Origin: an uncultured bacterium
Lineage (GTDB): Bacteria > Zixibacteria > MSB-5A5 > UBA10806
Direction of reading: 5' to 3'
NCBI GenBank assembly: GCA_965541585.1
Contig: CBEUCH010000012.1
Location: 49,021 to 113,020, forward strand
DNA: 64,000 nucleotides
Position numbers and translations under genes: made by a program
In this document: one piece after another, positions 1 through 64,000 of the stretch
Layout of the letters: each line of letters begins with the position of its first letter
Numbering within the stretch: position 1 is the first letter of the stretch
The notes under the pieces: generated by a model
The model's input: only the letters and a program-made list of their open reading frames with translations
What the model was told of the DNA's origin: nothing
Database searches by the model: none

Positions 1-164
1 AAACAGCGGCAAACCTGGTTTGCGTTGAGCTTTCTTGTCAAGCTGGTTTAGTTTGGCAATCAGCTTGCGCTTTTCGCTGGTCCGGGCATTCTCAGGTCAT
101 TGTAGGTTCTGGGTATATTACCCGAAATTATCGGTTGGGTTTTGAGCAGGATACATTATATTTA

Positions 165-2615
165 ATGATGAATATGCATTATCGGAGTCAGCTTTTTTCC
201 CGGACACAATGCGTGCTGCTATCGACGCTCGGCGTGCTTTATTTCGCGGCGCCGATGGTTCTTGGCCAGGCCCCTGATATCCTGCCATCGGATCCACATA
301 CACTTTCTATAGACAGGAGTCAACCGGTGCTCAGCACCAGATTGATGGACGTAATTCAAAGTGCTCGCGAGGATACGGTGATTCCGATCTGGGTCTTTCT
401 TACTGATAAAGGCATTTTTGATGAGACAGAATATCAACAAGAGCTTTCCAAAGCTCGCGCAAGGTTAGTCCCTGCCGCTCATCAAAGACGTTTGAAGGCC
501 AGGGGCTCGGGAGATATAGTCGATTTTCGTGATATCCCGGTCCGTTCGGAATATCTGCAGGAAATTCTGTCCACTGGCGTTGAGCTTCGTCATACGCTCA
601 AATGGTTTAACGCTATCACAGTCAATGCTTCGCCTTCAGATATAGAAAAGCTGGCGCGGCTTTCTTTCGTTCGTCATATCAAGAGTGTATTATTCTCCAC
701 TACTAATATTGATATTGACCTGACTCCATTACCGCCGGACTTGACTCTCGTTTCTTTGGATTACGGGCCCAGTTACGCGCAACTGGAACAGATTAATGTT
801 ATTGCCGCCCACGAGCTTGGATTTAAAGGCCAGGGTGTGATAGTCTGCATGATGGATACCGGCTACCGGCAGGGGCACGAGGCTTTTCAGAATATTATCG
901 GGAGCGGCCGGTTGATCGCCCAGTACGATTTTATCAACGGTGACGATAATACCGATTACGATCCGGATCAGGATCTGGGCTGGCAACCTGATCACGGGAC
1001 CATGACATGGTCGACGCTCGGCGGAGAGTCGGAGGGAAATCTCTATGGGCCTGCTTACCTGGCCAGTTTCGTTCTCTCCAAAAGCGAGGATATATCATCT
1101 GAACGGCACATAGAGGAGGACAATTGGGCCGCAGGTGCCGAATGGGCCGAATCGATGGGGGCTTCGGTTATATCGGCCTCACTTGGATACCGGTGGTTTG
1201 ATTCGGGAGAGGGGGATTACGGTTACGAGGATCTGGATGGCAATTCCACAATTGTCACAATTGCTGCTGATCTGGCAGCTTATAACGGGATTGCGGTGGC
1301 GACGGCGCAGGGCAATAATGGCTCGCTAGGGCCGGGCTCTCTTCTTGCTCCTGCTGACGGTGATTCTGTTATAGCGTGTGGAGCCGTCAATGTGGAAGGA
1401 GAGCTTGCCGGATTCTCTGCCTTGGGCCCCACATACGATGGCAGGACAAAACCCGAGGTTTGTGCTCAAGGCGTCCAAACGGTATGTGTCGATCCCTATA
1501 ACAATACCGGATATACGACAGCGAGCGGAACATCACTCTCCACCCCCTTAATAGGGGGTGTCTGCGCGGTGCTTTTTTCGGCACATCCAAACTGGACATT
1601 GATGATGGTTCGAGAAGCGCTTATGATGACGGCCGATCGATTTGATGTTCCTGATAACGCTTATGGGTGGGGAATAGTCGATGTGGGCCGGGCGTTGTAT
1701 TATAATCCCGGCGGAGACATATTATTTCAACATAGTCCGGTATTAATTTCAGGGGAAAATCAAGCGATTCCGATTTCCGTCGCTGTTACCGGAGGAACTG
1801 ATATTCAGTCGGTCTACCTCTATTATAGGTTGGGAGAAAACGGAGAGTTCTCAGAAATCTTGCTGGATTCTCCCAATGGGCAGGATTTTTCCGGCGAGAT
1901 TCCGGGGCTGTCGGGAGACGTTGTTCAGTACTACCTGAAAGCCGATGATGTTGATGGCTCTTTTGCGTTTCATCCGATAGGAGGGGAGATGCATCCGGTG
2001 ACGGTTGATCTCAACGGTATGGCGATCTTCGACTCATTCGAGGACGGCCCGCAACTCTGGAGATCCGGCGGCATCAACAACTTCTGGGGTATCAGCACCA
2101 GATATGTTAATTCCGGTCATTTGAGCATTACAGATTCCCCCACAACTCTATACCGCGAGGATACGGACAGCTGGATAGAAACGGCATTCAAGCTGGACCT
2201 CTCCGGAGCATCTAACGCGGAACTCTCGTTTTATTATCGAAGCGATTTGCAGATAGGTCATGATACCTTATTTGTTGAAGCCTCATCAGATGGTGGGAAT
2301 AATTGGAACAGATTCTCACAGTCCATCACCGGCGAATCAGGTTCGTTCGTTCAATATTCTGCCGATCTGGCTGAATACATCGGGCAACCAGACCTGAAGC
2401 TTCGATTTCATTTTGTCTCAGACGAAGCGGGCAGCGACGACGGAATATATATAGATGAAGTTCTCATATCATGGGAGGCATATGAGGTCATCCCCACCCT
2501 CTCCGAATGGGGGATGATTATCCTGGCTTTGCTTCTGCTGGCGGTTGGGACAATTGCAGTTATCCACGATGGGAAGCGAATTAAAGCGACCACTAATTAT
2601 CAGGTAACGTCTTAA
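165..2615 (+). CDS. Secreted S8 (subtilisin-family) serine peptidase with C-terminal IPTL-CTERM sorting signal
   Basis: Catalytic motifs MMDTG (Asp), DHGT (His), GNNG (oxyanion Asn), GTSLSTP (Ser); N-terminal signal-like segment; C-terminal IPTLSEWG + hydrophobic helix + basic residues. ORF opens at 135 (TTG); first ATG at 165, true start uncertain. Confidence 0.9.
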   Translation: MMNMHYRSQLFSRTQCVLLSTLGVLYFAAPMVLGQAPDILPSDPHTLSIDRSQPVLSTRLMDVIQSAREDTVIPIWVFLTDKGIFDETEYQQELSKARARLVPAAHQRRLKARGSGDIVDFRDIPVRSEYLQEILSTGVELRHTLKWFNAITVNASPSDIEKLARLSFVRHIKSVLFSTTNIDIDLTPLPPDLTLVSLDYGPSYAQLEQINVIAAHELGFKGQGVIVCMMDTGYRQGHEAFQNIIGSGRLIAQYDFINGDDNTDYDPDQDLGWQPDHGTMTWSTLGGESEGNLYGPAYLASFVLSKSEDISSERHIEEDNWAAGAEWAESMGASVISASLGYRWFDSGEGDYGYEDLDGNSTIVTIAADLAAYNGIAVATAQGNNGSLGPGSLLAPADGDSVIACGAVNVEGELAGFSALGPTYDGRTKPEVCAQGVQTVCVDPYNNTGYTTASGTSLSTPLIGGVCAVLFSAHPNWTLMMVREALMMTADRFDVPDNAYGWGIVDVGRALYYNPGGDILFQHSPVLISGENQAIPISVAVTGGTDIQSVYLYYRLGENGEFSEILLDSPNGQDFSGEIPGLSGDVVQYYLKADDVDGSFAFHPIGGEMHPVTVDLNGMAIFDSFEDGPQLWRSGGINNFWGISTRYVNSGHLSITDSPTTLYREDTDSWIETAFKLDLSGASNAELSFYYRSDLQIGHDTLFVEASSDGGNNWNRFSQSITGESGSFVQYSADLAEYIGQPDLKLRFHFVSDEAGSDDGIYIDEVLISWEAYEVIPTLSEWGMIILALLLLAVGTIAVIHDGKRIKATTNYQVTS

Positions 2616-2871
2616 GCCAAACTGGCCGATCAGAGCAGGATGTCATCTGAGTTCAGAAGTAAATCCGCCGAAAATTAGTGTCAATCTCCTGATGTAAATA
2701 GATTCTTATAAGCGATTAGCGGCCACGAATGCTAATTTTCCTTGCCGAATCGGCGGATTCTGCCTACATTAGTAACAACGCCGGTAAGGCTGGCAGATAG
2801 AAGTCTTCTTGTTAGCGATCCTGGGAGTCGATCAATCGCCGAACAAATTTCCGGGGAATGCGGAGGTCCAG

Positions 2872-5529
2872 ATGAAATCCTCAACCGTAGCGTTGGTGGT
2901 GGCATTATCATTTTATTTCGCCGGTAAGGCTCCGGCACAGGTTGCCGAAGATGGGGTGCCTTACAGCTTTTCGTTTCAGGTAGACGATGATATCCCTGCA
3001 GTCATAATGCCCGGAATCGATTTAATGGCTCTTCTTGCGGAGGATGAAATCGAGGAAGCAGAAGGTATGCCGTTTCGGTTTGGCGCTCCTTTTGACGTTG
3101 ATCTCGGCTTGGATAATTCCGGGAAATGGGATACTTTATCGAACGGTGATCGCTTATGGCGTATCAAGATCGTATGCCCCGGGGCCTATTCCACGAACCT
3201 CATCTATAGCCGCTACCGGTTACCTGAGAATGCCAGGTTCTATATCTACAACGAGGATAAAAGCACTGTTCTGGGGGCTTTTACGGCGAAGAATAACAAA
3301 GAGCACGGTAAATTCGCTACAGGTCTTTTAAGGGGCGAAACCTGTATTCTCGAATATAATGAACCCGCTTCGGTCGATCAACCCGGCCGGATAGATGTTT
3401 CGAGAGTGGTGCATGGCTATAAGGATATTCTCGCGGACTTCGGCGATTCCGGGTCATGCAATAACAACGTCAATTGTCCGGTCGGCGTGCCATGGGCGGA
3501 CCAGATTCGATCGGCGGCTATGATATTAACAGGCGGGGGATTCAGGCTTTGTTCAGGCGTACTTTTGAATAATGTTAACCAGGATCTCACGCCGTTCTTC
3601 CTGACAGCCAATCATTGTCTCGGGGGGGAAGAAACCTGGATCTTTATGTTTAATTATGAAAGCCCTAATTGCTCCAACATCGACGGGCCCACGAATCAAA
3701 CGGTATCGGGATCAACTCGCCTGGCAAGCAGATCCACCTCTGATTTCGGTCTTTTATTACTCGATGAGACAATTCCGGATGAGTACGATGTTTACTATTC
3801 CGGCTGGTCCAGGTTGAATACTCCGGCTCAATCGGCCGTCGGAATACATCATCCCAGAGGGGATATCAAGAAAATCTCCTTTGATTACGATCCCGTGACG
3901 TCGACCAACTATCTGGAAAATACAGGGACGACCCATTGGCGTGTCGGGGATTGGGAGGATGGCACGACGGAACCCGGCTCGTCCGGCTCGCCGCTGTTCG
4001 ATCCCAATCACAGGATCGTGGGTCAGCTACATGGCGGCTATGCCTCCTGCTCCAGCATAACCTCGGATTGGTATGGAAAATTCTCGCTTTCCTGGGATGG
4101 TGGCAGTAGTCCTTCGAGCCGCCTGAGAGATTGGCTTGATCCCGACAATACGGGAGTTACGACGTTGGATGGACTGGATGAAAGGTTTATAGTGTTCAAC
4201 TATCCGGATGGTCGCCCTGATATTATTGATCCCTCGGGAGGAACCACCGTCCGCGTGGAGGTATCCGCAGGAAGCCAGAATCCCGTCCCCGGAACAGGGA
4301 TGTTGTACTATAACGGTGGCTCGGGCTGGATAAGTACATCTATGCAAGTCGTTTCACCCAATGTCTATGATGCCGTATTTCCTGCCTTTGACTGCGGGAT
4401 CGAGATTTTGTACTACTTCAGCGCCGAAACCGACCAGAGTATTATACTCTATGATCCTCCCGGCGCACCGGGAGTCAGCTTCTCGGCGCCCAGCGCCTCG
4501 GGCATGACAGAAATCTGGGCGGATGATTTCTCCACCCATACGGGCTGGACAGGTTACGGAGGCCCGGCAGAATGGACGAGAGGTCCCGCTGTAGGAGGTT
4601 CGGGGAACGATGGGTATGGAGGCCCCGATCCGTCCACAGACCATAGCCCCGGTTTCGACGACAACGTATTGGGCAATGACCTTACCTCCGGCAGTGGAGG
4701 TGATTACAACCCCGGTATTAGCTCAATCTACTGGATAACGTCGCCTGCTATCGATTGCTCCGGCAAGTTTAACGTAACACTGACATTCTATCGCTGGTTA
4801 GGCATCGAACGCGACCTGTACGATCACGCTTATCTCCAGGTCTACGGTAACGGTGGATGGCAAACGGTATTCGCGAACGGTTCATCCACCATCGACGAGT
4901 CCTCCTGGAATCTGCAGACGTACGATGTCTCTTCAATTGCAGACGACTACCCCGGTTTCCGTGTTCGTTTCGGGCTTGGTAATACCGATGGATCATGGCA
5001 GTACTGTGGCTGGAATATCGATGATTTGAGCGTAACCGGATTTGGTTGCGACCTGGAGGTATTAGGCGCATGCTGTGATCCGGACGGTTCCTGCACTCTT
5101 CTTAGCGAACCGGATTGCCAATCGGCCGGCGGGATATTCATGGGTGGCGGCACGGAATGCCTCGGCGATGTCGACGGTGATGATATCGATGGTATGTGCG
5201 ATAACTGTCCGGACGACCCCAACCCCGGCCAGGAGAATTCGGATACCGATAGCTTGGGTGATGCCTGCGATAATTGCCCCGATGAGGATAACGAGGATCA
5301 GGCCGACAGTGACGTTGACGGCGTAGGCGACGTTTGCGACAACTGCCCGGACGTCTATAATCCGGATCAGGAAGATTCCGACGGCGATGGAATCGGCGAT
5401 GCCTGCGATGTTCAGGAAATCCCCACGCTCTCCGAATGGGGCATGATAGTTCTGATTCTGTTGCTATTGACAGCCGGGACGGTGGCCGTTATAAGAAGGC
5501 GTAAGCTTGTCGCTCCAGCCGGTCAGTAA
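2872..5529 (+). CDS. Secreted trypsin-like (lysyl endopeptidase-type) serine protease with thrombospondin type-3 repeats and IPTL-CTERM
   Basis: LTANHC (His), SDFGLL (Asp), GSSGSPL (Ser); DNCP..NP.Q.DSD.D..GDAC repeats; ends [17 protein letters not shown] 2872 follows GGAGG. Confidence 0.88.
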
Positions 5530-5824
5530 TTCCAAACGGCGGCTTTACAGCTAAGTAAGATATTGCCGATGAGAGATCTGTCTTAGAAGGGCTCCACCAG
5601 CCTGTTTCTGCGCATATTATGTTCACCGGCTTTCAAGATAAACGATAACTATGTAGAACCTTTTCATTTGAGAACCCCGGGATCAAGCCGACTTTTCACT
5701 ATTCCGATCATCTACGCTTTATTGACCGATAGTCTATAATGGAAATTATCCGGTATAGATTCAATTGACATTGGCCTCCTGTAGACATATTTGTAGCTCA
5801 AAACGTCAGGCAGGAGAGGAAGAT

Positions 5825-6730
5825 ATGTCGTCCACGCGGCGCCTTGTGATAGATATCGGTACGAATTCCGTTCTGGCCCTTCTGGCCGATGTTTCGGCGG
5901 ACGGCCTGGCGGTTGTCTCAGACCGAAGGATGATCACGAAACTGGGTGAGGGATTAACCGGCTCCGGTCGCCTTTCTCGGGAGGCGATGGTAAGGACGGC
6001 GGATGCTATCACCGGGTTCATTGAAGATATCGATTGCGAATCGGTCGTGCTTGTCGGCACGGAAGCCCTGCGAACAGCCTCCAATGCATCGGAATTTGCC
6101 GACCTTCTGCCCGGACGACTAAAGCGGGAACTGGCGACCCTGACCGGCCACAAAGAGGCTGAGCTGACTTACCTCGGGGCCTTATATGGATTGAAACGAA
6201 TAAGCGAGAAGATCCTCGTCGTGGATGTTGGTGGAGGGTCGTGCGAGTTTATCCTTGGCAAAGGTAAGAAGATAATAGATGCGCGCAGCATTCCTTTAGG
6301 CGCTCTCGGATTGAAAGAGTCGACGGCGAACGATAGTTTATCGTCTTATTACGACCGGGCCTTAGAAATAATTTCCAGTGAATTGACTTTCGTCAGGGAC
6401 CTGGATAGGGGAGAGCTTATTGCCACCGGCGGCACTATCACCTCCGTTGCAGCTATAGCCTCGGAGCAGAATAAATATGATCCACGTTCGATCCATGGGT
6501 ACCAATTGAGCGTAAAATCCTTAAATGAGATCGCCTCTAAGTTTGAAAACCGCTGCCTCGAAGAGCGCAGGATGCTGATCCCTTTCGATCAGGAAAGAGC
6601 CGATTTAATCCTGCCGGGGGTGGGAATATTCCTTGCAGTCCTCGGTATCTTAAAAGTGGATGAGATTACGGTCTCCGTGGGAGGCTTGAGGTTTGGCGCT
6701 GCATTGTATCCGGAGAGGCTCATAAAATGA
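5825..6730 (+). CDS. ppx: Ppx/GppA-family phosphatase
   Basis: IDIGTNS, GTEALR, DVGGGS, ERADLI motifs; ATG 5825 after AGGAGAGGA. Confidence 0.85.
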   Translation: MSSTRRLVIDIGTNSVLALLADVSADGLAVVSDRRMITKLGEGLTGSGRLSREAMVRTADAITGFIEDIDCESVVLVGTEALRTASNASEFADLLPGRLKRELATLTGHKEAELTYLGALYGLKRISEKILVVDVGGGSCEFILGKGKKIIDARSIPLGALGLKESTANDSLSSYYDRALEIISSELTFVRDLDRGELIATGGTITSVAAIASEQNKYDPRSIHGYQLSVKSLNEIASKFENRCLEERRMLIPFDQERADLILPGVGIFLAVLGILKVDEITVSVGGLRFGAALYPERLIK

Positions 6731-6830
6731 AATTTTGCTGGATTTTTAGCTTTACCTTGAAGCACAGGAAACCTATTATTCGTCGCTAAAGACTGTTGGG
6801 CAACTGGAAAGAAGAAAGAAAGGCGGCCCT

Positions 6831-7268
6831 ATGCTTAAAACAATTGTCGTCCCGACTATTTTCATTGCTATATTTTTAATGTGTTCTTGCGGAAGCGAGA
6901 AGAAAATCGTCGAAGTGCAATACGCTCCTGTCCTTTATGATGTAATCGCGCCCGATTCCTTGCAAAAGGGCTCGAGTCAGATTTCGTATATATTCGTTAG
7001 CGCTTTTGATCCTGATGGTATAGATAATGTAGACTCGGTTTATTTTATCTCCACAAGACCTGATAGTTCATCAAACGGTAATCATCTTTATATGTTTGAT
7101 GATGGTTCAACTTACGAGGATTCTGTTGCTGGAGACGGGCGATATACCATTGGAATCCAACCGCCCGATACATCCAGCCAGACAGGAGATTATACTTTCA
7201 CATTTTATGCTATTGACACGCAGGGCAATATGTCTAATAATCCGCGCAAAATAGTAACAGCATATTAG
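6831..7268 (+). CDS. Lipoprotein with choice-of-anchor-X-like Ig domain
   Basis: Lipobox-like LMCSC; MFDDG...D..AGDGRYT motif. Confidence 0.65.
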   Translation: MLKTIVVPTIFIAIFLMCSCGSEKKIVEVQYAPVLYDVIAPDSLQKGSSQISYIFVSAFDPDGIDNVDSVYFISTRPDSSSNGNHLYMFDDGSTYEDSVAGDGRYTIGIQPPDTSSQTGDYTFTFYAIDTQGNMSNNPRKIVTAY

Positions 7269-7277
7269 CGAGGTTTG

Positions 7278-8768
7278 ATGAAAAAGCTGACAACCGTGTT
7301 GATCCTGATATTTACGGCAGCCATAGCCGAAGGCTCTGTATCCATCAGCCTCCAGGACGGCATATCGGGATTGACATCCAACTCCGTAATCGATATCGCT
7401 CATGATTCGTCATCCGTCTGGCTGGGCAGTGGTGGCGGAGCCGGGGTTACCTTTGATGACGGTGAAACCTGGACCACATACGGTGAGGACCATGGTTTGC
7501 CGAGAGACGAGGTTTCGGCGCTGGCTGCCAACGACAGAGGTGTCTGGGTGGCTAGTTCTCATTCGGAAACCATCAGCGGTGACCGTGTGCCGTTCGGTGA
7601 TGGCATATCTTTGACCACTGACAGTGGTACAAGCTGGGAGACCTTTACACCGAAGCAGGTTACCTGGCCGGGGATGCTCTCCTATGATGTGGCTATTTAC
7701 GATTCTATTGTTTTCTCGGCTTGCTTCTACGGGGGGCTGATACGCTCCACCGATTACGGTGTAACCTGGGAAAACCTCTATCCATCCCAGCTTGATACCA
7801 TTAATTCCGATTCGATCGATTTCAACGGCGAAATCTTCAACCGGCTCACCAATAGATTTTTCTCGGTGCAGGTCGATACCACCGCATTTCCGGATACCTT
7901 CTCTGTCTGGGGCGGAAGTGCGGCTGGAATTACGCACTTCTATTTTCTCAAAGATTCTACTACCCAGACCTTCAATACCTACCCCGATTCTATTTACCAT
8001 GTTACTCATAACGACACCACGGTAACCGATTCGTTAAGGCTTCCGGGGAATTTCGTGGTTGCTCTGGGAGTTCAGAAGGAGCCTTACAGTGAGAGAATCT
8101 GGGCGGCTTGCAGACCCGCATTCTCCGGTTTCTTGAGAGTTGCATTCTCCGACGATGAGGGAATAACCTGGCACGAAGCTCCTTTAGGCGGTTTGTCGAA
8201 TAGCGTCGAAGCCTGGGATTTCTCTTTTGCCGATGACACAGTATATGTCGCTACCGGAAACGGCCTTTATATGTCCTTCGGTGACTATACATCCTGGACT
8301 CTTCTTTCCGGATTTGTGGATCTGGACGATCAGACATTCTACCAGGATAACGCGCCATTTTTTGCGGTTGACGTCGTGGATGGTATTATCTGGGGAGGTG
8401 GCTCCGATGGCATCGTAATGGGCCTTCCGGAAGCCGGTTGGGACGTATTCCGCTCCGGTCGCGACCCGGAGGATCATTATGCGTATCCATCGCCATTCTC
8501 GCCGATTCAATCCACTCGACAGGGGACCACGATTCATTTTAAACCGCAGACCGACACCCGGGCTACAATCGGCATCTATGATATTAACCTCGATCCGGTT
8601 AGAACGGTCGTCTCCCGGATCTTCCGGCGCGGGGGCGTGGAATCGGATGATATCGTCTGGAACGGCACCAACGACGATGGTGAATTGGTTGTCAACGGCG
8701 TATATTTCTATAGAATAGAGCTCGATTCGGGAGATGATCTCTGGGGAAAGGTGGTGGTGATAAAATGA
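7278..8768 (+). CDS. Secreted beta-propeller (BNR/Asp-box) protein with FlgD-Ig/T9SS-type C-terminal domain
   Basis: Signal peptide; Asp boxes TFDDGETW, TTDSGTSW, STDYGVTW, SDDEGITW; C-terminus YAYPSPFSP...WNGTNDDGELVVNGVYFYRI...GKVVVIK. Confidence 0.75.
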   Translation: MKKLTTVLILIFTAAIAEGSVSISLQDGISGLTSNSVIDIAHDSSSVWLGSGGGAGVTFDDGETWTTYGEDHGLPRDEVSALAANDRGVWVASSHSETISGDRVPFGDGISLTTDSGTSWETFTPKQVTWPGMLSYDVAIYDSIVFSACFYGGLIRSTDYGVTWENLYPSQLDTINSDSIDFNGEIFNRLTNRFFSVQVDTTAFPDTFSVWGGSAAGITHFYFLKDSTTQTFNTYPDSIYHVTHNDTTVTDSLRLPGNFVVALGVQKEPYSERIWAACRPAFSGFLRVAFSDDEGITWHEAPLGGLSNSVEAWDFSFADDTVYVATGNGLYMSFGDYTSWTLLSGFVDLDDQTFYQDNAPFFAVDVVDGIIWGGGSDGIVMGLPEAGWDVFRSGRDPEDHYAYPSPFSPIQSTRQGTTIHFKPQTDTRATIGIYDINLDPVRTVVSRIFRRGGVESDDIVWNGTNDDGELVVNGVYFYRIELDSGDDLWGKVVVIK

Positions 8769-9751
8769 GAAAAGTCTTTTTATCACTATTGACGCTATTG
8801 TTTTTTGCCCACCCCGTCTTTGCGTCCGGGGCCGGCGGATATGCCGGCGCTTTCCTGAGAAACGGGATCGGGGCGCGTCCCCTGGGGATGGGTGGCGCCT
8901 ATACGGCGGTCGCTGAAGGGGCAGAGGCGGTGTATTATAATCCTGCCGGTCTGGGTTTCTTACCGAAAATCATGTTCACATCCAGCTACAAAACCCTTTC
9001 TCTGGATCGGCATTTCGGATATGTCGCAATTTCATTCCCTATCAGGGGCGAAGCCGCCATGGCCGCCAGCTGGGTTAACGCCGGCGTATCGGATGTAATC
9101 GGCAGAGGAGAATCGCGCCAGATCTTCGGAGAGATCGGTAACAGCAGTAACGCTTTCGCCCTCTCTTTCGCCAAAGCCCTTCACCCCCGATTCTCATTCG
9201 GGGCCAACCTTCAGTATATTCAAGAAAAATTGGATGACCTCGAAACCTTTGCGATCGGCTTGAACGCAGGCATCATCGGGAAGCCGTATGAGAACATCTC
9301 GATCGGCGCGGCATTCAAGAATCTCGGCTCAAATTATCGCTGGGAATCGAGCAAGTATTGGAGCGAAGGAGGGACCTACGACGAGGAGTTTCCGATAGTG
9401 CTGAATTTCGGACTTGCCGGAAACTTTCTCTCCGGACGATTGATTCCCGCAATAGACATTGAAACCAGCGATAAAAGCGAGTTTAAATTCAGGGCCGGCG
9501 GCGAATACTGGTTTACCAAAAAAGTCATTCGAGTAGTCGAAGACGAATATGAAGAGGATGTCTTTCTGGAGATCGAGGAAGATTTCCGCCTGGCGGGATT
9601 GAGATTCGGTATCGACAGGGGATCCCCGACGTTCGGGGCCTCTGTTTTTCAGGAATTCAAAGAAATAACTTTCGGTCTTGAATACGCATTTCTTATGGGC
9701 AGGCACGGAACCTCCGGAGGACATTTATTCACGCTGAATTTAGGTTTTTAA
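8765..9751 (+). CDS. PorV/PorQ-family outer-membrane beta-barrel protein
   Basis: FLRNGIGARPLGMGGAYTAV..YYNPAGL signature; terminal HLFTLNLGF strand. Confidence 0.8.
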   Translation: MRKVFLSLLTLLFFAHPVFASGAGGYAGAFLRNGIGARPLGMGGAYTAVAEGAEAVYYNPAGLGFLPKIMFTSSYKTLSLDRHFGYVAISFPIRGEAAMAASWVNAGVSDVIGRGESRQIFGEIGNSSNAFALSFAKALHPRFSFGANLQYIQEKLDDLETFAIGLNAGIIGKPYENISIGAAFKNLGSNYRWESSKYWSEGGTYDEEFPIVLNFGLAGNFLSGRLIPAIDIETSDKSEFKFRAGGEYWFTKKVIRVVEDEYEEDVFLEIEEDFRLAGLRFGIDRGSPTFGASVFQEFKEITFGLEYAFLMGRHGTSGGHLFTLNLGF

Positions 9752-9755
9752 TAGC

Positions 9756-10667
9756 ATGAAATTCTCGAGATTCGCAGTTCCTCTGGCAGTAATTGCCTTA
9801 AGCGGTACTTCGCAGGCTGTCGTTGGGGAAAGCTCTTTTGAATTTATGCTTATGGGAATGGGCGCCAGGGCATCCGCTATGGGGGAGGCTTTTACAGCTG
9901 TCAGCGGCGATGTCGGCGCGCCGTTTTTCAATCCTGCATCGGCCGCCTTGATGAACGGTACCGAGCTCTCATTTGCGCATATATCATACCTTGAGGATGT
10001 CAGTATAGAGCAATTCGCACTTTTGACTCGTTCCAATAAAATTCGTTATGGTCTCAGCATCAATATTGGCACTGTCGCCGATATCGAACGACGGGGAGAC
10101 TCGCCGACCGCCGAACCCCTGGGCACGTTCGATGAGCACAACGTGACAGCTTCGCTATTCGTTGCCGTTCCCGTTACCGAAAGGCTCTCGATTGGCAATT
10201 CCGCTAAGATCGCCTATGAAAAGCTCGATCTTGAGGATGCCACCGCACTGGCGCTGGATATCGGTGCCTTCTATACCCTCACTCCCGAGATAGCTATCGG
10301 CGGGTCAATCCGGAATCTCGGCACGAAACCCAAATTTATCAGTGAGGCGTTTGATCTTCCCCGGGAATACCGGGTCGGCGCATCTTATCGAACTCCAAAA
10401 GGGTCCCGCTATGAAGGCATCCTGCTATCCGCAGATCTATTCAAGCCGGAATGGGGTAACAAAAGTTCCAAGTTAAATGTCGGCGGGGAGTACAATTACC
10501 AGGATATCGTTTTCTCGAGGGCCGGGTACTATTTTGGATATGACTCGAGATCGATCTCCGTAGGAGGCGGCCTTGCCTATCGTAATTATCTTTTCGATTA
10601 TGCATATGTTCCCCTGAAGAATAATCTCGGTAACACCCATCGCTTCACACTGCGGATCAGAATGTAA
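9756..10667 (+). CDS. PorV/PorQ-family outer-membrane beta-barrel protein (paralog)
   Basis: GMGARASAMGEAFTAV..FFNPA signature; terminal DYAYVP..LGNTHRFTL. Confidence 0.82.
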   Translation: MKFSRFAVPLAVIALSGTSQAVVGESSFEFMLMGMGARASAMGEAFTAVSGDVGAPFFNPASAALMNGTELSFAHISYLEDVSIEQFALLTRSNKIRYGLSINIGTVADIERRGDSPTAEPLGTFDEHNVTASLFVAVPVTERLSIGNSAKIAYEKLDLEDATALALDIGAFYTLTPEIAIGGSIRNLGTKPKFISEAFDLPREYRVGASYRTPKGSRYEGILLSADLFKPEWGNKSSKLNVGGEYNYQDIVFSRAGYYFGYDSRSISVGGGLAYRNYLFDYAYVPLKNNLGNTHRFTLRIRM

Positions 10668-10794
10668 AGGAATTTTGAAATTCATCGATAACTATAGCTG
10701 TCAGGCTTTCTGTTGCATTTTTCCGTTGACCGCAGTCATTAACTCCATAAATTAAGTCGGCGAATGCTGGTGTAATTGAAAAGAGGAGTCTGAC

Positions 10795-11913
10795 GTGGCA
10801 AAATACAAAATCGCATGGATGCCGGGCGACGGGGTCGGTAATGACGTTATGGAGGCTGCCCGGATCGTACTGGACAGGATCATCCTGGATGCCGAGTATA
10901 TCCCCGCCGATATTGGCTGGGAATTCTGGCGGACGGAGGCAAATCCGCTTCCCGACAGGACAATTGAAATACTGAAAAACACAGATTGCGCCCTGTTCGG
11001 CGCCATCACCTCCAAACCCAAGGAGGAAGCGGAAAACGAACTCGTCCCGGAACTCCAGGGGAAGGGTCACGTCTATTCGTCGCCCATCGTGGGTTTGAGA
11101 CAGCGATTGAATCTCAGGACGAACCTCAGACCCTGCAAAGCCTATCCCGGCAACCCGCTGAATTACAGGGACAATATTGATATCACCGTATTTCGCGAAA
11201 ACACCGAGGACCTGTACTCCGGCGTTGAGTTTTTCCCCCTACCGGATGAACTTCGCGCAACCTTAATGAAATATAATAAGAAAATGGCGCGATTCGACTG
11301 GTCTCCCGCCGAGAAAACCGCCCTCTCATGTCGCATTGTCACCGAGAAGGCCAGCGAGAACATCGTAAGGGCGGCTTTTGAATATGCCAAAAAGCATGAC
11401 AAAAGCTCGGTTACAGTAGTGGAGAAACCCAATGTCATCCGCGAGACTTCCGGGCTGATGGTTCGCACGGCACGTAAGGTGGCGAAGGAATTTCCTGAAA
11501 TTCCTCTCTGGGAAACCAATATCGATGCTATGTGCATGTGGCTGGTGAAAAATCCGCAGGACTACTCGATCCTGGTAACATCGAATATGTTTGGCGACAT
11601 CGTCTCCGATCTCTCGGCTCAACTTGTCGGTGGATTGGGATTCGCATGTTCCGGCAATATCGGCGATGATTACGCCGTCTTCGAACCGACTCATGGCTCG
11701 GCCCCGAAATATTCCGGCCAGTATAAGGTGAATCCCCTGGCGACACTCCTTACTGTCAAGTTGATGCTCGATTGGCTGGGTGAATTAGATAAGGCAACTG
11801 CTCTTGAAAACGCTATCGCTAGTGTGATAAAAGAGGGAAAGGTTCGCACCTACGATATGGGCGGTAAAAACACCACACTCGAGGTGGCGGAAGCTGTAGC
11901 GGCACGGCTTTAA
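10795..11913 (+). CDS. Isocitrate/isopropylmalate/homoisocitrate dehydrogenase family protein
   Basis: PGDGVG, NLRP, RENTEDLY, NMFGDIVSD, FEPTHGSAP; GTG start after GAGGAG. Substrate cannot be assigned by eye. Confidence 0.9.
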   Translation: MAKYKIAWMPGDGVGNDVMEAARIVLDRIILDAEYIPADIGWEFWRTEANPLPDRTIEILKNTDCALFGAITSKPKEEAENELVPELQGKGHVYSSPIVGLRQRLNLRTNLRPCKAYPGNPLNYRDNIDITVFRENTEDLYSGVEFFPLPDELRATLMKYNKKMARFDWSPAEKTALSCRIVTEKASENIVRAAFEYAKKHDKSSVTVVEKPNVIRETSGLMVRTARKVAKEFPEIPLWETNIDAMCMWLVKNPQDYSILVTSNMFGDIVSDLSAQLVGGLGFACSGNIGDDYAVFEPTHGSAPKYSGQYKVNPLATLLTVKLMLDWLGELDKATALENAIASVIKEGKVRTYDMGGKNTTLEVAEAVAARL

Positions 11914-11938
11914 GAAAACCGCTGAATAAAAACGTTTT

Positions 11939-11965
11939 GTAGGGGTCAGGTTACCTGACCCCTAC
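11939..11965. repeat. REP-like GTAG palindrome, family A copy 1
   Basis: GTAGGGGTCAGGT-T-ACCTGACCCCTAC, perfect 13-bp arms; identical copy at 15413, variant at 16637. Confidence 0.9.
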
Positions 11966-11999
11966 GGGATTACATTGCCATAAGGCGCCCGTGCTATTT

Positions 12000-12028
12000 G
12001 TAGAGACAGAACACTGTTCTGTCTCTAC
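12000..12028. repeat. REP-like GTAG palindrome, family B
   Basis: GTAGAGACAGAACA-C-TGTTCTGTCTCTAC, perfect 14-bp arms. Confidence 0.85.
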
Positions 12029-12063
12029 ATTAGCTTGATCGGGAATTCCATACGGATCCGTAG

Positions 12064-14283
<2,220 letters not shown>

Positions 14284-14326
14284 CAGATGATGAAATTGTA
14301 AACCATCTAAATCAGGGGGAATAATC

Positions 14327-15385
14327 ATGCCTGAAGGCAGAGACATAGACATACAATCTATTATGATGCCGATACTGGCGTTGGCTGCGGGGACGGCATT
14401 TTTCTATTACGCCAGCCCGATCCTGATACCTATCGTGGTGGCATCGGCTCTGACATATCTTTTATTACCGCTGGTCGATCAATTGAAGCGATTCAAACTG
14501 CCCCATACTTTAGCTGTAGTTATTGTAATGCTTATCGTACTCGCTGTTTTTGTTTTAATAGTGACCTTACTTATCGGGCAGATTGCGGATTTCGCTTCAG
14601 CCTTTCCCGATTATAAGGATAAGGTTGAAATGACCCTGAACAGCTGGAGGACTTCACTGGAGGGCTATCTCGGATACCTTCCGGGGGATCTCGGAAAACC
14701 GGAAGACCTCACACTTGATATCGGGCAGGTTCAGCAGGCCGGCAAATACTTCTTCAAGGGGTTGGGATCACTCACCAGTTTCACATTCGGGTCGCTTCTG
14801 ATGTTTTTCCTAACGCTCTTCATGCTTCTGGATTCGGAGATGTTTCAAAAGAAACTCAAATCCATTTTCGGCAGTGGGCAAACGGAGGCCACCGAGGGGA
14901 TCATGCACGAAATCAGCCGCCAGCTCAAGGGTTTCATACAGGTGAAATTCACAGTTGCCCTGGGGCTGGCGATCGTGGTCACTATCGGGCTTCTCTTGTT
15001 CAGGGTGAAATACGCATATATATGGGGGCCGCTGGTCGGTATCATGAATTTGATTCCGTTTATCGGTTCTATCTTGAGTGCCATACCGCCCATCATAGTG
15101 GCCGGCATTCAGTTTAATTCGGTCTGGTACATGTTCTGGGTGGCGATATTCTTCCTGATCGTCCAGTTTATCGAGAGCAACGTCATCACGCCGCGGCTGA
15201 CATCCGCCTCCGTCGACCTGAATACGCTGGCGGTGCTTTTAGCTGCCATGTACTGGGGCTGGCTCTGGGGATTTATAGGCATCATACTGGCGGTGCCGAT
15301 TACAGCGGCCATGAAGGTCGTCTGCGATCATGTGGAGCCCTTAAAGCCGATAGGCATCATGCTCGGAACCGGGCGAGGAGAGTAG
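14327..15385 (+). CDS. AI-2E family transporter
   Basis: Multi-TM; NLIPFIG, QFIESNVITP, WGFIGIILAVP motifs. Confidence 0.9.
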   Translation: MPEGRDIDIQSIMMPILALAAGTAFFYYASPILIPIVVASALTYLLLPLVDQLKRFKLPHTLAVVIVMLIVLAVFVLIVTLLIGQIADFASAFPDYKDKVEMTLNSWRTSLEGYLGYLPGDLGKPEDLTLDIGQVQQAGKYFFKGLGSLTSFTFGSLLMFFLTLFMLLDSEMFQKKLKSIFGSGQTEATEGIMHEISRQLKGFIQVKFTVALGLAIVVTIGLLLFRVKYAYIWGPLVGIMNLIPFIGSILSAIPPIIVAGIQFNSVWYMFWVAIFFLIVQFIESNVITPRLTSASVDLNTLAVLLAAMYWGWLWGFIGIILAVPITAAMKVVCDHVEPLKPIGIMLGTGRGE

Positions 15386-15412
15386 GCCCAATCATAATAT
15401 TAGAATCATTCC

Positions 15413-15439
15413 GTAGGGGTCAGGTTACCTGACCCCTAC
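15413..15439. repeat. REP-like GTAG palindrome, family A copy 2
   Basis: Identical to 11939-11965. Confidence 0.9.
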
Positions 15440-15551
15440 GATATCCCAAAAATATATTTCTACCGCGATGTCAGCCCCGCCTTTGGCGGGGTTTCCTGAC
15501 ATCATGCATAGACCGTCGGGAAGGGGTTCCCGACGGCGCAACAAAAATATA

Positions 15552-15652
15552 TTGACAGGACCGGCAATATACTCTTCATTTAGATATCCGCTGTAGGTTT
15601 CAAGCGGTGATATCCCACCCCCCGGGAATAGAAAAAAGGCGTAATGCCTTGC
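15552..15652 (+). promoter_or_regulatory. Duplicated promoter-like plus structured-leader module, copy 1 (candidate cis-regulatory RNA or operator)
   Basis: TTGACA-N17-TTCATT, hairpin, 29-nt core identical to 16733-16761, second hairpin AAGGC/GCCTT. Confidence 0.55.
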
Positions 15653-15704
15653 CTATACGAGTATGAGTTGCCGGAATCGAATTTAGAAACGAGAGGTGAA
15701 ACTG

Positions 15705-15932
15705 ATGGCAAACTTTGATGTTTTCGAAGACAAAGACTGCGGTAAGTGGAGAGTGACTCGTGAAGGGGCCGATGATCCCATCGATCTGGCAAAGACCCAA
15801 CGCGATGCCGAGCGGATAGCAAAACGGCTGGCAGCCAACACCGGCGGAGGCGAGGTGCGCATTCATAGCCAGGATGGCAAGGTCCGCAATAGAGAGAAAG
15901 TAGAGCCGGCCAGAGATCCGTCTGCACCATGA
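15705..15932 (+). CDS. DUF2188-family small protein
   Basis: W.V..EGA....TQ.DA...AK......GGEVRIH..DGKVR pattern; GAGG SD before ATG 15705. Confidence 0.75.
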   Translation: MANFDVFEDKDCGKWRVTREGADDPIDLAKTQRDAERIAKRLAANTGGGEVRIHSQDGKVRNREKVEPARDPSAP

Positions 15933-15984
15933 GAAAACAGAGAATAGTTAAAAGGGGATAAGCCGCATTGCCCTTCAGGCAAGG

Positions 15985-16031
15985 GTAGTCGGTCAGGTCA
16001 CGCCCTTACTGACTACGACCTGACCGAACGG
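15985..16031. repeat. REP-like hairpin, family F copy 1
   Basis: TCGGTCAGGTC...GACCTGACCGA; related TCAGGTCACG...ACTACGACCTGAC.GAACGG at 60894-60927. Confidence 0.7.
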
Positions 16032-16054
16032 TAAACTCAAAAAGGAGGATCGAG

Positions 16055-16549
16055 ATGAAGAAACAGCTTTTTCAATTATCCGCCATCTCTCTGGTTTTGA
16101 TGTTGTGCTTTACACTTGGTTGCCAGCAACAAAGCGATGTCATTGATGTCGAGGCTGATACCGCCGCCATTATCGAACTTATGAATAAGTTCACCGAGGC
16201 CGTGAACGACGGAGATCTGGAGCAATGGATTTCCCTGTGGACCGATGACGGTGTACGCATGGCCCCCGGCGCTCCGGCTACAGTTGGCAAAGAAAATATC
16301 AGGGAGGAAGTGAGAGACCGCTTCGAGTCATTCACAGTCGTAGAGACTATAAACACTGAAGAAGTGAAGGTGGCCGGGGATTGGGGTTTTGCTCGTGGCA
16401 CCTACACGTTTATAATGACACCGAAAACGGGAGGTGACTCGATTGAGGGAGTCGGGAAGTATCTCTCTATTCTGCAAAGACAGGCCGACGGCTCCTGGAA
16501 ATTCACCCGGGACTGTTTCAACAGCAACGAACCATCTGAACCTGAATAG
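16055..16549 (+). CDS. NTF2/SnoaL-like (DUF4440) lipoprotein
   Basis: Lipobox TLGC; GKYLSILQRQADGSWK motif; strong SD AAGGAGG. Confidence 0.8.
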   Translation: MKKQLFQLSAISLVLMLCFTLGCQQQSDVIDVEADTAAIIELMNKFTEAVNDGDLEQWISLWTDDGVRMAPGAPATVGKENIREEVRDRFESFTVVETINTEEVKVAGDWGFARGTYTFIMTPKTGGDSIEGVGKYLSILQRQADGSWKFTRDCFNSNEPSEPE

Positions 16550-16565
16550 AAAGGCGATACGCGTT

Positions 16566-16623
16566 CTGGATTCCCGATCAGGTCCTACGGCCCGTAGGGA
16601 TCTGTAGGATCGGGAATGACAAT
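16566..16623. repeat. ATTCCCG...CGGGAATGACA palindrome, family E, with 27-nt insert in the loop
   Basis: Equals 19035-19065 except for TCCTAC...GTAGGA inserted at 16583-16609. Confidence 0.8.
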
Positions 16624-16636
16624 GTAATATAATCCC

Positions 16637-16663
16637 GTAAGGGTCAGGTAACCTGACCCCTAC
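16637..16663. repeat. REP-like palindrome, family A copy 3
   Basis: GTAAGGGTCAGGT-A-ACCTGACCCCTAC. Confidence 0.85.
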
Positions 16664-16680
16664 AATATCCCAAAAATATA

Positions 16681-16781
16681 TTGACAACCCGGCCCACATT
16701 CTTTTCATTGCCATAACCGCCTTACGTTCTGGGCGGTGATATCCCACCCCCCGGGAATAGAGGAGAGGCACGATGCCTTGA
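16681..16781 (+). promoter_or_regulatory. Duplicated promoter-like plus structured-leader module, copy 2
   Basis: TTGACA-N17-TTCATT, ACCGCC/GGCGGT hairpin, identical 29-nt core, AGGCA/TGCCT hairpin. Confidence 0.55.
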
Positions 16782-16853
16782 GTGATAATATTATAATACC
16801 GCTGGGGTGGAGCGGAACGTGAAGCGGCGGAGAAAAGAATTGGATAACAAATT

Positions 16854-18239
16854 ATGAGTTCGCGCATACTGTTGGTTAATTTCGGCGATGTTGAACAGCA
16901 AAGATTGGCCAAGCTTAATCTGGATGTAGATTTGGGGATTTTAAGTGATGCATGGGGCGAACCCATTAATAATAGTTCTGGTAATATTATTTCAAATCAA
17001 ACTGCCAGTTACTATTTCCCGTATTCAGTATATGAATATAAGGTAGTATTTGTCAAACTTACAAAACATCCTCCATTCAGAGATAGATCTGAGGATGAGT
17101 TAAGTCTCATAGATGAGAAACAAATAATCACATGTTTCAGATATTGGCATAAATTAAATGGAATATTAGTGATTTTTATTGATGACGGCAGTCATGTAGA
17201 TTTGAATCTACTTGGTTTCCCATATGCACATTTAGGGTCATTATCGGGAGTTGACAGAACTATCAACTCATATAAGAAAGTAGAAGGTAAAGAACCTCAA
17301 AGAACGTTCAAGGAATTAGTATCTTCTGTAAAAATACCGCCATATAGTCGCATAATTGTGCCTAACACAGAATCGGAATATAATGTATCGAGGCGTTGGA
17401 GAATATTTACTCCTTATGTAAATAATAATCGCGATAAATTGGGTATATACCTTGACTGGGGATTGAGTTTTGAAGCAGCTGAAAAACCTCAATTATTTAT
17501 ACTCCCTGCTTATAAGGACTATGGCCTCGCTATTGAGAAATTTATTAAGTCGCTAGCAAGAATTCACCCGCGCCAATTACCGGAAGTAATCGCTAGCGAT
17601 TGGACAAATAATGACAGTTATTTCCCAAAAGCGGTTAGTGATGTTGAAGCAAAGAAAAAAGATACCTACGCCAAATTCAAAAGTCAGTTAGCCCTTCTTG
17701 AAAAAGAGAAAGAAGAATTGAAGAACAATTACAGTTATATCATTGAACTTTTACTGGCATCTGGGGACGAATTAAAAGAAGCTGTTATAAGGGTCCTCAA
17801 TGAAATATTTAAGCTAAAAGCTATTGACTTAGATGAAAATAAGAAAAGTGATTTTCGCGAAGACATATCTATTGAGGACGAAGAAACTGGTAATATTATG
17901 TTTGCAGAAGTCAAGGGGACGAGGAACCAGAATCCGACTTTCGCCTATATCCTCCAGCTTGAAAAAAACTTGCGGAGGAGAGGCAATAAAGATCTAGTCG
18001 GAGCTCTTATACTTAACTATGATTTAACCAAAGAGCCTCAGTCAAGGCCAGAGGCCTATACCAGTAAAGACGAACAGGAGGCCATAAAGGATATTATTTT
18101 TATAGACACAAGAGTTCTGTTTTATCTCGCTTTAGCGATCATCGATCATGATATGAGAACCAAAGAAGCCAAAGAGATTTTGTTAAAAAAAGGTCGTGTT
18201 GTATTTAATCTTAAGCAATATCTAAAGAATAGACAATAG
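16854..18239 (+). CDS. AT-rich hypothetical protein with coiled coil and C-terminal PD-(D/E)xK nuclease-like domain
   Basis: 461-aa ORF, visibly AT-rich; GDELKEAV...REDISI...FAEVKG...QL pattern. Confidence 0.6.
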   Translation: MSSRILLVNFGDVEQQRLAKLNLDVDLGILSDAWGEPINNSSGNIISNQTASYYFPYSVYEYKVVFVKLTKHPPFRDRSEDELSLIDEKQIITCFRYWHKLNGILVIFIDDGSHVDLNLLGFPYAHLGSLSGVDRTINSYKKVEGKEPQRTFKELVSSVKIPPYSRIIVPNTESEYNVSRRWRIFTPYVNNNRDKLGIYLDWGLSFEAAEKPQLFILPAYKDYGLAIEKFIKSLARIHPRQLPEVIASDWTNNDSYFPKAVSDVEAKKKDTYAKFKSQLALLEKEKEELKNNYSYIIELLLASGDELKEAVIRVLNEIFKLKAIDLDENKKSDFREDISIEDEETGNIMFAEVKGTRNQNPTFAYILQLEKNLRRRGNKDLVGALILNYDLTKEPQSRPEAYTSKDEQEAIKDIIFIDTRVLFYLALAIIDHDMRTKEAKEILLKKGRVVFNLKQYLKNRQ

Positions 18240-18308
18240 CATTGTTTCTTTATTGATATCTTGATTTCCGCGCTTTCTATGCCATATGTGTTCCAGCCTC
18301 ATCCCGAT

Positions 18309-18680
18309 CTATACGCGCTTCGCCTCCTCGAAGAGCTTTATGGTCTCATCCTTCATGAGAAGCCAGATGGTGTAAATCCCCAGCGCCGTCCCGAAGGGGA
18401 AGTTGAGCAGCTCTAAAAACCCGAGTATCAGAACCATTATCCTGGCCCAGGATTTCATATACAGAAGGCCGATACCGCCTATGATCCCGGGCACGGAAAA
18501 CAGAGACAGCATGAGTGCGATGGAGGTGGCGGCGATGGCCGTGAGGGCAATGGCATCGGAATCACCGGAAATAAGCCCGCCGGCGATGATCACCATGAAA
18601 AGAAGCATGGCCACCAGAACCCCGATGACACTAAATACGATATGCAGCCAGGCCAGTATAGTAACGTGTTTTTGCATCAT
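18309..18680 (-). CDS. Small integral membrane protein
   Basis: About four hydrophobic segments; FPFGTALGIYTIW; GGGAG SD. Confidence 0.75.
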   Translation of the reverse strand: MMQKHVTILAWLHIVFSVIGVLVAMLLFMVIIAGGLISGDSDAIALTAIAATSIALMLSLFSVPGIIGGIGLLYMKSWARIMVLILGFLELLNFPFGTALGIYTIWLLMKDETIKLFEEAKRV

Positions 18681-18769
18681 TCACTCCCATAGAATAGATT
18701 CACTACCCTTTTAAGATACGGAATTAAGCCGCAGTGTTTCAAGTATTTTTCGTCCCTCAGCGTCTCGGG

Positions 18770-19065
18770 GTGTGGCAATCCCAAACTGGTTTGGGATTGG
18801 AACTGTTCAGACACCCCCAAACAAGTTTGATGGTGCCACCCGTCGTCCCTTAGGACGCATCTCCGGGTGGCATGCTCTGGTCGAAGACCTGAGCATGTTT
18901 GTTTGGCCATTCTACATGCTTACCCTTCGGGAAAGCATGCCACCCAATGTCTTTTGTAGGTCGGTAATTTATTGCTGACGACCCAGCCGCGGCCATTAAA
19001 ATGGCCGCCTACATTCCCCGCCTCACTCCACCACCTGGATTCCCGATCAGGTCGGGAATGACAAT
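18770..19065. repeat. Dense cluster of palindromic repeats (family C inverted, GGGTGGCATGC doublet, GTAG..CTAC element, family E)
   Basis: 18770-18842 family C; 18865-18945 GGGTGGCATGC...GCATGCCACCC; 18956-19012 GTAGG...CCTAC; 19035-19065 CTGGATTCCCGATCAGGTCGGGAATGACAAT. Confidence 0.85.
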
Positions 19066-19069
19066 AGGG

Positions 19070-22000
19070 CTACCCCACCACCTCCACGCGTTCCGCCACC
19101 ACGGTCAAACCGCTGATCTCGTTCTGCACCGTCCCTGTGATATCGAGTATCGGCTTTCTGAATATCCGCTCGCCCACCCTCTGGTAGACGTTGGGAAACA
19201 GAGTCACCTCGAACATATCGAACTCATCCTCCATGGTCAGGAAAACCATATTCCTGCCGTTGCTGGTCTTGATCCGCTTGCGGTCGGCCACCAGCCCGAC
19301 GATTTTCACCTTCTTGTTCTCCAGCTTTGGCAAATCAACACTCTTTATGTGGCCGTTTAATGATCCCAGTCTCTGTATCGGGTGACAGGTAACCGCCATC
19401 TCCAGTATCTCCGTCTCGGCCTTCAACCGTTGATCAATATCGAAATCGGGCAGGTCGGGGCAAAAGGAAAGCTCCGGCTCCGGTATCGTGAGGTTATCGA
19501 GCATGGGATTGCCGCCCGTCTGTTTCAGCCTTTTTTCGCCGTATATCTTATGCAGCCAGAGAAGCCCGGGCCGGGTCCGGGCTAGGCAATCGAGCGCCCC
19601 GCATTTGATGAGGCTCTCCGCCTCGTCGGTGGACGGTCTGGCCCGCTTTAAAAAATCAAACAGATCCGAAAATCTTTTATTCTTTCGCGCGTCTATTATT
19701 GTTTCGATAGTATTCGTTGATAGATTCTTAACGAATGCCAATCCGATATAAAGATCGTTGCCATCAACAAAGCAAACATCGGACGGACGGTCTATCGTTG
19801 GCGGCTTTAGAGTAGCTCCCCATCGGCGGGCTTCCTCGGCGTAAACCAGGGGACGATAATACCCGGCGAAATTGCTCAGCATAGCGGCCATATACTCTAT
19901 GGGGTGATAGGCTTTCAGGTAGGCCCCGCAATAGGAAAGCACTGCATAGGTAGCGGCGTGTGCCTTGCAGAATCCATACCCGGCGAATTGCGCGATCATC
20001 TCGAATACCTCGGTGGCAATCTTTTTACGAACGCCGCGCCGCGCTGATTGTTTAATAAAATTCTGCCTCATCACTGCGAAATCGCGCTGCGCCCGATCTT
20101 TCGTTATGGCTCGCCTCAATAGATCCGCCTGCCCGGGCGTGAATCCCGCCATGGCCTCGGCTACCTTGAGAACCTGTTCCTGGTAGATGACATTGCCTAA
20201 TGTCTCCTTCAAGACAGGTTCCAGCAGCGGATGGGGATACTCCACCGGCAACCTCCCGAAAAGCCTCTCTAAGAATACCTTCTTCATTCCCGATTCGGAG
20301 GCCCCCGGCCTGATCAGCGATAATGCCAGCGTGATATCGTTTATGCATTTCGGTTTCATAGCGATCAGGAGCGCCCGCAACCCCGGCGACTCGATCTGGA
20401 ATACGCCCACCGTTTTGCCTTTTTGCAAAAGATCGATAGCTTTCGGATCGCGATCGGGAATCGTTGCCGGCCTGCTGCCGGTTTTAGTCTCGATCAGATC
20501 CTTTGCCTCCTCGATAGTGGAGAGGCCGCGCTGCCCCAGAAGGTCGATCTTTACCAGGCCGAGATCATCGATCGAATACATATCATATTGGGTGATGGCA
20601 ATCCCCCCATACGGGCCTAACGGCTTGGCCGACATCTGAAGCGGCGTCCAGTCGAGCAGCTTCCCGGGTGCGATAACGATACCGCCGGCATGTATCCCGA
20701 GGTGGCGCGGGTAACCCTCTATCTTCTGCGCCATCTCGATTATCGACCTGTACGGTTCCTTTTCAACGGGCAGATGATGGCACTCGGGGTTGGTTCGCAT
20801 ATATTTAGCCAGGTTATCGACCTGGCCTCCCCAGGGGAGCCGCTTGGTGAAATCGGATATCTCATCGCCGGACAGCCCGAATGCCTTCGCCACCTCCCGG
20901 ATCGCACCCCTGAGAGCGAACCTGTTGGTGGTGGCGATCATTGCTACTCTGTCACGGCCGTATTTTTCATAGACAAATTCCAATACGTCATCGCGACTTT
21001 TCCAGCAGAGATCGAGATCGATATCCGGCGGATCGGTACGGCCCTCGTTGAGGAATCGTTGGAAATACAGGTCGTGCTCGATGGGGCAGACCTCGGTTAT
21101 GCCGAGACAGTATGATACAATCGATGATGCCGCCGAGCCGCGTCCGACACAGGGGATCTTGTTTCGTTTGCAGAAATCGATAATATCGCGGACGATTAAG
21201 AAATAATCTATAAATCCACTGCGCTCTATTACGTTGAGTTCGTATTCCAGCCGCGAGATCGCCTCGCCGGTTAATTTTCGATACCGTTCCTGAAGTCCGG
21301 CGAAGGCCAGTTCATAGAGGAGGCGGCCGTTAGTTTTGTCGGTTTCATTGTCGTAGGTTGGGAAATTCAACCGTCCCACGGGCAGTTCGACATTGCATTT
21401 CTCGGCGATCTCCAGGGTTGCCGCGATAGATTCCGGGAATTCGGAGAATAGTCTTGCGGAATCCTTTTTCCCGCGGAAATAAGCTTGTGGGTTTTCGATT
21501 TTATCATCGCCTAATTGATCTACCGGCACGATCTCACCAATCGCCCGCAAGACACGATGAGTCGGATAATCCTCCTGATCGACGAATGCTACCGGATTGG
21601 CCGCTACCGGTGTTACTCGAAACTTCTCCGCTTCCCGCATCGTCTTTTGCAAACGTATGCGGCCTCGCAGATCGCCGAAATTAACCAGCCCGAGATAGAG
21701 ATCATCCGAGAATATCTCCTTTAATATGTCGAGACAGCCCGTTTCAAAGGCTACTGCTACCAGCCCGCCATAATGAAGTGCTATATCCTCGATGGACGGT
21801 AACCTTTCATGCAGCTTCTCGATTGTCGACAGGCGGCAGAGATTCCCATATCCCCTGAAATCTCTGGTGAGAAACATCAGCCTTCCCGCCTCGGTCTCCA
21901 TTTCCAGACCGATGACCGGTTTTATATTGTATTCCCGTGCTTTGCAGTAGAATTCGATCATCCCGTAAAGCCCTCCGAGATCCGCTATCCCGACCGCTCC

Positions 22001-22105
22001 CATTCCCCGGCGGGCGGCTTGCTCCAGGAGGGCCTCAATCGTACATACGCCGTGCAGAAACGAATAACTACTGCGACAACGAAGGTGTACGAAGTTCGTA
22101 GCCAT
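19070..22105 (-). CDS. dnaE2: DNA polymerase III alpha subunit, error-prone DnaE2/ImuC type
   Basis: PHP domain, GRGSAAS, PPDIDLD, HAGG, KIDLLG, GVFQIESP, YGFCKAHA, OB fold; about 1010 aa, no long C-terminal extension, paired with a Y-family polymerase. Confidence 0.88.
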   Translation of the reverse strand: MATNFVHLRCRSSYSFLHGVCTIEALLEQAARRGMGAVGIADLGGLYGMIEFYCKAREYNIKPVIGLEMETEAGRLMFLTRDFRGYGNLCRLSTIEKLHERLPSIEDIALHYGGLVAVAFETGCLDILKEIFSDDLYLGLVNFGDLRGRIRLQKTMREAEKFRVTPVAANPVAFVDQEDYPTHRVLRAIGEIVPVDQLGDDKIENPQAYFRGKKDSARLFSEFPESIAATLEIAEKCNVELPVGRLNFPTYDNETDKTNGRLLYELAFAGLQERYRKLTGEAISRLEYELNVIERSGFIDYFLIVRDIIDFCKRNKIPCVGRGSAASSIVSYCLGITEVCPIEHDLYFQRFLNEGRTDPPDIDLDLCWKSRDDVLEFVYEKYGRDRVAMIATTNRFALRGAIREVAKAFGLSGDEISDFTKRLPWGGQVDNLAKYMRTNPECHHLPVEKEPYRSIIEMAQKIEGYPRHLGIHAGGIVIAPGKLLDWTPLQMSAKPLGPYGGIAITQYDMYSIDDLGLVKIDLLGQRGLSTIEEAKDLIETKTGSRPATIPDRDPKAIDLLQKGKTVGVFQIESPGLRALLIAMKPKCINDITLALSLIRPGASESGMKKVFLERLFGRLPVEYPHPLLEPVLKETLGNVIYQEQVLKVAEAMAGFTPGQADLLRRAITKDRAQRDFAVMRQNFIKQSARRGVRKKIATEVFEMIAQFAGYGFCKAHAATYAVLSYCGAYLKAYHPIEYMAAMLSNFAGYYRPLVYAEEARRWGATLKPPTIDRPSDVCFVDGNDLYIGLAFVKNLSTNTIETIIDARKNKRFSDLFDFLKRARPSTDEAESLIKCGALDCLARTRPGLLWLHKIYGEKRLKQTGGNPMLDNLTIPEPELSFCPDLPDFDIDQRLKAETEILEMAVTCHPIQRLGSLNGHIKSVDLPKLENKKVKIVGLVADRKRIKTSNGRNMVFLTMEDEFDMFEVTLFPNVYQRVGERIFRKPILDITGTVQNEISGLTVVAERVEVVG

Positions 22106-23285
22106 CGACTACCTCACGGAAATTCTCGCCCAACGGCATCGTTCGCCCGGTGAATATCGCATGGTATCCCAGGCCGGCTCGTACCTTATCAAGACTGCGC
22201 GCCAGGTCGAACGGTCTTTCATCCTCAAAGAACTTTATCTGACGAAACGCGGGGGAGAGGTTCATAGCGGTTATCCCCAGGTGCCGGACGCCCACCTTGC
22301 GGCTGTAGATCCTGTTGAAAAGTGCGGTTATGTAAGCGTAGATTTCACCCTCGGAGTCCGATGGAGAACGCATCGTTCCGGTATCGTCCGACGATGAATA
22401 GTCCACATAACGAAGTTTGACGGCGACCCTGCCTGCCACCAGCTCGCGCTCTCGAAGTTTCTGGCAGACGCGTTCCAGCAGGTAGTACAGCGTCCCCTTC
22501 AGGAAGCCCCTGTCCACCGAATCGGCATTGAAGGTCGTCTCGCGGCTGATGGTTTTTGGCCGGGAGATCGGTTTTACCGAGCGGTTATCTATACCGTGGG
22601 CATAATCGTGCCACTCCGAGCCACGAATCCCGAAAAGCTCTACCAGGACCGGACGCGGTACATTGCAAAGGTCCCCGGCCGTATGGACGCCGAGCTCTGC
22701 CAGGAGCCTTTCGGTTTTATATCCCACGTTCGGCAGTTCTCTCACCGGCATCGACTGCAGCATGGTATGCGCTCGCCCGCTGCTTATCACGGTCAGGCCG
22801 TTCGGCTTTCTCATATTGCAGCCGATCTTAGCGAACATCTTGGAAATTGATATGCCGATCGAACAGCGCAGTTTCAATCTGTCCCATATCTTGTATTTCA
22901 AAGACGCCCCGAGCTCCCGGATCGAAGCGAACCTGTTTCCACAGCCGGTCAGGTCGAGATAGGCCTCGTCCATGGAGACCGGTTCAACCAGCGGCGTGTA
23001 TTCATCGAATATTTCCTGAACCCTTCTCCAGTAATCGAGATAGATCTTTATATCGCCCTTAACGAACACCGCCCGCGGTAAGCGGCGGTACGCCTCCGAC
23101 AACGATAATCCAAAGCTAATGCCCAGACGCCTGGCCTCGTAGGAGGCGCAGATGACGATCCCGCGGGTGCCGGGCTCTCCGCCCACTATCACTGGCTTGC
23201 CGGTCAAATCCGGGTTCAGCGCCTGCTCCACCGATGCCAGGAAGGCGTTCATATCCACCAGCGCTATTATTCTCTTCTTATCCAA
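22068..23285 (-). CDS. dinB: Y-family DNA polymerase IV
   Basis: DMNAFLASVE, SYEAR, SMDEAYLD, KPNG, little-finger domain; TTG start. Confidence 0.9.
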   Translation of the reverse strand: MDKKRIIALVDMNAFLASVEQALNPDLTGKPVIVGGEPGTRGIVICASYEARRLGISFGLSLSEAYRRLPRAVFVKGDIKIYLDYWRRVQEIFDEYTPLVEPVSMDEAYLDLTGCGNRFASIRELGASLKYKIWDRLKLRCSIGISISKMFAKIGCNMRKPNGLTVISSGRAHTMLQSMPVRELPNVGYKTERLLAELGVHTAGDLCNVPRPVLVELFGIRGSEWHDYAHGIDNRSVKPISRPKTISRETTFNADSVDRGFLKGTLYYLLERVCQKLRERELVAGRVAVKLRYVDYSSSDDTGTMRSPSDSEGEIYAYITALFNRIYSRKVGVRHLGITAMNLSPAFRQIKFFEDERPFDLARSLDKVRAGLGYHAIFTGRTMPLGENFREVVDGYELRTPSLSQ

Positions 23286-23309
23286 ATCGCCCCGCCTTTG
23301 CCATGTTCA

Positions 23310-23338
23310 AAGATACTGCACATATGTGTAGTCGTCAA
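23310..23338 (-). promoter_or_regulatory. dinB-dnaE2 promoter with palindromic operator (LexA-box-like)
   Basis: Minus strand TTGACG-N17-TATCTT; the spacer is filled by the palindrome ACTGCACATATGTGTAGT (23315-23332). Confidence 0.7.
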
Positions 23339-23583
23339 GAGAAAAGAGCGATTTAGTGAAAAAACCCGGCGATACCTGACTAAGGACCTATCTTTATGAT
23401 GTTCAAGGGGATAAACTGGTAGCTTGATGTAAGGCTATAGATCTGAAGCGACCCGAAACTTATCCACGTTGCAAAAGGGGTAATCCAAAAAGGAACCGTA
23501 GCTAATTATGGTATTCTGGATTCCCTAATCGCCGATAAACTGGCTAACAAACCCGAAAAAGCAAAACCCAAAGGGGGGGAGAA

Positions 23584-23937
23584 ATGGATTATTCTTATGC
23601 ACAGAGCCCTGAAATACCGGCGATCTTCTGGCTCATCATGCTGGCCGCCTACGCCTATTTTGCATTCAGCATCCAGATTATCGCCAACAAAACCAGCACA
23701 CCGAACAGCTGGATGGCCTGGGTGCCGATTTTGAATGTTGTTCTTCTCTGCAATATCGGAGACAAACCGGTCTGGTGGGTATTGCTGATGTTCATTCCGC
23801 TGGTGAATATGGTCATAACAGTCATGCTCTGGATGGCGGTTTCGGAGGCGCGTCAGAAATCACCCTGGATAGGAGTCTTGATGATCCTGCCGTTTTTGAA
23901 CCTGATCGTGCCGGGCTATCTGGCTTTTTCCGAGTAA
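23584..23937 (+). CDS. DUF5684-like membrane protein
   Basis: WMAWVPILN...KPVWWVLLMFIPLVN...YLAFS pattern. Confidence 0.75.
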   Translation: MDYSYAQSPEIPAIFWLIMLAAYAYFAFSIQIIANKTSTPNSWMAWVPILNVVLLCNIGDKPVWWVLLMFIPLVNMVITVMLWMAVSEARQKSPWIGVLMILPFLNLIVPGYLAFSE

Positions 23938-23958
23938 GAATTAGAGTAAATGAATCGG

Positions 23959-23988
23959 CCGCGGTCGGCGCTGTCGACTGCGGTTTTT
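23959..23988 (+). terminator. Rho-independent terminator
   Basis: CCGCGGTCGGC/GTCGACTGCGG stem followed by TTTTT. Confidence 0.6.
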
Positions 23989-24024
23989 ATATGCCGGAGG
24001 GCCAGCAGGTTTTCACCAATTATC

Positions 24025-24053
24025 TTGACTGCCTGATCGCCCGCAGATATATT
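24025..24053 (+). promoter_or_regulatory. tRNA promoter
   Basis: TTGACT-N17-TATATT upstream of the tRNA. Confidence 0.6.
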
Positions 24054-24077
24054 TCCATGGCAGAGATTTGGATTCAA

Positions 24078-24149
24078 GCGGGTGTAATTCAGTGGTAGAA
24101 TGTCAGCTTCCCAAGCTGGACGTCGTGGGTTCGACCCCCATCGCCCGCT
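24078..24149 (+). tRNA. tRNA-Gly(CCC), CCA not encoded
   Basis: Acceptor GCGGGTG/CGCCCGC, D arm, anticodon arm TCAGC-TTCCCAA-GCTGG, T loop GGTTCGACCC. Confidence 0.95.
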
Positions 24150-25623
24150 AATTCTGTCGACAGGATCAGGCCATTCAGGAAGTTCGTAAGGGTTAAAAGC
24201 GTCGATAGAATCATCTACAGATTAGCGGCCTGCGTGCTGGATACCCGAAAAAACGAAAATGAACTTGCGATTTTACACAATTAAGTCGACATGATCATTA
24301 GATGCCAAGAAAAGAAATTGATTTGACAAATATAAAATAAAAACCATATTTTAATATATGAGTTTGGATTTATTTGACTTTCTTTATCGGGCTATAGAAC
24401 CCGAGCGTTTTTTAGATATTGTAATTTATGCTTTTATCTATATTATTTTGGCTGTAATACCGTTAATTTCTTTTGGCGTATCTTTTAAGTTAATAAAAAG
24501 AAATTGGCCAAATATATTTAAGTCATTTGGCATTTTAATCATACCCACTATTATGTATGGAGTTATACTATACACTATAATACCTTGGACTCAAAGATTT
24601 CCCGACGACAAAATAGGTGTCCTCCTACCAAGATTGCCTGGAAGTCAATTATCAGAACACTTTGGAGATCAACAATTCAATGAAGCGCTCAAGACAGAAT
24701 TGGAAGCCGCCCTTCAAGACATTTCTATTGAATTTCAATTACCACAACTATATAAAATGGTAGAATTTAAACCAATATCATGGGTTGCCGGCGACGAAAA
24801 AGAAGCTAAAAAATTAAAAAGCAAATATAATGCAGCGGTGGTTTATTGGGGCAGAATTACAAAGCTCAAGGACGAGGCGGAGCTAACTTTGACAGCACAG
24901 TTTGCACATTTTGAATTTATAGTAAATATACCAAATTCCGATAGGCTTGAGTTTCATTTTACAGACTATTCCGGGTCATATTATGAAATTAAATTATCTG
25001 AATCTAATAGAAGTCTTTATAAATTCTCTCGTATTTTCATAAAAAGGCTTTTATTTACGATTGCAAGTAAAATGAGATATAAGGATAAACTGTTTTTTAT
25101 TGATATCGTAGAAAAGCTTCCGTCTATTGATTCAGGATATAAAGATTATGATGAAACTCCTTTTATACTCTTGAGTGCTGCCGCCGCTTTTGAAGAAATG
25201 GACAGCTTAGAAAAGGCGATGGAATATTATCGGCTTTCCGCTAATTTTTTGGCATCATATAAGGATAGAATTGAAAATGACGAAACTATCCTAACAATTA
25301 CGGAAAAAGAAATTCGGCGTTTCGGGGCTTTCGCAAAAGCCAAAGAAGCATCTATTGCTTTAGGACTCGACGACAAAGAACGTGCGGAGGCCTGTTACAA
25401 ACAAGCTATTTCAATTCCTGATAAAGCAATGCAGGAAATTATAAAGAATGATGATGTTTTCCGGGAATTCAATAAAAAGAGATAATTTTCATAATTATAA
25501 ACGAGGCTAATTCTATAATATTATAAATATAACATAAATAATGTCTCTGGTTAAATAAAAAAGGCGACCTGCCACCACATAAAAGCTGGACGTCGTGGGT
25601 TCGACCCCCATCGCCCGCTAATT
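24113..25623. mobile_element. tRNA-Gly-anchored mini genomic islet bounded by 41-bp att-like direct repeats
   Basis: 24113-24153 (tRNA 3' half plus AATT) is repeated exactly at 25583-25623; the interior is AT-rich with one gene and no integrase. Confidence 0.75.
24358..25485 (+). CDS. AT-rich hypothetical membrane protein with C-terminal TPR-like helices
   Basis: Two N-terminal TM segments; AAVVYWG; C-terminal A..YY..S / A..CYKQA TPR-like pattern. Confidence 0.65.
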   Translation: MSLDLFDFLYRAIEPERFLDIVIYAFIYIILAVIPLISFGVSFKLIKRNWPNIFKSFGILIIPTIMYGVILYTIIPWTQRFPDDKIGVLLPRLPGSQLSEHFGDQQFNEALKTELEAALQDISIEFQLPQLYKMVEFKPISWVAGDEKEAKKLKSKYNAAVVYWGRITKLKDEAELTLTAQFAHFEFIVNIPNSDRLEFHFTDYSGSYYEIKLSESNRSLYKFSRIFIKRLLFTIASKMRYKDKLFFIDIVEKLPSIDSGYKDYDETPFILLSAAAAFEEMDSLEKAMEYYRLSANFLASYKDRIENDETILTITEKEIRRFGAFAKAKEASIALGLDDKERAEACYKQAISIPDKAMQEIIKNDDVFREFNKKR

Positions 25624-25692
25624 GAATTAAAAGATCCGGCGCACAAATCATGCTCTATGATAGCGTATTCTCGATGAATCGCATGGCAGATA

Positions 25693-25826
25693 CCCCCCAG
25701 CGGTTGAGGATGGAGGCCCGAACGTTGATATGATAGACCCACATTTCGCTTGACATGTAAGTAATTATAACTTTTATTATGTCTCAGGACTGCTGTTTAA
25801 CCCAACTTCTTACCCTTGAGAATCTA
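25693..25826 (+). repeat. Duplicated ~135-bp upstream/promoter region, copy 1
   Basis: Colinear with 27703-27838; shared blocks GCGGTTGAGG, TATGATAGA, ATTTCGCTTGACAT, CCCAACTTCTTACCCTTG. Confidence 0.85.
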
Positions 25827-25873
25827 ATAGGGTATTGAACTGAACTTAGAACAATTTCACAGTTGAAGGGAGA

Positions 25874-27640
25874 ATGAGAATGAGACTATTCAAAAACGTC
25901 CTGTCGATTGCGGTGCTTTGCCTGGCAGCGACACTGTCGCTTGGCGATACGTTGTCGGCACAGGACGTTGCCCCGGGTGTGGATCTCTGGGTAACTCCGC
26001 CTGACGGTAACACTTATATGGATTTTGCCGTTACTTCCGTCCCGGCGGACTTTTTCGGCCCTGGCTCAGATCCTTTCGATGGCGTGGTCCCGTTACAGGG
26101 CGAGCCATTGAACACATCGCCGCCCGATCTGCTCGGGCCCACAGACACAATTGTCAAACGAACAGAATCAGCGACGCTTCCTGCCTGTGGGGCATCCGAC
26201 CCCATAGAAATAGAATTAGTCGCGCTATCGCTGGTGAGTATTGATCCCGTAACGGTGACCTACAATGGCGGGCAGAACCCCGAACTATGGGACCTTGGAA
26301 TCTGTTTGTCAAGTTCGGCCTCTCAAGATCCGGGATCTATGACAATTACGAAGGGGTGCGATGAGGGCGGAACGTTTACAGCCGAACTCCTTGTGCGTCC
26401 AAAGTTCACATTTACAAGGGTGGGTGAACCGTGGGACATACGCGTTTTTGATTTCGGCAATGAGGGGTACCCGTCAATTCCGCTCGAAACCTCGGACGGC
26501 CACTGGCTTTATTCTGATCCGGGATTTGGCATAATCACCTCACCCGGCGGGGATGTCGACCATGACTGCAATCCGGATACAGGAGATATTCCGTTCGGGT
26601 TGAGCAGCAATTTCTTCCCGGGGCTTCAGGGATTACCCTGCGACTGCGTTAACAATCCGACTGAACATAATATAGTCCTGACCTATTTTTTAAATCCTTC
26701 ATTAATAGTCGGCCATGGCGTTTTGCCGCCGCAGCTTGAAACCGAACCCGTATACGATCTCTGGGAGACGCCAGAAGACTACAATACATATGTGGAGTTC
26801 GGCTGTGGGCCAAGCACTCCCCCGATACCTGCTGATTTCTTCGGCCCTGGTTCGGATCCTTTCACAGGCAATGTTGTGCTCAGGGGGGAACCGTTGACTG
26901 CTACGCCCGATGTTCTGGGTCCAACCGACACTATAATCAAGCGGAGTAGAGTTGCAGACTTGCCCCAGTGTCCTTCTTCAGATCAGATAGAGGTCGAAAT
27001 AGTGGCGCTGAGCCTGGTAAGTGTTGCTCCAATCATTGTCACATATAACGGCGGGCAAGATCCTGAGTCATGGGATGTCGAAGTGTGCCTGTCAAGCAGT
27101 CCTCAGCTACCAGGTTCCATGACAATAAACCAGGTGTGCCAGGAAGGAGGCACGTTTACAGCCGACATCCCCGTGCTTCCATTGTTCACATTTACCGAAG
27201 TGGATCCCCCTCATAATCAGGTGTATTATGATCTGGGTCTGGACGGAGCCCCGCCAATCCCTTACGATATTACTGACGGCCATTGGCTGTTCACCGATCC
27301 CAGCTTTGGCATATACACTTCTCCGGGGGAGGTACAGGTGGATAATTGCGGCGATGACGGGGCTTTGATTGGCCAGAGCGCTGTTGATCTGATCCCGGGG
27401 CTGCGGGCGATACCATGCATTGATTGTAATGCTCCGGCGGAAGATCACGATATTCCGATAACGTCGTTGGTGGCACCCGATAATTGTGCACAACATGATG
27501 TCTGGCCGCCGCATGATGTCGTCGAAGCCATCCCCACCCTCTCCGAATGGGGGATGCTGATAATGGGGTTGCTGTTACTATCTATCGCGACGGTTGCGGT
27601 TGTGAGGAGAAGGAAAGCGGCGATAAGCAGGGCTGCTTGA
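25874..27640 (+). CDS. Secreted protein with two tandem ~258-aa Cys-containing domains and IPTL-CTERM
   Basis: Signal peptide; PADFFGPGSDPF, GPTDTI.KR, EIVALSLVS each occur twice, units start 774 bp apart; ends [14 protein letters not shown]. Confidence 0.85.
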   Translation: MRMRLFKNVLSIAVLCLAATLSLGDTLSAQDVAPGVDLWVTPPDGNTYMDFAVTSVPADFFGPGSDPFDGVVPLQGEPLNTSPPDLLGPTDTIVKRTESATLPACGASDPIEIELVALSLVSIDPVTVTYNGGQNPELWDLGICLSSSASQDPGSMTITKGCDEGGTFTAELLVRPKFTFTRVGEPWDIRVFDFGNEGYPSIPLETSDGHWLYSDPGFGIITSPGGDVDHDCNPDTGDIPFGLSSNFFPGLQGLPCDCVNNPTEHNIVLTYFLNPSLIVGHGVLPPQLETEPVYDLWETPEDYNTYVEFGCGPSTPPIPADFFGPGSDPFTGNVVLRGEPLTATPDVLGPTDTIIKRSRVADLPQCPSSDQIEVEIVALSLVSVAPIIVTYNGGQDPESWDVEVCLSSSPQLPGSMTINQVCQEGGTFTADIPVLPLFTFTEVDPPHNQVYYDLGLDGAPPIPYDITDGHWLFTDPSFGIYTSPGEVQVDNCGDDGALIGQSAVDLIPGLRAIPCIDCNAPAEDHDIPITSLVAPDNCAQHDVWPPHDVVEAIPTLSEWGMLIMGLLLLSIATVAVVRRRKAAISRAA

Positions 27641-27665
27641 TTTCTATATAAGATTTGCTACAAAT

Positions 27666-27698
27666 AAGAGGCTACTTCATGGTAGCCTCTTTTATTTT
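27666..27698 (+). terminator. Rho-independent terminator
   Basis: AAGAGGCTAC-TTCATG-GTAGCCTCTT plus T-rich tail. Confidence 0.8.
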
Positions 27699-27702
27699 GC
27701 TT

Positions 27703-27838
27703 CCCCCCCGGCGGTTGAGGGATGGAAACCCACAGGCTGGTATGATAGATCCATATTTCGCTTGACATATAAGTAATGATACCTTTTATTATACTTCGGG
27801 ACTGATGTTTAGCCCAACTTCTTACCCTTGAAAATCTA
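27703..27838 (+). repeat. Duplicated ~135-bp upstream/promoter region, copy 2
   Basis: See 25693-25826. Confidence 0.85.
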
Positions 27839-27972
27839 GAAGGAGAAGGACTGTTAAAGACAGAGCACTACAAACACTTACGGTGACTGCCGTGATGGTT
27901 ACAGTCATCATCGTAGGTTCTGATAATATCCGGACCATAGGGATAGGGTAGGATCAAATTTAGGTGGATAAC

Positions 27973-29892
27973 ATGAAATCCTCAAATATCGCGTTCTTGA
28001 TAAAAGTACTGATTGTCGTTTCAGTATTATTGACTATTAGTTGTACAACAGATCCTGTTGTTGATCCGGTTGAGAACCAACCGCCGGATACCCCATCCAA
28101 TCCATCTCCTGCTGCTGGGGCTGTGGATGTTTCAATTGATGTTGATTTATCCTGGACTTGTAGCGACCCCGACGGAGATCCCTTAGTATATACTGTATAT
28201 TTTGGTACTGATTTAGATCCTCCTCGCGTGGATTCGGATCCTCAGACGACTTATGATCCAGGTACATTGGATAATAATACTGTATATTATTGGAAAATTG
28301 AGGCGTATGATCAATATAGTGCTGAAACTGTAAGTGGACCAGTGTGGTCATTTTTTACAGAGGGATCGGAAGGAAATCAGCCACCGAATATCCCATCCAA
28401 TCCATACCCGCCTCATCAGGCTGATAGGGTTTCAATTGAAGTTGATTTATCCTGGGATTGTACTGACCCCGATGGAGATCCCTTAGTATATATTGTATAT
28501 TTTGGTACTGATGTGAATCCTCCTCACGTGGATTCGGATCCTCAGACGACTTATGATCCAGGTATATTGGAGACTCTTACCACATATTATTGGAGAATTG
28601 TGGCGTATGATCAATTTAGTGGTGAACCTGTAAGCGGACCAGTGTGGTCATTTTCTACAGGAGAAGGAACTCAGCCACCGAATATCCCGTCCAATCCATA
28701 CCCGCCTCATCAGGCTGATAGGGTTTCAATTGAAGTTGATTTATCCTGGACTTGTATTGACCCTGATGGAGATGAATTAACTTATAATGTATTTTTTGGT
28801 ACCGCTTCGGATCCTCCTCCTGTGGGTTCTCCCCAATCTCAAGCGACTTACGATCCAGGTATATTGGAGAGTAACACCACATATTATTGGAAAATTGAGG
28901 CGTCTGATCCAGATGGTGAAACTGCAATCGGACCAGTGTGGTCATTTTCGACAGAAGAAGAAAATCAGCCACCGAATATCCCATCCAATCCATCTCCGGC
29001 TGATGATGCCGAGGATGTTTCAATTGAAGTTGATTTGTCCTGGGATTGTACTGACCCCGATGGAGATGAATTAACTTATAATGTATTTTTTGGTACTGCT
29101 TCGGATCCTCCTCCCGTGGGTACTCCCCAATCTCAAGCGACTTACGATCCGGGTATATTGGAGAGCAATACCACATATTATTGGAAAATTGAGGCGTCTG
29201 ATCCAGATGGTGAAACTGCAGTCGGACCAGTGTGGTCATTTTCTACAGAAGATAATCAGGGGATATTTGCGGCGCTCGATGTTTTGAGATATCCTACATA
29301 TTACGATGGAACGGTTTATTATGACGACCAAATCACAGCCCGGTTTGATAGCTCTTATAGTCCCGAATATCCATTGGAACCGTTGCAGGCAGATGCTGTA
29401 TATTGCAATGAATACACACTCGAATGGTCGGATCTTTATGAACTTCATATGTATACGGATCCAGCCCATGAGCCTTTTATCCAGCACGGTCGAAATTACA
29501 CCTTTGAAGTAGTTGGTAATGAAATCGTTCCGAGTCTGATTGATGATGTAACTTACCCTGATTGCTCGCCATATATTACAAATATTGCAGAGGTAGATAC
29601 TTTATCATTCGATGGCTTTGACGTAGAGTGGGGAGGCTATTGTCAGGGATCTGTTCGACTTGTGATAATGGCCAGTTACCAGGGGGATTCAACCGGTGTG
29701 GATTTCGAAACGGAAAACGACGGCAGCTATAGTTTTACATCGTCCGATCTTGCACCTATGAATAATATAGCCGGAGATTATTATATGTATCTGATTCTCC
29801 AGAACTCAAGATCAATTGATGCGGTTGGTTATGACACCAGGAGTTATGTCAACGCAAGTTCATTTAACATTTTGGGCTTTTCTATCGAATGA
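27973..29892 (+). CDS. Lipoprotein with four tandem FN3/Ig-like repeats
   Basis: Lipobox TISC; four QPP..PSNP...LSW.C.DPDGD...YFGT...YYW.I.A...GPVWSF units. Start is GTG 27964 or ATG 27973. Confidence 0.82.
   Translation: MKSSNIAFLIKVLIVVSVLLTISCTTDPVVDPVENQPPDTPSNPSPAAGAVDVSIDVDLSWTCSDPDGDPLVYTVYFGTDLDPPRVDSDPQTTYDPGTLDNNTVYYWKIEAYDQYSAETVSGPVWSFFTEGSEGNQPPNIPSNPYPPHQADRVSIEVDLSWDCTDPDGDPLVYIVYFGTDVNPPHVDSDPQTTYDPGILETLTTYYWRIVAYDQFSGEPVSGPVWSFSTGEGTQPPNIPSNPYPPHQADRVSIEVDLSWTCIDPDGDELTYNVFFGTASDPPPVGSPQSQATYDPGILESNTTYYWKIEASDPDGETAIGPVWSFSTEEENQPPNIPSNPSPADDAEDVSIEVDLSWDCTDPDGDELTYNVFFGTASDPPPVGTPQSQATYDPGILESNTTYYWKIEASDPDGETAVGPVWSFSTEDNQGIFAALDVLRYPTYYDGTVYYDDQITARFDSSYSPEYPLEPLQADAVYCNEYTLEWSDLYELHMYTDPAHEPFIQHGRNYTFEVVGNEIVPSLIDDVTYPDCSPYITNIAEVDTLSFDGFDVEWGGYCQGSVRLVIMASYQGDSTGVDFETENDGSYSFTSSDLAPMNNIAGDYYMYLILQNSRSIDAVGYDTRSYVNASSFNILGFSIE
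28075..29253 (+). repeat. Four intragenic tandem repeats of about 291-300 bp
   Basis: Units start at 28075, 28375, 28669 and 28963 with high nucleotide identity. Confidence 0.9.
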
Positions 29893-30128
29893 GAACATAC
29901 GTGTACCGCTCCCTTTTTTGATGCTGATTGGTTGTTAGTCTCTTAGTGTACGTTATATATTTTTTCAAACCTGTTCGGTGACGGCATTACCTTTAGGGTA
30001 ATTGTAACGGACGAAAGCACGTCAATATAATGATAATCAGCAACCCTCGTTTCGTATGTAAATATTCAAAGGCGTCCTATTCAAAGATAAGACGCCTCGA
30101 CAAAACAGTATAATAGGAAAGAGCGTAT

Positions 30129-30401
30129 TTAGACCGGCACTTCCTGTTTCGATTCTATCTTTCCCATCGGGACATTTGAACTTGCCAGTTCCTCGATATG
30201 TTTCCTCAGTTCCTGGTTGGTTTCAAGAAGTTTTTCTTTAAATCCGAATCTCTCCAACATTCTCGTTCTGATCAGAAGACCGAGCGAAACGAGCAAGAAC
30301 ACGAATGAATTGGCGCTACGAAATAGATAGCCGTAATTCAACTGGGAATCGAGAACAGCTAATACGCCAAGACCGAAAAGCACTAAACTCCAGATGAACA
30401 T
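30129..30401 (-). CDS. Small membrane protein with coiled-coil tail
   Basis: Two TM segments, G-rich SD, hairpin 30070-30097 downstream. Confidence 0.65.
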   Translation of the reverse strand: MFIWSLVLFGLGVLAVLDSQLNYGYLFRSANSFVFLLVSLGLLIRTRMLERFGFKEKLLETNQELRKHIEELASSNVPMGKIESKQEVPV

Positions 30402-30513
30402 AAATCCCCCCCTGCCTTAGGATGAATACTTCGATTATGTATTATTATCGACATGACGATATATTTAATTAGTTATTTGTAAGCTGAAGGCTGCTAAATA
30501 CTTATCAAGTCTC

Positions 30514-30542
30514 GTAGGTCAGGAGCCCTGTGCTCCTGACAT
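30514..30542. repeat. REP-like GTAG hairpin
   Basis: GTAG-GTCAGGAGC-CCTGT-GCTCCTGAC-AT; related to 15468-15503. Confidence 0.7.
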
Positions 30543-30764
30543 CAAGGCTGTCAGGGTGTCAACCACAAAGGATCGACACCACGAAAAAGTGAGGTCTGGA
30601 TATCATGAGCAAGCTCTTCACTTTTCGTTTTTTAGATGGTCCCTCTTACACCCATCGCCGTTTGTTTGATCTTGAAAAAGCTTCTCAAATAAGACATATT
30701 GCGTTTTCGTGGATTAGCTGCCGTCCTGACGGCGTCTCAGTAATCGATTTCTGGAGCAGGCAAT

Positions 30765-32075
30765 ATGTCCTTGCCAATAGTAGCCATCATTGGCCGGCCC
30801 AATGTCGGCAAATCGACGCTGTTCAATCGGCTGGTCAGGACCCGCCAGGCCATCGTCGACGGCGCTCCCGGCATAACGCGCGACCGGCTCTACCGGCAGT
30901 GTTCCTGGAACGGGGTTGAATTCATGCTGGTTGATACCGGTGGCCTGCTTGTCGGCGCCGACGAGATCCTGGAGGCCAAGGTCACCCAGCAGGCCCTGAT
31001 AGCGGTGGACCAGGCGGATGTCGTGGTATTTCTTCTCGACTCCAAAGTCGGGGCCTTAGAGGATGATCTTCGTATCGCACGGGATCTGAAGAGATCGGAT
31101 AAAAATGTAATTATCGTGCCCAATAAAATCGACGATCCTTCTCAGGAGTCAGTGGCCTCGGAGTTCCATTCGTTGGGATTTCAACGGGTAATAGCGGTTT
31201 CGGCCCTGAACGGCTTGAATACAGGCGATCTCTTAGACGCCGTCGTCGAGAATCTCCCTGCCGGACCGGAAGACCAATTTCAAGAGGATATCAGGGTAGC
31301 AATCGTGGGGCGTCCCAATGTTGGCAAATCCTCGCTTGTAAATGCTATGACTGGCAAGAACGTGACCATCGTGGCCGACCTTCCGGGCACCACCCGGGAT
31401 GCAATTGATACGCGATACGAGCTAAATGGATGCAGATACGTTCTGATAGATACGGCCGGATTAAAAAAGAAGAACAAGTATAAAGATCAACTCGAATATT
31501 ATACTACCTTGAGAACGTTACGGGCCATCGGCCGATGCGATATCGCAGTAATCTTGATCGATAGTATCGAGGGATTGGTTACGGGGGATCTGCGGATAGC
31601 AAACGAGGCCGCCGAGCTTTTTAGAGGGATAGCTTTTGCCTTCAACAAGTGGGATGCGGTTGAAAAGGACCACATGACCGCCGATCGCCTTCGCCGGGCG
31701 GTCGCCGAAAAGGCGCCGTCCTTCTCGTATGCTCCGGTGTTGTTCATCTCCGCTCTAACCGGCCAGCGTGTGCCCGCGGTCTGGGAATCGATCCGTAAAA
31801 TATCGCTCGAACGCAAAAAGAGAATTCCGACATCGGAGCTGAATAAGTTCGTAGAGAGGATCATAGAGCGTAGGCCTCCGCCGACCAGGAGGGGCAAGTT
31901 TATAAAAGTATTTTATATAACTCAACCGGAGGGCGATCCTCCGACCTTTATCTTCTTCTGCAATCATCCTAAATTGATCGATACGTCCTACGTCCGATAT
32001 CTCGAAAACCGGATTAGGGAAAACTATGGTTTCGAGGGCACGCCGATAAAAATGATTTTCAAACATAAGGGATAA
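30765..32075 (+). CDS. der: Ribosome biogenesis GTPase Der (EngA)
   Basis: Two GRPNVGKS P-loops, DTGG/DTAG, KH-like C-terminus FEGTPI. Confidence 0.97.
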   Translation: MSLPIVAIIGRPNVGKSTLFNRLVRTRQAIVDGAPGITRDRLYRQCSWNGVEFMLVDTGGLLVGADEILEAKVTQQALIAVDQADVVVFLLDSKVGALEDDLRIARDLKRSDKNVIIVPNKIDDPSQESVASEFHSLGFQRVIAVSALNGLNTGDLLDAVVENLPAGPEDQFQEDIRVAIVGRPNVGKSSLVNAMTGKNVTIVADLPGTTRDAIDTRYELNGCRYVLIDTAGLKKKNKYKDQLEYYTTLRTLRAIGRCDIAVILIDSIEGLVTGDLRIANEAAELFRGIAFAFNKWDAVEKDHMTADRLRRAVAEKAPSFSYAPVLFISALTGQRVPAVWESIRKISLERKKRIPTSELNKFVERIIERRPPPTRRGKFIKVFYITQPEGDPPTFIFFCNHPKLIDTSYVRYLENRIRENYGFEGTPIKMIFKHKG

Positions 32076-32077
32076 TC

Positions 32078-32707
32078 ATGGTAACTGTAATCGTATCGTC
32101 TGCCGTTGGATATCTGCTGGGTTCTATCCCGTCGGGAGTATGGCTGGGGAAGGCTTTCAAGGGAATAGACATCCGGGAGCATGGTTCCAGATCGATAGGC
32201 GCCACTAATGTCTTCAGAGTGCTGGGTGCGAGATTGGCGATCGTCGTATTAGCTCTCGATATTGCCAAAGGGTTTCTTGCATGCTATCTGGCTTCTCATC
32301 TTGACCTGGGAGATACCGTTTTAACATCGGGGCAGCTTGCGCTCATTGCCGGTCTGGCAGCAATACTGGGCCACCTTTTTCCGGTTTTCGCTCAATTCAG
32401 GGGTGGCAAGGGTGTGGCTACGCTCGCCGGCATGCTCCTGTTCTTGACACCGCTTGAAATCGGATTCACTATGGTCGTCTTCATCCTTACTGTGATAATC
32501 ACCCGTTACGTGTCACTGGGTTCGATCCTGGGTACTATATTCTTTTCGAGTTCTATATTGATTGAGCGATACTATCTGGGTTATACTCACGGGGAGGAGA
32601 TTTCAGGCCTGGCGGTTCTGCTGGTGATCCTTGTACTCTTCACCCATCGGGCAAATATTTACCGATTGTTCACCGGTACCGAAAACAAGCTTGGTGCAGA
32701 GAGATGA
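32078..32707 (+). CDS. plsY: Glycerol-3-phosphate acyltransferase PlsY
   Basis: YLLGSIP, DIREHGS..IGATN, FRGGKGVAT, HRANI. Confidence 0.95.
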   Translation: MVTVIVSSAVGYLLGSIPSGVWLGKAFKGIDIREHGSRSIGATNVFRVLGARLAIVVLALDIAKGFLACYLASHLDLGDTVLTSGQLALIAGLAAILGHLFPVFAQFRGGKGVATLAGMLLFLTPLEIGFTMVVFILTVIITRYVSLGSILGTIFFSSSILIERYYLGYTHGEEISGLAVLLVILVLFTHRANIYRLFTGTENKLGAER

Positions 32708-32731
32708 AAATAGATTGATTATGGAGACAAT

Positions 32732-33748
32732 ATGAGCTGCAAAAATGTCGCTGTCCTGGGCGCTGGCAGCTGGGGTATTGCCATCTCTAACCTTCTCTGC
32801 AGTAACGGTCACGCAATCAGGATCTGGGAATTTGACCCGGAGGCCTGCAACAATTTGAAAACGACACGAAAGCTGCCGTCGAAACTGCCGGGCATAAGCC
32901 TCGAGGATAGTATAGAAGTCACCAGCGATATTGCTGAATCCGTGAATCAGGCCGATTTTGTATGCTGTGTGGTGCCATCGCAGAATCTAAGATCCGCTAT
33001 TCATGGTATCGTAGATATCAAGCTTGACAGAAAACCGATCTTCGTAAACCTGTCTAAAGGGATCGAGGTCGGTTCGCTGAGGAGGATGTCCGAGGTCATC
33101 GGGGAGGAGTTACCGGGGGAGATACGCTCGGGCATATGCACCTTATCCGGGCCGTCCCATGCCGAGGAGGTCGCCAGAGAGATCCCAACGGCCATTACCG
33201 CCGCTTCCGAGAATATCGGGGTAGCTGAAGCGGTACAGCAGCTGTTCCTGACTCCTAAGTTCAGGATCTACACGTCCACCGACCTTCTGGGCGTGGAACT
33301 GGCCGGATCTTTGAAAAATGTAATCGCCCTGGCTGCGGGCATGCTCGATGGATTGGGAATGGGCGATAACACGCGGGGAGCTCTTCTGACCAGGGGTCTG
33401 GCCGAAATCGTCCGGCTCGGACTCGCCATGGGTGCAGACGCCATGACATTCTCAGGTCTTTCAGGTATCGGTGATCTTGTGACGACCTGTCTGTCGAAAC
33501 ATTCCCGCAACCGATTCGTGGGCGAGCAGGTGGGTCGCGGGCGCAAGCTCAAAGACGTCCTGGCAAAGATGCCGATGGTAGCCGAAGGAGTTCAGACCAC
33601 GAGATCCGCCTACGCGCTGGCCGAAAAATATGATGCGGAAATGCCCATCACGACCGAGGTCTATAGAGTATTATTCGAAAATAAGCCGCCGGAGCAGGCC
33701 ATCAGCGACCTCATGACCCGTGATCCGAGATCGGAAGGGTGGTGCTAA
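32732..33748 (+). CDS. gpsA: NAD(P)H-dependent glycerol-3-phosphate dehydrogenase
   Basis: GAGSWG, SKGIE, SGPSHAEEV, LKNVIA, GDLVTTC..SRN. Confidence 0.96.
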   Translation: MSCKNVAVLGAGSWGIAISNLLCSNGHAIRIWEFDPEACNNLKTTRKLPSKLPGISLEDSIEVTSDIAESVNQADFVCCVVPSQNLRSAIHGIVDIKLDRKPIFVNLSKGIEVGSLRRMSEVIGEELPGEIRSGICTLSGPSHAEEVAREIPTAITAASENIGVAEAVQQLFLTPKFRIYTSTDLLGVELAGSLKNVIALAAGMLDGLGMGDNTRGALLTRGLAEIVRLGLAMGADAMTFSGLSGIGDLVTTCLSKHSRNRFVGEQVGRGRKLKDVLAKMPMVAEGVQTTRSAYALAEKYDAEMPITTEVYRVLFENKPPEQAISDLMTRDPRSEGWC

Positions 33749-33852
33749 GGGCAGGCATAATGGGAAAAATCGCTTGCAGCAGATACGGATTTGGAACATA
33801 TTTTAAGTTTACGATGAATATATGATTCAAAAGCAGCGTAAGGTATTTAGGA

Positions 33853-34116
33853 ATGGTTCAAAAAGATAAGAAAATAGAAAGACTCAATTTCGAAGACGCA
33901 ATTCAGGGACTCGAGAAAATTGTCGATGACCTGGAATCAGGTGAACTTTCCCTCGAAGATTCCATAAAAGCCTTTGAGAAAGGGATTGAGTTATCCAGGC
34001 TGTGCCGCAAGAAGCTGGAGAAGGCTGAAGATCGGGTCAAGAAACTGCTTGAGAAAAGCGGCGGCGATTTTGACCTGAAACTATTCGACGAAGATGGAGA
34101 CCGGTCAGATGAGTAG
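33853..34116 (+). CDS. xseB: Exodeoxyribonuclease VII small subunit
   Basis: FEDAI..LE.IV..LESGELSLEDSI..FEKG..L...C...L. Confidence 0.93.
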   Translation: MVQKDKKIERLNFEDAIQGLEKIVDDLESGELSLEDSIKAFEKGIELSRLCRKKLEKAEDRVKKLLEKSGGDFDLKLFDEDGDRSDE

Positions 34117-36016
34117 TTTTTTATCGCAGATCGACTCACCGCTCGATTTGAAGAAATTGAAAATAGATGATTTGCCACAACTGGCATCCGAGATCCGGGA
34201 GCTTATTATCGACGTGGTCTCGACCAATGGAGGGCATCTCGGCGCCAATCTGGGGGCGGTCGAATTCACCATCGCTTTACACTATGTATTTGAGACTCCC
34301 GGAGATTCTATGGTTTTTGACGTCAGCCACCAGATATATCCCCACAAAATATTAACAGGCCGGAAGGATCGTTTTCACACAATCAGGACAGGCGGCGGTC
34401 TTTCGGGGTTCGCGAATCGTCAGGAATCGGATCATGACGCCTTCGGCGCCGGTCACGCCTGCACAGCCCTCTCGGCTGCCCTGGGTTTGGCAACCGCCCG
34501 AGATCTCCAGGGCGACGGTAATCATGTCATAGCGGTTGTAGGCGATGGTGCGCTAACTGGTGGCATGACTTGGGAAGGTTTAAATCAGATCGGCGAATCG
34601 GGACGGGATATGCTTGTAATATTAAATGACAATAATATGGCCATCTCGAAGAACGTAGGAGCCATTTCAAGATATCTGACGGAGATCCTCGCTGACGAAC
34701 AATACAATAAATTGAAGAAGGAAATCTGGAAGTTAACAGGCCTTCTTCCGAAACATGACAGGATTCGTAAAACGGTTGCTTCAGTAGAGGAATCTCTTAA
34801 GGGTTTCATGGTCCCGGGTATAGTCTTTGAAAAATTAGGGCTGCGGTATTTCGGGCCTATAGACGGTCATGATATCAGACTTCTAATTAAAACGCTGGAT
34901 CGTATCAGGAAGCTCCCGGGGCCGAAGCTTTTGCATATTGTCACCGTAAAGGGTAAAGGATACAAGTTTGCCGAGGCCGACTCACTGGCCCTCCACGGGG
35001 TGTCGAAGTTCGATAAGCTAACCGGCAAATCCCTGGCTTTGAAGAAGTCATTACCGTATACCAGGGTTTTCGGCGAGACCATGGTATATCTCGGGGGAAT
35101 CAACGATAAGGTCTGCGCCATCACCGCGGCCATGGCCAGCGGCACAGGCCTGACCGCTTTTGCGGAAAAATATCCTGATAGGTTTTTCGATGTTGGCATA
35201 GCCGAGCAGCATGGAACTACCTTCGCGGCTGGATTGGCGGCCAAAGGAATGAAGCCTTTCTTTGCAGTCTATTCTACTTTTTTGCAGAGGGGTTACGACC
35301 AGGTGTTGCACGATGTCGCTCTTCAGAAACTGCCGGTTGTTTTCTGCCTTGACCGCGCCGGCCTGGTCGGCGACGATGGTCCTACCCATCATGGCACATT
35401 CGATATTTCATACCTGCGAACCATTCCGGGTGTCGTCATATTTGCTCCCAAGGATGGCCGGGAGCTTCGGGATTCGCTGGCTCTGGCAATGACTTATAAC
35501 GATGGACCCATGGCAATCAGATACCCGCGCGGCTCTGTCCCGGAGGAAAAAGTCGATCTCGGCATAAAGCCCCTCGAATTTGGCGCCTGGGAGATAGTGC
35601 GTGAGGGTGAAGATCTGGCCATCCTGGCAGTGGGAACCATGGTTTATAATTCCTGGAAAGCCGCGGACATGCTTCAGAAGGATGGTATAAACTGCCGCGT
35701 GATAAACTGCAGATTCATAAGGCCCATGGACGAGAAGATGCTGCGGGAGACGTTCAATAGGTTCGAAAAGATAATCACGGTCTGCGAGGGTAGCTTGAAC
35801 GGAGGATTTGGAGAGGGTGTCCAATCATGGGCCGCCGAAAACGATTTCGAGAATCGACATATACGATCCCTCGGCATTCCGGATAGATTTGTTGAGCATG
35901 GCTCTCTCGACCAGCTACTGCGAGAGATTGGCCTTGATCCCGATGGGATAGCGATGTCCGCACTCGAACTGCATCAGAAGATTAAGATCAGGTCCGGTTC
36001 GCGGAAGGCCAAGTGA
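34109..36016 (+). CDS. dxs: 1-deoxy-D-xylulose-5-phosphate synthase
   Basis: GGHLGANLG, GDGALTGG, LNDN, FDVGIAEQH, STFLQRGYDQ, DGPTHHG. Start 34094 or 34109. Confidence 0.97.
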   Translation: MSSFLSQIDSPLDLKKLKIDDLPQLASEIRELIIDVVSTNGGHLGANLGAVEFTIALHYVFETPGDSMVFDVSHQIYPHKILTGRKDRFHTIRTGGGLSGFANRQESDHDAFGAGHACTALSAALGLATARDLQGDGNHVIAVVGDGALTGGMTWEGLNQIGESGRDMLVILNDNNMAISKNVGAISRYLTEILADEQYNKLKKEIWKLTGLLPKHDRIRKTVASVEESLKGFMVPGIVFEKLGLRYFGPIDGHDIRLLIKTLDRIRKLPGPKLLHIVTVKGKGYKFAEADSLALHGVSKFDKLTGKSLALKKSLPYTRVFGETMVYLGGINDKVCAITAAMASGTGLTAFAEKYPDRFFDVGIAEQHGTTFAAGLAAKGMKPFFAVYSTFLQRGYDQVLHDVALQKLPVVFCLDRAGLVGDDGPTHHGTFDISYLRTIPGVVIFAPKDGRELRDSLALAMTYNDGPMAIRYPRGSVPEEKVDLGIKPLEFGAWEIVREGEDLAILAVGTMVYNSWKAADMLQKDGINCRVINCRFIRPMDEKMLRETFNRFEKIITVCEGSLNGGFGEGVQSWAAENDFENRHIRSLGIPDRFVEHGSLDQLLREIGLDPDGIAMSALELHQKIKIRSGSRKAK

Positions 36017-36879
36017 AGAGGTTTGGAATAATAGGCCATCTCGATCGGCCTCAGATAGAGCAGGCAACGGGGCAAATCATCGAATGGAGCCAGGCCAGCG
36101 GCGTCGAAATCAAAATATGCAGCGATTTAGCGCCGCTCGTGAATCGCAAGGACTTGGCCTCGAAAGACGATGAAATCCGGCGTTATTGCGATGTTATAAT
36201 AAGCCTTGGCGGCGATGGTTCAATGCTCTCCTCCGCCCGGACGGTAGGAAACCACGGTGTCCCGATCCTGGGGGTTAATCTCGGAAGCCTCGGATTCTTA
36301 ACGGAGATAACTCAAGAAGGAATAGTAAAATCGCTCGAACTGCTCAAGGCAGACAAATACAAAATCGAAGATAGAATGGTGCTCGAGGCGACGATCCCCG
36401 ACGCCAAGAATACGGATCTGTTCGCCTTGAATGACGTCGTAGTTCATCATGGCGAGGCCACCAATCTGGTCAACCTTGACCTTTACTCAGATAAGGAACT
36501 CGTTTGTTCTTATAATGCCGACGGTATAATCATATCCACCCCCACGGGTTCGACCGCCTATTCTCTTTCCGTGGGTGGGCCGATCATCAACCCGCTGATG
36601 GAAGCCATCTCGGTTAGCCCGATTTCGCCGCACACACTCACCTTAAGACCGATTATCTTTCCTGCTGAAAATGTCATCACTGTTGTGGCCGGCACGGGAG
36701 GGGGCGAATTTCGGGTATCGGTCGATGGGCGTATCGTCGGTGAACTAAAAGAGGGCCGGAAAATCATTATTAAAAAAGCAGCTTATAAAGTAAAACTGAT
36801 CAAATTTAGCTCTACATCTTTCTACGAGATTTTGAGAGAGAAACTTCACTGGGGTAAACGTCCCCCGTTGAATTCTTAA
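36013..36879 (+). CDS. nadK: NAD+ kinase
   Basis: GGDGS, GSLGFL, ALND, ADGIIISTPTGSTAY. Confidence 0.96.
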   Translation: MKRFGIIGHLDRPQIEQATGQIIEWSQASGVEIKICSDLAPLVNRKDLASKDDEIRRYCDVIISLGGDGSMLSSARTVGNHGVPILGVNLGSLGFLTEITQEGIVKSLELLKADKYKIEDRMVLEATIPDAKNTDLFALNDVVVHHGEATNLVNLDLYSDKELVCSYNADGIIISTPTGSTAYSLSVGGPIINPLMEAISVSPISPHTLTLRPIIFPAENVITVVAGTGGGEFRVSVDGRIVGELKEGRKIIIKKAAYKVKLIKFSSTSFYEILREKLHWGKRPPLNS

Positions 36880-38591
36880 TGCTCACCCGCCTGCATATCG
36901 AGAACTTCGCCCTGATCGATAGTCTGGATTTCGAAATCGGCGAGGGGCTGAACGTGATAACCGGTCCTACCGGCGTCGGCAAGTCAATTATCATAGAGGC
37001 TCTCAATCTCCTGCTGGGCGGTCGCGTCTCCGAGATCATGCTCAGAACCGGTGAATCAAGCGCCGTGATCGAAGCGCAATTCCTTGTTAACGATCAGGAT
37101 GAAATAGTGCAGCTGGCAGGTTCGGCCGACGTTTCCATCCGGAATAGTACGCTTGTACTACGCCGGGAGTACAGGAAAAAAAGCGGCAGCAGGGCTTTTG
37201 TAAATGGCGTATCGGTGAATCTTGGAACTCTAAAAGAGATTTCAAGCCGGTTGGTAGCCATCCTTGGCCAGCATTCGCATCAAATATTGCTCGATCCATC
37301 GACACATCTCGGGTTCCTCGATAGCCATGCGCAGTTGGATGATAAGCTCCCCGGACTCAAAGCGCTGTATGATCGGGCGGTGGATCTTAAGGAAAGGATA
37401 TCTTTCGCCGAGAGATTCGCCCGCGAAGTCTCGGATAGGATGGATCTTTTGAAATTCCAGGTATCTGAAATTGAACAATCAGCCCTTAAACCGGAAGAAG
37501 AGAATGACCTGAGGCAAGAGAAAATATTACTGGAAAATAGCCTGCGCATCCGGGAGGCAGGGGAGATGGCGGGTTCGATATTACTCGAATCTGACGGTTC
37601 GGTCATTGAGAAGTTGGGCGAAATTGAGAAAGCCCTATCAGGGATACCAGGCACAAAAAGCTGTTTCGAGAGTATCACCGGCCGAATTAGAAGCGCCTCG
37701 GATACCGTAAATGAGGCTGTTGCGGAGATCCGAAACTTAATGGACCGCATCGATGATGACCCCGCGCGGCTCGAGCAGATTAACGAAAGACTCGACGAGA
37801 TCTTCCGACTGAAGAAAAAATACGGCGGAGATATTAAGGAAATCCTGCAGTATGCATCGGATTCGCGGAATAAACTGGCAGAACTTAGTAATAAAGTGGG
37901 CGATTCCGAAAAACTTACAGAAGATCTCAACAAAACCCTTCTCAAGTTGAACCGGCTGGCAGCGGATATATCTAAAACCAGAAAGAAAGCCACAAACCGA
38001 TTGGAAACCTTCGTCTGCGAAAATCTGGCATCCATGGGAATGACAAAAGCCCAATTCGTAGTTGAGATTTCAGATGTTGAAGACGAAAAGGGATTGTACA
38101 ATTTCAATAACCGGCAGCTTGTGGGGGATGAGTCCGGTTTCGACATAGTCGAGTTTCAGTTTTGCGCCAATCCCGGGGAGGGGCTCAAGCCGTTGGCGAG
38201 CATAGCCTCGGGCGGTGAGGTCTCCAGGGTGATCCTGGCCCTTAAGAACGCTCTCCTGGCAGGAAAGGCCAGCGGCTGCGAGATATTCGACGAGATCGAT
38301 GTCGGTATCTCCGGTGAGATCGCTGCTAAGGTCGCTTTTCAGTTGAGAACGCTATCGAAAAACCACCAGGTAATCTGTATAACTCATCTGCAACAGATAG
38401 CGTCCTCCGCGGATCACCATTACGGTGTTTATAAGCAGAGGGTGGGGGGACGTTTGGTGACAAGGATAAAGAAACTGGGGCCGCAGGAAAGGTTGAAGGA
38501 GGTAGCCTCGCTTCTCTCGGGCGAGACCATAACTAAGAGTGCTATGGCCGGAGCCAGAGAATTGCTGAAAAACTCCCGGCGCCGGAGGTGA
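36879..38591 (+). CDS. recN: DNA repair protein RecN
   Basis: TGPTGVGKS Walker A, coiled coil, ASGGE.SR, FDEID, CITHL. Confidence 0.95.
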
Positions 38592-38598
38592 CGATTGC

Positions 38599-39126
38599 AT
38601 GGAACCGCTGTATAGATACATTCCAAATATACTGTCCGGTCTGAGAATCTTTCTGATCATTCCGTTCACCTACTCTCTGGTGTATGACGATATGACGGCG
38701 GTCATCCTTATTACAGCTACCATGATCCTGAGCGACTATTTCGACGGTTATCTTGCCCGAAAATGGAATGTCGTCTCCGACGCCGGTAAAATCCTCGATC
38801 CTATTGCGGATAAGCTCTGCGTAGCGGCAATAGGGCTGGTCCTGGTTTTTTTGAGAGGCTTTCCGCTTCTGCTGGTCATTCTGTTCGTAATACGAGATAT
38901 CATCATTCTGATTGCGGGATTTTTACTGATGCGAAAAGACTCACGTGTACCGGTCTCAAATGCTCTGGGCAGGGTGACGGTCAGCGTCGCTGCCATTTGC
39001 CTGCTTGTTTATCTCTTCCGGGTGAATTTTCTGAAATCACCCACGGTGATTTTCACTGTCATTATGCTGGTGATATCTTCCGTGTCATACTGGAAGGCGT
39101 TTCGAGAAGTCGTCCAGCCTAAATAG
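38599..39126 (+). CDS. pgsA: CDP-alcohol phosphatidyltransferase (PgsA-like)
   Basis: PNILS..R, D.FDG.LAR....[10 protein letters not shown]. Confidence 0.8.
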
Positions 39127-39186
39127 ATGCAACAAAATCGAGCGATAGCCTGTAGATAGAAGTGGTGATAACGGAAGGAGGATCAC

Positions 39187-39870
39187 GTGTTTAAGAAGGT
39201 ATTTTTTGTTTTTCTGTCAATATTTCTTATTGCGGTGGTAGCGCAGGGCAAGAAGAATAAGACTGCTAATGTAAAGGACAATGTCGCTACCGACCTGAAA
39301 TACGGCTGGCAGATCAAGGTGCCCGATAATTGGAAGGCAAAAAACTTAAAAGAGCCGAGCGTGGAGCGACTCTTCATGGAGAAGAGAAATTATCTTGTGA
39401 ATCCTTACGTAGAGACTTACGACGGCGAATACACGATCCCGCGGGCAATGATATATGTTCAGGAATTCAGCGGTTCCGAGGAAGATTTCGAGGCTTTGAT
39501 AAAGAAAAGTCTTGAGGAACATAGATCGGACAATGCTCTGATCAGCAAAATGGGCCTGTTGAGAGATAGTGAATTTATCATCTCCGGCGAAGTTCTAATC
39601 AACTCAATCTCCGCTTTGCAGGTCTTCGTCAAACGAAGCTATGAGCGCATATTAGTAATTCCCGACCGCAGCGGCCTCGGTGACCCCACGCAGCAGTATA
39701 TAAATGACCACGAAGTTCATGAAATCTATCTCATAAAAGAGGGAGACGTAATCTTTGTCTTTCAGGGCTATTGCGAACGCGAGTTTTATGAGAACAATGT
39801 CGACGAATTTCAAGCTATAATCAAATCATTAGAACTTTCGCCCGAGCCCGTCTCGGGTGCCGACGAGTAA
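39187..39870 (+). CDS. Secreted hypothetical protein
   Basis: Signal peptide; AAGGAGG SD before GTG. Confidence 0.7.
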   Translation: MFKKVFFVFLSIFLIAVVAQGKKNKTANVKDNVATDLKYGWQIKVPDNWKAKNLKEPSVERLFMEKRNYLVNPYVETYDGEYTIPRAMIYVQEFSGSEEDFEALIKKSLEEHRSDNALISKMGLLRDSEFIISGEVLINSISALQVFVKRSYERILVIPDRSGLGDPTQQYINDHEVHEIYLIKEGDVIFVFQGYCEREFYENNVDEFQAIIKSLELSPEPVSGADE

Positions 39871-40170
39871 GGCGAGCTTCAGGATTTTGACCGAAAAGGC
39901 GCCGGGTGAGGCTGAATCCCGGATGCTGCTGCCGGTCTGGCGTTGTTCCCATTGGAAATCATTATTCTAAATAATACGGGGAAAAACAGGTTTCCCTGAC
40001 AGTGATATGAATTTCACGGATCCCCTGGTCGGGAGTATATTCGGATGCCGCATCTTCCGGGACCGGGGAATAAGCGCCAGTATTGACGAAGATCTCGCAT
40101 TTTAGATGCTGCCCTCGAAACATAATGGGATTTCAGAGAAGGTCGTCGGGAATTGCTGGAGAGGTTTTTG

Positions 40171-40199
40171 TTGACTGGACTTTGGAAATTTGTTATGAT
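40171..40199 (+). promoter_or_regulatory. Putative sigma70 promoter of the lapA-like operon
   Basis: TTGACT-N17-TATGAT with TGn extension. Confidence 0.65.
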
Positions 40200-40222
40200 T
40201 CAGCGACGATTCGGAGGGATTT

Positions 40223-40558
40223 ATGTGGATAATTAAATACGCTCTGGCTGCGGCTGTGTTGCTGGCTTTCATGTATTTTTCATTCCAGAATGCTGCTGAG
40301 ACGACGACCGTTCGGGCAATGAATTACCAGTTCGAGTCTGTTCGCCTGATTCTTGTAATCTATGTTGCATTTGCGTTCGGGGTCATCTTCTGGTTTTTCG
40401 TCTCTATTTTTCAGTATTTTAAGGCCACCGGCGAGGCTGCGGATTTGAAACGCAAGAACAGGCAGCTGGTGGAGGAAATCAAGGCGCTGCGTAATTTACC
40501 TCTGGAGGAGGTTGCGCCGCAGGATATGGCCGGCGATTCCCGGGAAAATAAAATATGA
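40223..40558 (+). CDS. LapA-family membrane protein
   Basis: TM-FSFQN...TM-coiled coil; directly upstream of a LapB-like gene. Confidence 0.7.
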   Translation: MWIIKYALAAAVLLAFMYFSFQNAAETTTVRAMNYQFESVRLILVIYVAFAFGVIFWFFVSIFQYFKATGEAADLKRKNRQLVEEIKALRNLPLEEVAPQDMAGDSRENKI

Positions 40559-41688
40559 CCACTTACTGGTGGATCATCATACTGGTCCTGCTGACTGCCT
40601 TGGCGGTGGCGGTGGGGATAAGACGACGCCGCTTAAAATCCGAAGGTACCGCAGACGCTTATATTCATGGCTTGCGTTCCATGATCGCAGGCGATCTTAA
40701 AACAGCCTTCGTCAAATTCCGGCAGGCGGTGGAAGAAGATACCGATAATATCGATGCCTATCTCAAAATGGGGGATCTTTTCAGAGATAAGGGGATGATT
40801 GATAGGGCGTTGCAGATCCACCGCGAGTTGACATTACGTAGAAAGGTCCCGCCGGAACTTCTGTCCGAGGTTTACCAGAGCTTGGCGATGGATTATATCG
40901 AGGCCGAGGCTACCGATAAAGCCGGAGAGATATTGCAGCAGATGATAAAAGATGGTGATCAACGGGGTTGGGCCGAAGACCGCCTTCTGGAGCTATATCT
41001 GAAGAATAATAGCTGGAGCGATGCCGAAGATCTATATCGAAACATCGTGAAAAAGAGAGGGCTGGATGGCGGTTCAACCATGGCCAGCATAAAAATAATG
41101 GTCGGCTGTGAGCTATCTGAAGGAAAGCAATATCATAAAGCTCGTTTGGCCTACAAGGAAGCTCTCTCCCTGGATATAAACAATCCATTCTCGTACCTGT
41201 ACGCTGCCGAAAGTTACCTTGAGGAAAACAGGGTGGAGGATGGCCTCGAGTTTCTTAAGAAACTGTGCCAAAACGCTCCCCGTTATGCATACCTGGGATT
41301 TCCCTTGATCGAGCAGACATTTTTCGAGCTTGGGAGATTCAGCGAGGTCGAGGATATTTATCACGGCGTTCTCAATCAGGATTCCTCCAATATACCGGCC
41401 AAGATCGCGCTGGCCGGAATCCTCGATAAAAAGGGCGAGACGGCCAATGCTGAAAACCTGCTCCGTTCGGTTCTCGACTCTGAAATAGTTAATCCTGTAG
41501 CCGCCATGCGGCTGGCAAAATTGCTGGCGGACACAAACAGAGTCGAGGAAGGGCATGAAATACTCTCCCGTATGGCTGATAAAGCAGGTCTTCTCTACGA
41601 AAGCCCTAATTGCAATAAATGTGGGAAATCGGTCCAGAAACCTCTGCCATCCTGCCCTCAATGCGGCGGTCTGGGGACATTCGTCTGA
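40555..41688 (+). CDS. LapB-like TPR protein with C-terminal rubredoxin-type metal site
   Basis: N-terminal TM; G.LFR.KG..DRAL.IH; CNKC...CPQC. Confidence 0.8.
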   Translation: MTTYWWIIILVLLTALAVAVGIRRRRLKSEGTADAYIHGLRSMIAGDLKTAFVKFRQAVEEDTDNIDAYLKMGDLFRDKGMIDRALQIHRELTLRRKVPPELLSEVYQSLAMDYIEAEATDKAGEILQQMIKDGDQRGWAEDRLLELYLKNNSWSDAEDLYRNIVKKRGLDGGSTMASIKIMVGCELSEGKQYHKARLAYKEALSLDINNPFSYLYAAESYLEENRVEDGLEFLKKLCQNAPRYAYLGFPLIEQTFFELGRFSEVEDIYHGVLNQDSSNIPAKIALAGILDKKGETANAENLLRSVLDSEIVNPVAAMRLAKLLADTNRVEEGHEILSRMADKAGLLYESPNCNKCGKSVQKPLPSCPQCGGLGTFV

Positions 41689-42665
41689 TGTATTCCATCC
41701 TGATATCCCTTCTTATGCAGACCAATCTGGTTGCATATAGTCCGGAGCTCGATAAGTTTTTTGATTCCGGCGACTTCGAATCGGCATACCATATATTGCT
41801 GGATGAGTTCGACAGGCAACCCGGCGATGAGGCAACCCTTTATCTTTTGGGAACGACTGCTCCTATAGGAACAAGATCATCGTTATATATGAAGGAATAT
41901 CTGCAAAAATACCCCGATGGGCCCAATGCCATGCGAGTCCGTAGCAATCTACTCGATTATTATTCGGCCGCAGGTCTAAAAATAACCGCCGGCAAGCTGA
42001 TACCCGATGAGCCTGCCTGGAAATTTCTGTCGACGCATGATCTTTATAAGGTCGCGATTATCAAGCAGCAGCTTGGCGAGTACGCAGAAGCCAGGCAATT
42101 ATTTCAACATATCGTTGCCGGTAGTCAGGGTGAAATGGCAGCTTGGGGTTACCTGGCGCTATCAGACTGTGACCTCTTGAGCGGAGATTACCAGGCGGCT
42201 CTAAAGGGTTACCGGACCGTTATCGAACGCTTCTCCGATCTGCCCCCTTTCCCTTTTGCCCTTGTCGGGCTGTCGGAAGCGTATCGGCGGATGGGGGAAG
42301 TCGATAAGGCGTGGTCATACTACCAGCTTTACAGGGAGAAATACGAAATGGCTCCCGGATCGATCGAGATTGAAACCGCTATCATGGAGAAAGACGCAGA
42401 CGCTCACGACAACGATTTGCCGGCCATTCTCGATGTCGATTACTATGTCCAGGTGGGGATTTTTGCCCATAAGTCGAATGCCAAAACCTGTGTAAGAAAG
42501 TTCAGAAATACAGGCCATAGATCTCGCATGCAGGATTTTCGCGAGGGGGGCAAGACCTTTTACAGAGTGATCGTCGGCCCATATGAAAGCGAGAAAATCG
42601 CATACAGAAAAAAGCTCGAACTCGAAAATTCCCAAGGGGAGGAGTATTTGATAGTCCTTCAGTAA
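41688..42665 (+). CDS. TPR plus SPOR domain protein
   Basis: YYVQVGIF..K.NA...YRVIVGPY SPOR signature; ATG overlaps the upstream TGA. Confidence 0.8.
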   Translation: MYSILISLLMQTNLVAYSPELDKFFDSGDFESAYHILLDEFDRQPGDEATLYLLGTTAPIGTRSSLYMKEYLQKYPDGPNAMRVRSNLLDYYSAAGLKITAGKLIPDEPAWKFLSTHDLYKVAIIKQQLGEYAEARQLFQHIVAGSQGEMAAWGYLALSDCDLLSGDYQAALKGYRTVIERFSDLPPFPFALVGLSEAYRRMGEVDKAWSYYQLYREKYEMAPGSIEIETAIMEKDADAHDNDLPAILDVDYYVQVGIFAHKSNAKTCVRKFRNTGHRSRMQDFREGGKTFYRVIVGPYESEKIAYRKKLELENSQGEEYLIVLQ

Positions 42666-42699
42666 ACCGGTTGCATCACCAGAAAATACGGTTCCGACA

Positions 42700-45309
42700 A
42701 TGAAGACGATTCAAAAACTGACCCCCCTCTTAAAACAGTATTTCGCCATAAAGAATAAACATCCTGAACGAATCCTGTTTTTCAGGATGGGCGATTTTTA
42801 CGAGCTTTTCGGCGACGATGCTGTGGTGGCCTCTTCCATCCTCGGGATTGCCCTGACCTCAAGAGGGCATGGCAATTCCGGTAAATTGCCTCTGGCCGGC
42901 ATTCCCTATCACACACTGGATCGATATCTCGTCAAAATTCTGAAGGCCGGGCATAAGGTAGCCGTTTGCGATCAGGTGGAGGATCCGAAAAAGGCCAAGG
43001 GAATAGTCAAGCGAGAGGTCGTCGAGGTCTTTACGCCTGGCAGCGTGACCCTTGATAATGCTCTCGATGACAAAAAGCCGAGCTGCCTGGCATCAATAAA
43101 TATTCAAGATGGAGTTGCAGGTATTGCCGTGCTGGATATCTCAACCGGGCGGTTTATCGTGGATGAGTTCGAGGAGACCAATCTCGGGGACAACCTGGCC
43201 TTCCACGATCCCTCGGAGGTGGTCATCCCTGAAGCCCTTAAAAGTCGCATGGAGAAAATATTGAAGTCTATTTTGCCCGCTACCACGGTTACTCCCATCG
43301 ATGATTATCGCTTTGAAAGCTCCATGGCATACAATGACCTGATCACCCATTTCGGCACCGATGGCCTTGATGGTTTTGGCCTGGGGAACATAACCCATGC
43401 TCTGGGCGCCGCGGGTGCCGCACTGGCCTACGTTAAAGATCTGAAGATGGGCAAAATCGGACAGATCACGAGGATCGAGAGGCTGCGCAGGGACCAGTGC
43501 ATGGAACTCGATGCCGCCACTATAAAAAATCTCGAACTGATCGCAACGCCCTACGAAGGACGAAGGAATTCTTTACTATCGGTATTGGATCTTACTCTCA
43601 GCGCTCCCGGTGGAAGGCTTCTGAGAAGGTGGATCTTATCCCCTCTAACGGATTTGAAAATGATAGGGGATAGGCAAACAGCGATAACGGTTTTTTTGAA
43701 ATCCGAAGGTTCTCGCAAGTCGATGATATCTTCACTCAAAGGTATACCGGACCTTGAGCGCCTGGCTTCCAAAATCGCCATGAGAAAAGCAGGCCCCCGC
43801 GATATCATAAATCTCAAATCAGGTTTGAGAAAGGTCAGAGATCTTAAAGCCGACGCCAGAGGCATAAGATCATCGCTCATTAAAAAAACGGTCGATCCCA
43901 TATGTTCGTTCGATGATCTTATCCGGATAATCGATAATGCAATCGTGGACGAACCACCGGCAATGCTCTCTGATAGCGGCCTTTTCAAAAGTGGATTCTC
44001 GGCCGATCTCGACCGGCTGGAGGCAGAGATCGAGGAGGCTAAAAGCTACATCCATAATCTTCAAAAAATCGAGAGGCAAAAGACCAAAATTCCATCTCTT
44101 AAGGTCGGCTATAACCGTATCTTCGGATATTATCTCGAAATCACGCGGCCTCACCTCTCAAAGGTCCCGGAACATTATATCAGAAAGCAGACCTTGGTTT
44201 CCGCGGAGAGGTTTATAACCGAGGAATTGAAAGCCAGAGAAGAGACCATCTTAAATGCCGAGGAGAAAATCAGAGCGATAGAGTATGAGCTATATGATAA
44301 GCTTCTCGATACTCTCAGTGCCAGGATTACCGATATTCAAAGTGCTGCAGACGCAATAGCGATTCTGGACGTCCTTCTGGGATTCGCCGCACTGGCAGAG
44401 GATACTGCTTACGTGATGCCGAAGCTTGATAACAGCCTGAGGATTAATATATCCGAGAGCCGCCATCCGGTGATGGAGCGAATGCTGGCGGCCGGCAAAT
44501 TTATACCCAATGATATAATTATGGATGGCTCAAGCAAGAGGATGGCTATTATTACCGGCCCCAACATGGCGGGTAAATCGACTTACCTCAGGCAGGTCGG
44601 ATTGATAGTCATTATGGCACAGATGGGCGCACCCGTTCCGGCCAAATCGGCGAAAATCGGGATTTGCGATAGAATCTTCACCAGAGTAGGGGCCTCCGAC
44701 GATATTCTCAGAGGAAGATCGACCTTTATGGTGGAGATGACGGAAGCCTCGGCTATAATCAACAACGCCACCGACAGGAGCCTGATTCTGCTCGATGAGT
44801 TAGGCCGGGGAACGTCCACATACGACGGTCTGGCAATCGCCTGGTCGCTGGTCGAGTATCTCAATCGTATAGAGGGTAGAAAGGCACGCACTTTATTTGC
44901 CACTCATTATCATGAGCTGATCGAACTAGCCGAAAAGACTGATGGGATAATCAATCTCCAGGTGGCGGTCAAGCAATGGCAGGATTCAATTGTTTTTCTC
45001 TATAAAATCGAGCCCGGCGGCTGCGATGATTCATATGGAATACAGGTAGCCAGATTAGCCGGCCTCCCGGAGAGGCTTCTGGATCGGGCGAAGGAGATTC
45101 TTGCCCTGCTGGAGACCGGTCATACGCCCGGCGGAGAGGCTGCCGTCGAAAGAGCCGGAACGGCCGCATACCAGATATCGCTGTTCTCCCCGGAGGAGAA
45201 TCGCCTCAGGGAATTATTGGATGAAGTCGATCCTGATAAATTGACTCCCCTCGAGGCTTTGAGTATATTGAACAAAATGAAAAAATCAGTCGAGGAAGGT
45301 GGAAAATGA
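42700..45309 (+). CDS. mutS: DNA mismatch repair protein MutS
   Basis: GDFYELF, TGPNMAGKSTY, STFMVEM, DELGRGTST, SYGIQVA. Confidence 0.97.
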   Translation: MKTIQKLTPLLKQYFAIKNKHPERILFFRMGDFYELFGDDAVVASSILGIALTSRGHGNSGKLPLAGIPYHTLDRYLVKILKAGHKVAVCDQVEDPKKAKGIVKREVVEVFTPGSVTLDNALDDKKPSCLASINIQDGVAGIAVLDISTGRFIVDEFEETNLGDNLAFHDPSEVVIPEALKSRMEKILKSILPATTVTPIDDYRFESSMAYNDLITHFGTDGLDGFGLGNITHALGAAGAALAYVKDLKMGKIGQITRIERLRRDQCMELDAATIKNLELIATPYEGRRNSLLSVLDLTLSAPGGRLLRRWILSPLTDLKMIGDRQTAITVFLKSEGSRKSMISSLKGIPDLERLASKIAMRKAGPRDIINLKSGLRKVRDLKADARGIRSSLIKKTVDPICSFDDLIRIIDNAIVDEPPAMLSDSGLFKSGFSADLDRLEAEIEEAKSYIHNLQKIERQKTKIPSLKVGYNRIFGYYLEITRPHLSKVPEHYIRKQTLVSAERFITEELKAREETILNAEEKIRAIEYELYDKLLDTLSARITDIQSAADAIAILDVLLGFAALAEDTAYVMPKLDNSLRINISESRHPVMERMLAAGKFIPNDIIMDGSSKRMAIITGPNMAGKSTYLRQVGLIVIMAQMGAPVPAKSAKIGICDRIFTRVGASDDILRGRSTFMVEMTEASAIINNATDRSLILLDELGRGTSTYDGLAIAWSLVEYLNRIEGRKARTLFATHYHELIELAEKTDGIINLQVAVKQWQDSIVFLYKIEPGGCDDSYGIQVARLAGLPERLLDRAKEILALLETGHTPGGEAAVERAGTAAYQISLFSPEENRLRELLDEVDPDKLTPLEALSILNKMKKSVEEGGK

Positions 45310-45519
45310 AATTCCTTGTAATAGCTTGTTCCACCCTGATATTCTTGCCTGCGTTTTCCGATATTGCGACCGCCCCAATGAAATATTTTCTAATATCCGA
45401 TGATTAGACCCATGTTTCCAAAAGACCGCAAAAAAATACAATAATTTTCAATAAAACCGTCATTTTCCCTTGACTTTTGTAGCAGAATATTATGATTATT
45501 ATCATGATGTTAGAGTTAT

Positions 45520-45537
45520 ATGTGAATTTACTCACAA
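45520..45537. promoter_or_regulatory. Rex/CRP-like operator 1
   Basis: ATGTGAATTTACTCACAA (TGTGA-N6-TCACA). Confidence 0.6.
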
Positions 45538-45646
45538 TTTCGACGGGGCTTACAGGCTCTTCAAGCGATAAATTGCATCAATTTCCCGGCTTCTCTATTG
45601 ATTCATGGCTACAAATATTAGCAGGTGGATTTAATGATAGGGTTTT

Positions 45647-45664
45647 ATGTGAAGATATTCACAA
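45647..45664. promoter_or_regulatory. Rex/CRP-like operator 2
   Basis: ATGTGAAGATATTCACAA (TGTGAA-N4-TTCACAA). Confidence 0.65.
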
Positions 45665-45744
45665 TGTTGATTAAGAACTAAATTCTTGGGGACCGATGAG
45701 AATTAGCCCCGAAATTGAACCAACAAAAGTACGAGGAGGTGCCT

Positions 45745-46725
45745 ATGTCATTTAGGCGAATGATCTTTTACTCAGGAATGCTGGCAGCGATGTTCCTGAT
45801 TATCGGCTGCGAGGGCGATCAAGGCCCGGCAGGTCCTGAAGGAACCGCCACTTGCGTGGAGTGCCATAACGACGATACCCGGATTGCGGCTATCGCCGGT
45901 CAGTGGGCGAATTCTACCCATGCCACCGGAGGCAATTTTGAGCGCAACTCATCGTCCTGCTCGAGATGCCATACCAGCGAAGGCTTCGTCTCTTATCTGG
46001 ATACCGGTGAGGGTGGCAGCCCGGAAAATCCGTCGGCTATCGGCTGCTTTACCTGCCACGAGCCGCACACTAACTATAACTTCGATCTTAGAGCAACCGA
46101 TCCCGTTGAATTGATGCTGGGAGGGACGTTCGACCAGGGCGACGGCAACCTTTGCGCCAATTGCCATCAAGGCCGCACACCCAGTCCGGAAATACCGGAA
46201 AGCGGTACCATTACTATAACCTCTTCTCGCTTCGGCGTTCATCATGGCCCGCAGGCCAACATTCTTATGGGGAGTGGCGCTTATGTCTTTACAGGGGCAA
46301 GCTATGGCTCGTCACACGGGCCTAACGTCTCTAATGGCTGCCCGACATGTCATATGGCGTCGCCTTATGGTGTTCAGGCGGGCGGCCATACGTGGGATCT
46401 GATATATCTGTATCATGGAGGTGATACAGATCTCGTTGAAGGCTGCAATATTAGTGAATGTCATAACGGCAATGTTGACGACTTTGAGCACGGAGACGTG
46501 CAGGCCGATATCCAGGCCCTGCTTCTTACTCTCAGCGATATTCTTATCAATGACGTTGGGATTATGAATGACAGTGAGCAATCAATAGAAGGGGATTGGC
46601 CCGTCGCAGCAGCAGGGGCGTTTCTTAATTATAAGATGATTCTCGAGGATCGCTCCCTGGGCATTCATAATCCAGCTTATGTAGAAGATGTCCTGGATGC
46701 CTCAATTGCCGCTGTAGGCCCGTAA
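45745..46725 (+). CDS. Multiheme c-type cytochrome lipoprotein (5 CxxCH plus 1 CX4CH)
   Basis: Lipobox IIGC; CVECH, CSRCH, CFTCH, CANCH, CPTCH, CNISECH; GGAGG SD. Confidence 0.9.
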   Translation: MSFRRMIFYSGMLAAMFLIIGCEGDQGPAGPEGTATCVECHNDDTRIAAIAGQWANSTHATGGNFERNSSSCSRCHTSEGFVSYLDTGEGGSPENPSAIGCFTCHEPHTNYNFDLRATDPVELMLGGTFDQGDGNLCANCHQGRTPSPEIPESGTITITSSRFGVHHGPQANILMGSGAYVFTGASYGSSHGPNVSNGCPTCHMASPYGVQAGGHTWDLIYLYHGGDTDLVEGCNISECHNGNVDDFEHGDVQADIQALLLTLSDILINDVGIMNDSEQSIEGDWPVAAAGAFLNYKMILEDRSLGIHNPAYVEDVLDASIAAVGP

Positions 46726-46748
46726 GATTATTTCGGAATCTCGGTAAA

Positions 46749-46782
46749 GAAATCCCGCCTCCTGCAGGCGGGATTTCATTTT
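46749..46782. terminator. Hairpin terminator between convergent cytochrome genes
   Basis: GAAATCCCGCCT-CCTGC-AGGCGGGATTTC. Confidence 0.75.
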
Positions 46783-46810
46783 AGTGATTATACGAAGGAT
46801 GTGGTTTTCG

Positions 46811-47905
46811 TTAATTCCCGTGTATCCCCGGTGCATATTGGGCAGCCCATTCGAGATCACGGCTTATATGACAGGATGATAAGCATGCGAAATTCAGGCC
46901 GTTGAAGCCTCTGGAATAAGTGCTGCCGTTTTCATCATAGAATTGGGTTAAAGTGGTATCCGAGTTGATTGCAAAGATATGCGAGCGGATATCGCCCCTC
47001 AAATAGACTCCTTCACCGGACGAGACTGCGGATTTCACGCTTTTGGGCATATGGCAGAGAACGCATTCAGAAGTTCCGTCATGATTGATTGTTGTCGCCA
47101 TATGACAATCGGTGCAGACCCTCGATATAGCCTCCTCAGCGTTGTATTTGGTGCTCTTATGAGGGGCGTGGCAGCTTACGCAGAACAAGGCACCGTGCTC
47201 GGCGCTCAACATTTCATCATATTGCTCGTGATGTCGGATAAGACCGCCGGAGGCCAGTATCCGATGATCCTCCGAACGATAGTGACATTCTCCGCAGAGA
47301 TAGGCTGACCTGTCGATAGTCATCGAGTATTCTTCGGGGTCAATGGCGTGCCGGCTTCCGGGGCCATGGCATGCTTCGCATGTAATGCCCGGTTCGGCCC
47401 AGGTTCCAACTATCCCCGGAAGTCCATCCTGATGTTCGATTTCTGAAGCCTCGTAGCCGGTAGTATGGCAACGTCCGCAATCATAAGGCTTGGTTCCCGG
47501 GGCTTCGCTGGCGTGATAGCCGACCCATTCCCGGGTCTCCAGATTCCATTGGACCGCCGAACCCGTAATAATATACCCGTTATTATCGATAAACCGGGCT
47601 TTCCAGCCGAAACCGCCTATCACATAAGCTATATCACTCCATGAGTATCCATCGGGTGGCCCGGGCATATCCGGGACAAAATCGGGATATCCGGGCGGCA
47701 TTCCGGCGCGTACCTTATTCAGCTTATATGGATGGCCGGTTTCCAGGAATTCGTCATAGACCTCCGCGTGACAGAAATTGCATGTAGCCGCTCCCACGTA
47801 TGATGCGGCCTCCGGCTCGGCGATCGTTATATCTTTCTCTTTCGAGCATCCCTGGATTGCAAGCAATAATGGCAAACAGATGAAGGATAAAAATAGCTTC
47901 CTCAT
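46811..47905 (-). CDS. Multiheme c-type cytochrome lipoprotein (7 CxxCH plus 1 CX3CH)
   Basis: Lipobox IQGC; CNFCH, CGRCH, CEACH, CGECH, CVSCH, CTDCH, CVLCH, CLSSCH. Confidence 0.9.
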   Translation of the reverse strand: MRKLFLSFICLPLLLAIQGCSKEKDITIAEPEAASYVGAATCNFCHAEVYDEFLETGHPYKLNKVRAGMPPGYPDFVPDMPGPPDGYSWSDIAYVIGGFGWKARFIDNNGYIITGSAVQWNLETREWVGYHASEAPGTKPYDCGRCHTTGYEASEIEHQDGLPGIVGTWAEPGITCEACHGPGSRHAIDPEEYSMTIDRSAYLCGECHYRSEDHRILASGGLIRHHEQYDEMLSAEHGALFCVSCHAPHKSTKYNAEEAISRVCTDCHMATTINHDGTSECVLCHMPKSVKSAVSSGEGVYLRGDIRSHIFAINSDTTLTQFYDENGSTYSRGFNGLNFACLSSCHISRDLEWAAQYAPGIHGN

Positions 47906-48342
47906 TTGATACCCCTTTCTTTAAGCAGCCTTAATATAGAGGCTTTTAAATACCAGTTTTCCTCTGCCATTTGTCAAACGTTCTCAACCCGACTCACCAA
48001 AACAGACGATCCCCTTCGAATTCCGCAATACTATTTCATCTCCAACTGTAATGGACATGGAGACTATTGTCAATAAAAATGCTATCTTTGCTTTCTGCCC
48101 GGAAATATAAGACGATCCAATTCCTTGAGGACGGATATGCGTGCGGCCGCTATTCAGGGCGAATCTCGAACAAAAGGGATTATTAAAGATGATCCGGGAA
48201 TTTTCAGCAGGATTTTGAATATTTTCCGGATTCTGATCGTAAAAGATCGGGGAGGTGCTCAGCGATTTCGATCTTGATGCTTGACGGCTTTGCCGTGGCG
48301 CGGTAGATTTTAAGGGTTGGTTAAATTGGAGGGAGGATTTTC

Positions 48343-49092
48343 TTGCACACATATTTGATCTATTCACAGAGCCTGCTTTTGCTTAATCCCGGCAGGGGAA
48401 GCTTAATAGAAGATATCGCCGGTATGACCCTTTTTTCCAAGGGTATAATGGCGATTCTTCTGTTTATGTCGATTGTCTCATGGGCGATTATGGTCTTCAA
48501 GTATTTCAAAACCAGGAAAATTCATGCCCAGACCGATAGATTCCTGCGCGGGTTTCGCAGGCGTAAGGGTATCGATGATTTCCTGGGAGAATCACGAGGT
48601 TTTAGATTGACTCCATTTATCAGCATGTTGGAGATCGCCTACACTGAAATAAAAGGCATTGTCCAGCGGCGAACATACTCAAGTAATCCCACCTCGAAAA
48701 CGCATGTAACCGATGACGAACTCGATCTGGTGGCGGATGCAATTGATCGCGCCGGGGCCGAGGGGGTGGCTACGCTGGAATCCGGTATCATATTTCTGGC
48801 AACCACCGCCAATGCGGCGCCCTTTCTCGGGCTGCTGGGCACGGTGATCGGCATTTATGTCGCTTTCAAAGATATAGGCGCCCGCGGCACGGCGACTCTG
48901 GGCGTAGTTGCGCCCGCCATAGCCGAGGCGCTGATCGCCACTGCGGCCGGGCTGGCGGTCGCCATACCGGCGCTTGTCGCATATAACTATTTTGTAAGCA
49001 GAAACCGTCTCATGGCCGATAGAATAGACAATTTCAAATCGGAGCTTTTCTCGGCCTTCAAAAAGGAGCTGGAGACAATTGAGGAGGTTTAA
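48343..49092 (+). CDS. tolQ: TolQ/ExbB proton channel
   Basis: APFLGLLGTVIGI, IAEALIATAAGL.VAIPA; tol-pal context. Confidence 0.9.
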   Translation: MHTYLIYSQSLLLLNPGRGSLIEDIAGMTLFSKGIMAILLFMSIVSWAIMVFKYFKTRKIHAQTDRFLRGFRRRKGIDDFLGESRGFRLTPFISMLEIAYTEIKGIVQRRTYSSNPTSKTHVTDDELDLVADAIDRAGAEGVATLESGIIFLATTANAAPFLGLLGTVIGIYVAFKDIGARGTATLGVVAPAIAEALIATAAGLAVAIPALVAYNYFVSRNRLMADRIDNFKSELFSAFKKELETIEEV

Positions 49093-49486
49093 GAGAGAAT
49101 ATCACCCCATGGCCGAAATAAATGTAACCAATCTGGTGGACGTGGTCCTGGTTCTCCTTATCGTCTTTATGATCTCGGCACCCATGATGCAGGCCGGCGT
49201 CGAAATAGACCTGCCTAAAGCCTCCGAATCTCCCAGGGACGTTTCCGCAGGTATTATCATCTCCATAGATAAAAAACAGCAGATCTATATCGATCGGTAT
49301 AAGATCTCGATGGACCAGTTCGAATCCCGCCTCAAAACTATACGGGAGGTCAAAAAATTTCGGCCGATATTTATCAGAGCGGATAAAAGCGTTCCCTATG
49401 GCGTGGTGATTGAATTGATGGCCAAAATCAAGAAAATGGGTATCGAAAACGTCGGTCTGGTTACGGAGCCGGAGAGAAGGCTATGA
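49079..49486 (+). CDS. tolR: TolR/ExbD
   Basis: EINVTNLVDVVLVLLIVFMISAP, RADKSVPYG. Confidence 0.9.
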   Translation: MRRFKREYHPMAEINVTNLVDVVLVLLIVFMISAPMMQAGVEIDLPKASESPRDVSAGIIISIDKKQQIYIDRYKISMDQFESRLKTIREVKKFRPIFIRADKSVPYGVVIELMAKIKKMGIENVGLVTEPERRL

Positions 49487-50166
49487 GATGGGCGGTCATC
49501 TCATCACTGATCATTCATGGCATATTCATCGGCCTGGTGTTCAAAGGCTCCCCGAAGAAGACAGGCCAATACCCGCCGGTCATGATGGTTCGGCTGGCTA
49601 CGCCACCAGCGGTTAAAGGGACCGCTAAGCCCGCATCGGTCGAGACCTCGGAAAAGACTCCCGCAAGAAAAGCAGAGAAGATCGAGCGCCGGAAGGATAA
49701 GCCTCGCCTGGCTGAAGTTAACAAACGTAAAAAACCGGAACGGAAAAAGAAAACGTCCCCACCGGAGCCGCAGGTAGAGAAAGATCCCTCTGCTGAAAAG
49801 ACAGATGAGGTGGAGAGAAAGGGTCTTCCGGAAGGTGTCGAGCTGGGTTCCGAGTTCGGTTCCGCCCGGCTGGACGCAACCGGATTCGATTCGCCTTATT
49901 ACCTGAATGTCCTTTTCAGTAAGATCAGAAATAGGTGGGATAATCCGTACGAGGGGATAGATACGGTTGGTTGCACGATCTATTTTGTAATTGATAGAAA
50001 GGGCAAGATTGTAGATTCCGCCATAGAAAACTCATCAGGTCTATCAGCCTATGATCACGCGGCACTCAGGGCTGTGCTGGCCGCAAGACCGCCGCCTTTG
50101 CCGAATCAGTTCGGCTCCGAGGAATTGGGGATACATCTGCAATTCAGATACCTCCCTTATAATTGA
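49483..50166 (+). CDS. TolA/TonB C-terminal domain protein
   Basis: N-terminal S..IH anchor, Lys/Pro/Glu linker, Y....KI..RW...SSG...YD.AAL. Confidence 0.8.
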   Translation: MRWAVISSLIIHGIFIGLVFKGSPKKTGQYPPVMMVRLATPPAVKGTAKPASVETSEKTPARKAEKIERRKDKPRLAEVNKRKKPERKKKTSPPEPQVEKDPSAEKTDEVERKGLPEGVELGSEFGSARLDATGFDSPYYLNVLFSKIRNRWDNPYEGIDTVGCTIYFVIDRKGKIVDSAIENSSGLSAYDHAALRAVLAARPPPLPNQFGSEELGIHLQFRYLPYN

Positions 50167-51551
50167 TGCACCCGGGTAGGACCTCTCTGCGGAATAAATT
50201 GACATCTCGATATCGGTGGAATATATTCGCCAGCGCTATGATTGGAAAGGTGACGTTTGCGATATTCATCTCGATATTGATCCTGGCAACCGGCAGTGTA
50301 TTTTCACAGACCCGGCCGGAAGTAGGCGGGACTATCACCATTGGCCCCATAACAGAACTTTTAAGCATTGCAGTTGAGGATTTTCAGACGCCGACGGGAT
50401 TTGTAACACCGGAGGACAGCCTGCTGGTCTGGGATTTGAATAGAATCCTGACCGATGACCTGGCATTTTCGCTCTATTTCAACGTTGTCGATGTTGATTC
50501 CTCTTTTCTCGCCAGCTTCACGGATGGGAAGACGAGCATCGATGATTGGATATATTTTGGGGCTCAACTGCTTGTTTCGGCAAGGATCGAGCGCGAGGGA
50601 GATGGTCTTCTGTTCACGGTGGATGTGACCGATATTTTCCGCAACAGAAACATCTACAACCGAGATTTTATCGGCTCCATAGAGCGATACCGATATCTGG
50701 CTCACGACGCGGCGGCGGATATCTTATTCAACCTGACGGGTGAGGAGGGCAGCTATTCTTCGAGGATCGTTTACACCTCCGATGCCACCGGGAATTTTGA
50801 AATAAATACATGTGATTTCGATGGTTATGCCCCGCTGCAGATTACGCATGATAAATCGATTAATGTGCTACCCTCGTGGGGCTACGATGGAGAGCGAATT
50901 TTCTATACCGGCTATATAAACGGCAATCCGGACCTCTTTGCATATATCGTAAATCAGGAGAAAAGCTACGTGGTGTCGAACAGGGCGGGGCTGAATTCGG
51001 CTGCCTCGGAAAGTCCTGACGGCAAATTTATCGCCTGCACCCTTACGATCGCCGGAAATTCCGAAATATATCTGCTGGACGCTTCGGGCAGAATTATCAG
51101 GCGGCTGACATACACATCCATGATCGATTCGGCTCCTACCTGGTCGCCCTCCTCGCGAGAAATTGCATTCACTTCCGATAGAACCGGAACACCCCAGATT
51201 TATGTCACCGATATTGAGGGCCTCAATACTCGACGATTGACCTACAGCGGCAATTATAACGATCAGGCTTCATGGTCTCCCAGGGGTGATCTGATTGCAT
51301 ATTCGTCGCGGAAACTTGAGGGTTTCCAGATCCATACTATCGATATAACCGGACAATATCCCCGGAAGCTGACAGAAATCGGTGCCAATGAAGCCCCGTC
51401 ATGGTCGCCAGACGGCCTGCATATTGTCTATTCGCATGTTGTCGACGGCCGCTACCAGCTGCACGTGATGGATTACAACGGCGGAAATAAGAGAAGATTT
51501 AAGCTGCCCGGTAATTGTAAGACACCCGAATGGTCCGGGAATTTGAGATGA
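50166..51551 (+). CDS. tolB: Tol-Pal beta-propeller protein TolB
   Basis: PD40 repeats (WSP..IAFTSDR.G.PQIY); TGATG coupling to the upstream gene. Confidence 0.9.
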   Translation: MHPGRTSLRNKLTSRYRWNIFASAMIGKVTFAIFISILILATGSVFSQTRPEVGGTITIGPITELLSIAVEDFQTPTGFVTPEDSLLVWDLNRILTDDLAFSLYFNVVDVDSSFLASFTDGKTSIDDWIYFGAQLLVSARIEREGDGLLFTVDVTDIFRNRNIYNRDFIGSIERYRYLAHDAAADILFNLTGEEGSYSSRIVYTSDATGNFEINTCDFDGYAPLQITHDKSINVLPSWGYDGERIFYTGYINGNPDLFAYIVNQEKSYVVSNRAGLNSAASESPDGKFIACTLTIAGNSEIYLLDASGRIIRRLTYTSMIDSAPTWSPSSREIAFTSDRTGTPQIYVTDIEGLNTRRLTYSGNYNDQASWSPRGDLIAYSSRKLEGFQIHTIDITGQYPRKLTEIGANEAPSWSPDGLHIVYSHVVDGRYQLHVMDYNGGNKRRFKLPGNCKTPEWSGNLR

Positions 51552-51741
51552 AAAACGGTATTGATATAATAAGTTTCTTAGCTTATTATAGCATCCGTGT
51601 AAAGATGCCATTACAAAATCCGGGGGTGGGCAGAAATCTTTATTAATATGGAGCAGACCAAAGAAAATTTGATTTGACAAAACCGAATCAATTTTAGAAT
51701 ATTGTTGCAAATTGAATGAAAGTGCCTTTAAGGAGGAGAAA

Positions 51742-52239
51742 ATGAAATTCAAGTATGTAGCGCTATTGATGCTCCTGATTGTATTTATTCTTGCCCTGGG
51801 CTGCGGCAAGAAGCCACCGCCGCCACCGCCGGAACCGCCACCGGTAGTCGAGCCGCCACCGCCGCCGCCTCCGCCGCCACCCCCACCCCCGCCACCACCA
51901 CCACGGGAACAGGTTATCATTAATTTCGATTTCGACAAATACAATCTGACGGCAGAGGCGCGTGATATCATGGCCGGCAATGCCAGTGCTCTCTCCGACC
52001 GCCCGGAGGCCATCATCAAGATCGAGGGGCATTGCGACGAGAGAGGCACCGACGAGTATAACATGTCTCTGGGTGAGAAGAGGGCTCAGACCGCTCGTGA
52101 TTATTTTGTAAACTACGGGATCGATCCCTCGAGAGTTTCGTTAATCTCATATGGTGAATCGATGCCTGCCGATCCGGGTCACAGCGAGGAGGCCTGGAGC
52201 AAGAATCGGCGCGACAATTTCGTGGTGGTTTCCGAGTAA
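51742..52239 (+). CDS. pal: Peptidoglycan-associated lipoprotein with polyproline linker
   Basis: Lipobox LALGC; IEGHCDERGTDEYNMSLGEKRA, SYGE..P, KNRR. Confidence 0.92.
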   Translation: MKFKYVALLMLLIVFILALGCGKKPPPPPPEPPPVVEPPPPPPPPPPPPPPPPPREQVIINFDFDKYNLTAEARDIMAGNASALSDRPEAIIKIEGHCDERGTDEYNMSLGEKRAQTARDYFVNYGIDPSRVSLISYGESMPADPGHSEEAWSKNRRDNFVVVSE

Positions 52240-52259
52240 CAACCTGGAAATCTGTCTTG

Positions 52260-52295
52260 GGGCCGGATCTTAACTGATCCGGCCCTTATTATTTT
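52260..52295 (+). terminator. Rho-independent terminator after pal
   Basis: GGGCCGGATC-TTAACT-GATCCGGCCC plus T-rich tail. Confidence 0.75.
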
Positions 52296-52390
52296 GGGAA
52301 CGAGTTGGAGGTTTGCGTCATAAAATACCTCATATGACATTTGATCCTGTTTGAGCGGATAAACGAAAATTTTGCCACAAAGGAGGGGAA

Positions 52391-52915
52391 ATGAAAATCA
52401 GATCCATAATGGCATCGGCTTTGCTCGGGGGGGCTATCATTATATTCGGTTGCGGCGATGATGAGAGAGTAAAGATCTCTCCGAAAACGCTGCCCGATCC
52501 CGAGCCGATTATCAAATCATCGGATTCTCCCGCCGTCGACGAGCTAACCGGGCGGTATGAACAATATTCAGAATTACCGCTGGAACTTCTAACGATTCAT
52601 TTTGACTACGACAAATATAAGCTGACACCTGAAGCGCTTGAGAACCTGGCTGTTAATGCCGCGGCCCTTTCTAATCATCCGGGGGCCATAATAAGGGTTG
52701 AGGGAAATTGCGACGAGCGAGGCACCGATGAATATAATCTGGCGTTAGGACAGAACAGGGCTCAGGCAGTGCAGAATTACCTGATAAAATACGGTATCGA
52801 TCCAGCCACGATTTCGATAATCACTTTTGGTGAATCCATGCCCGTTGATCGAAGTCATAATGAAAGGGCGTGGTCAATAAACAGACGTGCCGACTTTGTC
52901 GTCTTATCGGAATGA
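52391..52915 (+). CDS. pal: Second Pal/OmpA-like lipoprotein
   Basis: Lipobox IFGC; VEGNCDERGTDEYNLALGQNRA, INRRADF. Confidence 0.85.
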   Translation: MKIRSIMASALLGGAIIIFGCGDDERVKISPKTLPDPEPIIKSSDSPAVDELTGRYEQYSELPLELLTIHFDYDKYKLTPEALENLAVNAAALSNHPGAIIRVEGNCDERGTDEYNLALGQNRAQAVQNYLIKYGIDPATISIITFGESMPVDRSHNERAWSINRRADFVVLSE

Positions 52916-53036
52916 GACAATGTGACTCCCGGCCCGTAGAACGTCTGCCGTCAATACAACCATTTTTCTTGACATTCGGGGGGCGATACAGTAATTGCAA
53001 TTAGATTGAGAGTTGAATTAAAACAGGTGTGCTTGG

Positions 53037-53792
53037 ATGAATAATACTCGTTTCGTCATTTTATCGATAATTATCCTTATATTTGCGTCGGGATGCGCTA
53101 CCAGACGTCAGGTGCAGGAGTTGAAGATTGAGGTCCAGGCGATACGTTCTGATTTATACGGTATCCGGGCGGGGAATGCCCGTCTCGATTCCTTGTTTCG
53201 CTCCAGCATAGATCAATCGCGGAAGCTAAACGCCGATTTCGCCGCCTACGTTTCGCTGCTGGATGAACGAATGCAGATGGTTGAAGCTCGCCTTCAGGAT
53301 GCCATCACCCTGATAAACAGGGCCACGGGTGCCATCGAATCGAGGACGGCCATGCAGCAGCCCCGCACCTCAACTCCTGACACCGCAGGCGTAGATACAA
53401 CTGCCTCCTCAGGTCGTATGGATTGTCAGAAAATCTACAATTCCGCTTACCGCGACGTTGTCATGGAAAATTATGATCTGGCCGTTAGCGGTTTTGAAAG
53501 CTATGTCGAGAACTGCCCGAAAACAGCGCTTGCAGATAACGCCCGGTACTGGATCGGCGAATGCTATTATCTCCAGAAAAAATACGGGCCGGCCGAAAAG
53601 GCCTTTCAACAAATGATCGAGGATTACCCAAAGTCGGAGCGGCTGGCATCGGCTAAACTGAAGCTCGGGAAATCCATGTATAACCAGAGGTTTAAAACTA
53701 AGGCTAAATCTGTTTTCGAAGAAGTCGTGAAGAATTATCCCGGAACCGAGGAGGCCGGCGAAGCAGCCCAGATGCTGGGAAGATACCGGTAG
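53037..53792 (+). CDS. cpoB: Tol-Pal protein CpoB/YbgF
   Basis: Lipobox ASGC, coiled coil, TPRs ADNARYWIGECYY...YPKS..A.AKLK. Confidence 0.88.
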   Translation: MNNTRFVILSIIILIFASGCATRRQVQELKIEVQAIRSDLYGIRAGNARLDSLFRSSIDQSRKLNADFAAYVSLLDERMQMVEARLQDAITLINRATGAIESRTAMQQPRTSTPDTAGVDTTASSGRMDCQKIYNSAYRDVVMENYDLAVSGFESYVENCPKTALADNARYWIGECYYLQKKYGPAEKAFQQMIEDYPKSERLASAKLKLGKSMYNQRFKTKAKSVFEEVVKNYPGTEEAGEAAQMLGRYR

Positions 53793-53828
53793 CTGCGGGC
53801 ATATCCCGATCCGTAAGGTCTCGTCTGT

Positions 53829-55658
53829 TTAATCTTCCCTGTTCATTATTTCCGAAATGATCGATGATGCGTCTCCCGCAAGGTTCCGATAATATTCGGC
53901 TTCCTCGGTTTTGCCAAAGCGAAGGCAGTATTGCTCTCGCGCCAAAAAAGCTCTCTTATAGAACTGCAGCAGCTGCGCAATTCGCATTTCCCGGAAGATG
54001 AATCGGTTCCCCCAGTATGACCGCTCGAAATCGAACCGTGGCCGCTCCAGGAATTGATCCGACGTGTGGACTCGAAACAGGATACCGTCGGGAACGAGCG
54101 GCAGGGCCGAGATAAATTTACGGTCGCTAACCACGTTGGTATAAATCGGCCCAACTGCCGCCTCGTGCTCGACAATCGCAAGAAGCATCCTGTAATAGGC
54201 CTCATCTATCACGGCAGGATCGAAAGGAAGCCCTCTTTCAAACGGTTCCACCCGCCGTAGAAAATCCGCAATTTCCTTTTCCGATCTCCCGTATATTTCC
54301 GGGTGCATGCGCCGGATAAAATCGATATACCATGACCGCCTCATCAATTCCTTATCGAAAAGCACCCGGTTGCTATGCAGATTCTCCTCGAAATGGAAGT
54401 ACAGCCAGGGCGAGTAGAAATCCCAGTTTTCGATTATGGCCAATCCTCCCGGCTCCATATATTCGACCACGTCATATACTCCCTGACGCGCGAAGGTTTT
54501 CCTGCTTCGGTCCGATTCATAGAAGTTATCGATAAAACTAGACAGGGGAAAGGCGAGGATTACTGTTCCCAGAATATACTTCAAAGGCCTTATTGTGCTA
54601 AACGCCTTCAAGGTTGCAATTGACAAATAATACAGAGCCGATGCCATGAATACAGTTAGGATCAGTATCATAGGAAGGTAATATGATTCTATGTCTATTA
54701 TCTGATAGCTTGTGGCATAAATGAAATTAAACAGGATAATGAGCAGAGCGAAAATGCTGAATTGCCTTTTCTTGAGAAAAGTCATTATGAGTCCCGTAGT
54801 TACCAGGAATGACCCCAACCATCCAAATTGCGCCAGGATCAATTTGCCGACGTAGGATATTTTGCTCAATAACAGGGAAAAGCCGAAATTCGGATCTGAA
54901 AACATCCAGATTCTGTATTGCCAGCCGGAAATATGTTTGAAAAGGAAGTAAGGATCAGCTACCCCGCCCCAGTTCAAAAACGGCTTAAACTGGGCCCGGA
55001 TCGGCAGGAATAGATATAGAGTCAGCGGAATTATTAAAAAAGCCAATATCATAGAGAGGTTTTTTACCCGAATTCGTTTGAAGTGAGCTATCAGAATATA
55101 GATGTATCCGGGCAGCAGATATATGGCGGATAGATGATTTACCAGGGATAACCCCAGCGTATAAGAAGACAGAATTAGCCATCGGAGATGATCATCATCC
55201 TTGCCCGTATATCTGACTAAACAGTTGATGGAGATGGCCACTAAAAGCAAATTCAGAGAATAAACTTCGTTCGTCGTTCCCTGTGCCCACCAGATCGGTG
55301 AGAAGGATGTAAATAAGGCTACAGATGATGAGATCAGTAGATTCCAGATGCGATTTCTGTCGCCGGTTGAAATTATATTTGAGATAAGAAGGAAAAGGAA
55401 TCCCGATGCGAGCGAGGTGAAGATAAGGGAGAGAATGTTTACTCTCTGAATCAGGTCTCCCCATAGTAATATCGTCGCCAGCCGGCCCAGGATAGTGTAC
55501 AGGGGATATCCGGTGGGATGGGAAATGGCAAAATCTTTGCAAACCAAAGCGAGCTCACCCGAATCGATAAACTCCACCGTAGGGCAGACGGTCAGATTAT
55601 ATCCGATGGCGGCAATTCCAATTACTATAAGGAAGAAAACTGTCCGGCCTTTATCCAT
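53829..55658 (-). CDS. DUF2723 / TMEM260-like GT-C membrane glycosyltransferase
   Basis: DSGEL, SHPTGYPLY, EVYSL, NHL, Y.FLPIRA..P.LNWG; many TMs. Confidence 0.82.
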   Translation of the reverse strand: MDKGRTVFFLIVIGIAAIGYNLTVCPTVEFIDSGELALVCKDFAISHPTGYPLYTILGRLATILLWGDLIQRVNILSLIFTSLASGFLFLLISNIISTGDRNRIWNLLISSSVALFTSFSPIWWAQGTTNEVYSLNLLLVAISINCLVRYTGKDDDHLRWLILSSYTLGLSLVNHLSAIYLLPGYIYILIAHFKRIRVKNLSMILAFLIIPLTLYLFLPIRAQFKPFLNWGGVADPYFLFKHISGWQYRIWMFSDPNFGFSLLLSKISYVGKLILAQFGWLGSFLVTTGLIMTFLKKRQFSIFALLIILFNFIYATSYQIIDIESYYLPMILILTVFMASALYYLSIATLKAFSTIRPLKYILGTVILAFPLSSFIDNFYESDRSRKTFARQGVYDVVEYMEPGGLAIIENWDFYSPWLYFHFEENLHSNRVLFDKELMRRSWYIDFIRRMHPEIYGRSEKEIADFLRRVEPFERGLPFDPAVIDEAYYRMLLAIVEHEAAVGPIYTNVVSDRKFISALPLVPDGILFRVHTSDQFLERPRFDFERSYWGNRFIFREMRIAQLLQFYKRAFLAREQYCLRFGKTEEAEYYRNLAGDASSIISEIMNRED

Positions 55659-55738
55659 AAAGAAGTCCGCCTAAAAAGGCAAATTATCCGGCGGACATAA
55701 AGATGGAGGCGAGGATACCTTCAATCTAAAGTATGCTC

Positions 55739-56152
55739 CTAAAAGGGCAAATCGTCGTCATCGGCGGGCGCCTTAGGCTCCGGTGTTTCAGGAGGCTCCG
55801 GTGCGGCTCGCTCCGCCTGACCCCTGCTTCCCAGCAGCTGCAACCGATGAGCTACTATATCGGTGCGGTATCTTTTAATACCGTCTTTATCATCGTAACT
55901 GCGGTATTGAATCCTGCCCTCGATGTATACGGGACTGCCCTTTTTAAGATATTCATTGGCGATCTCGGCGGTCCGTCTCCAGCAAACGATGTTATGCCAA
56001 TCGGTTCTCTCCTGCTGCTCGCCCTCTTTGTTTTTGAATTTCTCCGTGGTTGCGATTCTAAAACTCGCCACCGCCTGGCCGCCCGGAGTATAACGAAGCT
56101 CCGGATCGGCCCCAAGATTGCCAATCAGTATCGCTTTGTTTACCGATGCCAT
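55739..56152 (-). CDS. ssb: Single-stranded DNA-binding protein
   Basis: [30 protein letters not shown]-terminal DDDLPF. Confidence 0.97.
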
Positions 56153-56177
56153 CGAATCCTCCTTGGTGATTTTCCGT

Positions 56178-56206
56178 ATTATAATCCCCGGCTCCCTCCA
56201 TGTCAA
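56178..56206 (-). promoter_or_regulatory. Consensus sigma70 promoter of ssb
   Basis: Minus strand TTGACA-N17-TATAAT, exact consensus. Confidence 0.85.
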
Positions 56207-56365
56207 TCTGAGATTTTGCTTGCCTGCGTATCGCTGTTTTGATACGTTTGGATCAGATGAAAATCGCGCTCGTACAAGCCGAATTTATCCTCGCCGCTTT
56301 AAAGGACAACCTTGACAAACAACCTGGATATATATAGAAAGCAAAAGAGGTTAAAGGGACAATCG

Positions 56366-57196
56366 ATGGGTAAACAACAAGAGCTCAATCTCGACGTTGA
56401 AAAGGCTACGAGCTTTTTGACCAGGTTCATCAGCGATGAGCTTTCCAGGGCAGGCTTTGATAATCTCGTCGTCGGGGTTTCCGGTGGATTGGACTCGGGG
56501 GTGGTAACATTTCTCTCGGCCAGGGCTATTGGCAGCCAGAATGTTCTCGGCGTCATATTGCCATATAAAGACTCCGATCCCGGGAATATCGAGGACGCCA
56601 ATGACATCATATCCAGAACGGGCGTAAAGAAACATGTTGTCGATATCACACCACAGGTTGATCCGTATTTTGTAAAATTCCCGGAGGCGGATAAGAACCG
56701 GCGGGGGAATAAGATGGCTCGCGAGAGAATGAGCATCTTATACGACCTTTCAGCCGCCGAAAAAGCTCTCGTGATAGGAACATCGAACAAAAGCGAAATC
56801 CTCCTCGGCTACGGAACGATCTTCGGCGATCTGGCATGTGCCATCAACCCGCTCGGAGATCTCTATAAAACCCAGGTGCGGATCCTGGCGAAGCATCTCG
56901 GCGTTCCGGAAAAGATCATAGCCAAGCCCCCGTCAGCGGATCTTTATGTTGGACAATCGGACGAGGGGGAGTTTGGCTTCACTTACGAGGGCGTGGACAG
57001 ACTTCTATATCTGTTGGTCGACGGAAAGTATACACCTGATCAGTGTGAAAAGGAGGGTTTTGATAAAAAACTGGTAGAAAAGGTCATCAAGATGATTGCA
57101 AACAACAAGTTCAAGAGATCTGCGCCGGTGATCGCAAAGTTCTGCGACCGCACGGTTGGAACAGATTTCCTCCACCCCGAGGACCGGGGAAAATGA
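56366..57196 (+). CDS. nadE: NH3-dependent NAD+ synthetase
   Basis: SGGLDS, GNKMARERM, GTSNKSE, LYKTQV, KPPSADL. Confidence 0.95.
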   Translation: MGKQQELNLDVEKATSFLTRFISDELSRAGFDNLVVGVSGGLDSGVVTFLSARAIGSQNVLGVILPYKDSDPGNIEDANDIISRTGVKKHVVDITPQVDPYFVKFPEADKNRRGNKMARERMSILYDLSAAEKALVIGTSNKSEILLGYGTIFGDLACAINPLGDLYKTQVRILAKHLGVPEKIIAKPPSADLYVGQSDEGEFGFTYEGVDRLLYLLVDGKYTPDQCEKEGFDKKLVEKVIKMIANNKFKRSAPVIAKFCDRTVGTDFLHPEDRGK

Positions 57197-57891
57197 CATC
57201 CGGGCAAGATCCTGCTGGAATCCTATATATAGTCGCTACCCCCATAGGGAATCTGGGCGACATTTCCGAGCGGGCGATTGAAACTCTCAAAAGAGTCGAT
57301 CTGATAGCATCTGAAGATACACGCACGAGCAATATCCTTCTTTCCCGTTTCAATATAAAAACAGCCCGAACCAGCTACCATGACCATAATGAAAGATCGA
57401 AGGCTCCGAAGATAATCGATGCTATCCTGGCAGGTAAGTCGGTGGCGCTGATCAGCGATGCCGGGACACCGTTGATCTCTGATCCCGGTTATACGCTGGT
57501 CAATATGGCGATTACCGAGGGGATCGAAATAGTCCCCATCCCCGGCCCGTCTGCGATTCTGGCAGCCCTGGTATCTTCCGGCTTTCCGACCGATAGGTTC
57601 TGTTTCGAGGGCTATCCGCCGAGAACGGGGGGAAAGCTAAAGCGTTTTTTCGAGAGATTGACCGATGAACGCCGTACCATTGTATTTTTTGAAACGCCGC
57701 ATCGAATCAAAAAAGATCTATTGGCGATGTTAAATATTCTTGGCGACAGGGAGATTTTTGTGGGGCGCGAGCTAACCAAGAAATTTGAGGAGAAATGGCG
57801 CGGCACTATCTCCGCAATTCTGAAGAATATCCAGGATAGGACCATTAAAGGAGAAGTTATCGTTGTCGTCCGCGGATACGAGAATAAGTAA
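57193..57891 (+). CDS. rsmI: 16S rRNA C1402 2'-O-methyltransferase
   Basis: LYIVATPIGNLGDIS, EDTR, SDAGTPLISDPG, RELTKKFEE. Confidence 0.95.
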   Translation: MTSGQDPAGILYIVATPIGNLGDISERAIETLKRVDLIASEDTRTSNILLSRFNIKTARTSYHDHNERSKAPKIIDAILAGKSVALISDAGTPLISDPGYTLVNMAITEGIEIVPIPGPSAILAALVSSGFPTDRFCFEGYPPRTGGKLKRFFERLTDERRTIVFFETPHRIKKDLLAMLNILGDREIFVGRELTKKFEEKWRGTISAILKNIQDRTIKGEVIVVVRGYENK

Positions 57892-58834
57892 TCCCGCTAT
57901 CAGGTTCAGGCCGTTGGATATAGCAACCCTGGCATATATTTTCATAGAGCTGATGATCGTCCTTACATTTATGGTTAGCAGACCGGGATGGTTTTATCTT
58001 TTTTTATTCTATATGGCCGCCGCCGGCATCGTATTTCTAATCGTTATTTTTGACCTGACGGCTACGGGATCTTTCTGGAGGGCTCTAAGGCTGGTCTATC
58101 CGTTGTTTTTGTTCCTATTCTTCCGCAAAACGATGGAGCCACAGATATTTCTGGTTTTTGATCATTCCTTTGATTCTCATGTGGTAGCCCTGGAGAAAAT
58201 GATTTTCGGTGTTGATCCGGCATTTGCCCTGCAGCAATATCTCGAGGTCTGGTTGAACGAATTAATGAGTATCAGCTATATTTCTTGTTTTCTCATCTTG
58301 CCCGTGTCGGCTGCAGTAATGCTGTTCAAAAAAAGATGGGGGGCCCTGGAACGGCTGGTTTTGGCTAGCGCCGTTGTTCTCTATGTTTGCCATCTCATTT
58401 TTATCTTCTACCCGGTTTTGGGTCCACGGTTTTTCTTAAGTGATCAATACTATCTTCCCATTGTAGGGCCTTTTTTCACGCCGCTGACAGAACGTCTCCT
58501 CGCCGGGGCCGGACTCTACGGGGCCGCCATGCCCTCCTTCCCATGCGCAGTGGCCCTGGTGGCGGTGTGGATTTTAGCCAGGGAGGTTCCGAAAACCGCG
58601 ATTCCGTCGTTTGTTTTGCTATCCCTGGTCTGTGCCGGTTCCGTTTACGGACGATATCATTATGTCAGCGATGTGTTTGCTGGTCTGCTTATCGGCGGAG
58701 TGATCCTCTGGCTAACAGGTTCCTGGCAAGGAAAATTCGATATTCGGATCGCGGATTTGACTTCTGGGGAATCATCAAGTGTTTTGAGGAACGCCGGAAA
58801 AGAGTCTGCTGAGAGACCGAATCCACTATTATGA
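57863..58834 (+). CDS. PAP2 / AUR1 (inositol-phosphoceramide synthase)-like membrane protein
   Basis: Multi-TM; YPVLGPRF, AAMPS, GRYHYVSDVFAG; TTG after AAGGAG. Confidence 0.75.
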   Translation: MSSADTRISNPAIRFRPLDIATLAYIFIELMIVLTFMVSRPGWFYLFLFYMAAAGIVFLIVIFDLTATGSFWRALRLVYPLFLFLFFRKTMEPQIFLVFDHSFDSHVVALEKMIFGVDPAFALQQYLEVWLNELMSISYISCFLILPVSAAVMLFKKRWGALERLVLASAVVLYVCHLIFIFYPVLGPRFFLSDQYYLPIVGPFFTPLTERLLAGAGLYGAAMPSFPCAVALVAVWILAREVPKTAIPSFVLLSLVCAGSVYGRYHYVSDVFAGLLIGGVILWLTGSWQGKFDIRIADLTSGESSSVLRNAGKESAERPNPLL

Positions 58835-58984
58835 TCTTTTTTTTAGTGATGGGAAAATTCGTTCGAATGAGCTATATTTGGTGGGCAAGGTGTGGATGCC
58901 GGATTGCATGACCTGGTCGGCATTTAGTGATTTTGCTTGACAGAGATGGAGATACGGCTATTTTCCTGATCCCGTAAGGACAAA

Positions 58985-59614
58985 ATGAGAATTTTAAGCA
59001 AGCATTTCATAAATGGTTTTTATGCCTTTTTCAATCCTGTGGGCGACTTTCTTGAAAGCGCTAATATTCACCCTCATGTTGTTACCGTCTCCGGGTTTTT
59101 TCTTACAATCATAGCCGCCGGGTTTTTCTGGAATGGACACATGTTCCTCGGTGGTATCATCCTGATATTGGCGGGTGCTTGCGATGCACTTGACGGTCGT
59201 CTGGCGAGGAAAACAAACCGCACAAGCGATTTCGGAGCCATACTCGATTCGACACTAGACAGGTATTCTGAGATCGTGGTTTTCATCGGGTTGGCGGCCT
59301 TTTTTCATTCGGCTATCATGAGCGCTATCATTATCATGGCTATCGCGGGCTCGCTCTTAACAGCGTACATCAGGGCCAGGGCTGAAGGCCTGGGGCTGGA
59401 ATGCAAAATCGGCTTGATGCAGCGGCCCGAAAGAGTTACATTTATTGCAGTTGGCGCTGTCATCGGGGCAATGATTGACTTCATCTTTGGAACCCACCAG
59501 CCGCTTTTGAAACTGGCCATCCTGGGAATCGCCATACTGGGAAATATCACGGTTATCCAGAGGGTGCTTCATGTCAGGACGCAATTGAAGAATGGAATAG
59601 AAAAGGAGCAATAA
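58985..59614 (+). CDS. CDP-alcohol phosphatidyltransferase, phosphatidylinositol(-phosphate) synthase type
   Basis: D.LDG.LAR...[31 protein letters not shown]; adjacent to ino1. Confidence 0.85.
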
Positions 59615-60813
59615 TGGCGAAAGTCAGAGTTGGAATTATAGGGGTCGGTAATTGCGCATCCTCATTCGTTCAGGGTGTTGAGTATTATAAAAAAGCCGCC
59701 AAGGAAGATTTCGTGCCCGGTCTTATGCATGTCGACCTGGGCGGTTACCATATCTCCGATATCGAATTCTCAGCGGCTATAGATATCGACAAGAGGAAAG
59801 TCGGCAAAGACCTCTCCCGCGCCATATTCACCTATCCGAATAATACCTATAAATTCTCAAATGTGCCGAAAACAGGCGTAAAAGTCATCCGCGGCATGAC
59901 TCATGACGGGCTGGGCCATTATCTCAAAAAGATCATCGAACCCGCTCCCGGGCGCACCGCAGATATCGTCAAGGTCCTCAAAGATACCGGCACCGACGTT
60001 GTTGTGAATTATCTGCCCGTTGGCTCCGAGGAGGCCACCAAGTGGTATGTGGAGCAGATTCTTGACGCTGGCTGCGGTTTTGTCAATTGCATACCTGTTT
60101 TTATAGCCCGCGAATCTTACTGGCAGGATCGCTTTAAACAGCGCGGCCTGCCGATGATAGGTGATGACATCAAATCTCAGGTCGGCGCAACCATCGTGCA
60201 TCGCGTCCTAACCCGCCTTTTCCTTGAGAGAGGAGTAAAGCTTGAACGCACCAGCCAGCTCAATATCGGCGGCAACATGGATTTCTACAACATGCTGGAG
60301 AGGGCGCGCCTGGAATCCAAGAAGATCTCCAAGACCGACGCTGTTACCAGCCAGCTCGATTACGATATCGGCAAGGGCAACGTCCATATCGGGCCGTCAG
60401 ACTACGTGGAATGGCTGACAGATCGCAAATGGGCGCATATCCGCCTCGAGGGGCGCACTTTCGGCGACGTGCCTTTGAATATTGAAATGAAGCTCGAGGT
60501 CTGGGATTCGCCTAACTCCGCCGGCGTGGTTATAGATGCCGTCCGCTGCTGTAAATTGGCTATGGAGAACAACATCACCGGATCGCTATTGGGGCCGTCG
60601 TCATACTTCATGAAATCCCCGCCGGAACAGTATCACGACGACGAAGCCCGCGACAAAACCGAGGAGTTCATCGTCAAATACGGCAAAGCGGTCGATTTAG
60701 GGGGCAACGGTAAGAAGCCGAAAAAGACCAAATTGCGGATCGTCAAGGCGGCGGAAAAACCGAAGTCTCGGGTGAAACTTGCCAGGAAGAAAAGGATGTC
60801 GAAGGCAAAGTAA
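59614..60813 (+). CDS. ino1: myo-inositol-1-phosphate synthase
   Basis: [42 protein letters not shown]. Confidence 0.95.
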
Positions 60814-60828
60814 TTTTATAGTTATTCG

Positions 60829-60880
60829 TGGCGTCAAGTCTCTCTACGAGTCGTATGACTGCACTTGACGCCATTTTTAT
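60829..60880 (+). terminator. Hairpin terminator after ino1
   Basis: TGGCGTCAAGT...ACTTGACGCCA plus TTTTT. Confidence 0.6.
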
Positions 60881-60893
60881 TTTGTCCTTAGCA

Positions 60894-60927
60894 TCAGGTC
60901 ACGTTTCACTACGACCTGACGGAACGG
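60894..60927. repeat. REP-like hairpin, family F copy 2
   Basis: TCAGGTCACG...ACTACGACCTGACGGAACGG; compare 15993-16031. Confidence 0.7.
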
Positions 60928-60935
60928 GGGTTATT

Positions 60936-61670
60936 TCACATTAAATCTATATAATGTTCAAACACATCGAAAAAGTCATCATCATAAGGTCCTTCGACTC
61001 CTTGGATTTGCCATAAACCTGATTCCCTAACCTGACATTTAGGTGATGTTCTCCCAAGCCATATCTCCGACGGTTCGTCAGGGTTTTCACCGTCGCTTAA
61101 AAGACCTATTATTTTGCTTTCCAAGTACTTTCTATCGTTGCGGTTAGACTTATATTTTTTATTATCCCTTTCGGGATCGACCCTAAGAATTAAGAATGGC
61201 AGATTTCTTATGTATCTACTAACATCTCCTTCAAGTTCTATTTCATCGTTTCTGGTTTCACGGTTTGCATGGTTTCTAATAGCCCATGTCGGATAATTAA
61301 GATCATCTCTTTTAATCATGGCTTGACCGACTAATTCCCTGAATTTTGAATTCCGATGATCTCCTCCCATATTTCCTATGTTGCCTTTATGTTTCTTTAA
61401 CCGCTCCCATAAAGTGGATTTACCAATGTCTTTTTTTATAGCATGAGTGCCAACCCGAACTACTCTTAATGCATTGCTATTCTCTCTTTCTTCCTTTTCA
61501 TCAAAAAAGAAATAAATTCCTCTTTTGCATATTTTCCAATAAGGTAAGCGACCATTACACTGTGCTAATTTGATATAATTCCAATTCTCAAATCCAAGTT
61601 TGTTACGACAAATTCCCTTAAGTTTATCCAGTAACCCGTAAAATCGATTTAAATCATCTAAGTATGGCAT
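60936..61670 (-). CDS. AT-rich hypothetical protein, GIY-YIG nuclease-like
   Basis: RGIYFFF...VVRVG...L.ERL.KH...YLE..II pattern; AGGAGG SD. Confidence 0.6.
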   Translation of the reverse strand: MPYLDDLNRFYGLLDKLKGICRNKLGFENWNYIKLAQCNGRLPYWKICKRGIYFFFDEKEERENSNALRVVRVGTHAIKKDIGKSTLWERLKKHKGNIGNMGGDHRNSKFRELVGQAMIKRDDLNYPTWAIRNHANRETRNDEIELEGDVSRYIRNLPFLILRVDPERDNKKYKSNRNDRKYLESKIIGLLSDGENPDEPSEIWLGRTSPKCQVRESGLWQIQGVEGPYDDDFFDVFEHYIDLM

Positions 61671-61829
61671 ATCTCCTCCTTAAATAATTATCTATTTTCG
61701 AGCGGTTTTCTTACTGTCATTTGCCAACACCCCACAGAAATTAAAAGTTCACCAAGTAAAACGAATCTACTACAAATCTATATTCCGACTACTATTCAAA
61801 ATATAAATTTTCCAATCCTTTACTCCCGC

Positions 61830-61960
61830 CGGGTGCCAGCCTCAAACTTGTTTGGGGGTGGATCGAAGCAATGTCCTCATCAATCCCAAACGAGTTTGGG
61901 ATTGCCACCCAATCGCTTTATCTGTAATGCGTGTGACGTCAGGTCATCCGGCCTGACGCC
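61830..61960. repeat. Family C REP doublet copy 3 plus GTCAGG hairpin
   Basis: GGGTGCCAGCCTCAAACTTGTTTGGGGGTG...AATCCCAAACGAGTTTGGGATTGCCACCC; then CGTCAGG...CCTGACG. Confidence 0.8.
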
Positions 61961-62038
61961 TTTTCTTATTATACATATCTCGCCCTAAACAATCCCTTGC
62001 CATATACAGATTTCTAATATAAAATAGCTCCGCCACTT

Positions 62039-62875
62039 ATGAGCGTTCTAACGGAAAACAAACGCCCGGAACCGATTGGGTTTCTCAATATCGGCCATCG
62101 AGGGGCGTGCGCCTATGCCCCTGAGAACACGGCCGCCTCAATCGAGCAGGCCATCTCCCGCAATGCGGATATGGTGGAATTCGATTTGAGACAGACGTCG
62201 GATGATGTCATCGTTCTTTTCCATGACCGCACCGTAGTTACTCGATCCGGCAGGCGAGTGCCGGTATCCCGAATATCATATTCCCAGCTTTATGATATCG
62301 CGGCAGCAGCCGGTTACAGGCTATCGACATTCGAGGAGATCCTTCGAGAGTTCGGCTCCCGTGTTCCCCTCGATATCGAAATAAAGGTCCGCGGTTTTGA
62401 GGAAAAAATAATCCACCTGCTTAAAAAATTCCCTCCGGCTTTCGAACCGGTGATATCATCCTTCATTCCCGGAGTGATAGAGAGTGTCAAGAAACTCGAC
62501 CCTTCGATAAAGACCGGGCTGGTTCTGGGATACAGCAAGGTTCCTTACTTAAATATTCTTGCTCGTCCCGTTGTCAACAGGCTGATCTCGAGGGTGGATG
62601 TCGATTCCGTGCATCTGCACAGGAGCCTTTTCAGTAAACATATCTTGAAAAATCTATTCGCTATGGGCGCGAAGGTATACGTCTGGACGGTAAACAAGCC
62701 GGATGAGATGACGCGATTGTTGAAAGCCGGTGTCGATGGCATTATCACGGATACTCCGGATATCCTCTTCGATATTTGCCGGAATATGGCTGAATCGCAA
62801 GAACCGGTTCTGGGCAGATCGGGCATATCGGGAAATCGTTTCATCTATCCCGGCCAGTTATCGAGGAGCCAATGA
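62039..62875 (+). CDS. Glycerophosphodiester phosphodiesterase
   Basis: GHRGA..APENT, VEFD, HD, IEIK, WTVN, GIITD.P. Confidence 0.92.
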   Translation: MSVLTENKRPEPIGFLNIGHRGACAYAPENTAASIEQAISRNADMVEFDLRQTSDDVIVLFHDRTVVTRSGRRVPVSRISYSQLYDIAAAAGYRLSTFEEILREFGSRVPLDIEIKVRGFEEKIIHLLKKFPPAFEPVISSFIPGVIESVKKLDPSIKTGLVLGYSKVPYLNILARPVVNRLISRVDVDSVHLHRSLFSKHILKNLFAMGAKVYVWTVNKPDEMTRLLKAGVDGIITDTPDILFDICRNMAESQEPVLGRSGISGNRFIYPGQLSRSQ

Positions 62876-63258
62876 AATTTTCAAGGGTCGTTATAAAAGC
62901 TAGGGATTACCGAAAGAGTTTCGAATTCTACAAAGACGTTCTCGGTCTAAAGCTATCTACATCCTGGCAGAGGAAGGATAGCTGGGGCGCTTTATTTTCG
63001 GCGGGCGACCTTATGGTGGAAATTATCTGGTATCCTTCGGGAGAAGGTTTCGATGATTGCAACTTCTCGATGGAACGAGCCAAGGTCGATCTTAATTTTG
63101 AGGCTTCAGATATAGATATTCTCTACAAGCGGCTGGCCGATGCCGGTGTTGAGATTGTCAACGAGCCTCATGACGTCCCCTGGGGATTCCGCCTGTTCAC
63201 GATCAAAGACCCCGATGATATCCGCATATCGTTCCTTCAACCTCTGCTGCAGAAATGA
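62872..63258 (+). CDS. VOC/glyoxalase family protein
   Basis: FYKDVLG, PWG.R.F.IKDPD. Confidence 0.88.
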   Translation: MKFSRVVIKARDYRKSFEFYKDVLGLKLSTSWQRKDSWGALFSAGDLMVEIIWYPSGEGFDDCNFSMERAKVDLNFEASDIDILYKRLADAGVEIVNEPHDVPWGFRLFTIKDPDDIRISFLQPLLQK

Positions 63259-64000
63259 ACAGGAAAAAAATAATACAGATGCTCTTAATGGTCGTCGCCA
63301 TTCTTCTGTTTGGCACGATCGGCTACCAGGCGGTCGAACCCGGCTACTCATTTTTCGATTCATTGTACATGACTGTCATCACGGTGACCACCATCGGCTA
63401 CGGTGAGATCAAACAGCTTTCCACCGAGGGACGGATCTTCAATATGATACTTATCGCGGTTGGCTGGACCGGGATCTTTCTGGTGGCGCGCATGGCCGGT
63501 CAGATGATAGTCGAGGGACAGGTAATAAAACTTTTCGGGAGACATAGAATGGATAAAAAGATCGCCTCCATGAAGGGGCATTATATAGTCTGTGGATACG
63601 GTCGCGTTGGACGGATTGTCTGCGAGGAATTTCAACGTCACAAAACACCGTTCGTGATAATAGAGCGAAATCCGGAATTGGTCGAGGACATTATCCAGAA
63701 GAACTTTGCTTACTACCAGGGCGATTGCACCGATGATCAATCGTTGATTGCCGCCGGTATCGATCGCGCTAAAGGGCTTATTAACGCCGTTGCTAACGAG
63801 GCCGATGCGGTTTATATCACCCTGTCAGCGCGACAGCATAATCCGAATCTGTTCATCGTAGTCAGGGCTGATTCACTCTCTGCCGTGCAAAAACTGAAAA
63901 GGGCCGGCGCTGATAAAGTTATTTCTCCGCATGTATCCGCCGGCTCCCGCATGGCCATGGGGGCGCTCAGGCCTAATGTCGTGGATTTTATGACTATTGC
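63255..64000 (+). CDS. Potassium channel protein with TrkA-N/RCK domain (runs off the window end; absent from the ORF track)
   Basis: Read manually from ATG 63255: MNRKKIIQML...TVTTIGYGE selectivity filter, then HYIVCGYGRVG. Confidence 0.9.
   Translation, partial: MNRKKIIQMLLMVVAILLFGTIGYQAVEPGYSFFDSLYMTVITVTTIGYGEIKQLSTEGRIFNMILIAVGWTGIFLVARMAGQMIVEGQVIKLFGRHRMDKKIASMKGHYIVCGYGRVGRIVCEEFQRHKTPFVIIERNPELVEDIIQKNFAYYQGDCTDDQSLIAAGIDRAKGLINAVANEADAVYITLSARQHNPNLFIVVRADSLSAVQKLKRAGADKVISPHVSAGSRMAMGALRPNVVDFMTI

Follow-up and report, generated by a model that had tools for sequence, protein, structure and literature searches.

A conserved 17-nt C-rich core recurs behind predicted sigma70-type promoters of unrelated genes in one Zixibacteria family and may act as a leader tag

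We analyzed a window of 64,000 nucleotides from an uncultured member of the Zixibacteria (GenBank assembly GCA_965541585.1, which holds no 16S gene; contig CBEUCH010000012.1, positions 49,021 to 113,020), in which two similar intergenic segments lie in front of two unrelated genes. The first segment precedes a gene for a small DUF2188 protein, the second precedes a gene for a 461-aa protein of no known family, and a DUF4440/SnoaL-like ORF lies between them. The features, in window coordinates, are as follows.

15413-15439, + strand: REP-A palindrome of copy 1, a general dispersed repeat that flanks the unit and lies outside it
15459-15542, + strand: 84-nt insert within copy 1, made up of two REP-like hairpins (reading and alignment)
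15543-15580, + strand: promoter-like part of copy 1, with an A-tract, TTGACA (15552-15557), a 17-nt spacer and TTCATT (15575-15580)
15588-15607, + strand: hairpin 1 of copy 1, CCGCT-N10-AGCGG, starting at about the predicted +1
15613-15628, + strand: core of copy 1 (C-loop hairpin), TCCC-ACCCCCC-GGGAA
15636-15650, + strand: hairpin 2 of copy 1, AAGGCG-TAA-TGCCTT
15705-15932, + strand: gene behind copy 1, DUF2188 protein of 75 aa (PF09954, E 5e-15)
16055-16549, + strand: DUF4440/SnoaL-like ORF between the copies, at this place in this genome only
16637-16663, + strand: REP-A palindrome of copy 2, flank
16672-16709, + strand: promoter-like part of copy 2, with an A-tract, TTGACA (16681-16686), a 17-nt spacer and TTCATT (16704-16709)
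16717-16736, + strand: hairpin 1 of copy 2, CCGCC-N10-GGCGG
16742-16757, + strand: core of copy 2, TCCC-ACCCCCC-GGGAA
16766-16794, + strand: hairpin 2 of copy 2, AGGCA-CGA-TGCCT (16766-16778), with the A/T-rich tail GAGTGATAATATTAT
16854-18239, + strand: gene behind copy 2, for a protein of 461 aa that belongs to no known family

Direct reading and alignment confirmed that both copies hold every feature listed by an earlier, sequence-only reading of this DNA, and that both carry ATATCCCAAAAATATATT. The 29-mer described as identical at 15604-15632 and 16733-16761 was indeed recovered as two matches (none in 100 shuffles); outside it the mean column identity of the aligned copies is 73%, and their likeness ends, as had been noted, after ...TGCCTTG. 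Copy 1 is longer than copy 2 because of the 84-nt insert of two REP-like hairpins, which is flanked by the 11-nt direct repeat AAAAATATATT (15448-15458 and 15543-15553); the same REP-like doublet precedes promoters in genomes G001 and G002. Hairpin 2 of copy 2, together with its tail, is common to copy 2 of G001 and to loci L129 and L107.

The segments had been described as a module of REP, promoter and structured leader. The promoter-leader unit is real, but REP-A proved incidental to it: repeats of the REP-A type lie at 17 loci in the genome, and the promoter of the unit follows only the two copies in the window. REP-A is a dispersed palindrome with a GTAG head, untied to promoters, as expected of a REP/RAYT-type repeat, and for this reason we treated it as flank, outside the unit. 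The proposed promoter, TTGACA-N17-TTCATT, is present in both copies, but TTCATT makes a poor -10 box; a consensus promoter scan passes over it because it has no A at position 2, and calls another promoter instead (CTGACC-N18-TATATT, at 15429-15458 and 16653-16682).

Had the genome held only these two copies, a simple local duplication would have accounted for them; further copies of the core are present. The core, TTCCC-W-CCCCCC-GGGAA, has 12 exact occurrences in the genome, and a profile search returned 13 matches at E<0.01, plus variants. All 12 exact cores have TTGACA 33-55 nt upstream; as a control, TTGACA was found within 95 nt at 2.3% of random places. Across six genomes the box is present at 27 of 28 distinct sites, the exception being copy 2 of G001, whose promoter is deleted. 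At 13 sites without an extra hairpin the distance from TTGACA to TCCC is 31-36 nt, which, counted along the predicted transcript, would place the hairpin at about +1 to +6; at 12 sites the distance is 48-78 nt, and the gap is filled by one or two GC hairpins that begin at the predicted +1. Across the family, hairpin 1 is optional. At every site an ORF of 60 aa or more begins on the same strand 4-391 nt downstream, and in many relatives an SD sequence and start codon follow no more than 25 nt on. With the unit on the gene strand and directly behind the promoter, the suggestion that it is a leader stands as the best reading.

The core itself was considered as a REP/RAYT-type repeat and rejected as such, since all 12 exact cores lie behind TTGACA in a single orientation. 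We likewise rejected a role in restriction or methylation, because CCCGGG, which lies within the core, is not avoided in the genome (1335 observed, 1277 expected).

The core is confined to three genera of one family (6 of 41 relatives), designated g1, g2 and g6, and genera g3, g4 and g5 lack it; chance matches aside, it is absent outside this family among 201 genomes of the phylum. Single matches to the core pattern do occur elsewhere, in three phylum genomes, at 8 of 16 genome-contig loci and at several metagenome loci, and we read these as chance because they lack promoter context or lie in high-GC DNA, with the exception of an acidobacterial element described at the end. Within the family, the orthologous LivK-type loci L117 and C18 have diverged in the promoter spacer and retained the core and leader. 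The two copies in G002 are closer to each other than to their orthologues, and comparison of the sequences indicates that the window copies and the G002 copies are evolving in concert. Some loci are mosaics: L005 shares its left flank with L022 and its right flank with L010 and L028.

The genes behind the units are unrelated and variable, and most of them are accessory. The DUF2188 gene is found in the three genomes of the genus only (3 of 24 in the order), and its product matches the PADLOC candidate PDC-S16 (E 8e-12). The 461-aa protein matched nothing in Pfam or PADLOC, and its nearest Atlas clusters are unnamed hypothetical proteins. The DUF4440/SnoaL-like ORF is missing from the same place in G001 and G002, and in a contig of run X2 a different stretch of 692 letters takes its place. 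Across five genomes or contigs, the copy-2 type leader precedes five genes with no relation to one another, so that this slot holds a different gene in each behind a constant head. All four downstream genes tested were accessory, among the accessory genes being the LivK-type and Lgt-type ones, which we class as such because sister genomes lack them. This comparative pattern, five unrelated genes and four of four accessory, fits the earlier suggestion that the unit supplies expression to captured genes, but does not establish the stricter form in which it is an insertion site: the point where similarity ends varies from pair to pair, and inspection by eye found no attC-type sites. In this genome the core heads about 15 transcription units, mostly of strain- or genus-specific genes, with one tRNA-Pro gene among them; long ordinary operons are headed by it as well. 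Genes found behind the units include some for defense-type nucleases, for a contractile injection system and for secreted hydrolases, and an integrase C-terminal fragment lies behind the unit at C24. At the locus of the two copies the genes include a Cas4-like nuclease and the DUF2188 protein with its match to a phage-defense candidate, and on that account the locus resembles a small, variable defense-type island with a constant head. A scan of 71 neighboring proteins found no recurrent regulator or mobile-element gene adjoining the units. The tRNA-Pro(CGG) gene can do without the core, which stands there in G000 and G002 and is missing from G001 and from the majority of the 23 genomes in the order with this gene.

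We compared how the core and its surroundings vary. All canonical sites have the loop ACCCCCC, UCCCCCC or AUCCCCCC, with at least six conserved C's, and loop lengths across the core sites are 4 (in G002), 7, 8 and 9 nt. Arm variants, of which one is compensatory and some involve G-U, keep the helix: TACCC...GGGTA at C17 retains pairing, TTCCC...GGGGA at C100 of G002 retains it via G-U, and the orthologous tRNA-Pro leader of G003 (UAUCC-UUCUUG-GGAUA) is likewise paired. Taken together, the arm variants and the 4-9 nt loops favor a predicted folded strand over a DNA operator of fixed spacing, and the proposal of an operator is weakened accordingly by the variable spacer and the arm variants. The near-invariance of 15 nt, on the other hand, would suit protein-bound DNA no less than RNA. 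In the eight close leaders the core helix is invariant, and hairpins 1 and 2 vary partly through G-U pairs. The compensatory change reported for hairpin 1 is a real change of one pair, but covariation in the eight related leaders does not go beyond shuffles (42 of 500 were as good). The whole leaders in the window fold no better than their shuffles (z -0.2 and -2.0); for their first 69 nt the values are -1.0 and -3.2. We also considered pairing in cis of the C-loop with an anti-SD or G-rich partner and rejected it, as such partners are not enriched downstream: the mean longest match was 4.44 against 4.30 in shuffles, and matches of at least 6 nt were found at 8 of 39 sites against 6.8 expected (P 0.37). 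The 7-nt match behind copy 2 in the window, GGGGTGG, is absent from the near-copy L129.

Our main reading, to which we give a probability of roughly 0.4, is that each copy consists of a sigma70-type promoter and a C-loop RNA hairpin close to the 5' end, which acts as a common tag for expression or regulation. The promoter would drive a short transcribed leader with the conserved 17-nt core, and in the RNA the core would likely fold into a hairpin of 4-5 bp whose loop is rich in C, either at the transcript's 5' end or one hairpin behind it; both the start of transcription and the fold are predictions. Such a core could act in cis as a shared tag that stabilizes transcripts and/or is recognized by one trans-acting partner, either a protein or, as with the C-rich-loop small RNAs, a G-rich RNA, and any effect of this kind on stability or regulation is likewise predicted. 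In favor of this reading we count the recurrence of the core behind TTGACA, its distance and strand, the variants that preserve pairing, its conservation at L117, the concerted evolution of the copies, the acidobacterial element and the precedent of 6C RNA. Against it we count the poor -10 boxes and the alternative promoter call, the invariant core helix with covariation no better than in shuffles, the unremarkable folding of the whole leaders, the failure to find an enriched G-rich partner in cis, the dispensability at tRNA-Pro(CGG) and the near-invariance that protein-bound DNA would share.

The same core might instead be a DNA operator, at which a repressor or roadblock protein binds the inverted arms TTCCC/GGGAA, reads the C/G tract shortly after the start site and silences mostly acquired genes. 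Such an operator, which we consider doubtful, would explain why 15 nt are almost invariant over three genera while the flanks have diverged, why the predicted promoters have the core at +1 to +20 or +25 to +45, and why it also precedes a tRNA gene, where a translational role would be senseless; moreover, the inverted arms flanking N and C6 resemble the architecture of an RcnR-type site, TACT-G6-N-AGTA. It would not readily tolerate an arm spacer of 4, 7, 8 or 9 nt, nor would it call for arm variants that preserve pairing, G-U included. The CsoR/RcnR repressor family (PF02583) is found in 0 of 14 family genomes (controls, 6 of 14), which led us to reject a CsoR/RcnR-type operator, and no recurrent regulator gene turned up among the 71 proteins scanned beside the units. 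It is also conceivable, although rather unlikely in our judgment, that the units are promoters only, whose copies spread via duplication and gene conversion, with the core a REP-like palindrome that persists close to the promoter. The genome is rich in REP-type hairpins, some inserted even within these promoters; the extra hairpins vary between sites; close relatives have gained and lost the core at the tRNA-Pro(CGG) leader; and the concerted evolution of tandem copies, the mosaic flanks of L005 and the weak covariation all agree with such spreading. What it leaves unexplained is that the core keeps a single orientation to promoter and gene within a narrow window of distances, whereas REP-A is untied to promoters, that it stays exact where the neighboring spacer DNA has diverged (L117 versus C18), and that its copies number no more than 13-15, each of them behind TTGACA.

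With 5-bp inverted arms around an asymmetric spacer of 7-8 bp, the core has an architecture that suits a tyrosine-recombinase core site (lox/FRT/dif or attI), and it could then be a site-specific recombination site at which genes are placed behind ready promoters. The unrelated, variable genes, five of them behind the copy-2 type leader, agree with this, as do the X2 contig, which after its 692 other letters rejoins the window at 16747, within the core, and the integrase fragment behind the C24 unit. We nevertheless consider recombination quite improbable, because similarity ends about 12, 27 and 37 nt past the core in different pairs, because the units precede long ordinary operons and a tRNA, and because mobile-element genes did not recur among the 71 proteins scanned nearby; inspection by eye found no attC-like site after the window genes (15933-16054, 16550-16636 and 18240-19070), and true attC-like sites elsewhere, at about 21.6 kb of C12, are not core sites. 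If the unit were a free small RNA of about 70 nt, composed of hairpin 1, the C-loop hairpin and hairpin 2, as had also been proposed, the three consecutive hairpins behind a promoter would be accounted for, and the acidobacterial element with the same hairpin would offer a parallel. There is, however, no + strand terminator within 15350-16900, and in particular none behind hairpin 2, which has no T run after it; the leader runs on into a gene at every site, in many relatives with the SD sequence and start codon within 25 nt, and this makes a free RNA highly improbable. Least credible of all is a translated core, that is, a leader peptide in which a polyproline stall would sense proline or EF-P (CCW-CCC-CCC-GGG encodes PPPG, and the GUG frame in the window SHPPG). 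In its favor, W occupies the third position of a codon, the variant in G002 differs by precisely 3 nt, a GUG-started ORF, MISHPPGI..., spans the core in four leaders, and the sole tRNA with a core is tRNA-Pro. We regard the idea as largely refuted by inconsistent start codons: an in-frame start between the predicted start site and the core is found at 4, 5 and 7 of 37 sites in the three frames, the GUG has no SD sequence upstream and is lost in G001 copy 2 and both G002 copies, and the AT variant adds one base.

Returning to the promoter with its C-loop hairpin, we compared it with systems already described. Our literature search, on Zixibacteria in combination with integron, non-coding RNA, promoter and stem-loop, found no published account of the element. 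Consistent with the earlier statement that it was not recognizable as a known RNA, the unit was unmatched in Rfam 15, which includes 6C RNA: a search of 15300-16950 at E up to 10 gave only two unrelated weak matches, to pRNA and to DUF2815 RNA (15982-16057; 25.3 bits, with a gathering score of 41.2), and seven related loci gave none at E up to 1. The leaders of Escherichia coli ompA and of Bacillus subtilis ermC and aprE carry 5'-terminal stabilizer stem-loops, and here too a hairpin lies a few nucleotides from the predicted 5' end, behind a strong -35 box and independent of the gene. Those stem-loops are defined by position and stability rather than sequence, whereas across three genera the unit keeps 15 nucleotides, loop included, nearly unchanged, a sign of specific recognition. 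Promoters and RNA hairpins are carried to neighboring genes by Correia repeat-enclosed elements of Neisseria and by similar MITEs, and these resemble the unit as short dispersed pieces that give a promoter and structured leader to unrelated genes; the unit differs in having neither terminal inverted repeats nor target-site duplications and in its roughly 15 copies being set in one orientation before genes. In an integron platform (Pc and attI), too, the head that carries the promoter stays constant and the genes after it are unrelated and variable, but the unit has no fixed junction and also heads long ordinary operons, and by eye the genes in the window are not accompanied by attC. The ops/JUMPstart elements, which are read by RfaH-type NusG paralogues and of which ops also forms a small hairpin, are similarly short, strand-specific elements in the leaders of acquired or accessory operons. 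We rejected an ops-type antitermination by RfaH or LoaP because the NusG paralogue is missing: each family genome with any match to PF02357 (12 of 14) has exactly one NusG gene.

RNAIII of Staphylococcus aureus is a small RNA with C-rich loops. The 6C small RNA of Actinobacteria offers a precedent for a function of such loops, as its C-rich loops bind G-rich ribosome-binding regions without a chaperone (PMC6486639). The likeness lies in a stem-loop showing six or more C's, and the difference in that 6C RNA is free and acts in trans, whereas the hairpin considered here belongs to the leaders of mRNAs and, in one case, of a tRNA; each unit also has one C-rich hairpin only. A free-standing small RNA of the 6C type was rejected for the unit, with no + strand terminator present and a gene following every site.

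If the core is a functional tag, it would define, in a phylum without any cultured member, a regulon that is small and sharply bounded, and would show how unrelated, recently acquired genes get a common expression signal; if it is only a palindrome hitch-hiking behind copied promoters, the finding is an ordinary one. Being short and invariant, the 17-nt core is easily tested in reporters. A more speculative extension, which we hold only tentatively and think more probably wrong than right, is that the C-loop hairpin serves as an address tag by which newly acquired genes belong to a regulon particular to this lineage. The unit would then be an expression adaptor, combining a strong promoter with a 17-nt RNA tag. 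One dedicated factor would read the tag, and foreign or variable genes would be kept and swapped behind it.

The one match outside the family that we do not read as chance lies in Acidobacteria-like contigs, where the same 17-mer sits within a sharply bounded, stably folding element of 72 nt (z -3.1). This element shares the hairpin and has the look of a small RNA that stands alone, and if a free small RNA in Acidobacteria does use the same tag, the hairpin would serve RNA recognition in more than one phylum, as a module of the 6C kind.

Both stretches under study (copy 1, 15413-15652; copy 2, 16637-16781) carry every feature that the sequence-only reading had named, as we found on reading the region and aligning the two copies. 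The main ones, and the genes behind the copies, are:

15413-15439 and 16637-16663: REP-A, the flanking palindrome (read and aligned)
15552-15580 and 16681-16709: TTGACA-N17-TTCATT (read and aligned)
15604-15632 and 16733-16761: the identical 29-mer (2 matches versus 0 in 100 shuffles)
15705-15932: DUF2188 gene behind copy 1 (PF09954; PADLOC candidate PDC-S16)
behind copy 2: gene for a 461-aa protein that belongs to no known family

The alignment also showed ATATCCCAAAAATATATT to be common to both copies. The arms of hairpin 1 are, as claimed, CCGCT/AGCGG for copy 1 and CCGCC/GGCGG for copy 2; hairpin 2 follows the 29-mer, and the likeness stops just past ...TGCCTTG. In the minus-strand direction, a T run follows hairpin 2 of copy 1 (15636-15650), which scores there as an intrinsic terminator, with no minus-strand gene running into it; hairpin 2 of copy 2 is without a T run. 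Copy 1 is longer because an 84-nt segment with two REP-like hairpins (15459-15542) lies between two copies of AAAAATATATT. This doublet is an insertion in the copy 1 promoter, and in the sister species G001 the first copy of AAAAATATATT still bears TTGACAACCC, as though an older promoter had taken in the doublet. REP-A occurs as a general repeat dispersed over the source genome, G000 (17 loci), and lies outside the unit. An Rfam scan of both copies, at E up to 10, gave no match for the unit.

We searched G000 loosely for relatives of the 29-mer, then with an exact core pattern, then with a profile. There was no third 29-mer, allowing up to 3 mismatches. The possibility that only two copies exist, as in a simple local duplication, did not hold: the middle of the 29-mer, TTCCC-W-CCCCCC-GGGAA, with 5-nt inverted arms and a C-rich spacer, recurs, and this core is present 12 times exactly (as TCCCW(N)CCCCCCGGGA). 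The profile gave 13 matches at E<0.01, and core variants lie at C17:39629, C27:21020 and, weakly, C6:135845. TTGACA stands 33-55 nt upstream of all 12 exact cores, as compared with 2.3% of random places having TTGACA within 95 nt, and a same-strand ORF begins 4-391 nt downstream at every core site. By type, this is a promoter with a cis leader element attached. Three subtypes share the one core: the window type, with a GC hairpin ahead of the core; a long-tail type, with an extended common tail (GGGAATGTTTTTGAAATACCGGCC...) containing a second, covarying hairpin; and the bare core. Two long-tail units lie on one strand, 3.3 kb apart, directly behind a tRNA gene (G000:C6:91480-94880, locus L138), the first heading an ORF of 263 aa together with a matrixin/FG-GAP protein of 730 aa whose internal repeats are nearly identical.

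The exact core was found in 6 of 41 relatives, which belong to a single family (genera g1, g2 and g6), and in none of the 27 genomes from other families; the control, a reversed pattern, gave 1 match. Across the phylum it occurs in 8 of 201 genomes, 5 from that same family and the remaining 3 with single matches and no promoter. A promoter-anchored pattern run on one genome per prokaryote species returned 16 loci, half of them Zixibacteria-type and half singletons in unrelated, mostly high-GC genomes. A metagenome scan returned 31 loci, including a near-copy of window copy 2 (L129), two copy-2-like loci (L107, L116) and an orthologue of the C18 unit (L117). We found no description of the core in Rfam or through literature searches that included the phylum name Zixibacteria. 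What is unusual is the combination of an invariant C-loop core, confinement to three genera and association with variable genes.

The 13 sites that lack an extra hairpin have 31-36 nt between TTGACA and TCCC, and several sites have a good -10 (TATAAA, TATATA, TATAAT) at 17-18 nt; this would place the C-loop hairpin around +1 to +6 in the predicted transcript. At the 12 sites where the distance is 48-78 nt, the gap is occupied by one or two hairpins, GC-rich and unrelated in sequence, which begin at the predicted +1 (15588 and 16717 in the window). The norm behind TTGACA in G000 is TAWWWT at 16-17 nt. The TTCATT of the window copies was rejected by a consensus scan, which instead called CTGACC-N18-TATATT (15429-15458 and 16653-16682), whose -35 is an arm of REP-A. 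Under either promoter reading, an active promoter would transcribe the core and the gene together, and there is no plus-strand terminator within 15350-16900.

We tentatively propose (probability roughly 0.4) that the unit combines a sigma70-type promoter with a leader whose common tag is a small C-rich-loop RNA hairpin at or near the 5' end. The promoter would start a transcript including the leader, the core would fold into the hairpin, and the hairpin would act as a shared tag, serving stability, a single trans-acting partner or both. We further propose that, being useful and self-contained, the unit persists as the genes downstream of it are replaced. Hairpins at the 5' end act as stabilizers in ompA and ermC. 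A precedent for C-rich loops is 6C sRNA, whose loops pair with G-rich RBS regions (PMC6486639). There was no enrichment of a G-rich partner in cis.

One unit heads tRNA-Pro(CGG), the sole tRNA gene of 43 with the core in its leader. Here (G000:C27:20959-21124; L146:3440-3605) a good TTGACA-N-TATAAT promoter and a GC hairpin precede the core variant TTTTCCC-GAT-CCCCCC-GGGA, 12 nt ahead of the genome's single tRNA-Pro(CGG) gene. When the 23 genomes in the order that have this gene are compared, the core is in the leader in G000 and in the sister species G002 (with CUCCCC), is replaced in the same place by the pairing-preserving UAUCC-UUCUUG-GGAUA in the relative G003, and is absent in G001 and most others. 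This patchiness means that the core is evolutionarily labile and dispensable for tRNA-Pro(CGG).

The G003 variant, loop lengths of 4, 7, 8 or 9 nt among sites, the change of both arms at C17 (TACCC...GGGTA), the G-U pair in G002:C100 (TTCCC...GGGGA) and variation through G-U pairs in hairpins 1 and 2 favor a folded strand. When 8 close leaders are compared, pairing holds in 97% of cells; the compensatory change claimed earlier is present, at one pair only, but was matched by 42 of 500 shuffles. The core helix did not vary among these 8, and whole leaders folded no better than shuffles; with covariation this weak, these results caution against over-reading the folded strand. That the core is instead a DNA operator is doubtful: no CsoR/RcnR family gene was found in 14 genomes of the family. 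The other candidate trans factor looked for, an additional NusG, is likewise absent, with one NusG per genome. Just as doubtful is the reading that promoters were copied and the palindrome hitch-hiked with them.

A recombination site is improbable, since the distance from the core to the end of similarity varies from pair to pair and no attC-like sites were seen by eye behind the genes here (15933-16054, 16550-16636 and 18240-19070). A true attC-like site (GGCTAAC ... GTTATGT; G000:C12:21570-21640) lies 27 kb ahead of the window, in an island adjoining a tRNA gene; it is unrelated to the core family. It is very improbable that the unit is a free sRNA, and least probable of all that the core is translated as a leader peptide, the polyproline type being excluded as a general reading.

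Both sister species keep the order AI-2E transporter gene, unit 1, DUF2188, unit 2. The gene after unit 2 encodes the 461-aa protein in the window, a Cas4-like PD-(D/E)XK nuclease in G001 and a 582-aa RNase-H-superfamily protein in G002, and L129 and L107 have two further different genes behind this type of leader; no two of these five proteins are similar (blastp E>1). The G001 gene (L067:943-1581) matches an Argonaute-associated Cas4-like nuclease. In the order, 3 of 24 genomes have DUF2188, and these are the three belonging to the genus; the Lgt-type gene of C17 is limited to G000 (1 of 14 genomes at E 1e-30), the LivK-type gene of C18 is absent in both sister species, and neither of them has, at that place, the SnoaL-type ORF that lies between the two copies (16055-16549). 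Such comparisons indicate that the genes behind the units are accessory and the slot variable, and the locus looks like a small variable island of defense type. Among run X2 contigs, taken at at least 85% likeness, one of 6249 nt has DUF2188, then 692 other letters, then window sequence again from 16747, within the core, through the 461-aa gene. In G001 the unit 2 promoter was deleted at a short shared string. In G002 the two units are closer to each other than to their orthologues and both cores are 3 nt shorter, and we therefore infer concerted evolution of tandem copies.

Other units head nucleases (PDDEXK_1, RNase_H_2, HSDR_N_2), a DUF7379 hydrolase with a subtilase, a matrixin/FG-GAP protein, BNR proteins, an MBL-LTD protein, a periplasmic binding protein, an Lgt paralogue, TauE, a sheath-tube (contractile) cluster and an integrase fragment. 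Half of the first ORFs (11 of 22) have no Pfam family, and among 71 proteins encoded next to the units no regulator or mobile-element protein turns up repeatedly. Directly upstream of the SnoaL/DUF4440 ORF, 15982-16057 (plus strand) weakly matches the Rfam DUF2815 RNA (25.3 bits versus a gathering score of 41.2; E 0.048), with a hairpin, then UAAA...AAAAAGGAGG leading to the start codon. An error-prone "mutasome" pair, made up of a 1011-aa DnaE2-type and a 405-aa Y-family ImuB-like polymerase, converges on the variable locus from the minus strand (19070-23285).

The searches also met other conserved elements:

L103:744-818, plus strand: ~72-nt element of Acidobacteria-like contigs (also L101, L104, L109, L119, L120, L122-L124, L132)
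G000:C1:230876-230936: two conserved transcripts (matches in G001, G002, G008, G011, G013)

The ~72-nt element is sharply bounded behind a TTGACA box and nearly invariant, with diverging flanks. Its parts are a closing stem (GGAGGCAAC/GUUGCCUCC), a UUCCCUCCCCCCGGGAA hairpin as in the core family and a second hairpin. It has no Rfam match, its predicted fold is at -36.6 kcal/mol (z -3.1), and we regard it as a candidate for a free small RNA whose loop resembles those of 6C. The two transcripts, strongly conserved behind TTGACA promoters and met in the pattern scan (...GGGTCAAATGGCCCCGATGGGA and ...GACGCGGGGTGGAGTCCCGCC...GGCGGGA), are probably known housekeeping RNAs.
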